A stretch of 54,018 nucleotides of DNA, the filler included, from Sphacelaria rigidula (Eukaryota), in the NCBI GenBank assembly GCA_964200075.2. It is 3 parts of 3 records of this genome, joined end to end, with 100 filler letters (N's around TTAATTAATTAA, not from the genome) between each part and the next. Parts side by side here need not be neighbours in the genome. Positions count along the whole stretch, not along the records: positions 1 to 17,943 come from CAXNAA020000958.1; 2 more parts are not named here. One strand, 5' to 3'. Made by a program: the position numbers and the translations under genes. Numbering within the stretch: the first letter of the stretch is position 1; every line of letters begins with the position of its first letter. Positions 1-54,018 of the stretch are shown piece by piece. The notes below the pieces were generated by a model, which did not search any database, was not told the DNA's origin, and saw only the letters and a program-made list of their open reading frames with translations.

Positions 1-2044
1 TATAGAAAAAAAAAAAAAGGTTGAAAAGGAAAAAAGGAAAAAAAAGGCCCGCCTTTCGGCCCCTGGTACCCCCCCCCCCCCCCCCCTTTTTTTTCTTTCT
101 CTCCATCTTCCCCCTTCTTTTTCTCTCAAGTTTTTCTCGTCGAGTGTTTTCGCTTTGTTGACCTATGGTATGTCTATCTCGTGCACGACTCCCTCGTGCC
201 GACGACCAGATTCCTCGGGTATCCGTCCATATGCGACATATCAATCGAATCATGTACGATACATACACGCGGATTGTTTTTCTCGCTCCTGTCCTCGACA
301 ATGGAGTGCGTGCGCAAGGGAATTGCCGGGGGGCATCATCACCCCGGCTGCCTATTTCTCGCATCTTGTGCGACGGATTAATGTGACGAACTGTAGTCAG
401 TTGTGTTGTGCGTCTCCGCGGACGAAATGGCCGGTGACTGCCTTCAGGGATTAGCAGGGTTGTGGCTTGGTCAGGCTGGGGTGCGTTTGCATGCATGCGC
501 TTTGCTGCTGCCGCCCAAGGGCTTCCGATAAAAGAAAAACGCGACGTAAGAAGTATGAGCGTTTGATATTCGTGAAGCTATGACGTGCTTCTTCGACCCC
601 CCTCGACAAGGTTCGAGATGTTGGTACTATGATCGTGAGATGAACCAGGGTCGGAATCACGGTGTCTTCGGAGGGGGGCGGGGGTACACGAGGTCACAGC
701 ACTGTATGGATTGTGCCAAAGCTGCCTATGACCGTTTCAAGTGACTGCTGCTGCATTATCGACGTTTGAAGCACCGTCCCCTCACCGCGCACACTCTCCC
801 CAATCTTATTGTTGGATGCGTTCGCGTTTGGATCTTGGTCTGGCGGACACTGATAGGTGGAGGAATGGCCCCCGTTTATTGACACGCTGGATTATATATT
901 CCATACTCCTGGTCTCACTGCTACGAAGGTACGTGGTCCGAAGGAAAGGCACGGTGCAAGTGGGTAGGCGAAAGTGCGGTGCGGGGTTGGCGCGCGCGCG
1001 CGCGCGTGTGTGCGTGTTGAGTATCACGAGTGCGATGTTGTGATTTGTGTCTGTTGCGAAACGTCACCGGTCGGCACCTTCGCCTGATCAAACGAGGGGA
1101 TCTCTAGCTTTGGGCGTATATCTATGGTTGATTTTTTCGCACAAACTAACAATAACAGTAACCCTAACCCTCACCCCGACCCAAGGCGTACGAGAACCTC
1201 GGGCAAGGAGAGTGCAGAGGTTCCCCTGGCAAAGGGTGCGTTGACAGACCTCAAATCGACGCCGCAGGCGCCGATTTCGACAAAAACCCCCGTTCTGGAT
1301 GAGCTGGGTCCACTGCTCACCTGGCCCAAACCATCCAGTTTTTCAGAACTTTCTCCAGTCTATAATAAAGTATTTATCCTGTCAACCATGGATATACGCC
1401 CAAAAGTCATACACTTGTGTGGAGAAACTTTCCGTCCCGTTGAGTTTTGCAGGTCTCGGATCGGAAAAAGCAACGCGTGTATGACCCTGTCGTTGTGTTA
1501 TCGGTGTTAGCAGTGTAGCTTCACCTGCTCATTGAAAGTCCTACTGCGCTTTCGTACGTAAACTTCCATAAAAAAGGGATAATTTCTCTTTTGGACGGAC
1601 TTACCTTTCTGTATACAATACACCTGTACGCACATAGCGTGTTTTTCCGTTGCGCAATGTCAGGCTCCGACTATGTGTGTGTTGTGTTGTCGTCATCCCA
1701 TTATAGTACACCTTCCGATATATGTGGGCGCATCAGCCGGGGTTATACAGGAGGAAGGTCAACGCAGGAGTTATTTATTTTTTGTTCAGTTTTATTACAG
1801 GGGAACATTGTTATTAATAGTAGGAGTATCACAAAAGTAGTATACAGGATTTGAGGTACGCCAACACGAAAAAAAATCACAAAATGGACCATCATTTCTT
1901 ATGTGCATTTTTTTTTTTTCGCTGGCCGCTGACCGCGGGGACCTTGCGGTTCCTCCGAGCTATCGTTGGTTGAAATCGACCGATAAACGCGCTGCTTACG
2001 TCCGTCCATGTATCCACTCGTACTAACAAGGTTCCCCCGTAAAA

Positions 2045-2280
2045 GTACCCCACCTTCCTTCTGCGTTGCTTGCTTTTTTACTTTAACGCGAGAAGGATTC
2101 GGCGGTCCCTTCCCCTCGACGGCCGTGAAGTCGAATTTCACGTACCCACGACAAAGTCGCTCTCCACTGGTGGGCATGGTGTGGGAAACAATAATTTATC
2201 GTGTGCCTTGACCAAGATTCGAACCCACGCCCCAATGGTCAGAAGGTTTTAATGAGGTTGCCAACTGAGCCACCGGGTAT
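2045..2280 (-). mobile_element. tRNA-derived SINE, family A, copy 1
   Basis: Minus strand begins CCCGGTGGCTCAGTTGG (Pol III A box) then GGTTCGAATC (B box). The body (GCGGTCCCTT..GTACCCACGACA..GTCGCTCTC on plus) recurs near 22.9, 50.7 and 53.6 kb. Confidence 0.75.
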
Positions 2281-4556
2281 GCGATTGATGGTGTGATAGG
2301 GGTTGGAGATATCAGCAATCACTACAGGGTCGTCTCTGACGACTCGTGTACTGGAGCATGACGCATTTTTCGTGGAACTATCTTGTGTTTCGACTTTTCC
2401 CATCTTGCTGTTGCTGCTGCAGGTCCTGCCGCTGAAGCACCGAGACGAAGTCAAGGGTCCCTTTCCAATAGAAACTGAACCCTCCGATCACGTGCTGCTC
2501 GCCGCGGAGTACAGGATGTAGGTGAAAAAAGTTAGAGCCAACACCGTCGCCGGAGGATGATGTAAAAAATTCTTCACGCTCATGGTAGTTTCAGGAAATA
2601 AGACAGCAGGCACCGTTGGTATTGAGTTAGGTAAATCCCAGCACATGTGCCCCTTTGCCTAGGGGGAGGACTGGACGGGGGGGGAGGTGGGGCGGGGGCG
2701 ACGGAGGGTTCTCATGTCTTGTATGATTGAGCTGTTACGTTGACCGTTGACTCACGTATCTTGGAAATGATGGAGTACTGCCGGCACCGGAGTTGTGCGG
2801 TGTTCGGTAATGTGTGGTGTGGTGAGGAATGAGCTCAAGCCCTCGCTTGTCGGTTGTGCTGTGCATTAATTTTGTGCTCGGAATTGGCGATGCAGGTAAT
2901 TAGATGCTGGGGTGCGGCTTATGCTTGAGGCAACGTTGTTTACTTTGGTGCGATGTACTGTAGTGTAGTTATGAAGGCTCGACGCAAAATTCTGTGCATG
3001 GTGATAGCAATCAACCGAACGGCCGGTGCTGTTTGTACGCTGTTTTGAAAAGACTGTTGATATTTTAGCAGGCCTGTACAAGTGTCATTACTGTGTTTTT
3101 TCAGAAGACAAACTGTTCAGGTTGTTGAGTTACATGACGTGCATGCTGCCTCGAGGAAAAAGCTTGGAAGAGATGGTGGTTGACGTTCCAGTAGCACATA
3201 ATTCGCGTAATGGGTTATTCGAGAATGTAAATACCCGGTGCTTCGCACATCACCAATATTTTGCGATAGACTATCTGCTTTTTGCCGCGTTGCCGGCACC
3301 TACGGTAGTAGTGCTGTGTCAAGGCACCTACCTTATGTACGTCCCCTTGACAACACCTCGCGGTGATGGATTTCCGATTATCCTGAAGATCGTCGTCCGG
3401 GAGTGCGTTGGACTGTGTATGCTACTGAAGGGTACAATGGTGGTAACAGAAACCGGCTTCTCTGCCGTGTCATGGAGCGTGATTTTCGATTTTCGGGGAC
3501 AAAAACTGGATTCGATGAAGCCCTTCGGTAGCAACCGTGCTGGTATAGACGGACCTCAGAGTGGGTCGTGGGCAGCACGAATTTCTGTAGGGTGCACCGT
3601 ATATATGCAAGTCTTTTTAACATTCGCCTCCCAGCATATTTTCCCCCATGGTTTTGAAAGTGTAGGCGTGCTGTTTCGCCGTCGTGGTGAGGTGATGTTG
3701 AACCATGTGGTTGCACGGAGTAGACAATCCGCAGACATCACAATCTCGTCACGAATTGGTGAGGGGGGCTATGGAACACGAAGCACACCGGGGCACCGGA
3801 TAGCGAAAAATGCGGGGGAGTGTGCGTGCGGAGTGTAGAAGCACTAGTAATACAGTGATGCCTTCCCATTCCAGTCGGACCTGGGTCGTAACGTCCTCAA
3901 GAATTCATGACCAAGTTTGTGACTTCTCGAACACCCCTGGAATTGTCGCGTTGATACCTGGTCGTGCAGCACTAGTACAATACTAGGGGCGGGAGGAATG
4001 CTACGGTAGGGGTGCATTTTTTTTGCGAAATCTTGTCTGGTTCAGGGGCTCCTGACGATTCTAGATGCACAAGAATATGGATCAGAGCATCCCCGTTTCC
4101 AGATTCATTCGGGATATCCCCAGCACATTGGAATAGTAATCCTGGCGTATTCTCGCTTATTTTCATAAGTCGTGTTTTAGATGAGATGAAGGGCTCCTGA
4201 CAATTTTGAACTCGGAAAATATTGGTGTACCCCCTACCGTAACATCACTCGGAGACATTTGTGACGATACACTCGGCGTGTACACGTGACCAATCGGCTC
4301 CCATCCAGCATTCTCTTTTTTCATCCCCTCAAGAGTATTCCGTACTGTAGTACTGTGCTTTGATCGCTAGTGCTTGCTCGAGAGTATTTGCGATCCTCTG
4401 CAATCCTGTGGAAGGCTTGTTTGCCTCCAGGGGAATATGAGCCCCCTGGTCGTTTCGCATACCGCACGGATATACTCTGGAGCAATGTTGCAGACGTCGG
4501 ACGAACCATCATTCGTCGAGACGAGTACACTCTTTAAAGTTATTCGAAACACGACC

Positions 4557-4720
4557 ATGACTCGTGCGCTCGAGTTACTATTATTTCTCAACCAGCAATG
4601 ACTCGAGTGATCGCACTATTCGTTTTTATTACAACGAGCTGTGACTCGAGTGCTCACCCTATTCATGTTATCCGGAACGAGCAGTGACTCGAGAGCTCGC
4701 CCCATTAATTTACGGCCACT
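4557..4720. repeat. Degenerate ~43-bp tandem repeat (TGACTCGAGTGCTC core), about 4 units
   Basis: TGACTCG recurs near 4558, 4599, 4642 and 4685 with similar intervening sequence. Confidence 0.6.
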
Positions 4721-5888
4721 GAGCATCCCAACGAGCACGAGTGCGATGTGTACAATCGTAAACCTTCGGCCTATTTTCCAATTGTTCGTAGTAGTCTTGA
4801 CATATCACCCTAGTGGCCTGAAGGGACTTCACATGCTGTATGCTCTGGAATGGTCTCGACAGGTAGATGAGGTATGTGCACTCATTTCTTTTCGGGAGTA
4901 GGAGAACGACCGGTTCTTCGGTTTCAGTAAAATGCCGTTATGTCATGGAAAAAATGTCCGTTACTACATGTTTTTCGGGCAATGGTCCAAAAAAGGAAAT
5001 TTTCTCGTGTTTGGCTGAAGAACGGTGCGAACAACGGCCAGAAGTGGGAAGACAGCCAAACACGCCATTTTCACCGGGGGGTTCACGCGCCAGCTTCAAC
5101 CATGACGCCCACACATTCGGCTCTTTTCCCGCTCACAGTCTCCACAACGTCGACGTGCATGACTCTTCATGTTATCATGACTCTGTGGAGTTTGAAATAT
5201 ATTCCGATGTACTCAAGGGGGAGAGCCGAGGTGCCACGTACTCCCAACGATGGAACCAATGGTACATGTTCACCAGTGAACGTGCCTGGCGGATCACCTT
5301 CGTTTCGTGGATTGTATCAAAAATATGTTTGCGGGACTCCACGAACGGGTAATCGATTCCCTTCCGACATGCATTATCTGTCCTTTTTCATCCGTCTTTC
5401 CACAGTGTGGACAACGCAATAACTATCTTCATTTACACTACGGACAATCGACACAACTCCGGTCTGGCTTACCCGTACAGAGCAACAAACTTTCGCCCTC
5501 GACAGCCTCCGCACACGTACTACTTCGTCGAATGCTCCCGACCCCCGTTCTAACTAATTTCTCCCATTATCACAATTGCGCTTGTTCCGATCTACAGCTT
5601 GAACATGCAAGTGCATCTAGCCGATATGTACACAGTATCTCCAGCTCACCAACCATCCAGGCTAACGACGTGATGATACGCCTCATAACCCGTTGGTTGC
5701 GTCGTACTGTCAAGAATGCTGGTAAAGAGCCCAGAAAAACCCCATTTACCTACCCCCCATCATAACTCAAGACGTTTCCTGATGGGTGTACAAGTCGGGG
5801 GAACAGAAAAGATACTAGGTCACCTACTACCCATCCATCGAAAAGATACAAAAACAATTGGGGTAGTAAAAACACGAGTACAAAGCGC

Positions 5889-8800
5889 TTAAGCTCCACA
5901 GGATAAGCATTCCGGTTCCTCCTCTGGCTCCTGCGCCTCTGCTGTGTCCGCTTTCTTCCCTCGTGAAGCCTTCAGCGATGACTGGTCCACAGTGAACTGC
6001 AAATGTTCATTTACGCGGGCAAGATATGGGGACAGTGGAATGAGTAATGTTGACAAATTACGAATGCTTACCTCGATTATTCTACAAACGCCCAACCCAC
6101 GTATCAGTTGAGTAATACTTTACATAAACCAATGAGGGGTTATTCGAATGGTTAGATACCCTCGCCTGTTTCGTGGCCACCGATCATGTCCTAGACAGCG
6201 CAAGTACGGCCAATCAATCTTCGGGTACCATCTGATGGGCTGCTCCTTTACGCGTCGACCCAAATTACTCAAATTTAACCAACGTAAACACACTCACTCC
6301 GCACGGACCTGGATTGCATCAGCCTTGGGGCGGGTGCGGAGGTAGTACATGCCAGTCTTGAGGCCCTTTTTCCATGCGTAGAAGTGCATGGATGATAGCT
6401 TTCCGAAAGATGCCTCCGCCATGTGCACGTTCATCGACTGAGATTGGCAAATGAAAGCTCCTCGGTCCGCCGCCTGGAGACATTTTGGTGCGATGGTGAC
6501 GACCGCAACGGACGAGATGAGAATTCAGTTCGAAATCTTTCCCGGAGGCCTACTCGAGACGCGCCGGATGACAGTTACCTTCCGACTGACATGCATGTGG
6601 CATCAGGCGACTCTCGGGCACAGTCCCACGACTACGGGGTCGAGAACAAGACACCGCCAAAACACACCTGGTTGAGGATGAACTTCTGCTTAATCTCCCA
6701 CACCGTCTTGTATAGGTTCTTGAGTTCCTGCGGGATCTGCCTGACGTTTTGAACGGACCCGTGGTCGGCAATGATCTGATTCCGCACCTCCGGCGTCCAC
6801 AATCCTCTCTCCGTCAAATCCGTTAGGAGATATTTGTTCACGACGGTGAATTCCCCCGCCAATACCCGTCTGTTGTACATATTGCTGCGACACAGGAGCG
6901 CGACCGGGACATGAGAGAGGAACATGTGGAGGTTACGAACGCACATGAATACGCGCTAGCGGGAGTCCAAACGACAATTACTGGGATAAGCATGCTTCTC
7001 TCATTTGGCAGCACCCACGAAATCGTAGCCGGTGTAGACAAACCTCATTCCTCCATTCCTGCTCACCTTGTGAAGGGCTCAACGCTCTCGTTGTTTCCGA
7101 GAATCTGCGCTGTGGACGCTGTGGGCATCGGCGCCACGAGCAGTGAGTTTCGCAGACCATATTGGGCCATCCTTTCCTTGAGACCCGCCCAATCGTGTCT
7201 GTCCGATGGTGTTACGCCCCACAAGTCGAATTGCAGCAAGCCCTCCGACGCTGGTGATCCCTCGTACGTTTCGTACGGCCCCAACTCGCGCGCAAGCTTT
7301 TGACGAAAGGAAAAAGTGAAAGCGGGTTCACGGGAGATGGGTCTTCAGAGTGTATGAGAATGGAATCGATGTGCTCATCATACTGCGGGACACCACCCGA
7401 TGTGATACCATATGTAAGGGAAGACTTGGAAAATGTTTGTGAGCGCAACGGCCCGCTTCTCGTGAGTACGAAGGTGAAAGAGTGCTTTAGCCCGACTGGA
7501 AGTACGACGAGTCGAATTCCCGTCAAGGGAAGAGGGTTTGGGGCAATCAACATGAACCGTACTCATCATATTGCGGGGCACCAACCGTGATGTAATAGCG
7601 AATGTAAGGGAAGATTTTGCAAATGTTTGCGAGCGCAACGGCCCACTACCCGTGAGTACGAGGGTGAACGAGTGCTTTAGCCCGACTGGAAGTACGACGA
7701 GTCGAATTCCCGTTACTGTATGCGCAGTTCATTAGTGAGTTTGGCAACGGGTAAATCTGCCAGCCCCACAGTACCTGCGCAAAATAAACCCCACAGCAAC
7801 TGTCATCAGTGAATACTTACTCGGACGTTAATGTGTAGGCAAAACTGTCCCCAGGAGAGAAACGGCGGAAAGGGTTGTTGGATGGCAGGTGGGCATGAGG
7901 TTATCCTAGCACACGCGGTTCGCCGGTTATTCCATCGGCACAATATCAGCAGGCGGTTCAACGAAGGGACTCCTTTATGCTCGTGAAAAATATCATCCGG
8001 GAAGCTCGGCTCACCTCTACGGAGGCGTTCACGGCGCCGAAGTAGATGGTTTCGAAGATGTCCTTGTTTAACTGGGCCGCCTCCGGAGACTCGAAGGGCA
8101 AGCGCATCTTGATGAAAGCATCAGCAAGACCCTTGGGGGACGGACGTAGAGGTGAAAAGAGTATAAGGCACACGTTGATTTCATTTATCACTCGAAGTGA
8201 AAGTGAGGGAGAACGCACCGGTGGAGAGTGTGTTGAGTACTGCTTCCGTGTATGCTTCCGTCACTCGATTGTGCAAGGTAGTACCATGGGAGGAATACAG
8301 CACTGAAGAAAGTGTTTGCGAGCGCAACGGCCCGCTACCCGTGAGTACGAAGGTGAACGAGTGCTTTAGCCCGAATATGGAGCTACGACTTGCGTCGAAG
8401 CCCGGTTTTTATATGCGCAGTTGATGGTGAGTCTGGCAACGGGTAGATCTGCCAGCCTCGCAGTACCTGCGCACAAATCACTACAGAACATGTCGACATC
8501 CCCTCCGACATGGGATGAGCGTTGACGGTCGTCAGTCGTTGTTCCTTCAGTCCACGTAGATCACAACTGATACGTGAGTGTCGACAGAATGAGGAGTTAC
8601 GTGAATATTACACGCGGATGGTACATGGAAACATACCTGCACCCCGATGCCGATTGGGCGGTGACGCATGTTGGAGTTCCGCGCTTCCTCGATGGGATAA
8701 TAGTTGACTTCGATCACCCTGTTCAGGTTTCGTGTCACCACCTCGGCGATGTGCTGCAGCTTCTCGAAGTCGTAGGTCGCGTTGCCCTCGGTGACTTCAC

Positions 8801-11544
8801 CCCCCATGCGTCCGTTGGGTGACGACGGCACCGTCGGTGCTGGAATGACTAATGCCGAGAGGTTGATGCTCGCCAGATTACACACAGCCACCTGATTTTT
8901 GGATTTACAACACACAGCAAAAGTGCCGAGAGGTGTTGAGAGAAACACCTTACTGCGAGGACATCGAGGGCGACGCACAATCAAAGTAGGGGGTATTCAA
9001 GTGCAAGACTCCATATCGTGTACATACCTCATCAGGGGCGGTGTATTCCACGATCTCCGTACAAAGGTTGGAAGACTTGATGGTGCCCAGATTCTTCTGG
9101 TTGCTCTTGAAGTTGCACGCATCCTTGTACAACATGTACGGCGTGCCCGTCTCGACCTGAGACTCGAGAATAGCATCCCACAGCACACGGGCCTTCACTG
9201 TGCGCCGGGAGAGGCCGGCCTGCGCCTCATATCTTTCGTACAGGTTCTGTTTCCGAAGTGAGAATTCAACGAGTTCCGAACAGGCAAGAATCCAAGTTAG
9301 AGCAATTACCGACTCGACGAATCTCAAGATACAGTATGCCTTCATCTTCCGCGTGCTCTTACAATACAACGCTCATACTTCCGGTAGTTTCTAACGACAA
9401 CGTACCGATCGAGATACAAGGGCCTCTTGTGTCATGGTTCAGGCACGAGAGTAGGGGAAAACCTCGGTCATCACTCACCTTAAATTCGTCGCTGTGTGTG
9501 TCGCTGAGCCCTGGCGCTTCGTTGGGACAGAACAGGTTCCAGTCACCGTCAGTCTCGACCCTCTGTGCAGTGTAGCAAAACGATTACAACATATTTTGAC
9601 GCGCGAAGATGAGGGCCGGAGCATTAAACGATTTGAAACGAATCACGCTTGAGTTCAGATGATGGCTGAGCGATTATTAGGTACATCACAATTACCTCCG
9701 GCCCTCACTCACGATTGCTCTGTACCCACCTGCATGAAAAGGTCGGGGATCCACATCGCATAGAAAAGATCGCGCGCACGCTCTAGCTCATTCCCGTGGT
9801 TCTTCTTCAGATCCAGGAAAGCTACAATGTCCGCGTGCCAGGGCTCCAGGTACACTGCGATCGACCCCTTTCGTTTCCCGCCTCCCTGCAGGCGGCAGAG
9901 AACAAGAGGAGACAAGAGGAGGGTTGTGAGGGGGGATCCAGACGGCAGGTTTCGAGCAGGGTTTTGAGTACACGGGATAGCACAAGACAATTACAAAGCA
10001 CCAAGCGCGGACTCCTGACTGACCTGATCCACGTATCGCGCCGTGTTGTTGAATACCCGCAGCATGGGTACAATTCCGTTAGAGGATCCGTTAGTGCCGC
10101 GGATGTACGAGTTCGCCGCTCGCACGTGGTGGATAGAGAGTCCGATGCCGCCCGCGTGCTTGGAGATCTGGGCACACTGCGATACAGGAAGAAGAGAGTG
10201 ACATCAAGGTATGCTGAGCGCAAATGAAAAAGTGGAGATTTTTGTTCGGAGAAATATCGGTCCTGAGATCTCCATCTAATATAACAGAACAAAATCAAGA
10301 GATCTATGCCTGGGAAAAGTCCATATCAAACTTCCATGTCTCGGAGCCCATTAATCCAACACACCTGCTTGAGGGTGTCGTATATTCCGGAGATACTGTC
10401 CTCCTTCATAGTGAGCAAGAAGCACGAGGACATCTGCGGCTTCGGGGTTCCGGCATTGAAAAGGGTTGGGGTTGCATGGGTGAAGAGCCTCTGGGACATG
10501 AGGTCATACGTCTCGATAACCTTGTCGATGTCGTCCTTGTGGATACCAACCGACACGCGCATGATCATATGCTGCGGCCGCTCCACCACCTTGCCGTCTG
10601 CCTTGAGCAGGTAGGACCTTTCTCACGAGGGTCAAGCAAGGACACGAGCAACACCACGAGACGACACAGGACACGGAAATGAAACAACCGGACAAGGGGC
10701 TTGGCGATGAGACATGCTTATTTCCGTACTCAAGTCCACGTCCGAATTCGAACGAAGGCGTCATTTTTTCTCGTCGCACTTTTGCCACACACCTCTCGAG
10801 AGTCTTGAAGCCGAAGTAGTCGTAGTCGAAATCACGGTCAGAAATGATGGCCGAATTGAGGCGTTGCTTGTTATTTTGGATGATTCCGTACACGTCGTCG
10901 GCGATCAGTCCGGCCTTCTGCCCGGTCTTGGGGTGCACGTAGTGATACAATTTCTCGATCACATCACTGAACACCTGTGAGGGATGGGAAAACGGGGGGG
11001 GAGGGGGGATCCAGACGGAGCAAGTAGACGTGTTCAATTCCATGTATACGTGGTTCCGACGATAAATTCTGATTACACCCCTCATTGCAACATCCCAACT
11101 GTCGCTCAACACTAGAAATATTTTCGCTCGCGTCACCACCTTGTTCGTCTGCTTGTGAAGGTTAGAAACGGAGATTCGCGCCGCCAGCTTGGAGAAGTCC
11201 GGGTGCTGCGTGGCCATGTAGGCGGAAGTTTGAGCCGCTAGCTCATCCAGCTCAATCGTTGTCACCCCTGGGTATACGCCTTGAATAACCTGAATGAAAT
11301 AGCGGTCAAAGGAAGCATGAATTTCAACTATATGCGTCCAGTCGTTCAAAAAACATGAGGTGTCGTTGGATGATGCAAAATCCAGACACGAACGAGACAC
11401 CGTTCCTGCACAACTCACCTTCTGCGAGATCTTGGCGGAATCGACAAAACGGTTGTCTAGTCCATAGCAGAGCTTGTTGATGCGCGAGGTGATCTTGTCG
11501 AACTTCACGTCCTCCCGCCTTCCGTCTCTTTTAACGACGAACAT
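5889..11544 (-). CDS. RRM1: Ribonucleoside-diphosphate reductase large subunit (class Ia, R1/alpha), spliced, 14 coding exons, ~804 aa
   Basis: Exons read by hand with GT..AG boundaries and consistent phase: 11544-11419, 11289-11140, 10974-10793, 10617-10365, 10176-10024, 9885-9730, 9562-9479, 9246-9028, 8891-8637, 8131-8015, 7296-7067, 6884-6668, 6473-6309, 5996-5889 (TAA). The product has the ATP-cone start [33 protein letters not shown] (catalytic Asn/Cys/Glu), [27 protein letters not shown] and the C-terminal CxxC (CLSCGA). The true start codon could lie in a further upstream exon. Confidence 0.96.
7431..7523 (-). ncRNA. 5'-truncated tandem duplicate of the H/ACA RNA (middle and 3' hairpins plus ACA only)
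   Basis: Part of a tandem duplication with ~190-bp period (7375-7523 vs 7562-7713). It keeps the pocket strands and ACA (7434-7436) but lacks hairpin 1 and the H box. Confidence 0.5.
7621..7781 (-). ncRNA. Intronic box H/ACA snoRNA candidate, full-length copy (RRM1 intron 8014-7297)
   Basis: Sense to the host pre-mRNA. Hairpin 1 closed by UGCGCAG/CUGCGCA, H box ACAGUA (7714-7719), small internal hairpin, 3' hairpin closed by CGGGC/GCUCG with internal loop, then ACA (7624-7626) plus 3 nt. Confidence 0.78.
8310..8473 (-). ncRNA. Intronic box H/ACA snoRNA candidate, paralogous full-length copy (RRM1 intron 8636-8132)
   Basis: Same architecture: H box AUAAAA (8407-8412), middle hairpin CGAC-GCAA-GUCG (GNRA loop), ACA at 8313-8315. 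Similarity to the 7621-7781 copy starts at the 5' stem and stops at the ACA box. Confidence 0.78.
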
Positions 11545-12168
11545 CTTGTACGGATTGCTCTGCACTCGTATAGCTTGTTTCTTCGCCGTTCCCTCTGCTT
11601 CGGTAAGGTCTGCCGCGGTGGAAAACCCAACAGGGACGAGAGCAGAGGGGATGCGAAGGTTATGATCAAGCGAGAATTTTTCGCATCAAGTGTGTAGTTC
11701 AGTACGAGTATCGAAAGGTGTCGTGAGGATATTGCAGAGAGAAACGTGGGGTGTGGGATGAACAGGTTTTGGGGCGTTATAATCAGTAGTAGGCAAAAGT
11801 ATGGGGCGCCGTTGTGCATACTCGCATCACGGCCCCCTCGCGTGGATCATGATAGCGTGCAGTTCGTTCTAGATTCCAGTGAAAAGCACGAGTACACGTG
11901 CCGTCAGGTTGAATCCAAATGCACTGAACAGACGAGCTCCGTCTTTCGCAACACATAGTTGAGTGCCGCAAGTGTGGAAGTGGGGAGTCGACGAGAGAAT
12001 GACAGGAAACTCTCGAGGCTCCTTCCCATGTAAGCAGCATCGTATCTCAAGTGCAGTCTCGTGCGTCCTTCACCCTCCTTTCACTTGACCGGCACTGGTG
12101 AGTATGTGCGGGCTCCTCCCGCTGGTCCGCATGTTGAACGACGGTTAGCCGGTGGAGCAACAAAAACT

Positions 12169-12249
12169 GGCGCGAAAGATTTTCCGTCTACTACAAATTT
12201 GTCAGCTTGATACCGTCCTCACAACGCAGGGACGACGATAAGCGCGAAT
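12169..12249 (-). promoter_or_regulatory. Putative E2F-binding sites upstream of RRM1
   Basis: TTTCGCGCC on minus strand at 12169-12177 and ATTCGCGC at 12242-12249 match the WTTSSCSS consensus. RNR genes are classical E2F targets in animals and plants. Confidence 0.5.
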
Positions 12250-13924
12250 TCGTGCCACTGACCACAGCGATGTTTTCGACATCCCCTACACAAGCCAATG
12301 TCGCCACGCGATAGTTTCATTTTGAACAGGGCGGTTTGGTGACACCAGCCACCTCACTCAATCGCCTCGCATGTACTGAAAAGTCTGCACTGACTGTTGC
12401 ACTGTAGCGTGCCTGAACGAATTCAAATTTCTCGCGATCGCGCAATTTTTTCAAAAATGGCACGCGTGGACCATCACCCGGTGTAGAAGAGAAGACAGCG
12501 CTCAACTCTCCCGACCTGAACTTCGAACACACTGCACTCACTACAGCCCTGCGCCCTATCAGCGCCCCTCGTTCATTGCTGAGTGGCTCAGGACGTGCAC
12601 AGTCGACACTGGATGCCTAGTGCCAGCGTGCTTCACTGGGGTGCGATCAGGACCCCAGCTTGACCAGCCGTCCAGCATCGGACCCAAATTCGTCACAGGA
12701 AGTGCAGGCCCATGCCATGACGTACGGTATGTGCAGTTGTTACACTGACAGTACAAGCCTCATTAGTTGATGGCTGTGGGAGAGGCGGGTCAACACAGAC
12801 CGACATAGTGCAGGATGTGCCTGTGAGGCGCGCTGTTCAGAGACCTTGCGTGAGTTCGCGGCACAGTAGCACAGCAACGCTGTCTCACAGCCAGGCGAGT
12901 GCCGACGATAACCCGTTGAAATCCACGGTACCACGTCAAAACCGTAAACACGCACAAACATTGGAACCGACGAAACACACAACGCAGTTGAAAGTGAATC
13001 GATCAACTGATGTCCGCCCATCACAGCCAGTGCAGCTAGTGCGTCTCAGAGGGGGTGGCTTGCCATTGCTGCGGATGCGAAGCACCTGGTGTTCCTGATC
13101 ATGCCGCTCGTGTACCAGTGCAACCGATTTTGCCTGTTGGCTTTTTCCGCAACAGGTCGTGCCCTAAATCCTACACACCCCTCCACACATAATCTGGATG
13201 TATGGCGTTACATACCTCCTTAGTGACCGAGGTAGAAGCGGAAGGTGATGCTTTCGAGGAAGTAGCCGAAGCTGAATGGCAGCGGGGAGTGAGCTCTTGT
13301 GGCGCGGTAACCCAGGTTTGCGGGCGACTGAGTGAACAAAAAATTGTCCAGAGGAGGCATTTATGGCCGAATTTGAATTGGAGTATGGCTACATATTTAC
13401 ATGGTATTAGATTATGGCAATATATACATCAAGTAGATCCATCATTATTGGATTGGAAATCAAAATGCAAAGGGCTTATCTTTGGCCAAAGGGTATGATT
13501 CTCGCTGCTGGAGTCATACCCGTTGTCTTGGGATCATGATAGCAAATAGCAGAGCTATGACATCATGACCCTTCGGCGGAGATGAGAGTATTTTAGTCCC
13601 ACACGTCGATACTGTTCATTGCATACAAGTATAGCATATCTACCCTTTATCCACCGGCTCCCTATGCCAGCTGCTGCTCTCTACTGCTTTCTTCCTGTGT
13701 TGAGGTCTGGATTTCCAGGTGGGTTCGGCTTCTTGTTCCGAAAAGTTGGTGCCATAGGACCGCCGAGCTCGTCGTATGAACCACATATGACATAGAGCCA
13801 TAGACAGTTAAGTTTAACACATGCCGGCGAGATTATCGGTTCTGCTTTCTGCACTCTTATTTCAGCGAACTTTAACTGCCGTCCTAGATTATCATCCTAG
13901 ACCTGAAATAAATCGTCGGGGTTC

Positions 13925-13959
13925 TTGCGTGTTGCGTGTTGCGTGTTGCGTTTTGCGTG
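13925..13959. repeat. (TTGCGTG)n heptamer repeat, about 5 units
   Basis: Directly visible tandem array. Confidence 0.85.
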
Positions 13960-15633
13960 GCTGTTGAACCCTGTTTGAAATATAACTTATTCCGAAAACC
14001 TACCTGAACGGTCTTGTCGACAGGTCATCAACACTTCAACTGTATCTATCGGGATGCGTCCGTTGGGGTTGGTTCAGAGACCCGTTTTTCTTTCGTTCAC
14101 TCCTAAAACTACAGTAGTGGGCGGTCTAACTCATCAGTATGTGGCATTTTGTTTTTTTCTCGTACTTAGTGATTTTCTGGGCTTTTTTTGCTTGCCGCCC
14201 CCATCACATCGGGGATCTGAAGATATTGGTATCCGCTCCACATTCCAAGAAAAAAGAATAAATCATCTGTACTCAATATTGAGTGACTTATGGGCTGACC
14301 GGTCATCGGGGGTCCTGCCACGTTTCAGCCCAGATTCCTACTCTTCTGTATTTTCGGCCGATCGAGCCCGTCCCGATCATATTTTCACAGAAATGTACAC
14401 TTTTTATTTTCTTGAAATTCTGCCTTCTCAGTGCACTAGGGCCGAAAAGCTGTGTTTCACGGTCAATAACACCCCCTGATGAACGGGATATTCACTCGTT
14501 TCGCCCGGTAACACCAACTAACACTGACTTGGGTACTGTGTTGCGAAGATGATCTTATTTTTGTACCAAATTCTACCGACGTCAGTAATTTCGAGTTTTA
14601 TCGAAGAGTAGCACGCGAGGAAAACCCCCAAACACCCTTAACTAGTTCGATCGCCCACTAATGTATAACTTTATTGTTGTTTCCCCACGTCTAGAAGAAA
14701 AAATTATAAACATATTGCTCGTGGTGAGTTGTGCTTGGTGGGGGATGCACTCTTTGAGCCGAAACTTGTCTAAGGTTTTTTCCACAGCCTGGACAGTAGA
14801 TTATAATAGTAGATTACGCTGTTATCCGTGAATGAAGGCCCTACCGTAGCGACCAGAAATCCGTGGGCAAAAGACAATGAAAAGAAACGCGAAGGGAAAA
14901 TGAGGAATAATGGAGACATCATACACTGGTGGGGCCTGTGCCGAACCTCTGCCGAACAGAACACACGCTCCATCCCAAGTTACCCACGTCTAGTATGCGA
15001 CAGCTGTGATGTTTTCATCGCGTTTTGCTCGAGACAAGAAGCAAACCGGCCCGCAGCACTTCACAACCCCCTCACACGCACTACACCTAGTCAGTCTAGC
15101 GGTGGAGTTGCTCAATTCGCCACAGCGGATCCGAAAAGCCCCAGAACGTTCAAGGAAACGCGTTTTTTAGTACATTTTGTGTGCGGTGCAGCGGTTTGCA
15201 AAGTGCTGTGACGTCTGCGGCACGCGTTATGAGAATCCGCAGCCACACTGACGAGTTCTGGTGTGTGGCAAGCGTACGCATCAAACCGCAGTCCAATCCT
15301 CTGCTTCGTTGTCGAGAAAACTGCGTTGAAAGATAGGCACAACAGCAACACGAGCAGCAGCTTCTATCCTCCTGTTGTAACCCTGTGTACAGTAGGGACA
15401 GCAACGTCAAAGGTTTGTTGTAGAGTGTAGTATGTATACATAGTAATAGTACATTCTGTATAAGAGTCGGTGTCATATGGAGTGACGTGTGTACTTGTGA
15501 TTGATACAGATTGGCTTATTCAGATTTTATTTCTTCTGCATTCAACTGATGGTGTAGTTAGTTAGTCCATTTCCCCGATATGTGGTGCCCAAAATTGGGC
15601 CCCATTCACGGGCATAACTGTCAAAAAGTGTGA

Positions 15634-16038
15634 GGGCAGGTCGGGTAGATTATACTCAATACTCGGTACTTATGAAAAGTCATACTTTTAGTACAGTACC
15701 CAAAATTCGAGTAGCGTATTTGAGGTGGTACTCAATCCACCCAAAATTTGAGTAGAGTATTTGAGGTAATACTTACATCGTATTGGGGTCATACCTAAGT
15801 GATACTCTATTATCAAGTATGCCTGAGAGTACTTACCCAAAATTCAATAGAGGATTTGAGGTCGTGCTCATTCTACCCGAAATTTGAGTGGAGTATGTGA
15901 GGTTATACTTGATCTACCCGAAAATTGAGGAGAGTATTGAGGTCATACCCAAGTGATACTCTATGCTCAAGTGTTACTGAGAGTACTCACCCAATACGGG
16001 GTAGAGTATTTGAGTTCGTACTCAATCTACCGAAAAAA

Positions 16039-16072
<34 letters not shown>

Positions 16073-17186
16073 ACCTTTACATTAAAAACCGTTCCGATAT
16101 CTGCGCGGTACATTCGCACTGAGCATCTGATGCGGACGCCTTCCGTGGTCACAGGCTAGCTACCTCTAATAAGGTATGAGGAAATCAGACAAAACAAAAA
16201 ATAACAAAATAGACCCAGATTGAAACTCACAAAACGCGATACAAGCAAAACAGGGATACATAATTGCTCCTGTTTGTTTTATTTTTATCGCGTTTTGGAC
16301 TTTCTGGCTTTTGCTAGCCCGGTGCTCGTCATTTATCACAGGCAGGTGCAACTCTCCTGCTCTCCGACTCTACTCCTTCTCGCTCCCGGTGTGCGTACCC
16401 ACGCGATGTGCAGCCCCTCCATTCCTGTCTAGACTGTCCCCACTGCGCTCTCCGCTGCTGCATAGCTCCGGTGTCCAGACCGGTGCTTTAGCGCTTAGCT
16501 GCATGCCGCCGCTCAGTTGTTCCGAAACGAAGCACACGCCACTCTCGTGATCGTGGTGCCTCTGATCTCCCTAACTTAGTCTCCCCGTCGATACAAGGCT
16601 CGGGCTCGTGTCTCTGCCGTCGTTGGATGATCTTTGGATGGTGGTCTAAGGTCACAGGCGGATTTCTGCCCACCCCAGTATGGGCAGTCAGGGGAAGGGG
16701 GCGGTATCTGAAAAAAGATGGTGCGATATGAGTTACACTGTGTCGCACGACCCCTGTATCTCCTATCGCCCCAACCTCAGAGTCCACGTCGACACGATGC
16801 TCGGGCTTGTGTCCCCTGCCTTTCCCTGCTCCGCCTTCGTTGGTTTGTTGGTCTTTGTTTGTGGTCTAAGATCACTAGCGGTCCTCGACCCGCCCCAGCA
16901 GGGGGCAGGCCAGGAGGAAGGGAAGTAAAAATTCAGTATAGTATTTGAGATCATACTCAATCTACCCAGGAGTTGCGTGAAGTATTGAGGCCGTACCCCA
17001 TCTACCCAAAATCTGAGTAGAGTATTTGAGGTCATACCCAATCTACCCGAAATTTGGGTAGAGTATGTGAGACCGGACGCAATGTACCAAAACCTTGGGT
17101 ATAACTTCATGATAGTACACTCAAGTTCGTACGCAAGATACCCAAACTGAGGTATAGTAAATACCCAGGTAGTCCTGGAGTTGCCC
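15634..17186. mobile_element. Non-autonomous DNA-transposon-like element built of ~40-bp subrepeats, interrupted by a retro-insertion at 16040-16926
   Basis: GGGCA...TGCCC termini with degenerate longer inverted similarity. The unit GAGTAGAGTATTTGAGGTCATACTCAATCTACCCGAAATTT repeats on both sides of the insertion. No clear TSD. Confidence 0.6.
16040..16926 (-). mobile_element. Non-coding retroelement carrying the RTE LINE 3' end and (CAA)n tail
   Basis: 16040-16265 is the reverse complement of the LINE 3' end (~20260-20478), including the (CAA)n tail. Flanked by AAAAAT direct repeats at 16034-16039 and 16927-16932. Confidence 0.72.
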
Positions 17187-17943
17187 ATACATGATTAGTG
17201 CTGATTCCCGATCAAACTTCAGCAATAGTTTGGATACAGGATATTGGAGAAAGCATTTGGATCATGACCAAATCGTACAAAACGAGGGTAGAATGAATAT
17301 TGGGGTGTTGTCGAAGGACGTTCGAATTGTACCGTGTAGTCTGGCATGGGGTACTGGAAATCGTAAAAGTCATACCGAAAGCATTGGTAGTCGAAGTATT
17401 GTCTGTACAGTAGTCCATACTCGGGCATGGTCCCCGGGTATCCGGACATGTCACTGGGTGTGTAACGCGTTCCACCCGCCTGCAAGTGAGAAAAGAGGAA
17501 AACAGCTGATACCGGAAGGATCATGAGGCACATGATGACTGCGCCACAGAACAAAATTCAGAATTCACAATCTGTCGAGCACAAAAAAAAACACGGAATC
17601 CAAACAACCTGTACAAGTGCAACTAGGCTCCTGATTTGACCCAGACGCTGAACGAGATTCGTATTTTTTCACCATTCCCCCTCGCTCCGCGGGGAAAAAC
17701 GTTCCATGATAATTAATCGCATTTCTACACAGCTCGGCTGGTGCCCCGCCCCTCACCCTCATATCGTGCCACCACCATTCCACGTCCTACGATACAAAAC
17801 AGTACAACATTCACAATCGTTTAGCATTGCCATCAACTCCTGCTGACTACTAAATACAAACAGTAACTCACCGTCCCCCCCCCCCCGTGCTCCGTCTCGA
17901 AAGGGATGCGTGGTCAATGGTCAAACAACTAAGGCAAGCAACA

Positions 17944-18043
17944 NNNNNNNNNNNNNNNNNNNNNNNNNNNNNNNNNNNNNNNNNNNNTTAATTAATTAAN
18001 NNNNNNNNNNNNNNNNNNNNNNNNNNNNNNNNNNNNNNNNNNN
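17944..18043. other. Assembly gap with artificial TTAATTAATTAA linker
   Basis: 44 N + TTAATTAATTAA (stops in all six frames) + 44 N; identical to the gap at 35984-36083. Confidence 0.95.
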
Positions 18044-20478
18044 CGCCTCACCCCTGACTGCGGTACTAGCCAGTCCCGCAATCAGCCCTCCGGGCGCGTA
18101 AGTCGTTTTGAATCGACGGCCCATCATCGTACTACCCTTATCCACCACGCCACGCCGCGATCCGTAACACAAATCGCTCACGCTGAACCCAGCCATCATC
18201 GAGGCGGTGAAGCAGCGACCAGCAGCTTCAACCACCGGTGATTCGGTACCACTTGGGGTAACACCAACCCTGGAGGAAACCACACGAGCAGTCCGGGGTA
18301 TGCACAACTAGAAAGCGCCAGGACACGACTCCCTTCCTGTGGAGCTACTCAAGATCAGCGGCCGCGTCGAACCCATCGTCCTCGAATGTTTCCATACCAT
18401 TCTCGTCAAGGTGTGGAACGGAGGGGAGGTCCCACAGGAGTGGAAAGATGCAACCATCAAGGTGATGTACAAGAAATCGGACTGGTACATCTGCAATAAC
18501 TACAACAGGGAGATCTCTCTAGTATCGCACGCAGGGAAAGTGCTCCTGAAGATAGTGGCCAACCGCCTCAGCGACTACTGCGAAATGCACGCGATAATAC
18601 CGGAAGAACAGTGCGGCTTCCGACCTGACCGATCCACCGTCGACATGCTCTTCGTAGTGCGCCGACTCCAGGAGCTGGGACGGCGGCAGAATACCGCTGT
18701 ACATGTGCTTCATCGACCTCCAGAGGGCATATGACTCGGTCGACCGAGAGCTTCTGTGGCACGTACTGGCCCGAGCTGGTGTTCCGGATGAGGTGATATC
18801 AGCTATTCGCCAATTCCACGACGGTATGCAGGCCCGCGTACGAACGACGGGGAGCTCTCGGAGTGGTTTGAAGTCACACATGGACTGCGACAAGAATGTG
18901 TGCTGTCTCCCATGTTGTTCAACATCTTCTTCGCGGCAGTGCTCGAGATAGCCCTCGTGCGATTCAGCGAGGACGATATCATCATCGAGGATATGGTGTA
19001 TCTCGATGAGGAGACGGGGAGGGGGGCGGAGACACCGCTGGAACGTGTACGGAGAGCGGTGTGGGGAATGCCGTATGCCGACGATGCCGGCATCGTCTCG
19101 AGATCTCCCGACGGACTGGCGAGGATGATGGCCATCATAGTGGACGTGTTTGGGGCCTTTGGATTGACCGTATTGGGGAAGAAGACGGAGACCTCTTGAT
19201 GCGAGTATCGAGGCAAGCATCGAAGAAGGGGGAGTCACCAGCACCATCTCCCCCACCGCTGATCATCGAAGCAGCGGGCCAGAAATACGCCCAGAAAAGT
19301 AGTGTCCGATACCTGGGCGGGCTCGTCAACGAAGAGGGCGAACTCAAGCAAGAAATCAACAATCCGAGCAGAGCAGCGTCGGCGTGCATCAGGAGGTTCT
19401 CCCGGGAGTTCTATGACCGACCGAAACCACCGTGGAGTTTCAAGGTCCGACTGCTGAAAGCGGAGGCGATGAAGGCCCTACTATATGGATGCATGACGTG
19501 GGCCCCGCACCGCGAACAATACGACTTGCTGAGAAAGGTACACCACTGGCTCCTTCTGCGAGTCATCGGGTACCGCCGAGTGCGCGGCACTTACAGGCCG
19601 CTCTCGTATGCGCAGACCCTCAAGAAGACCGGATGCCAAAGTGCCGAAGCCATCGTCCAGCAAACGACGACTGCTGTTCGCGGGAGCCCTAGCTAGACAA
19701 GCGGACGGACGACTACCGAAGCGAATAGCATTCGGAACACTAGTCGGGGGGGAGGATCCAGGACCAGGGTGCCCGGAAGAAAACTGACTGAAGTGCCTGA
19801 GGGACGATCTCCACGCTTTCGGAGCCACAGACAGATCTACGAACGACAACCGCCGAATATTTGGAATTGGCCGCGCCCTATGGCCCTCCGCAGCAAATAA
19901 GGAGGGGGGGTTGCCGTGGCACGCGGGATTCACAGCAATGACGACGGTCCAGAGAAGGGGAGGAGGGGGGTGAATTCCCCGATGAGGGGTGTCGTTATGT
20001 CATGCGGTGCTTGTCTTGATATGCCTGGTATGCTTGTACGTATGGCTGTCCCTCGAGAGGTCGAAAGATGGAACCTTGCGATTCTCAGTTCTTTGGTTGG
20101 TGGTATTTGGGTTTTGGGTTGCGCCCGTAGTCGGACTCTATGTTCATTTCTACTTGGCCTCGCGCGTACAGTTGGAATCCGGGCGCCACCCCCTTAAGTC
20201 GGAATGACCACCTGCAGCACCGGATCTTCTGAGGTTAGCCATATTGATCATCCTTCTTATTCATTGTATATTCCTGTTTTGTGTGTGTTGCGTTTGTGAG
20301 TTTTTTCTGGGTCTATCTTTGTTTTTTTGTTTGGTTTGATTTTCTCATACCTTATGATAGGTAGGTAACCTGTGACCACGGAAGGCGTCCGCAGAAGATG
20401 CCCAGTACGAATGTACCGCGCAGAATAGGGACGGTTTTTATTGTGAAGACTACTACAACAACAACAACAACAACAACA
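18044..20478 (+). mobile_element. RTE-clade LINE retrotransposon, decayed RT region plus 3' UTR (5' part lost in the gap)
   Basis: RT motifs across shifted frames: [96 protein letters not shown]. In-frame stop at 18308 and several frameshifts. Ends in a (CAA)n tail. Confidence 0.92.
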
Positions 20479-21382
20479 TTGTGCTGCTTGCAAACCCCAT
20501 ACACTGACTGCGAGAGTGTATGTCCACACGGCTGAGCTGTTGCGATGAAAGCATATACCTTCTTAGCGTCTACACGACAATCCTGAAAATCCCGTAGTCC
20601 CGTTCTGACCAAAAACAACAACAGCAACATCGAGATATAGCAGGGATATTGCCACAACAATACTCACGGTATATGGTGCTGTACTGGACTCTACAATACC
20701 GTCCAGGACAGCACCATACTGTGCAGATACGTGTTGTGGCCTATATACTACAGAGTTAGCGCGGCGTCATGCGCTATACCTATGACTATATAATGTGGAT
20801 ACATATCAGTTTGGATTCAGATATATGGGGGTGTTATGTACCGCCATGCAGCCGAATAAAGTATATCGTTATACATGTATAGGCCGCCTATGAATTGTGA
20901 CCACTGTGCACGGGCACAGCAGGGAGGTAGATTTGTTCACCCCATACTGGCTACAAAAATATCCGGGAGAGAAAACTTTCAACACAACATGGTTTTAGAG
21001 TACTCCCTCCCAAAACGGTCTGTTATTTTCGTGCTGAGGCTATTTTGAGTTGTTACGAGCTTGCTGGTCATAACTGCACAAATGCGATCAGCAGGGACGT
21101 ACCGTCACTCACAGGGCGATTTCCAGACTTTCTCTATTATGGTTGCATGCACTTGTTGCGTATCGTTTCGTTTCTTGAATAAGCGCTACTACTAGCAGAA
21201 GATCCTGGAAAATGGGGTTGAGCATTGAAATGGGGCTCAAGCCCCTTTCCGCAGTTCATATTCCTGCCCGGAAAGTTCTACCAACGCAAGCAACCTAGGA
21301 TACTTCTTTTCTGCTGAAACCTCCCCCGCCTTACCTTGTCGTACATTGCTGCTCCGGTTATACATATATATATATATATATA

Positions 21383-21972
21383 CTTCCTCTGTCTCATAAG
21401 TCTGTGCCGTTAGGTTCGCTTGATCGTTTGGGTATTTCAACGCTGGCGATCATCCTACAATTGGGTTCGCTAGAGAGATTACGCGCAGACGAAGCTGACT
21501 CAAGAAAAGAAGAAAAAAAAAATGTTTTCAATACTAAAATCAGGTCAAAATGTACCCCATTCTTCCCCTTTTTGGTCCACTTACACATCAATGTTGACCG
21601 ATTTTGGACGTTTTTACGTCGAGTACTCGCGAGTACGTGCTGAAAAATTGTTAGATGGGCGTGCGTAGGTTGACGTCACGGAGAAATCCAAATCAGTGGT
21701 GGTTTCGCGGTTTTCACATTTTTTTAACGATTTTCGCGATTCCCGGGTCTGTTATGCTTTACTGGGAAAAAAAGCGAAAAATGACCATATTTTGACCGAC
21801 CCATTTTTTCTCGGTCGCGAGGCTGCATGGGTCAAGCACCCACGTTGCAGAAGGAGTATTGTTTTTCGCTAAAACAAACGCCAACGAATGCAACCAAAAA
21901 ATCGAAAATCAAATCGGACATCGTTAAGGGCTCATACAAACATAACGGCACAGACTTATGAGACAGAGGAAG
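21383..21972. mobile_element. Stowaway-like (Tc1/mariner) MITE, 590 bp
   Basis: Perfect 30-bp TIRs CTTCCTCTGTCTCATAAGTCTGTGCCGTTA (21383-21412 / 21943-21972), flanked by TA on both sides within a (TA)n tract. Confidence 0.9.
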
Positions 21973-22571
21973 TATATATACGAGAGTTTCTGTGGCTTCG
22001 CCGCCACGAGCAGTGGATCGACAGCTAAGGTACATGAGCACCGGTGATAGCTGTGTGCGTTGTGTAATGGCAAAGGTCATACGTAGTTTGGACAAGAAGC
22101 CGCAGCAGCTCATGGACTGAGCATAGTATTAAATCTGGATCATGGATACTTCTATCGAGTGAAATTGATGCCACTTCAACAGATTGCCTCATTTTCTCGC
22201 CGTCAAATGGTTGACGGAGAGCGGCGGGAAAATGTTGTCGTATCTTCTAATTGTTTCATGAGCCAGATGTCGGTTCGATTTTCATGTGAAATCGATGCCG
22301 ATTCACAAAAAAAAAAACTTCTTTTGTTTCGTTTTCAGCCCGAAGGGCAACATGGATGATGAGTACGTACGAAGGCTCAACACAACGCATCACAATCAAC
22401 AGTGAACATGAGGATTGACCGCCCCCGCAAACCAAGAACCCATATAGTGGCAACGAATTTGACCGTTTGACCGCCATGATAGGTTATCTGTTATTAAATG
22501 GGCATCAGTTACTTGGACTTCACAAATTACAGCGTGGGCCGGACGACCTACCCTACCGGTCAAAGGATTAA

Positions 22572-22731
22572 CCCTTTCGGAACCGGATTCCCAGAAACAT
22601 GTTATTTGCACGCAGGGACCTTTCTATGAATCGACATCATTTCTAATAGTTTCCAACTAAAAATATTGCCGATTTATGGAAATGCCCCTGCGTGCAAACC
22701 ACATGTTTCTGGGATTCCGGTCCCAAAAGGG
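22572..22731. mobile_element. piggyBac-type MITE, 160 bp, almost entirely palindromic
   Basis: TTAA-CCCTTT...AAAGGG-TTAA; the arms pair imperfectly over ~70 bp. Confidence 0.85.
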
Positions 22732-22829
22732 TTAAGACAGTACAAATGAAGTGAAGTCGAGACCATGCGATATACATGCATGATAGTTGTGTGCGTTACG
22801 CGTACCGCAGAAGGAGGTCAACACAGGAA

Positions 22830-23058
22830 ATTCTGTGGTGGTCGCCTTTACCATTCCATCGCAAGAGGGGTTCAGCGGTCCCTTTCGCTCGTCGACCGCG
22901 AAATCGAATTATGTCTACCCACGACATACTGTAGTCGCCGTCCACTGTTGAACATGGTGTGAGATAAAATTCCAGATCGTATGACTACACTGAGATTCAA
23001 ACCCACGACTCAATCGTCACAAGGTTTGAGGGCTACCAACTGAGCCACCGGGGCGACC
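22830..23058 (-). mobile_element. tRNA-derived SINE, family A, copy 2
   Basis: Collinear with 2045-2280; A box TGGCTCAGTTGG, B box GGTTTGAATC on minus strand. Confidence 0.75.
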
Positions 23059-24254
23059 GTCTACCGACTAAAATATGAAAAATAGAAGCCCGCGACTCAT
23101 GACGAAAAAACGCATGTATGGCAGAGTAGCAGCAGCAACAACAACAGCAGCTGTCCAGATACAGTAAAAGGAAAGTGCAGTCGAGACGATTCGACATGCG
23201 GGCAAGATCACAACATGCTCCCCGTGTGCGCCGAGACTGAACGGAGAGTCGTTCCGCACAGCCCATCCAACTGAGCATGATTTCGATTCAATTTTTAAGT
23301 AAATCCACGAAGGAATGCGGTGCCTGTGTACGGTAAGAGGTGGCATCTCCGACGATCAAAGGGCCCCCCGTCCAACGAGGGCATGCAAAAACGTCAAAAT
23401 GCCATGGAAAACACAGCGCGGAAAGAGTGTGCACCCCAAACCTGAGCAGGACGGGAATGCCCCCCAATGCCCAGCGAAATGCAATCGAAGAGACTCATAC
23501 GTATAATCAGCGTAGAATCGTACTCTACAATCAAGTAAGAAGCAATGCTGGCTTCTCAGAGCTTTCGAGGAGAACGAAGTAACCGGAAAGATATGTACTC
23601 TAAGAGCAAGTGAAAAAAGTGCACCTGCCTGCCGGGCTCGCTAGTGGGAAAAAAGGATAAAACGTATTATCTGTATATTCTTTGTACATTTGAAACGGCT
23701 CTCACCGAGTTGAGGAGGCCGCTTTCATCGGATTCCCTCATCTTTGAAAAACATGATGCCGGGGGTTTTCGAGCCCTACGAAAAACCGCGAAGGGTAGGA
23801 AGTTTACCACCCATGATTTTCTCCAAATTCATATCTGTTGAAGGTTTCTAGCAATGGGATTATTTTCCGAAACACGAACGGCAGCACTTTATTTCTCGTT
23901 GTTAATAATATTCCCTCCAAATCTTATTCGGAGGCGTTCGAAAAATCCCTGAAAACCATTCTTATGACACCCGAAGGAAGAATACGAAAGGTCCTCCACT
24001 CACCTGGTGAGAGCCGTTCCGAATGTACGAAAGGACATACATATGGCTTCAGAGACCGGCGCAACAATACGCAACAAGGCAAGCTAGGGGAAGTTCTAAC
24101 TGAAAATAAAACCCCAACGCGGTACGTGCCGCAATAGATTACTCAACCCAAAGATTGTTCGGCCGAAGATATCACACGTGCACCTTGAAAAATAGATAAT
24201 TCTTCCCTCATGTCATGGAATGTTTATTTCCATTTTTGGTATTTGTCGCACGTT

Positions 24255-24537
24255 GAACCCCTTCCCTTCCTCGGGACGAGTCCGTGGTCTCAAGGGATCA
24301 ACCCGTCTTTCCGCGGTACACGCCTTGCATTTGGGTCTCGCGGATTGGGTGAGCACTCCCGTAACGCGTCAACTCACGCCAAACAAACTCAGTCAACTAC
24401 AATGTTTACTCACGCTCTCAGGCTTTCTACTATGGAGATTAGACGCTACGAAGGAGAGAACCAACGCATCGGGAATCGAACCCTCGTTCCCTCCACCCTA
24501 GTGGCGACAGTCGGACCGTCACACCACCGGGGCGCGA
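24255..24537 (-). mobile_element. tRNA-derived SINE, family B, copy 1
   Basis: Minus-strand head CCCCGGTGGTGTGACGG (A box) and GGGTTCGATTCCC (B box); body GAGTCCGTGGTCTCAAGGGATCAACC is shared with 26668-26972. Confidence 0.7.
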
Positions 24538-26667
24538 CAGGTATGCAGGACGATATTTCCTACGGTATTCCGTCAGGGGAGAATGACGATGATCTTGGCG
24601 CAGTCGTAGATGCTGGGTCGCCGGAGCCGGCAAGAACCCAGTCGCCCTGTGGAATGTTTCACTTGGTTTACGTCCTTGCCTCTGATCATCCGTGTGCGTC
24701 AACACATCGATGGGAGGATCATCGTGCGAGGTACCCAGGCTTCCCCGTGATGCTAGTGGAACTCACGGTCACTCCGGATAATAAAATAGGGCCCCGTTGT
24801 CGTCCTGCGGACTCTTGACGTGGATGAGGTGCATCCATCTGCTCATTCGTACTAGTCGACTCGTCAGTGAGTGGATGACCGCATGAGATGGCCAGGATTC
24901 CCAGAGTTACCTGATTACACGCTACGTGCCGTGGGTACAATGGATGGACGACCACGTTCCAGGTGAACGTTGTAAGTCATGGGACGCGGATGGGGTCCCT
25001 GCATTGTAGGGCAAAGTGATCAACAGGTCCGATAGTGATGGAGATAGTTCCGATAGTGCCGGCGACGCTGTCGGAACTGTCGTCACAGCAATGCGAAGCC
25101 TTGTTCTGCATGGCACCCAAACTCGTTTAACAAAATGGATGCAAGCCACAAACAGCAGGAAGGTTTATTGCACCGTCCTGGTTCTGCAAGAGCCAGATGT
25201 GCGCAAAGGTGGTGGGATCAAGAGCGCCCTCCGCTGTTCCTGTATACACGTGGTTTCAACTCATGGTTTTGTGCAAGAGAAAGAGATACTACAGCGCGGA
25301 GCGGGATCTTGTTCACTTGAAGTTTTGCGTCGGGGCGCCTTTCGATTTGATCTCCCCTCGACCCTCCTAGTCGAGGAGCGGTCGAGTCTATAGGTTACAA
25401 AAAGCACCTAACCACGTCGCTGCTGGTGTACACCTATAAAGCACCTCTGCGCCAACGCTTCTCAACAACTCCCGGCCGATGCTTTCATCACAACGTAAAG
25501 ACGAGCGATGAGTATGTCACCGACGCAGTTGACACCAAAAACGAAGTTCGGATCTTACAGAATTGAATTCATTCTCCATCCTGGCCTTCCGAAACGGCAC
25601 CAGACAGAAGGAAACTCACACCGCGTCGACGTGCGTGCAGTGCCTCTCTACACGTGAACAACCCTCATTCAAGAAAGGTCATTTGTGCCCAACCTCTTTC
25701 GCTCAACGACGCAACGAATGCACACTTTGCAGTACGTGTTTTTGTCTTGGGAAATAAATAGATGGTGAAAGGAGTGAAAGAGATGGTAAGGCCCATTTTT
25801 ATCGAAGAAATGTTTTTTGGAGAGGCTTATCTTAGGAGAGCTCCAACCGGGCGATTCTTATCGAGTTTCTGTCGTTGCTGTCAGATATCTCATGACAGGC
25901 AGTATCGATCTCGTCGTTGGCTCGCCGTCGCCGACCTGAGAACGCCACTCCGTCCAACCCACGTGGAGTCTTTTACCCTCCGACAGGGCCCACGGTGTCA
26001 CTGGCAAGGAACCTGATGATTCTCGAACGCTTGTGAGCGACACGGCGTACACACAGGACAGTTCTCGAAAGTGCTGTGTTGCGGTCCGAGTTTTTTTGAC
26101 GTCTCCAAAGATAAAGCGTGGGGGAGAATGTCAAGCCGCTTCATTTTCGAAGAACTCTGAACGCAGTGTCCGAAAAGTTTGACAGTTGTTTTCATCTCCG
26201 AAAACCTAGCGTCGATAGAAATGAGCCTAACTGCGGACGTAAGCTACACGTACCGACTGGAGTTGACTCAGTACTTCACTTTATGGTCAGATGTATCTTC
26301 ACCTGCATGCACGGATAAGGCATACATGATGACGAAAAAGAGGGTAAACTTCTATACATGGCAGTTGCGCTGCAGTCGGCGCCTCGTGTTGGGACTTGAC
26401 ATGCGAAACCCGTGTTTCGTCTCGAATCTTGGCCTGCGCCGCATCCAAGTCGTCAAGTTATGTTACCCCACGGGCGAGATCACTTCTCATCGTACCGTAC
26501 ATGTGGCGACAAAATCTTTCGAAAAGAATTCTCTAGAATCACGTGCAGTTCGAGACCGAGAAACACACTCGCATCTCATATCTTGTGGACGTGGTACACG
26601 CACATACCATGATATTTCAAGGGTGATTTCCCGCGACTGTTTGAGTTTGTTTTCTCGTCTCACTTAT

Positions 26668-26972
26668 ATTCCCTACCCTTCCTCGAGAAGAGTCCGTGGT
26701 CTCAAGGGATCAACCTATATCTCCCCCGGCACACGCCCTACATTTTGATATTGCGGATTGGATTATGACCAAACACTCCCGCACCGCGTCGACGGCTGTC
26801 TGACAAACTCAGTCACACAGAATATTTGCGCAACTCTGATACTCACGTTTTCAACGACGGAAATGTGATTTTTTTTCTGAGCAAAAAGCCGGACCAGACG
26901 CACCTGTTCGATATAAAATTCGCGTTTGTCGACCTAGTGGTATCAGTTGTGTCAGCAGACCACCGGGGCGCA
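26668..26972 (-). mobile_element. SINE family B, copy 2 (degenerate B box)
   Basis: Collinear similarity with 24255-24537 from CCCTTCCTCG to ACCACCGGGGCGC. Confidence 0.65.
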
Positions 26973-29900
26973 GCGGTGTACCTTGACAAAAAATAAAAAT
27001 GAAAAAAACACATAAATCGAGATCGAGATCGAAAACGAAATCGAAGTCGAACCTATTTTTCGATTTCGATGTTGCAGTTATTTGGGTCGGGCACCGGCAG
27101 CGAAAATGCTTTGGAAGCGTTCAAAGAGTAGTTTCCTATAATCACGTTCATTTCGACACCAAAAAATGCATTCGCATTTCATTTCTACTGGAGGTGGTAC
27201 CCCGGGGTTCTGTGAGTTTAGAAGGATGTTTCTTGCGCGATCCCTTAGGAAGTGTATTGACAAAAATTGGCGTAACTCGACGCCGAAATCACATTCGATT
27301 TTCTCTTGACGATGTTGCAATAATTGGGTCCGGCACCGTCAACAAACATGCTCCAAATATGTATGAGATTTGGGCCCATAACGACCTACAGATGACACGC
27401 CACAGCCGGTCCACGGGGGCCAAGCGCTGGTCAAGAGTGTTGCACTACTGTACCTCAAACAGTGCTTGATGCCCCTCACAAGATCTTATGCCATCGTATA
27501 TAGTGTTCTTGTTTTGGCTTCAATTTGTCAGTAAATGAGATTACGAAGAATGAGTCTGCAAAACAGCACACCACAAGTAGTGGCAAAACTGCGATAATAA
27601 TAGACAACGCTGCAGGCTGCGATAACACATCTTCTGACACTTTCTGCTCGCCTGCTTAAACTAGGTAGGTGCTCGTCTCCTCCGCCGAGGGAAACCGTCA
27701 GGTATAATCTTCCGTGCTTCGAATACTGAGGGCGGCAATTTGACTTCCAGGCCTCCCACGTGCGATGCCTTTAACGTCCTCCTGCGTCTTACCGAACTGA
27801 CACTCATTCCTTGCAGCCATGTTCTTCTGATGCAAATCACAAATGTGCGCATGTTTCAGGCCCCTGAATTTATGCTAATCAGCGGAAAATCTAGCAAGCA
27901 CGTGCCCGGGTTGGGGGAAAATCTGCATGCGAATTCCATACAGCAAAGGAACCCCGCGCACGACTTGACTCCGAGTCCCCACGACGACAGTGAGGACCAT
28001 CGGTACCCTTACATACACCGACACCGTGAGGCCGATGCAGTGCAGGGGCTTCTGTTGCCGTCTAACTGCTAACATGTACGGCCTCCTAATTGGCAATGTA
28101 ACTTACGCCTCATCGGAGGAGAGGAGCATAAATTACAGTGCATATTAATACCTTTGATTTGCACATGCTTGTATCGACATCTAGCTTTCATCATTTGCGC
28201 CCCAAGAGTAGCTGTTAGAACTGGCCTTGACTGTACTGCTCTGCCTGAGATGCTCGTGTGCGACATTTGCCTATCTTTGTTCACGTAGGTTACCAACCAG
28301 TGACGCCCGTGCTACATGCTCAAAGTGTCACACGGTACGAGAGCAGTTGACGATTATGATGACACTGTGTCTGCAGCAGCTATCGTCACCTCTAAAATTG
28401 CAATATGATACATAGTTCCCAGCAGAGTTTGCGCGATAGTGTCGCATCTAATTTCCACAGTTGGGACATATGTGGTACTTTATTTTGGTGTAGTAGGACC
28501 ATCAGGTTCGGATCTCTGTAGTTCTCATACTATGGTCTCGAGTACCGCCTTCGTGCGCAGCACCGCGTTTTTCCTTTAAACTCAGCGCCTATGGCCGACG
28601 CACCCTTGCCCAGGACACCATATGCAATGCCTTGCCCAAGGCTTCGTGGAATACCTTGGGTTGGGGTATAAGGTTGGGCTTTGCGAGCGTTACGTTCATA
28701 ACGCGTAAATTGTGGTGATATGACGACGAACTCCCATGAATCCGCCTCCAATGACCCGAGCGACTCCTGCCCCGAGTGTTTCTCCTTTCCCGTTTTTTGT
28801 ACCCACCCGTATTCCAAGTAAATGAAAGCACAATTGTGTTCAGTGCGTCGGAGAGGGCAAAGCACAACCGCCCGTGAGCCGCGTTCGGCGCGATCTACCT
28901 TTGACCTGCTACTTTGGACGCAAGCGTCGGCTACAAGTTCCTCATGGCCGCCGTTCTGCCGGCGTATGCGGCTTTCCCTTTCCACCCCACCGCTTTGGCC
29001 GGCACTCTGGAAACGGTCTGCGAAGAAACTTTTGCGGAGTTGGAACACTGGATAGATAGATACGTTGGGAAAATATTGTGGTAAAGTCAGTCGGCGATGT
29101 GTTTTTTTCTGTCATGAGCATATCAAATCGTCGGAGGGCTGCTATACGGCCTCATTGTTTCGAAGAAGATGGGGACAATTTGGCTTTGCTCCTCGATACG
29201 GTTGCGTTGTGATTGATATTTCTTCTGACTAACCAGAACAGATGACATGCCACCTCCGCTTCGTATTACGCCGGATGATCGCTACCATTGCCCCGCAGCA
29301 TCATAGCAGCGTGTACCATATCATTTTCCTCACGTACTACAGCTTTGTACTGCACTGTGAACATGGATTTTGCGTCGCCGTCCTGTCCGGCAGGTTTCAT
29401 TCATCCGTAAATTTTCACTCATGTCCTCATCGTACCATCACCTAACTTCGGCATCAGAACATGGAAGATTCTGCGTTCTTCTTCTTAGTTCTTCCACGTA
29501 TGGTATCCATTGCTGCACGCAAGCTCCCTCACCGCAGATGCCCCGCTTGGGTCGGCGCAAAGATACATGACGTTGCTGATTCTCGGATTTTCTGATAGAC
29601 GTTTTTCTTAAAATCGCTCCAGACACTTTCTTCCATCACACTCTGTACATGGGGAAGGTTGTTGTAACAGTATTGGTATTACTTTTGTGAGTCATTATCA
29701 CTATTCATAAGAGCGTGACGAAAGTTTCTGTTCTGCGAGCTCGTTGGCTTCGATTTCATCATGTTCCGACCCAAAATATACGAGCGTTGTGCGTTTCATA
29801 GTATTTCCCTCCCGCTGTATACCGGTCCCTGCTACGGTCATGCGGTATTGGACGCTGCGTCGTTGTGATTAGTACTTCTTCCCCTCGAACAAATCTATGA

Positions 29901-30199
29901 AATCCACGTTTCCTCTACCGCTTCGCCCGTTGTTGCCGAGGCACAAACGTGTAGAGCTTACTTATGTTTTGTTATTGACCTTTTTGCAGCGTATATAGTC
30001 TTCCTCTTGCGTTCCTTAGCGATTGAAGGGTGCATTTATACATGAATCGTACCGACGAGCTCAATGGTGGGTATATGAGACATTGCGTTATCATTGGTCT
30101 TTCTCTTGTGCGTGGCCCTTCGTGGCCGTCAGGTATCTTTCGAGTAAATATATACGCCATAAGAAATGCTCCTCTCCGCTGAATTTTCGCCAGTAACAG

Positions 30200-30554
30200 C
30201 CCATGAGCCCTTACTACTAGCGACTGCGTAGAAACGGTAAATTTCCATAATCTTCCCTCGGTTTCAGGGTAGCATTTGAATTTCCGCACACATGTTGAGT
30301 ACGTGCCCAGGGCGCTCTGCGTGCTGCAAAATCCCTTGCGATGTCCCGTCCTTAATACCGGACGAATGTTCTTTCCCGCTGCATTTTTCTCGAGTAGAGG
30401 CTCATGAACCCTTGTCACTAGCGACTGCGTAAAAACGGTGAATTCCTATTATCTACCTCGGTTTCAGTGTAGCACTGGAAGTTCCGCACACATGCTGAGC
30501 ACGTAGCCAGGGCGCTCTGCATGCTTCAATACTCCTTCCGATATCCCGTCCTTA
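30200..30554. repeat. Diverged tandem duplication, ~200-bp period, ~155-bp homologous block
   Basis: 30200-30354 vs 30401-30554 share CTAGCGACTGCGTA, CCTCGGTTTCAG, TTCCGCACACATG, CCAGGGCGCTCTGC and TCCCGTCCTTA. Confidence 0.85.
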
Positions 30555-31599
30555 TTATCGCACGCATGCTGTATCAACGATCGCGTCGATCTCAGCGCAT
30601 TGTGTACGTGACTTACGGAGCAATCGCAGCTTTCGAAATCCCTGTGTTTCCGCTGTCCTTTACCTGGTTTCACGTCAAGTTTTGTGTCTCGCCCTTGTCT
30701 GCCCGAAGTCATCCCTTACATGTACTGCTGTTTCTCATAAAATTAGTTCATTATACTTGTACTAGACTTACTTCTTCCAAGAACGTCACAAGAATGCCAA
30801 ACTAGGAATCCACGTGCGCTCGCTGCGTTGATAAAAACGTAGCTCGGAAAGGCCTCTACTGTAAATGCACCCGCACACAGTCCAGTGTGCTGAATCCATC
30901 CCGTGTTCTTATTGCCAACCCCTCGTAAAAAGAATAGGTTATTGTCGACGGGTCTCAACTTCCAGCTACTCAAACGTCGAGATGTTACAACCCTTTGACC
31001 GAGAGGGTCAAAGGAAATGACAGACCATGTTATACCCTTCGAGCTGGGCGGGTAGTTCGTATAATCGCCATCATTTACATTTGAAAAATGAGGTTAGGAA
31101 TCTGATGCGCTACCTTGGTTGTCAAGGTTTGAGGAACTGAACTACTGGCCGTTATTTCAGTCGGTAGATAAAGTTAATGCTTTTATCTACATAGTATTGT
31201 GCACCGTCTGTTTCCGTTACGTCACACAAAGGACCGTAGGGGAGTGCAGGGATCATCAGAGGAGGCTAGAAATCAAGAACAGTGTCAGTATTGCGTAAAA
31301 CATCATTGATAAGACCCGCCCGCAGTGGCGTGGTTGCACATCTAATTGGCAGCAGCCGAGCTACTTGTGTGTGACAGGTTGCCTCTTTTCTGTTGCTGCC
31401 GACGGGGTCACTTGACAAGTCGCCCCGGTCTCCAACGGTGCAGCTTTCGACGATGAACTACTACGTTCGGGCGCCTCAATCTTTATGAGTTAGACACCTT
31501 GGGTCGGAGATGGGGAGAAGGGGGGGGAGGGCGTAGTCATTTGTTGCTTGCTTTAGTCGTTTGACCATTGACCACGCATCCCTTCCGAGACGGTGGGGA

Positions 31600-31800
31600 T
31601 GGGGGGAGAACCAGCTTGGCATGGTAGAAGAACAGTGCAGATTCTGGCGCCCACGATTGACCACTGATATGAATTTCGTGGCACACCGACTGCAGGAGCT
31701 AGAATGGGCAAGCAAAACCCCACTGAACATGTGCTTCATCAAATCTGCAGAAGTCACACGACTTCGAAGACCGCACAACCCTGTAGGAAGTGCTTCTCCT
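31600..31800 (+). pseudogene. Highly degenerate RTE LINE reverse-transcriptase fragment
   Basis: EEQCRFWRPRLTTDMNFVAHRLQELEWASKTPLNMCFI aligns by eye with [31 protein letters not shown] of the LINE at 18.6-18.7 kb. Confidence 0.75.
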
Positions 31801-33960
31801 TTTCGGAGGACCACCACGGCTGATCAGGATCACCCATATGTTCCACGATGATATGTGGTAAAAGCGGATGATAGTGATCCATCAGCGTGGTAACGTGTGT
31901 AAGTGCTGGAGGTCGAGAGGGGTGCGGAGCAGTCCGAGGAAGCGTGGCGACGCGGAGGCCTCCACCAATCCATCTTACATCACAAACAAGGGCTGTGGGG
32001 TTGAGAATCGCCAACAGGAGCGGCGTCACCCGTGAAACAACAATGGCAACAGCTCGCGAGAAATCCAAAATTGAAATGACAGAGGGTGACCCGCTTTGTA
32101 TCTGACTAGGGACAAGTGGGAGAGGCGAGTGCAACGCGAAACTCTCATCCCTGTCTTTTCTTTACGTTGTTAACTTCGTCCCTGACCTTCCAGCTCTAGC
32201 AACGTTGACTAACGGTATCCCAGTACAAAATCTGCTCTGTTTGTGGGTCTCTATTTATCTTCTTCATCTTCTTCATCTTCCGCTCTCTCTGTTCCTCTCT
32301 TCTCCCCTCTCTTCCTCTCTCTTCTCTGTTCTTCCCTCCCTGCCATCCTTTATCTCGTTTCGTTTTGTTCTCTTTTGAATGCTGAAGTCGTGTTTGTGTC
32401 TCACTCCTACAGAGCTCGCGGATGAGAGTTCATGGTCAAATAGTGTGCTTCAAAAGCAGGCGATTCGCAACGTGTGGCCACGACCTTCTTCCCCCTCCGT
32501 TTTCGTTCGGTTCGATCTTGCATGTCGTCCTACCCGAAGCCACGCAGCAGGGGCCGGCTCTTGTGGATTTTGTTGTGTGTATCCCTGCACGCGGGATCAG
32601 AGGCCGACTCCACCGAGGTTAGTCGGATCCAGGAAGTCGGAAAGCTTGGCCAGCAGAAGTACAGCAGTACGTTGGAGCAGAAGACAATGGTTCGATGTTG
32701 TAAACAAGGCGCTTGCGGCCAACACAAACAGTTAAAACAGACAGACACAAGCTGCTGATTGCCCAGGTAGAACGGTGCTCCTAGAGGTGATAAGGAACCC
32801 AGACAAACCAAGAAGGTAAACAAGGAGTGAGCTCGAACACCGGGCACAGCTCATCAACATCTGCTTTACAGACGTTGGCATATTCCCCCACAGACGCTAC
32901 ATGCCAACCCGCACATATTATACCGACTGTACTTTATAGCCACACTACAACAATGAGCAACGCATGAACAGTGCTACTATATATTGACTACATGGAGGAA
33001 TATGTAGACGATTCCGTAGCACTCCCCTTCGATGAAAGTTGCCTGTGAAGTGCGATACCCATTGTTAAATAAACACCAACATGCTTCTTACTAATTATAC
33101 ACATGAACAGAGTTGCCAAATGTTCATCCTCCGAAGTTCTTGATCCTGTCGACAAGGAAACGAAAACGATGCTTGCTCGAAAACTTGGTTCCGATGTCGG
33201 CGAGTTGATGCTCCGTGGGAATATAATGAATGGTTATTTTGCCCTCCTTGACCATCTCTCTGATGTAGAAGAAACGTACAGCGATGTGCTTCGTGCGAGA
33301 ACTGTACGCCTCATTGCCGATGACATGAAGAGTGGCCATATTATCGATGTGTAACGACACTTGTCCAAACTGATGTCCAAGACTCAACTCGGTCCTCGTG
33401 TTCAAGCAAAACACAGCTTCCTTCACTGTCAGAGCTGCAGCCACCAGTTCTACCTCCATGTTCGACATCGCTGTCAGGCTCTGAATTTCTGACTTGAAGC
33501 TTACGGGCGCCTTATACATCATCATGAGATAAGCTGAGCTCGATTTACCATTATCAGGGTTGTTACCCCCAGTTTGCATCCGAAAACGCAATGAGCTTAA
33601 ATCCTCCTCGCTCGTATATGATGTTAAACGCCTTTGTTCCAGCAAGATACCGTAAAAGATGCTTCGCAGCGCCCATGTGAACTTTGATTGGCTTCGACAT
33701 TGCACGAGCAAGCTGGCAAGATGCATACATCACGTCGTAACGTGTGATCTGCGCTAGGTACATAACAGAACCTGTTATGGCCTGATACTTCTGAGTTTTT
33801 CATTCGCTGAGAAGAGTCTTCTCCGGTTGTTCCGTACACAACTCCGAACCAAATCTCGGGGTGTACACAGGCTTGCAGTGTTACATTTCAAATGATGCAA
33901 GAATTGATCTTGTATACTCCTCCTGAGTGATGGTGAGCGTACCTTCTTCACGATCGCGCA

Positions 33961-34386
33961 CTCAAACGAGGCGTTGTCCTCATCTGCCGGGAGATGGGCA
34001 CTCCCCACTTGTGCAAAATTGGCTTGAGGAGGCGTTTGAGTCTTCAGTTTCGCTTGCGCGTGACATTCATCATCGGAATGGGTCTTCGATCGGTGATACG
34101 AACACCACTTGTCGCCACCGCCACCTTCCTTGGAGGGTTTCTTCTTGTCATGTTTGGGGTGATGCTGTTGGGTAGGTTCCGGGCAATCACGCCGGCGGTG
34201 TCCATGATTTTTGTATTTGTAACATTGGACACTGTCGGGCGCAGCTGCCATTTTTGTATTTGAAGACCCATTCCGATGATGAATGTCACGCGCAAGCGAA
34301 ACTGAAGAATCAAACGCCTCCTCAAGCCAATTTTGCACAAGTGGGGAGTGCCCATCTCCCGGCAGACGAGGACGACTCCTCGTTTG
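33961..34386. repeat. ~125-bp inverted duplication of gag 3' sequence inside the copia element
   Basis: 33961-34087 is the near-perfect reverse complement of 34262-34386; the ORF track shows KTHSDDECHAQAKLK..ANFAQVGSAHLPADED on both strands. Confidence 0.92.
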
Positions 34387-35134
34387 GGAAAATTTCTCCC
34401 ATTTCTTGCAATCGAGCACGCAAATCGTCCATCTTCGACAAAAAGTCGGAAGGGTCCTCGGCCGAATTCATCACTGTAGAAAAGAGCTTTTTTCGGCATG
34501 CACGACGGGTTTCCTTTGTATTCCCGTCAAATCTATCGTCGAGCGCTTTCCACGCCGCCGCTCCGTTTCCAAGAGATCCAGCTGCAGAAGTCGCTTCGTG
34601 CGCTTTTACAGTTCTGTGTACGGATCCTTCTGTTGCGAAGTATAAAAGTGAGAGAAGGTTTCCGTTCGCTCGGTCCCATTTAGCGACATCTTCACTATTC
34701 GTGGCCGAGGGATGAGGACGCGGAGTCCCGTCCAAAACTGCCAGTACTTTGAGCAAATGAAAGCCGATAGCCTGACGCATTTTCAACTTCCATCCGCGAT
34801 ACCCAGGGCCCAAGCATTTCGATATAAACTGTAATGTGCTATGTAAGGAAGACGATTCCGCCATGACTGCACGCCCGGAGATCCGATGAACCTGATGAGC
34901 TCCACGGGCGCGTAATATTGTCTAAAGTAAGTAGAGTCCCCCCTGAAAGTGATTCAGAGAAGCTGTAAAGTTAGTTTGTGTACGTACTGACCGACCGCAG
35001 GTGGCTAAGCTGCGGTGTTGTGACGCCGGAGTTGCCAACTCCGGCCACGTCCTACAGGCACACTGGTCAGATGTACTGCTCAGACACTACACCTCCAGTG
35101 TAGGCTTGACTTGGCGCCACAACACCTGCTCCGG

Positions 35135-35427
35135 CACGGGCGGCCACTGGGGTCTGTAACCTGGCCTTTTTGGGACCTTATCCACATTTGGTAAGGTCCG
35201 CGGATTAGGTGGACAACTGAAGAGCATTCGCACAGCATGGACAGGTTCGAAACAAAACATGTTCCAGTCTACAGGGGAGTCACCCGCCTATAGACTGGGA
35301 CATATTTTGTTTCGATCCTGTCCATGCTGTGCGAATGCTCCTCAGTTGTCTACCCAATCCGCGGACCTTACCAAATGTGGATAAGGTCCCAGGATGGCCA
35401 GGTTACAGACCCCAGTGGCCACCCGTG
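35135..35427. repeat. Long near-perfect fold-back (~140-bp arms, short loop) in the copia 5' leader
   Basis: GGCCACTGGGGTCTGTAACCTGGCC..CCAGTCTACAGG pairs with CCTATAGACTGG..GGCCAGGTTACAGACCCCAGTGGCC. Confidence 0.93.
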
Positions 35428-35983
35428 AGTGTAGGCTACACCCTGTAAAGTGTGGGCTTAATTCGGCTGACAAACACGGTGTTACGGTGCTATCAGGCCA
35501 AAGTCTGACTCTCAGCAGACTTTGCTGCGCGGTTTGTACGCAGGCTCTGTTTCGAGGTTTGTTACAGATCTCAAGTGTGCAAGGCTCTATGCGCCGCCCG
35601 AAAGCGGCTCGTAGACACAATGCCCCCCGAATGCTCTACACAGATAGAACGTACCGTGTCCTTATCTTGTGCAGTCTTGAACGCCGAGTGATCAATCCGC
35701 GCCCAACAGCAAGCGGGTTGACTCAAAGTAAACCCCCAACCAAAGGCTCAGTCAGTCTCTGTCTTGTGCTGCAAAACCAACTGCAGCTTCCAAACAATTC
35801 CTCGCGAGGCTCATAACCTCTTGTGGATTTTGTTGTGTGTATCCCTGCACGCGGGTTCAGAGGCCGACTCCACCGAGGTTAGTCGGATCCAGGAAGTCGG
35901 AAAGCTTGGCCAGCAGAAGTACAGCAGTACGTTGGAGCAGAAGACAATGGTTCGATGTTGTAAACAAGGCGCTTGCGGCCAAC

Positions 35984-36083
35984 NNNNNNNNNNNNNNNNN
36001 NNNNNNNNNNNNNNNNNNNNNNNNNNNTTAATTAATTAANNNNNNNNNNNNNNNNNNNNNNNNNNNNNNNNNNNNNNNNNNNN
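35984..36083. other. Assembly gap with artificial TTAATTAATTAA linker
   Basis: 44 N + linker + 44 N. Confidence 0.95.
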
Positions 36084-38756
36084 CACCCTTTTCAGAACTG
36101 ATGCTCTTCTTGTGAAGTAATCGAGCTTTGAAATTCGGTCCAGGGGGTGTGCGATGACTCGCACAATTACGGTACTCATCGCCAAGGCCATCAATTAGGA
36201 TACGGATGTTTGCGTCATCTGCACCAAAACCACAGCTACAATTTGGGTGGGTAAAAAAAAATCTCACCAGGATCCGAGTTTTAGAACCAATGAAGTGGGG
36301 AAAACACAGGTGCTTTTCAATTTTCTTCATGACCATAACTTCTTCCGCAAAACGACGCTTAGAGGTTGTAGCTTACATAGCTACACGACGGTGAGTAGCC
36401 GAGCGACGTCGTGGTTCGTAGTCTGGGACGAGAAAAATGGAAGACCGTGAAGTGGAAACCCACGCGTACCACGAGTACTTTGAGTGACCTTACGGCGTAC
36501 ATCATCAGGGGATGAACAACATGCAACATACGCTTTCCTTCTCTCTACAGAGACGGGTTTGGTGGGATGGTCACGACTTCGCGTGTAGTGTGCGGGTTGG
36601 TTGGTGGAAGAGGCGGTTTTTGCGACGAGGCGAAGAAGTCCATCAACCGAGAACCAAATCTGAGGAGCATATAGTATCCACCTGAAACGCGAAGAATGTG
36701 TGTGGCCGTGTTTGGAATTGCCGCTCTGATTTCAGTGTGCGGAAAATCTTCGTTTGGAGCATTGAGAGAGCGGCATAACCACCGTCGGAGTGTCGGGGTC
36801 CGGGGGTTTTAATGTGGTGCAGAGACTCCGAATCTTATTTCCGACATGACACCTAAGGTTCCGACTTTGCGTCTGGTGAGCGGCGAATAAATCGGTTCAC
36901 AAACAATTTTGCGGGTGCCATGGTTGCTGTTGCTGGCGTTTCGGGCAGCGGCGCGTGCTGACTGCATGGGGTACATGAGGTCCCCGAGTAGTCGATACCC
37001 GCCTGGAAGAGGTCGACGCCTAGGAACGGTAGTTGGGAAAAGGAAATGCTAGATCCGGCGTACATCTGGAACTCTCGCGTACTGAGGTTACTACTGAGTG
37101 GGTTTGAGGAGAAACTTCGCTTTGCGCTCGAGCCCTACGAGTCGAGAAAGAGCTTTATTTTTCAAGTATTTTTCAGGATACAGGCGCAGCACATGTCCCT
37201 AATTGATGTGCTGGAAATGTTCCGAGTCAAGACGGTGTTCCGGGTGCGTTTTTCCAATTCTGCGTATTTGATACAAAATAGTACATTTTAGAGGCGGAAC
37301 GCGAAGGAATACCTTTTCTACACCAAAGCCCTATTGGTTATGGCGCCGCTACGCGACACCTAATCCTCGTTGCCCACGATCAAGAACATGAGGGACGGGA
37401 GCGAGAATGCTTGCCCGCCCGATGGACAGCATCCTTTGCCGACAATCTATGATGGTGGAACTGTTCGTTTCAACCGACCTATAGGCAGGGTGCAGCTTCT
37501 TACCACATGAGTCTGAAATTCAAGCCGGCAAAGGCGGTGCTAACAAGTCACAAGTGCAAAAGGTGCAGGTGTTTAGGGAGCTGCACGCTGATTAGCGGTT
37601 GCCAGGGCTGCTGCTTCTCGCCCCCGCCCCCTTTGCGGGCGACCGGGGCAAATCTCACTGGTGATACCGCCGGTGGAAACAGCGGTGCACGCGGTCGATC
37701 TCATTCAAGGACGGATGGATCCACGGCGAACGATGGAAGGAGCGTATCACCGGCGAACCATGAGGGGGACGAAGCGAATGGAGCGAGCAACGCGTCGATG
37801 CCAGCTGCTCACGTGAGTCATGGGGAGCCGTGCTTGCGCGACGGCGAGAAGATGGTAGGGGCGTCGGGTCCGGGAACGGATTTTATCATTCGCAATGGTC
37901 GAGACTTTGGACCAGATGGGCGCATCAGTCGCGGGTCGAAGTATTCAGCCGGGATCTGGATCGGAGATTCAGATAGTGAATGCAGCGGGGCGGGGAGAGA
38001 GAGGGCTTGGCAACGGAAGCGGGCAACGACCATTATGATGATCTCGTGTTTTGATTGAGCCTGCTAGGAAATCTGGAGACAATGTTTGTGCAGATAGGTC
38101 GCACGCTCAAGACTGGACTATTTAGGGTTGTCTTCTCCCCGAGGTAGTCACCAACCGTGCCTCGTGCGCATAGCGATGGTGATCCATGCACGGTGCAGTG
38201 CGCCCTGGGGTGCACAGGTGTGTGGGGATAGTCTGGCGGCGCACTTGGGCGAATCGCCGCTTGTGCGTGAGGTGAACTATGAATCTCAACCGAGTGTGTC
38301 GAGACGAAAACAGATACCTGAACGGAAGCACCGTATCAAACTTGACCTTGTTAAACACCACGCAGTGCAGCACCACCAAGGCACGCGCATGGACTCTGTT
38401 CGGTGGGTGGCGTCGATTGCTTTTTGACAGTGAGCGTACTGCTCCACCGCTCTCTTCGGTATGCTTCATACTGAACCATCTGCACCGAACTGGACGGCCT
38501 GTCCTCAGAATCACACATAGGCGCCATTTCCGCAGTATCATAATTTTGGTATCAAGAGGTCACGGTCTCGCTGACGACACAAGGAATCGACAGTACTTGA
38601 GTGCGTGTGCGTTATACCTTGCGCGACGATCCCCCAAATAGGCTTCACGCGCCACCTCAGCAACAATAGCATGCGCATGTTTGTAAGGTCCTTCCTCCCG
38701 GCGAGCAGCGTTGATGTTCGCGTGTATAACTACGGGGGGAGATATCACAGGTGGGA

Positions 38757-39250
38757 CAGCTCGTGAGCTAGCTTATCTGCGGGCTGTACCTCACTTGTAG
38801 TCAAACATATACGTATGACCTACGCCCGATAGCTCATCCATGGGCGAATGTACGCTGATGAGGTACGGGATGGTGTCTTACTCACGACAAACACGCGTAG
38901 CTCAAGTAGCTCTCATGGCTCACCCACGGCGAGTATACGCTGACGAGCTACGGGATGGTACCCTCCTCACGACCAACACGCGTAGCCTATGTAGCTCTCA
39001 TAGCGCACTGTGACCAAACATGCGTAGCTCACGTAGCTCCTTTAGCTCACCCTTTGCGTAGCTGTAGCTCTGATAGCTCGTCCACGGCGGTGAATATACG
39101 CTGATGCGCTAGGGGTTGGTAGCTCGCCCAAGGCAAACACGCGTAGCTCATGCAACTCTCGTAGCTCACCCGTGGCGAACGTACGATGATGTGCTACGCT
39201 AGATAGCTCACCCACGGCGAACATGCGTAGTTCATGTAGCTCTCATAGCT
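38757..39250. repeat. Degenerate tandem array rich in GTAGCTC / ACACGCGTAGCTC / AGCTCACCCACGGCGA motifs
   Basis: Motifs recur many times; probably subterminal repeats of a DNA transposon (inference). Confidence 0.75.
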
Positions 39251-39584
39251 CAGTAGGAAGCTTTGCTAAAAAAGACCTAGCCCGCGCTATAGGGAGCTGA
39301 TCTATCCGACAAGTGGAAGATACCCCCAAGAAATACCATTGATCACAGCGCGATGACCGCCTGTTCATTGTGGATACCACGTACGATCTGATGCGCTTTT
39401 ACATTGAATCTCTCATGTGTCAGCAACTCTCACCCAGATGGAAGAATGTTGATACACACAGCAGCTGCAGAGACAAATCAAGTTGTCGAGTAGCCAAGAC
39501 GCATGCCGACCAGTCCTCCACGTTCTGGGGGCTCAGACCCTAGCTGTAGAAGTGTTATGCCTTCTCCATAATATGGAGGCATTT

Positions 39585-39850
39585 CACTCCGAGACGTGGT
39601 GGGATTTGTACGATCCCGTGGATTGAGTCATGTTCCGCAATTTCAATTATCTTGTGCTCAGAGGTAAGGTCATCGTGGGAACAGGGGTGGTAACTTTCAG
39701 CACGGGCAACTGGCTTCGCGGGCGACCCCCCGTGGTCGAGAAAGCCGCGTCACGCACGAGCTCCATCAGAGCACACATCACAAGCGATCGCTGCTCAAAA
39801 TATGTCTGTATCCGTTACAACAGGGCGAAGTTGGTGCAGAGTTCCCTAGA
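39585..39850 (+). pseudogene. Possible decayed hAT transposase C-terminal dimerisation domain
   Basis: SETWWDLYD..VEKAASRTSSIRAHITSDRCSKYVCIRYN loosely resembles the WW..ER.FS..RNRL..R..KLV..RYN pattern; by-eye similarity only. Confidence 0.35.
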
Positions 39851-40491
39851 TGCAGGCCCCACCCTGTGCGCATCGGTATAAAAACATGTATATACATACT
39901 CGTATAGAACATACTGCTTGATGTCTGTGTTTCACATTGTGTACCAACCGTAGCAGTGACGCCTCGGGCAGTACTACCTGCTCGCTGCACAGCGGCAGGG
40001 TGCAGGGTGACATAACACACTGCAGTACGTCACATCCTTCGTCTATCTCTGTGTTGTAGTGATTCCCCGCTGTCTTATGGAGGAATTCGTCACATGAACG
40101 CAAACGCTTATGCTGCGGCCCATGCGTAAGTGGGATACCACCTCTCGCTTCGCCACATTTCGTACAGCTGTCCGTGTTGCAGCTAAGCGTGCGTTTGCCC
40201 TAGCCCGCGCACGACGGAGTGAAAGGCCGCCTCTGCCGCTATTATCGCTGCCTGTATCATGGGCGAAGCGGTACGGTTTCACAACCGCTATGGCGCGAAA
40301 GGCGCCCGTAACATTTCACACCGCGGAGATTTCTACAGTCTCAAAGTGTTCTGCGTACAGTACCGACTACAAGTACGAGTATTTCGCAAATTGTGGTACG
40401 CAGTAGATCCCATACTGTGCGCAGTGAACATTTCGACACTGTATACTGACTGTAGAAATCTCTTATCCAGGGTGTGGTACATTTCCACAAA

Positions 40492-41503
40492 CTTCCTTTG
40501 TCCCATAAGTCTGGTCGGTCATGTTTACACGAGTCCGTACCCGCGTCCGATCTGATTTTCGATGTTTTTTTCGATTTCTTGGTTGTTTTTAAGTAAGAAG
40601 CGTATCTCTCTTTTTTGCAGCTCGCGGCCGCCGCACAAAAACCACTCGGCCCAAAAGTGGCCATATTTTGCCATTTTCTCAGGGGTCAAAAAAGTGTCGG
40701 AAAAAAATAACTGGTCGGTCGAGGAAATTCTCGGTGGTCTCGTCGACCTGATCGACTCGGCGAAGCTTCCGAGCAAGGGAAAGGGAGGGTTCGATGCGGC
40801 GAGCCACCTTTGCCACCCCTTCTTTCTTGAACCACCGGCGCACGGTCCCCGTACCGAAATCCAGCCCGGTGCCTTTCAGCTGATAGGACACCTGCCGGAG
40901 CGTAAATGACCGATGCTGCATGTTGGCGTTCTTCAGCGCCGCAACCTTTGTTGACGAGCGATGGGCGTCCAGTCCTTGTGTTGTTCGAAAGGTCGACCTC
41001 CTGGGGAGCGTCGATCTGGGCTTCGGCGTTTTCCCACATCTTCGTCGAGTTCTCGGGACCGACACCGTAGCGTTCGCAAATTGACCCCACCGAGCCCTTG
41101 GGCACCCTCACCTTGCCCAGTGGAATAGCGAGCGGAACCTCCATCGCAATCGCATAGCGGCGACCCAGTTGTATCTCGTCACCCGTTCGGCGAGGAGAGG
41201 GAGGAGGGGGGTGGGTTTTCGGGGGGCAAGTCCATCGTATTGTGATGTCTGTAGGCTAGATGTGGGATGTTTGACCCGAATTCTCGAAACAATTTTCGGG
41301 AAAAAATTCACAAGAATTCTAAAAAAAAGCCAAAATGAGGTGTATTCTGACTTGATTTTAGTATTGGAAACGAGTTTTATTTTGTCATCAGCTCCGTATG
41401 CGTTTTATCTTTCTGTGAAACCAAACTATAAGGTCATCACCAACACCGTTGCACCCAAACGAAAAACCGCCCATAACCGACCAGACTTATGGGGCAGAGA
41501 AAG
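40492..41503 (-). mobile_element. Internally deleted mariner-like element with an N-terminal transposase remnant, related to the MITE at 21383-21972
   Basis: Imperfect TIRs CTTCCTTTGTCCCATAAGTCTGGTCGGT / ACCGACCAGACTTATGGGGCAGAGAAAG, with TA on the right. Frameshifted peptide SICERYGVGPENSTKMW..DLSNNTRTGRPS..FTLRQVSYQL..GTVRRWFKK..RRIEPSLS resembles the HTH region of plant-type mariner transposases. Confidence 0.8.
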
Positions 41504-42005
41504 TATAATGTTACGCGGTGAGATCATGAAATGATTCGCAACATGTGAGCGAAGTGTAAGTGGGGCAATCGCCAAAATATTCATGTGCAACCCCCCCCCC
41601 TAATGCACTGTAAATTGATATCGCTAGAAGAACACCATACGACAACCTTGCCGGCTGCTACACTGTCAGCACGCTGTATACGCTAGCATTGGTACTGTCT
41701 GTAAGGGAGCGTTGTCCTCTTGCCAGGTAGGGCGGCAGGATCCATTGTGGCCTGCGGGCTCGACCGATGGCGTGTCCAGGTATAAATATCATCAGACAGG
41801 AGGTGTTGGAAAAAATGAAGTCACTGCTGGTATCCACCATGGGTCCTCAGCGCCTTGCGCGGCTACAGCTGTGACTTGAGACATTTCGCTGTAGTACCAA
41901 TCTACACATCCTGAACCGTGAGTTGATTGGTGCAATATTTGTCTTGAACAATGGTTATTAGCAGCTGGTACCCGTCTATGGGGTTTTGGCACGCTGACAT
42001 TCGTG

Positions 42006-43016
42006 CGCAGGCACCGTAGGTAAGGTACCGTACCGAGCGTACCCCCGGTATTTACTGGGGTATCCCATACCCTGGTATGCGTAGGTATTGTAGGTATGAC
42101 GTTGCAAAATATCGGATTGGGCGGGTACGGTAGGTATTGAAATATCGAAATACCCTGGTATCGTAGGTATTGTAGGTATGATATTGCAAAATACCGGATT
42201 GGGCGGGTACGGTAGGTATTGAAACTTCGAAATGCCCTGGTGTCGTAGGTATTGCAGGTATGACATTTCAAAACACCGGATTGGGCGGGTACGGTAGGTA
42301 TTGAAACTTGGAAATACCGTGGTATCGCAGGTATCGTAGGTATGGCATCTGAAAATACCGGATTAGGCGGGTACGGTAGGTACTGACACTTCGAAATACC
42401 GTGGTATTGTAGGTATCGTAGGTATGAGTTTCGAAAATACCGGATTGGACCGATATCGGTAGGGTATGAGATGTCCCAAATACCGGCACCGGGTACCTGC
42501 CCTACCCTCTATACTGAATTCAAAACTGTCATCTGGCAGCGCGAAGCGTTTCAGATCTGGGTGCAAGTTGCGCAGTCGAAGTTTTCACAGGCACCGTAGG
42601 TAATGTACCGTACCCAGCGTATCCCCGGTATTTATGTATTTACCGGGGCATCCCGTACCGTGGTATGAGTAGGTATCGTAGGTATGACATTGCAAAATAC
42701 CGGATTGGGCGGGTACGGTAGGTATTGAAATCTCGAAATACCCTAGTATCGTAGGTATGACATATCAAAATACCGGATTGGGCGGGTACGGTGGGTACTG
42801 AATTTCCGAAATACCCTGGTACCGTCGGTATCGTAGGTATGGCATTTCTAAATACCGGATTGGGCGGGTACGGTAGGTACTGAAACTTCGAAATACCGTG
42901 GTATCGCAGGTGTCGGAGGTATGACATATCAAAATACCGGACTGGACCAGTACCGGCAGATTATGAGATGTCCCAAATACCGGTGCCGGGTACCTACCTT
43001 ACCTACGGTGCCTGTG
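42006..43016. mobile_element. Composite non-autonomous hAT-type element: two head-to-tail minisatellite-bearing units within one 8-bp TSD
   Basis: TSD CATTCGTG at 41998-42005 and 43017-43024; TIR C(G/A)CAGGCACCGTAGGTAAGGTA; second left end at 42586; internal ~74-bp repeats (ATACCGGATTGGGCGGGTACGGTAGGTATTGAAA). Confidence 0.85.
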
Positions 43017-46000
43017 CATTCGTGCAAGGTCGGTAATCTTCGATCGCGGGTCGGACGGGCGTACCGGAAAATGTTTTTTTTTCGCTCTCACGGCTTTCAC
43101 AAACAGTGCCATATGTCTCACCTGCGCCGGGAGAGGGATCCATCGCTGCTTTGTGCGCTATACTGGGTGAAAATCAGTTGAACTTCGTTGAGGACGTGGA
43201 TTCAGAGACATGATATGTCCATGAACTTCTCATCATCGATATTTTGTGCTCTGCCTGCTTCTTTTGACTCCGTCGTGTCTTGTTTTCGGGGTAGAAGTGA
43301 AGAACGTGACACTCAATCAGGTGGAACACCAAGAACGCAGGCGCTACTCGTACACAGGTTGAGCAAAACACTCCCCCGCTGGTTGTTCAAGCACGCGCCC
43401 AACAGTGAAAAGTACACTGCGGTCTGGATTAAAAGCAAAGCACAATGCAGTACCGCGCAAAGAGACTAGCTCCTTATACACTGCGACACATGAAAATGCA
43501 CGCAGTCAAACTTATCATGCGCATGACACGCGCGCGTAGATAAGATTCAGTGCGGTCAGACAGACCATACGATACCTGTAGTCGACGCGTACAGACAACA
43601 GTACCGCAACAGTACGTACCGAAACATGAGCGTTCATGTGTTATATCCCACTCGTGGGTAGTATCACCGATGGCATTCTTAAACTCACAGGATATGTCGA
43701 CATGCTGATGGAGGTATTGGCCGTTCAGGGCGATCCTTTCTCGGCGTGATTGTTCGATCGAATTCCAACCTGAGGCCCTGTACCCCCTTTGTGCCCCAAC
43801 TGTGTCGTGCCAGGTGCCCAACGCCAGGATGCCTGCTTTCCGAAAATGACCAAACCTTCGCAAACTGGAAAATGGCCAGATGTATTGAGGACGACACTTC
43901 TCTGATGTTTCATCTGTGGGCTATGATACGTGCAGCTGGCGGTAACTGACTGTGTGTAAGTAACGGAGCTACCGGCTGAGCTCGCACAACTTACTAGCAT
44001 TTCTGTTAATTTTTAGTTCTCAAAGTTAGACTACTCGTAGGTCTTCAACAAGATTATTGAACACTTCTAGAGCACTCGTACCCATTTTCTGACCGCACAC
44101 AGCCCGATTTTCTAAGTAAACTAGTGTGATAACGAAAATAAAATATGTAGATTAGGGATCACCCCACACCCTCCACCCCAGATCCAACACAACAGCATGA
44201 GGAAACGCCCTCAGACACATCGCGCTCCACATCCCCAACCTCTTGCTTCTGCCGGCGTCTTCCTATCACAAGGGAGCCCGTAAGTGCAGCAGATTAGCCA
44301 AATCTGAGCTCCACCTTTGCTACATCAACCGCTCACCCCGATTTATCGTTGTGCGTGGCGTTTTCAAGGGTGTGGAAGCTGTGACGAGTATCCCTTGGCG
44401 AGAAGGAACCTTGCGAAGCAGTGGGAGCCGGTTGGAGATTCAGGTTGTGCAGGGGATACGCAGAGATGTCGATGTACTGATGCTGTGTTATCCGATGATC
44501 CTCGATCGATTTTACGGTCGTGAGTGCTTTTGCGGTATTCGAGCACTGTTGTGAAGGTTTCTTCCCCGTCGCTTGTAAACTGTCGGCGGCAAGTCAAAAT
44601 TCTAGTAGTGTATGTGCTTGTGTGTGCTTTGGCGAGGTAGTCGTGAGGGAAAGCGCTACTGCTATGAGGAAATACTTAAGGCCGCTTCTAACCGTCTCAC
44701 ACAATACTTACTTCGTGGGGCGGTGATGACGAAACATTCGAAGAAGGTTAAACTCGGCCGAGCTCAATGCGCGATCTCTCCCGTCACTTCAATATCGCGC
44801 AGTTTTCCTTATCCCGTTAGTTTCGTTTTTTCTTTGTTTTTACTTACTTGTGGTAAGCTGCGCGCGCGCGACCGATCTTGTGGGCGATGATTATTTTGCT
44901 CAAATGGCGGGTGCGTTGTGGCAGCCGTGCCGCTGCCCGCCGAATGCCGCATATGAGCCCGAAATTTAGAGTACCTCCCTGTGCTGTTTGCACTGGATGG
45001 TACAACCGCACAGTTGATACCAACTCTGTTCGGAATATTATATTTGCCTCTTCGGCCCGTTTTTCCCCCTTTGATGTCCTCCATTTTGACTGATGGAGCA
45101 CTTCTCGGGAAATCACTTGAGAGAAATCATGTTTAACAACGACCGGTTTTGAGTCTTGCCTACAAGCAGTTCCATCTAGATGGAGGATGGAAGCGTACAA
45201 GTACGAGAAAGCGGCGGTTCTGGAAATGGCGTCAGTCCAATGTTTCTGTCCTGCTGCAGACAAGACGCAACAAGGTAACGCAGCGCCTAAACACAGGGCC
45301 ACAAAATCCCACGCACCACTCCAGTGCATGAGCGCAAGCGCTATCTCTCCATTTACGCAGTCTTTGTTGGATAGAAGTCCGCCCAGTACAGGCTGGGCCA
45401 GCTGAAAGTGATTTTTGAAAGTATCCTGGCGATGCGATCGGTAATTCGACGAGATGGGGGCTGAAATTTTGACACCATTTTTATACTCCCCACGCACAAC
45501 ATTTCCGGGGATACTGAGGATCGGCCACCGGTTGTTTTGTACGAACAAAATATTGTGAAAAGTGGTCATCAGGTAAGAACCCGCCTGGAGGCGTGCCTAG
45601 GCCGCTTCTCATAGACTGGAGAAAGAATTTGAGAAAAGTCGTGTTGGTCAGTCTCCAGATACTTTATTCAAAACGCGACCTCATAGAGCCATTTTTCATG
45701 AAAAAAGCCTCTAGAAATTGGCCACAATTTGCAGACAGCGAGATTTTGACAAGTCTCTCTGCGGAAAGCCGTCGATTAGCAGAGACTTTCCTCAGTCGGC
45801 GAAGTGTCGTTCCATCACACATTCCTCGCATACAAGCGTAGTACAATCAGTGCAAAAGCAGCTGCCCATGTTTCATGTACGGTACAGGGCCAACAGCACA
45901 ACTGCTGCGGCACTCCGTGCATCCTTTTCATGACCGTAGAACCAGGGACAGGTAGTACAGACAGGGCAGTGTTTTTCTGCCGGCAGCTTTGCTATCGTAA

Positions 46001-49000
46001 AATAGCACGATGCCGCCCCTGCTGGCTGTGTTGACTGTGCTCGTATCGTTGCATGCTCGTCGTACCCGCCACCGATCGCGGACTCTGTAGTATTATGCGT
46101 ACTCATACGGTTGCTACCACACTACAACTGTCACGTGAAATTGTTGCGTGCGTTACGGCACAAACCGTCTGCTGCACACATCGCGTCGCTTGCGACACGA
46201 CTACTGTACCAAGCGGCGATCGGCTGAAGTAAGGGTTGATACGCCCATCATTTCGATCCCTACTAAACCAGTAGCTACTGTCTGTGTGTGTTGGTGTGTG
46301 TTGCCATCCCATCCATGCTGTACCTTGATGAGATTATTTACATGTTGGTTAAACACAGGCTCGCCACAGGTGGCACAAGCACGATGCAAATGATGAACAC
46401 CACCAGCGTGGCACGCAGGCTAGATGATGGCCTCGGGTGTACAAATACCCACGATTTTTCGTAGATTTCAAGATTGTGTTCTGAAAACTGATTTATCTAG
46501 AGTCCCTGAGAAAATACGTCCGAAATGACTTTTTTCAGTCTAAAAGAAACGGCCCTAGCACACCGTTTTTTGAGCAAATATGTGCAACCGGCAACGAAAA
46601 ATTCCGATCCGATTGGTCGTGATTACAACATGAATGACGGTAGTTGAAATTCCCACCTGTCGTAGTTGAAATTTCCACCTGTCGGATCAATGTTTTTGTT
46701 TTTTACCGCACTTTGATCCTAAGACCCATGAGGGCAGTTCATCTGGATCATGTAAAAAAATTGAACTTGAATTGATGCCGATCGACAGTCCACGATTCCC
46801 ATGTTGATGGGCGGGTATGTGCGGGTTCCCCGACCGTCAGAAAACGCTTCGCAAATCAAGCATGCGTGTTTCCAGGAAATCAATAGGTCTGGCAACAGCC
46901 CTGACGGGAAGTTGAATGGCCACTTTGATGGTGTGACCGATGGAATGATCTCTTCTGTACCCGAACAAATCGTCCGATACTGCCCGTCTCGAGTTCAACC
47001 TGGATTTGTCCATTCAAGGCACGACCACTCAACCACTCAACCACCGAAGCACATCAAAATGAGGAGCATTTCATCTCTTGGCGCGGTCATTGCAACCTGT
47101 CTACTCTCTCGTATGTTGTGGAGCTTAACACGGTTAAATAACACATGCCTGAGATAGGTATAGTGGATACTGTGCCTTGTGCACTAAAAAAACAGGGAAC
47201 TGTCGTACGGTACTGCTGTATTGAGCCACGAACGATTAGTGTGTGTCCGAACGGTACTGTAGCAGCGCCGTACCGTCAAGGACGCAAGCGATGGTTTAAA
47301 ATGAAGTGCAACATCGAGACATACAAAAGGCTCGCGAGCAACGCTTTAGAAGTACCGAGGCTGCTGAATCACCGTTAGTTTATTGCGTACTTCGTACATT
47401 GCAGCAGTAGTGAAAGCCAGCGTGCGCCACTACCTTGCGCATGTCCGCATGTACCGTGACTAGTCGTGAACAACTTTCGGGTTTATCCTCCCATGTGACA
47501 GGCTTCGCAATTTACCTTGCCCCAAATCGGCTAAGGGCGAGGTGGCGGCCGCAGTCAGGGGGTTAGCTTTGACTGTCAGATATGACTTTTCAGGATATTG
47601 AAGCCCAGTCCCTGTTCAAGTTCAACTGGTACCGATTCAACAGGTAACCACCCCTGACGGCTTGACGTTATAATATATAGTCGACCCTGCTTTGAAGACG
47701 CACGTGGTTTTTTTAGGCGTCTTGAGCGCGGGGAATCATCTTGAAGATTCCGGACCCCCACCTACATTACATCTGCGGGGCACCACGGTTCTGAAATTTT
47801 TTGCGTCTTTGTCGCGGGGAGTTGACTAAACCAGAGCGTCTTTAAAGCGGGGTAAACTGTAGGTCCAGGTTGTGTATCAGCCCTTTCACCGCCAAGTAGA
47901 GTTATAAAGCAAGCGTGCAGCTCGATTTATGATCTTGAACAAATCCTGGCGGACTGTTGTCTTGGTTCCAATTGTTCATGAAGGCCACCTCCCTAGTATG
48001 GTGATGCCTCGAAATCAATCTGGAGGGCCTGATGACCAGTGGTTGGGTGAGTTGACCACACTTGGGGGGGGCCCAGTGTGGCCATACCGCCTGAACTTGG
48101 ATCACCTGAGACTTCAGGTTTGGAAGTATCGCGGCAATTCGGGCACCTTATGACTTCCTGGCGCCCTAGATCTGGGTCATGGTCCTCAACCCTGAGACAG
48201 CGACCCCCCCGCTGGGAGACTGAGGTAGACACTACCCTTTTTGGGTTCATAATCATTCCTGTCACAAGTCAAAACGCCTACTCTCCGGTGGAAGGAACCC
48301 GGTAGTGCATAAGAGGCACATTAGTTGCATCATAACACAGACGGTGGTGTGGTTGTCGACCATGTGATCATTAAGCCTCATATTTTTTCTGTGCAGTCTG
48401 TAGTGTATCGTGCAGCGGCTGCACGTGCTGTGTGCAGCGTGCTGGATCTTACGTGTGTGTTGAACATGCCGTGTGTACGCAGCATGCGTTTGGATATCGC
48501 ACCATGACTACCGCCGCAAACGCCCCCGACTCCCGTAGAGCAATTGCTCGGCGATAGCGTTCATCTCACCACGAAGTACTCGTGGCCGCTGCTCGCGTGT
48601 TGCGCCATGACGTTGGATACCAGATGGAGGTGTGGAGCTAGTACGACACCCAGGAAGTACTGAACAGACGGACAGTGTACCGAGGATGCTCTGACACCTA
48701 CTTTTTGGTTGTAAATTCTTTGGTTGATTTCGCATGCTCAAAACGAGTTGTGAGGGTAGACAGCGAATGTGTCTACCAGCTATCTACCTCTACTGTAACA
48801 AAATTGCTCATTTTGACGACCGTGATTGATCAAAATGGTGATCCCGCGCCTCTCGGGCGTCGTGCACGGCTCACGATTTTCCGCGAGAAACTTTCATACA
48901 CACATGGTTGACTCCGTGAGCTTCTCCAATGTTCCGCGGAGAGACCCCCCCCCCCCCGAGCTCTGGAAACCCCCGGATGTCTCGGAACTGTCAGTCTGTA

Positions 49001-50664
49001 CAATTTTTCCGAGGCGACGCTCGTCGTCTAAGCGTTAAGCGAGGCGTTTGTTGTTCCATCGATGCTTACACCCACCACGTTCTATAAACCGAAATGATTT
49101 CAAGTCGCGGGGTGAGCGATTTGTGACGCCGTCTTCGTCTCCCTTCAGGTGTTCGAATTTGTCTAGCTTGCAGGAAACCGAGGCACCTTAAAATCGCCGT
49201 CAATGAACCCCTTCCTACTCTACCGAAGGTTTGTTGTGTTTATTTTGCACATTTTCACACGCTCGTTTTTATCTGGGGGGGGGGGAGACGAAGAGGCACG
49301 AGAAAAAAAAATTGATGGGACTCTCCGGTAATGAATGAGAAACCTGACGTGGCCTTTTCGAAAGCAACCGCACTATTGAAGCGAGCTCTATTCGAGCTCA
49401 CTTTCTTCGCACTCATCACATCACTCCGGGCAGTTGAGCGACCCAACCGCTCGTGTATATGTTTCACTCTAACCGCGCTTTTGCTCCGAATATTCTTGGC
49501 TCTGTATAGTATGAGCTGCGGACATTTGACCATTCTGTGTCGCTGAATTATCAGCCTGATTCTTGCGACATCGACGACCCTTTTTTGCTCGGCTTCCCTC
49601 AGCTTCCCGCCCCCCCCCGGTGACCGCGTATAGAAGCAGCTTCCCGAAGACGTTTAGTCCCTCACAGTATCACGAACAGGTGCGCCACGAATGGTAAAGA
49701 CAATTTCATCATTCCTGGCCATCTAGGACGCGTGGTCGATGGTCCGACAGCAGAGGTATGCCCAAGACATGATCAGTCATCGCGTACACGATACGTTGGG
49801 CTGGTTCCATCTGTTCTCACGTGTATTTTCGCAGTGGCCACACACGTCACGAAGTATCGGTGTACTTGTAGTAGCGGCTGAGCTGTCCATGTAGTCTTTT
49901 CAAACTGCCTGTCTCTCCTCTTGTGTCGTTGAAACAGCTGCATATACCAGAGAAACATTCAACTCGGATTGAGATAGGGTGTACACTGTACACTGGAGGG
50001 CACTGTGGTACTCGTTGCTATGTATCCGTGTTGCATTCGGCCGCTGATGGAAGAAGCTTTTGAGTGCGGGGCACAGCAGCAGTAAAGTGCCTCAGTGTAA
50101 TTTGAATTGTGGACAAGCAGGGCAGCATTGAGTCATTCTCCAGGTTTACCAGCACTACCCTAGAAATTACCGCGGCTGCGGAAGCATGAGCGGAGAAGAT
50201 TTTCAAAGACAACAATGTGCGTGTATTGCAGCAATAGCGGTTGCTAGCATCACCTCGTGCTGAACATGGATGGGAACATACAGCTCCCGACGCGAGCTTA
50301 CATCATTCGCCGAATTCATGATCAGTATCTTTCTAAAGCCATCAACTTGCGAGAGTTTCAAGAACAATATCGCCTGACTTAATACATCATGTATTTATGC
50401 CTGGCGTCTCAGTAGCTATATGCTCGAACATTTTGATCTAGCATGGCCAATGCCTTGAAGGAGACTCACCTGGTATTGAGAGTATCAAAAGTAAAATTAT
50501 GGTATATTATGAGGAACCTGTCGTGGCGCATGGTGGAGCTTAGTGTACATGAAGTATTCCATACGTGTGATGGCGACGTTCTGTTATGCGGCCAAAAACC
50601 GTGTTAATTGTCTCATGTGTAAAAGATACGAGCACAAAATAAGATGAATCGTGAGAAACTTCCT

Positions 50665-50762
50665 TAGTCCACCACCTTCGTTCCACGGTGGTTGTCTTTT
50701 TTTTTGTCTCGACAAGGATCCAGCGGTCCCTTTCCCTCGTCGACCGTGAGGTCGAACTTTAT
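50665..50762 (-). mobile_element. SINE family A, truncated 3' fragment
   Basis: AAGGATCCAGCGGTCCCTTTCCCTCGTCGACCGTGAGGTCGAA matches the family A body; no tRNA head. Confidence 0.6.
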
Positions 50763-52809
50763 GAGGTCAAATTTGTACACTAGCAGGGAAAGAGCAGCAA
50801 ATCACGGGCATGTGCACGGTCTGTGCTTCACGATATATATTTTTTTTTCTTGAAAGAAGGCGGAAACCTGACCCAACACTTTCGTACCCCGCAAGCGGGC
50901 TCGTGTGCCCATCACGCGGAGGCTCGGCTAGACCACCTCACAGCAGTCATATGGGGTGAGCGCCCCGAGCGTTCGCAAGCTTTGCTCTAGTCAGTGTAGG
51001 GGTCCAACCCACTATAACGCCCTGTTGAGTTGGCGCATTGCACGGGCTGCCCCACTCAAAAGCCTCCGGTCTTCGGGCGCGGTACGGTACCCTGCAGGGA
51101 CGCCTGGGCAGATGTTGGTTGAAGCGATACTGCGCCATCAGGCTGCAGAATCAGTGGCTCACGTTTCTCGCTTTCATTCCGTGCGTCATGACATGTGAAG
51201 GATTCGTCGTTAGGAAAGATGGGTGTGCCCTACAACACATCATGCGCACACCGTGTGATTTTTTCAGTGCACGGTGGGGCACGTTGTTTCGCATGTAATG
51301 CTACACGATTCCCGTCATTTGCCTCTTGTCTTCTGGTCTGCAAGAGGTGACCAACAACGAAATGAGAGCACGTGAAAACTTGGAACACAGCTGCTGCACG
51401 CTTGTGTGTGTGACAAAGAGCGCATGTCCGCATTGCAGCGGCTGTTCGTGGATGTGTGTGTGTGCCCTCCAATTGCTTCTTTTACTTCTCTCACCCAGGT
51501 AATGAAAGACAGGTATGCTAGCGATACGATGCTGCTATGGACCCAATAAAGCGCAGGTCGGGCACACTTGATAATGAAGAAAGAGGATGTGTTGGTCCTG
51601 AGTAAGGCCTATTATTATCGACAATGCTTCTCCGGAGATCTCCGAAATTTTCGAGACTGGCAGAGAACCTGATGACTCTCGAACGCGTAAGCGCCATGGC
51701 GTGCACACAGGGCAACTCTGCGAAGTACTATGTTGCAGGCGAAGTTTCTCAGACTTTTCCAAAACCGAAGCTTTGGAAAAAAAACCAAGCCGTTTCGCTT
51801 TCAGAGAAGCCTGAAGACAGAGTAAAAACATCGATCGGGGTAAATAATATGTTGTTACCGTAGTCGGACCGGGAGGGACAGGCTTCGGGCTTTGCGTATG
51901 GCACGGTTTCAGAAAATTAGACGAGGCGTGTAGTAGGGAATGCGATAGCAGAGATGAACACATGTTGAGGTCTGGCTTGGCTTTGCGTTGCGTCACATTT
52001 GATGTTCATATTAATAACGAATATTCCACACTCATGAGAGGAGCAAACCGTTTCGATTTCAGAGAAGCCTAAATACAAAGTAAAAAGATCCGGAAATTTC
52101 TGAACTCTCCACAAAAAATAGTGTCGATATTAGTGAGCCTAGAGCCCTGGAGATGATGACAATTTCAGTGCATTTTCCCCCCTACATGAATTTTGTCAGC
52201 AAATACATGTCACACGAATTCGACACTATCGAAATCTCGCAATACTTTTCTTCTCAGCATTTGGAGCTTCGCGCGTGCGTGCTAGGTAAAAGAAACACGC
52301 ATGCTGCTAAAGTGTCAACTTCATCAGATATATACGCGACAAAAGTTGAGCTGACAAGGTATGTGCATTTCCGAAAGACTCCATCAATTAACCGAATACT
52401 CGGATGTAAATTACTGGAGCCGGGAAGCAAGTTGGTGACGCGCGCTTGTCGCGCGTTGGTCCATTGACGCGAGATGCTGGAATGTGTATGCGAGTCCTGG
52501 GGGCTGTTGTACTTGTACCGTGCTCTTGACTGCACGTTTTTCTCCATGTTTTTTTGCGTCCACGCTGATAATGCTGATGGCAGCCCTCTTGTCATCTGGA
52601 CCCAGATGGCGCTCCAAGGCCGGGCTTGTCGGATTCAAGATACACAACGCATGTTGGATCGTCAGTACTCTACACTTGCATACTGGGAGTCGAAGGGGCG
52701 ACGAGGCCAGGCCAACCCGCAACATGCTTGCACCACCTTGTCCCCGAGTACCGCGCGACTTTCGGATTACATGCCATATCGCGAGTGTAGATTGCAAAAT
52801 GCGCCGCCT

Positions 52810-53018
52810 GGGGGCACCGGGTCGTGAAGGAAAGAGCCAATAAATCCATCACGTACACCTCATGTACATCGTGTCAAAATTTCATACTAGACGACTCGAA
52901 ATTGAGCAGCGCAACCGCGCTTTTCTGCTGAGAACCGGTTGGCTTGCTTGGAGAGTACAACAACCTCAGCTGGAACTTTGACGTTCTTTTGAAGCTTTCT
53001 TCACGACCCGGTGCCCCC
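52810..53018. repeat. 20-bp perfect inverted repeats ~170 bp apart (possible MITE)
   Basis: GGGGGCACCGGGTCGTGAAG (52810-52829) and its reverse complement (52999-53018); no TSD seen. Confidence 0.6.
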
Positions 53019-53549
53019 TTTCTTCTCTTGCCGTTACCACCAGAGTTCCCTCCCATGCCTTCGAGAGATCACGTAGTATGCTCGTCGATGCCTTCACTAT
53101 TTTCCTGGGAACTCTGCACTCATTTTTCTTCGTGGGTACCTGGGGATATCGTTTGATTTCCGCGTCGTATTTAATTAGTTCCTTCACTGTGTTGGCATTG
53201 CTGAGGTCGTTGTTTTACCACACCCCGACCAACTCGCGGGAGGCTTTACATTTTTTGCTTTCGTTGCATGTCTCTCCAATGTTTCTTCCCTTGTTTTCGG
53301 GGGGTCTTGAAAGAGAGCTCGATTAACGTCGCTCTCTCGTGTAAGCACTAGTACTGACGGTACTGTAAAGGCGAGCCTACGGTCGTAACGACGGTTTCGG
53401 GAGATCAGGCTTATCCGATATGTATGTTGTGTTGTCGTTCCGTTTATTCTCGACGCTGATCTACAATTGTCCGTGTATATGCGGGTACACCAGCCGTGCT
53501 CTCACAGGAGAAAGGCCAAAACAGGAGGGTTTTTTTCGCGTTTATTTGT

Positions 53550-53783
53550 TTTGTCCGCCTACCTTCTGCGGTGCTTGCTGTTCTTTTTTATGGCGATTCG
53601 AGGGATCCACCTTTTTCCTTCCCTTGTCGACCGCGGTCATATTCTGTGTACCCACGACATGGTCGCTCTCTACTCTTGGACACTGAGGGGGAGAAAAAAT
53701 CACGGATCTTTCCGACATTTGAGCCCACGACCCAACCATTCGAAGGTGTTGGAGTTTCCAACAGAACCACCGCGGCGACCGGC
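53550..53783 (-). mobile_element. tRNA-derived SINE, family A, diverged copy
   Basis: Shares CCTTCTGCG, GTCGACCGCG, GTACCCACGACATGGTCGCTCTC and the terminal CCACCG..GGCGACC with copies 1 and 2. Confidence 0.7.
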
Positions 53784-54018
53784 GTCCGATAGTGGTGATG
53801 AATAATGATACTCCCTCTGACCAGTAAAACAAGCAAGGTTTGTATGAAATTGATAGAATCATGCCATTTGGGCACGGTGGACGTCGGACAACTTTGACGT
53901 ACGATAAGTTATCACGTTGAAGAGAGGAGAAAAATCCTCCCGATGGGGGGGGGGGGGGGGGGGCGTTACTATCCCCTGATGGGGGAAGTGCGGAAAAATG
54001 GGCCGGAGAAAAACCCCA

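Follow-up and report, generated by a model that had tools for sequence, protein, structure and literature searches.

A probable pair of paralogous box H/ACA snoRNA genes in consecutive introns of the ribonucleotide reductase large-subunit gene of the brown alga Sphacelaria rigidula

Introduction

In animals and plants, paralogous intronic snoRNAs occur in successive introns of one host gene. Among individual RNAs, the closest described relative in function of the locus reported here is human SNORA21 (ACA21), whose host is RPL23 and which is assigned in a review table to pseudouridine 4401 of 28S rRNA (psi4401; PMC6466398). This position, near the peptidyl-transferase centre, is 89% modified in human cells (PMC6182160). 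According to the table data of an Entamoeba histolytica study, two predicted H/ACA paralogs, ACA-Eh-LSU2997a and ACA-Eh-LSU2997b, share one assigned site, which is homologous to U4401 of human 28S and precedes the snR46/ACA16 site by 11 nt (PMC3542256). For brown algae, the only snoRNAs found in our literature search were computational predictions from Ectocarpus, as described in excerpts of PMC4513859. No paper pairing box H/ACA with a stramenopile was found, and among the matches listed none concerned snoRNAs in introns of ribonucleotide reductase (RNR) genes. The snoRNAs of brown algae, and of stramenopiles generally, are almost uncharacterised.

We analysed a 54,018-nucleotide stretch of DNA from Sphacelaria rigidula (hereafter the window), in which an earlier note had pointed to a repeated intronic element. 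Two full copies of it (copies 2 and 3) are likely to be paralogous box H/ACA guide snoRNA genes of about 165 nt, one in each of two introns of RRM1 and in sense orientation. The locus resembles the animal and plant arrangement in having one predicted snoRNA per intron, in sense, with only the RNA unit conserved between the introns; it differs in that the host is the gene of a DNA-precursor enzyme, in a brown alga. With SNORA21 the algal element shares a predicted target uridine (the equivalent of 28S 4401) and, as a predicted box H/ACA RNA, a sense position in an intron of a protein-coding host. Unlike SNORA21 (Rfam family RF00412), it has no Rfam match (sense strand, E up to 10), another host gene and an extra hinge stem. 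No shared target is proposed for the second hairpin, and the likeness is one of predicted function, not of established descent. The likeness to the two Entamoeba RNAs is by target site, from table data, and by the presence of two paralogs for that one site; the 11-nt spacing to the snR46/ACA16 site listed there recurs in the stand-in rRNAs used below.

Results

The element lies in sense orientation in two consecutive RRM1 introns

The host of both full copies is the RNR large-subunit gene (RRM1) on the minus strand of the window; one exon product matches a protein labelled Sphacelaria rigidula with 100% identity. Exons at 7067-7296, 8015-8130 and 8636-8889, with CT..AC joints, were placed from spliced contigs of runs X1-X3. 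These runs were judged to be RNA by those same contigs, which cannot show the ends or the level of a small RNA. By these joints the copies fall within introns, at 7297-8014 and 8131-8635, and run in the sense direction of the pre-mRNA. The description of a ~160-nt element in two consecutive RRM1 introns, given in the earlier note, was thus borne out by spliced RNA contigs, the full copies measuring 163-166 nt. The features of the locus are the following:

7297-8014, minus strand: host intron with copies 1 and 2, 718 nt (joint 7296/8015 spliced in 3/3 RNA runs)
8015-8130, minus strand: RNR large-subunit exon separating the two host introns (spliced RNA contigs)
8131-8635, minus strand: host intron with copy 3, 505 nt (joint 8130/8636 spliced in 3/3 RNA runs)
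7431-7523, minus strand: copy 1, a partial copy in tandem that has the hinge stem, hairpin 3 and ACA (7434-7436)
7621-7783, minus strand: copy 2, full predicted H/ACA snoRNA, about 163 nt (alignment and fold)
8310-8475, minus strand: copy 3, full predicted H/ACA snoRNA, about 166 nt (alignment to copy 2 and fold)
7371-7713, minus strand: tandem duplication of period 190 (7371-7523 against 7559-7713)

The host mRNA contig was abundant in all three RNA runs. Intron RNA contigs had a depth of 3-8, against 224-333 for the mRNA, and extended into the flanking intron. Such run-on cover is what pre-mRNA would give, and no RNA of the predicted size appeared among the contigs; stretches of intron lacking cover carry no weight in either direction. 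In animals and plants, intronic snoRNAs are often hosted by genes outside translation, and a non-ribosomal host such as RRM1 is therefore unremarkable in itself.

Boundaries, partial copy and copy number

The 3' part of the element is present three times (7429-7495, 7619-7685 and 8308-8374; 90-93% alike). The full copies 2 and 3 aligned over 171 columns (7621-7785 with 8309-8478; 85% alike, E 3e-45), whereas their 60-nt flanks do not align. Similarity had been said to span the first stem to the ACA box, and this held: it sets in 2-5 nt ahead of the first stem and breaks off 3-4 nt past the ACA, the latter distance being only a proxy for the spacing between the ACA and a mature 3' end (3 nt in the class).

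Copy 1, the leftmost, has neither hairpin 1 nor an H box. Its hairpin 3 carries four private changes, two of which break stem pairs, and fails the hairpin descriptor; copy 1 is a decaying partial tandem duplicate. The duplication of period 190 that includes it carries the 3' half of the element together with about 60 nt of downstream intron. The hinge is identical at 29/29 positions in copies 1 and 2 and the flank at 47/62, and gene conversion may therefore blur arguments from rates. A relative-rate argument from copy 1 was set aside as unclean for the same identity of the hinge.

No further copy was found within the 54-kb window beyond these three. In the DNA run X5, loose ends at 7689 and 8304 revealed at least one additional genomic copy with different flanks, and the depth of the element was 1-2.5x that of its flanks, so that the snoRNA-like family is a low-copy one. 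The term "expanding family" used in the earlier note is accordingly not supported: besides the two complete copies there are a partial one in decay and, at low copy depth, at least one more elsewhere in the genome. A pattern built from the two conserved hairpin-3 blocks gave 0 matches in metagenome contigs. The full RRM1 protein retrieved 80 related loci, all at 72% identity or less and with spans equal to the intronless coding length, and yielded no brown-alga intron. In run X3, whose sample carries sequence variants, we counted 5 differences over the 165 nt of copy 2 and 4 over 214 nt of the upstream intron; the whole element is therefore not visibly more constrained between samples.

Two guide-type hairpins, an H box and an ACA box

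Read in sense, each full copy consists of a hairpin, an ANANNA box, a short variable stem, a second large hairpin and an ACA, in that order. Minimum free energy folds and the two-sequence consensus fold gave two large hairpins with internal loops and an extra short hinge stem. The parts were placed as follows:

8414-8473, minus strand: copy 3 hairpin 1, with a 7-bp lower stem, internal pocket and upper stem (fold)
8407-8412, minus strand: copy 3 H box AUAAAA, 1 nt after hairpin 1
8374-8406, minus strand: copy 3 hinge stem-loop, variable, differing from copy 2 at 11/33 aligned columns (fold)
8319-8373, minus strand: copy 3 hairpin 3, with 5' pocket strand UAAAGCA (8362-8368) and 3' pocket strand CCGUUGC (8324-8330)
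8313-8315, minus strand: copy 3 ACA box, 15 nt between upper-stem base and ACA
7721-7781, minus strand: copy 2 hairpin 1, followed by H box ACAGUA (7714-7719) and hinge stem (7685-7713) (fold)
7630-7684, minus strand: copy 2 hairpin 3, with pocket strands 7673-7679 and 7635-7641 and the ACA at 7624-7626 (fold)

Read along the minus strand, the ACA boxes run 7626-7624 in copy 2, 8315-8313 in copy 3 and 7436-7434 in copy 1. The H boxes of copies 2 and 3, each 1 nt after the hairpin-1 stem, have only three A's in common, and these are just the invariant A's of ANANNA, as the earlier note had observed. Another genomic copy, seen in the reverse complement of 30 letters at a loose end of run X5, has AGAUCA at the place of the H box. 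The distance from the upper-stem base to the ACA in hairpin 3 is 15 nt in copies 2 and 3 (14-16 nt in the class), and that from the upper stem to the H box in hairpin 1 is 14-16 nt, depending on the upper-stem start chosen.

Divergence between copies 2 and 3 is unevenly spread, with 2/55 differences in hairpin 3, 7/61 in hairpin 1 and 11/33 in the hinge. All 14 nucleotides of the hairpin-3 pocket are identical in three copies, and both hairpin-3 differences between copies 2 and 3 preserve pairing through G-U wobble. The stem variants CUCGU/ACGGG, UUCGU/ACGGG and UUCGU/ACGAG, quoted in support of conserved pairing, are all three present; no pair of hairpins 1 and 3 was changed on both sides between copies 2 and 3. 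Hairpin 1 varies in its 3' pocket strand, both from copy 2 to copy 3 and among samples.

The folds were only modestly better than those of shuffled sequences (z -1.2 and -1.9). The consensus fold reached -45.85 kcal/mol in sense and -43.8 kcal/mol in antisense, and folding is thus not decisive for the choice of strand. A loose H/ACA descriptor was also passed by 44 of the 2099 ACA sites in the window. The reading as a box H/ACA RNA is supported by the architecture, both boxes, the 15-nt spacing from pocket to box and the bipartite match of hairpin 3 described below. Calling it a "three-hairpin H/ACA" is not supported: only two of the hairpins are of the guide type, and the middle one is a short hinge stem, variable in length, that has no pocket.

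Other RNA classes

The earlier note had proposed a check against the Rfam covariance models, and this went against its reading: on the sense strand no H/ACA match was obtained at gathering score or at E up to 10, either with 2.4 kb or with each copy alone. The matches that did appear were at chance level, among them the 5' half of SNORA35 in antisense (E 6) and the C/D RNA sR35 (E 9.3), the latter arising from an AUGAUGA motif. Two such motifs (about 7567-7573 and 7379-7385, minus strand) were considered as C/D snoRNAs and rejected by reading, one having no downstream CUGA and the other a CUGA only 26 nt away and no terminal stem. Cajal-body H/ACA RNAs (scaRNAs) carry the CAB box motif UGAG. 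The apical loops here are AUUUACCCG or AUCUACCCG in hairpin 1 and ACUC in hairpin 3, and a scaRNA was rejected on the absence of a CAB box from both.

The hairpin-3 pocket matches stand-in rRNAs around the equivalent of human psi4401

Guide matches were sought in 13 stand-in rRNA pieces, which come from eukaryote contaminants in prokaryote assemblies and are not the alga's own rRNA; one unpaired guide nucleotide was permitted beside the upper stem on each side. The best hairpin-3 match, among five of at least 9 bp in these pieces, was of 6+5 bp with one G-U. It fell at one and the same position in the two complete stand-in LSU rRNAs (U3388 of L118 and U2922 of L114), and 10 of its 11 pairs were kept in a further piece, L138. 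The paired site reads 5'-GCGACG-U-N-GCUUU-3' in the stand-in LSU rRNAs, around a single U. On the full rRNA set of L118 (1824 U's), 3 of 400 shuffled guides reached the same criterion. We mapped the modified sites listed for human 28S (PMC6182160, Table 1) onto L118. The best register of the whole LSU, which put the right base at 16 of 19 sites against 13 for the next, identifies the target U with human psi4401. With strict pairing flush to the upper stem, no rRNA target of hairpin 3 exceeded 8/14. An alternative register of the hairpin-3 upper stem was rejected: its best matches, of 3+7 bp, lay at an SSU site and had a poor 5' side, and it costs copy 3 a pair.

Hairpin 1 of copy 2 had no convincing target in the stand-in rRNAs. 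That of copy 3 gave a weak candidate of 7+4 bp with two G-U, equalled by 25 of 400 shuffles, at the LSU U corresponding to human U2346, a position that carries no modification in human and is not a listed psi in 28S (PMC6182160, Table 1).

Weighing of alternative explanations

The copies might be a low-copy intronic repeat, formed by segmental or tandem duplication or as a small non-autonomous mobile element, whose fit to the H/ACA model is due to chance. The ease with which ACA sites of the window pass the loose descriptor would agree with this, as would the weak fold z-scores, the near-equal folding of both strands, the duplication of period 190, by which the locus is seen to duplicate, the intron RNA contigs at pre-mRNA level and the lack of an Rfam match. 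Against it, the repeated unit begins and stops where the predicted RNA does, the A's of ANANNA are all that three different H-box hexamers have in common, and the invariant hairpin-3 pocket fits a known psi site, as few shuffled guides do (3/400). A transposable element, SINE or MITE in particular was rejected: the window holds no other copy, DNA depth is 1-2.5x baseline, and by reading of the flanks neither a terminal inverted repeat nor a target-site duplication nor an A-tail was seen. TE-like dispersal, which the earlier note had named as counting against a snoRNA, was likewise not observed in the 54-kb window or in the DNA-run depth. We regard a repeat lacking any RNA function as unlikely.

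Another explanation accepts a snoRNA origin and supposes that the copies are non-functional, or that only one of them works, the working gene lying elsewhere in the genome. The further copy with different flanks (loose ends 7689 and 8304), the visible decay of copy 1, the variation of the hairpin-1 3' pocket strand between copies 2 and 3 and between samples, and a polymorphism density in the element no lower than in the intron are in keeping with it. We consider it very unlikely: although the flanks of copies 2 and 3 have diverged beyond alignment, hairpin 3 has all its stem pairs and its whole pocket in each, and both boxes are kept. A further proposal is that hosting by RRM1, as an S-phase gene, ties rRNA pseudouridylation to the cell cycle. 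The only points in its favour are general ones: many eukaryotes regulate their RNR genes with the cell cycle, and an intronic snoRNA needs transcription of its host. Mature snoRNPs are long-lived and snoRNA hosts are typically just well-expressed genes, and the abundance of the host mRNA in 3/3 RNA runs fits hitch-hiking on a strongly expressed gene. Such a coupling therefore appears highly improbable.

Discussion

The explanation that we prefer for copies 2 and 3, a pair of intronic box H/ACA guide snoRNA genes, implies a conventional pathway. By analogy with intronic snoRNAs elsewhere, the RNA would be expressed with its host, released from the spliced intron and cut back by exonucleases as far as the H/ACA protein complex (Cbf5/dyskerin, Nop10, Nhp2 and Gar1), which it presumably binds. 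Its hairpin-3 pocket would then pair with LSU rRNA to either side of a single uridine close to the peptidyl-transferase centre. Since this uridine is the equivalent of human psi4401, the RNA should direct its conversion to pseudouridine. The 5' hairpin would complete the bipartite architecture as its other half, whereas the short stem that follows the H box is a variable hinge insert. Judged from sequence, the best reading of the predicted snoRNA is as a functional counterpart of human SNORA21 (ACA21), with no detectable sequence homology to it.

On a further reading, which seems to us quite unlikely, the two paralogs are diverging in function. They would share an ancient hairpin-3 guide for the psi4401-equivalent site, and their 5' hairpins, with 3' pocket strands that differ and also vary among samples, may be acquiring lineage-specific targets, a candidate for copy 3 being the LSU U at the position of human U2346. 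Expression of the set would be tied to a proliferation-linked host.

The probable two-copy intronic H/ACA locus in RRM1 is a new example of an ordinary arrangement, not a new mechanism. It is useful as an annotation and as a seed for a covariance model. If confirmed, it would provide a concrete H/ACA snoRNA with a testable target from a brown alga, and would suggest that the pseudouridine at the position of human 28S 4401, predicted also in Entamoeba according to the table data cited above, is old and widespread among eukaryotes.

Repeats of the element in two introns of RRM1

The window is divided at 17944-18043 and 35984-36083, in each case by a pair of 44-nt N runs (17944-17987 and 18000-18043; 35984-36027 and 36040-36083). 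Of the resulting three parts, each about 17.9 kb long, the first holds the copies of the element. The gene for the ribonucleotide reductase large subunit (RRM1) lies there on the minus strand, as judged by open frames. The 84 residues encoded by the exon at 8637-8888 (minus) match, at 100% identity, a protein of 805 residues that carries the label Sphacelaria rigidula, a brown alga; the relatives that rank next, at 66-80%, come from other brown algae. In the database, the contig with this protein measures 17943 nt, so the window looks like separate contigs joined end to end. Since contigs of the RNA runs X1-X3 are spliced at 7296/8015 and 8130/8636, among other CT..AC joints, the RRM1 exons here are 7067-7296, 8015-8130 and 8636-8889. 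The same spliced contigs delimit the host introns:

7297-8014, minus strand: host intron of copies 1 and 2, 718 nt
8131-8635, minus strand: host intron of copy 3, 505 nt

The repeat announced by the earlier note is indeed present at its claimed position, far beyond chance: copy 2 (7621-7785) is 85% identical to copy 3 (8309-8478) across 171 alignment columns (E 3e-45), and the partial copy 1 (7400-7523) matches 124 nt of copy 2 at 90%. No alignment was obtained between copies 2 and 3 in their 60-nt flanks, on one side or the other, and nothing else in the 54-kb window resembled copies 1-3. Copy 1 is included in a tandem duplication of period 190, whose unit consists of the 3' half of the element and about 60 nt of downstream intron. 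Inside this unit, a C-box-like AUGAUGA motif was observed downstream of copy 2 (7567-7573, minus) and of copy 1 (7379-7385, minus), and it was the cause of a chance-level sR35 match in Rfam. A C/D snoRNA is probably not present at either site, one being without a D box and the other having CUGA just 26 nt off and no terminal stem.

A repeat of this kind might also be a transposon. Contig depth in the DNA run X5, when summed, was 95-164 over the element versus 65-80 in adjoining sequence; the copies in the window have words in common with one another, and diverged copies would escape such a measure. The same run (over window 7658-7689 and 8304-8374) contains an extra genomic copy whose flanks differ from those of the window copies, with a shorter hinge and 6 mismatches in 71 nt of hairpin 3, so one or more copies lie elsewhere in the genome. 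Together, the depth and this copy with other flanks (record 20; loose ends at 7689 and 8304) mean that the family is a handful of copies and not a dispersed one. On reading, the flanks showed neither terminal inverted repeats nor target-site duplications nor A-tails. The transposon check raised by the earlier note thus gave a low copy number, as far as the depth measure reaches, and no ends of the transposon type. On conservation in orthologous introns, one of the refuting conditions of the earlier note, two metagenome scans yielded no family member, and the RRM1 genes found there were all intronless and distant.

Anatomy and folding of the element

Parts of the element, read on the sense strand:
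Hairpin 1 (folds): 7-bp lower stem UGCGCAG/CUGCGCA, internal loop, upper stem
H box (ANANNA): 1 nt after hairpin 1; ACAGUA in copy 2, AUAAAA in copy 3
Hinge stem-loop (folds): after the H box; variable in sequence and length
Hairpin 3 (folds): lower stem CGGGC/GCUCG; pocket strands UAAAGCA and CCGUUGC
ACA box (alignment): 15 nt after the end of the hairpin 3 upper stem; 3 further nt follow, and then copy similarity ends

At the H-box position, the extra genomic copy reads AGAUCA (X5 loose end, reverse complement of the printed letters). All that the three hexamers share, therefore, is the set of three A's defining the box. The description of a three-hairpin H/ACA RNA holds for its parts but not for a third module: the middle hairpin lacks both a pocket and its own box and is an insert in the hinge.

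Folding gave z-scores of -1.2 and -1.9 for the sense strand and of +0.2 and -0.5 for the antisense strand, and the two-sequence consensus fold had an energy of -45.85 (sense) versus -43.8 kcal/mol (antisense). Comparison of copies 2 and 3 in this consensus fold showed no pair, in either hairpin 1 or hairpin 3, with both partners substituted. A loose H/ACA descriptor, requiring a lower stem, a pocket and an upper stem at 14-16 nt from the box, was passed by copies 2 and 3 and failed by copy 1; among the 2099 ACA sites of the window, 331 pass its 3' module and 44 the full pattern. Rfam, to which the earlier note had looked for confirmation, gave no relevant match to the element, either at gathering score or at E up to 10. 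Structure alone is not much of a proof of H/ACA identity.

RNA contigs over the introns had a depth of 3-8, versus 224-333 for the spliced mRNA, and continued from the element into flanking intron. This is the pattern that unspliced precursor gives, and such contigs cannot reveal a small RNA.

Predicted target of hairpin 3

Eukaryotic rDNA contaminating prokaryote assemblies, found by a standard rDNA primer and confirmed by Rfam, was used as stand-in rRNA in place of the alga's own. The stand-in L118 provides complete SSU, 5.8S and LSU, and L114 a complete LSU; the remaining ones are partial. When the guide of hairpin 3 was made to pair flush to the upper stem, no target above 8/14 was found in the stand-ins. 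Under a relaxed rule, allowing one unpaired guide nucleotide beside the upper stem on each side, five matches of at least 9 bp were found among 13 stand-in rRNA pieces. The best one, of 11 bp including one G-U, falls on the same site in both complete LSUs (L118 U3388, L114 U2922). In the predicted pairing, rRNA 5'-GCGACG on the 5' side of the target U pairs with guide CGUUGC, while on the 3' side, after the target U and one unpaired base, rRNA GCUUU pairs with guide AAAGC. In a third stand-in, from a viral collection, all but one of the 11 pairs are retained. Shuffling of both guide strands reached equal quality on the whole L118 rRNA set (6098 nt, 1824 U's) in 3 cases out of 400. This predicted guide-target match would be the decisive addition to the structural evidence for an H/ACA RNA.

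Table 1 of Taoka et al. 2018 (PMC6182160), which lists human modifications, was then placed on the stand-ins, with all registers tried. On L118, the best register of the whole LSU was the one that takes the target as human 28S 4401: it brings 16 of the 19 modified positions onto the right base, all nine from 4373 to 4441 among them, versus 13 for the next. It was also the best for the more divergent L114, but by 12 versus 11. Human psi4401 is 89% modified (PMC6182160); by chance, given the 106 pseudouridines counted in that table, a random U of the L118 set would be listed about 1 time in 17. A review table assigns psi4401 to SNORA21/ACA21, hosted by RPL23 (PMC6466398), and a prediction study gives two Entamoeba H/ACA RNAs for the homologue of 4401, 11 nt before the snR46/ACA16 site (PMC3542256). 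The same 11-nt spacing is found in the stand-in rRNAs. The predicted target of hairpin 3 is thus most likely the LSU uridine equivalent to human psi4401. Although they share this predicted target with human SNORA21, copies 2 and 3 were not filed in the SNORA21 family, because they gave no match to its Rfam model.

Hairpin 1 has a 5' pocket strand common to copies 2 and 3 and a 3' pocket strand that differs. For copy 3, one candidate (7+4 bp with two G-U) was found at an LSU site conserved in five stand-ins, which maps to human U2346; 25 of 400 shuffles did equally well, and this uridine is absent from the human table (PMC6182160). Nothing comparable was found for copy 2 on the stand-in rRNAs, and no target was assigned to hairpin 1.

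The plus strand at 7635-7644, like the corresponding sequence of copies 1 and 3, seems to resemble a conserved bacterial 16S motif. This resemblance, lying in the 3' pocket and lower stem of hairpin 3, was taken for coincidence. The prokaryote-titled assemblies with eukaryotic rDNA (SSU, 5.8S and LSU by Rfam) were L084, L095, L114, L118, L120, L122 and L130; such rDNA in bacterial or archaeal assemblies is contamination. The L084 LSU carries a group I intron at 2120-2540.

Variation between copies and samples

When copy 2 is compared with copy 3, two of the 55 positions of hairpin 3 are changed, both by wobble changes with the pair kept; the changes amount to 7 of 61 in hairpin 1, 3 of 7 in the H-box region and 11 of 33 columns in the hinge. 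All 14 nt of the hairpin 3 pocket are identical in the three copies. Copy 1 has neither hairpin 1 nor an H box. Its hairpin 3 shows four changes that the other copies do not share, and two of these break pairs (the terminal lower-stem pair and one upper-stem pair); we read copy 1 as a decaying partial duplicate. Because the hinge is identical between copies 1 and 2 (29/29) while the downstream flank of the same pair matches at 47/62, gene conversion may be at work among the copies.

The RNA run X3 differs from the window at 5 positions in the 165 nt of copy 2 (7645, 7710, 7727, 7730 and 7754) and at 4 in 214 nt of upstream intron; its contig depth here is 5-8, and single differences may be errors. 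Of the five, two are pair-preserving changes in the stems of hairpins 1 and 3, a third disrupts a pair of the hinge stem, another is located in an apical loop, and the last affects the 3' pocket strand of hairpin 1. This polymorphism and the identity of the hinge count against a simple selection story. The changes at 7727 and 7730 make the hairpin 1 3' pocket region of copy 2 like that of copy 3 and of the extra genomic copy, possibly by gene conversion. Over window 7490-7999, the X3 variants include a GAG insertion behind 7558.

Nature of the element

The most likely reading is that copies 2 and 3 are true genes for box H/ACA guide snoRNAs, intron-encoded and in sense orientation. Their 3' hairpin is predicted to be directed at the LSU psi4401 equivalent and would be SNORA21-like in action. 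In animals and plants it is ordinary for successive introns to carry paralogs, one snoRNA to each intron, with the RNA unit alone conserved. RRM1 as a host is a curiosity, and the coupling to the cell cycle that had been proposed from it found no support in any analysis made. H/ACA RNAs are barely described in the brown algae, and copies 2 and 3 add one of a known type to this lineage.
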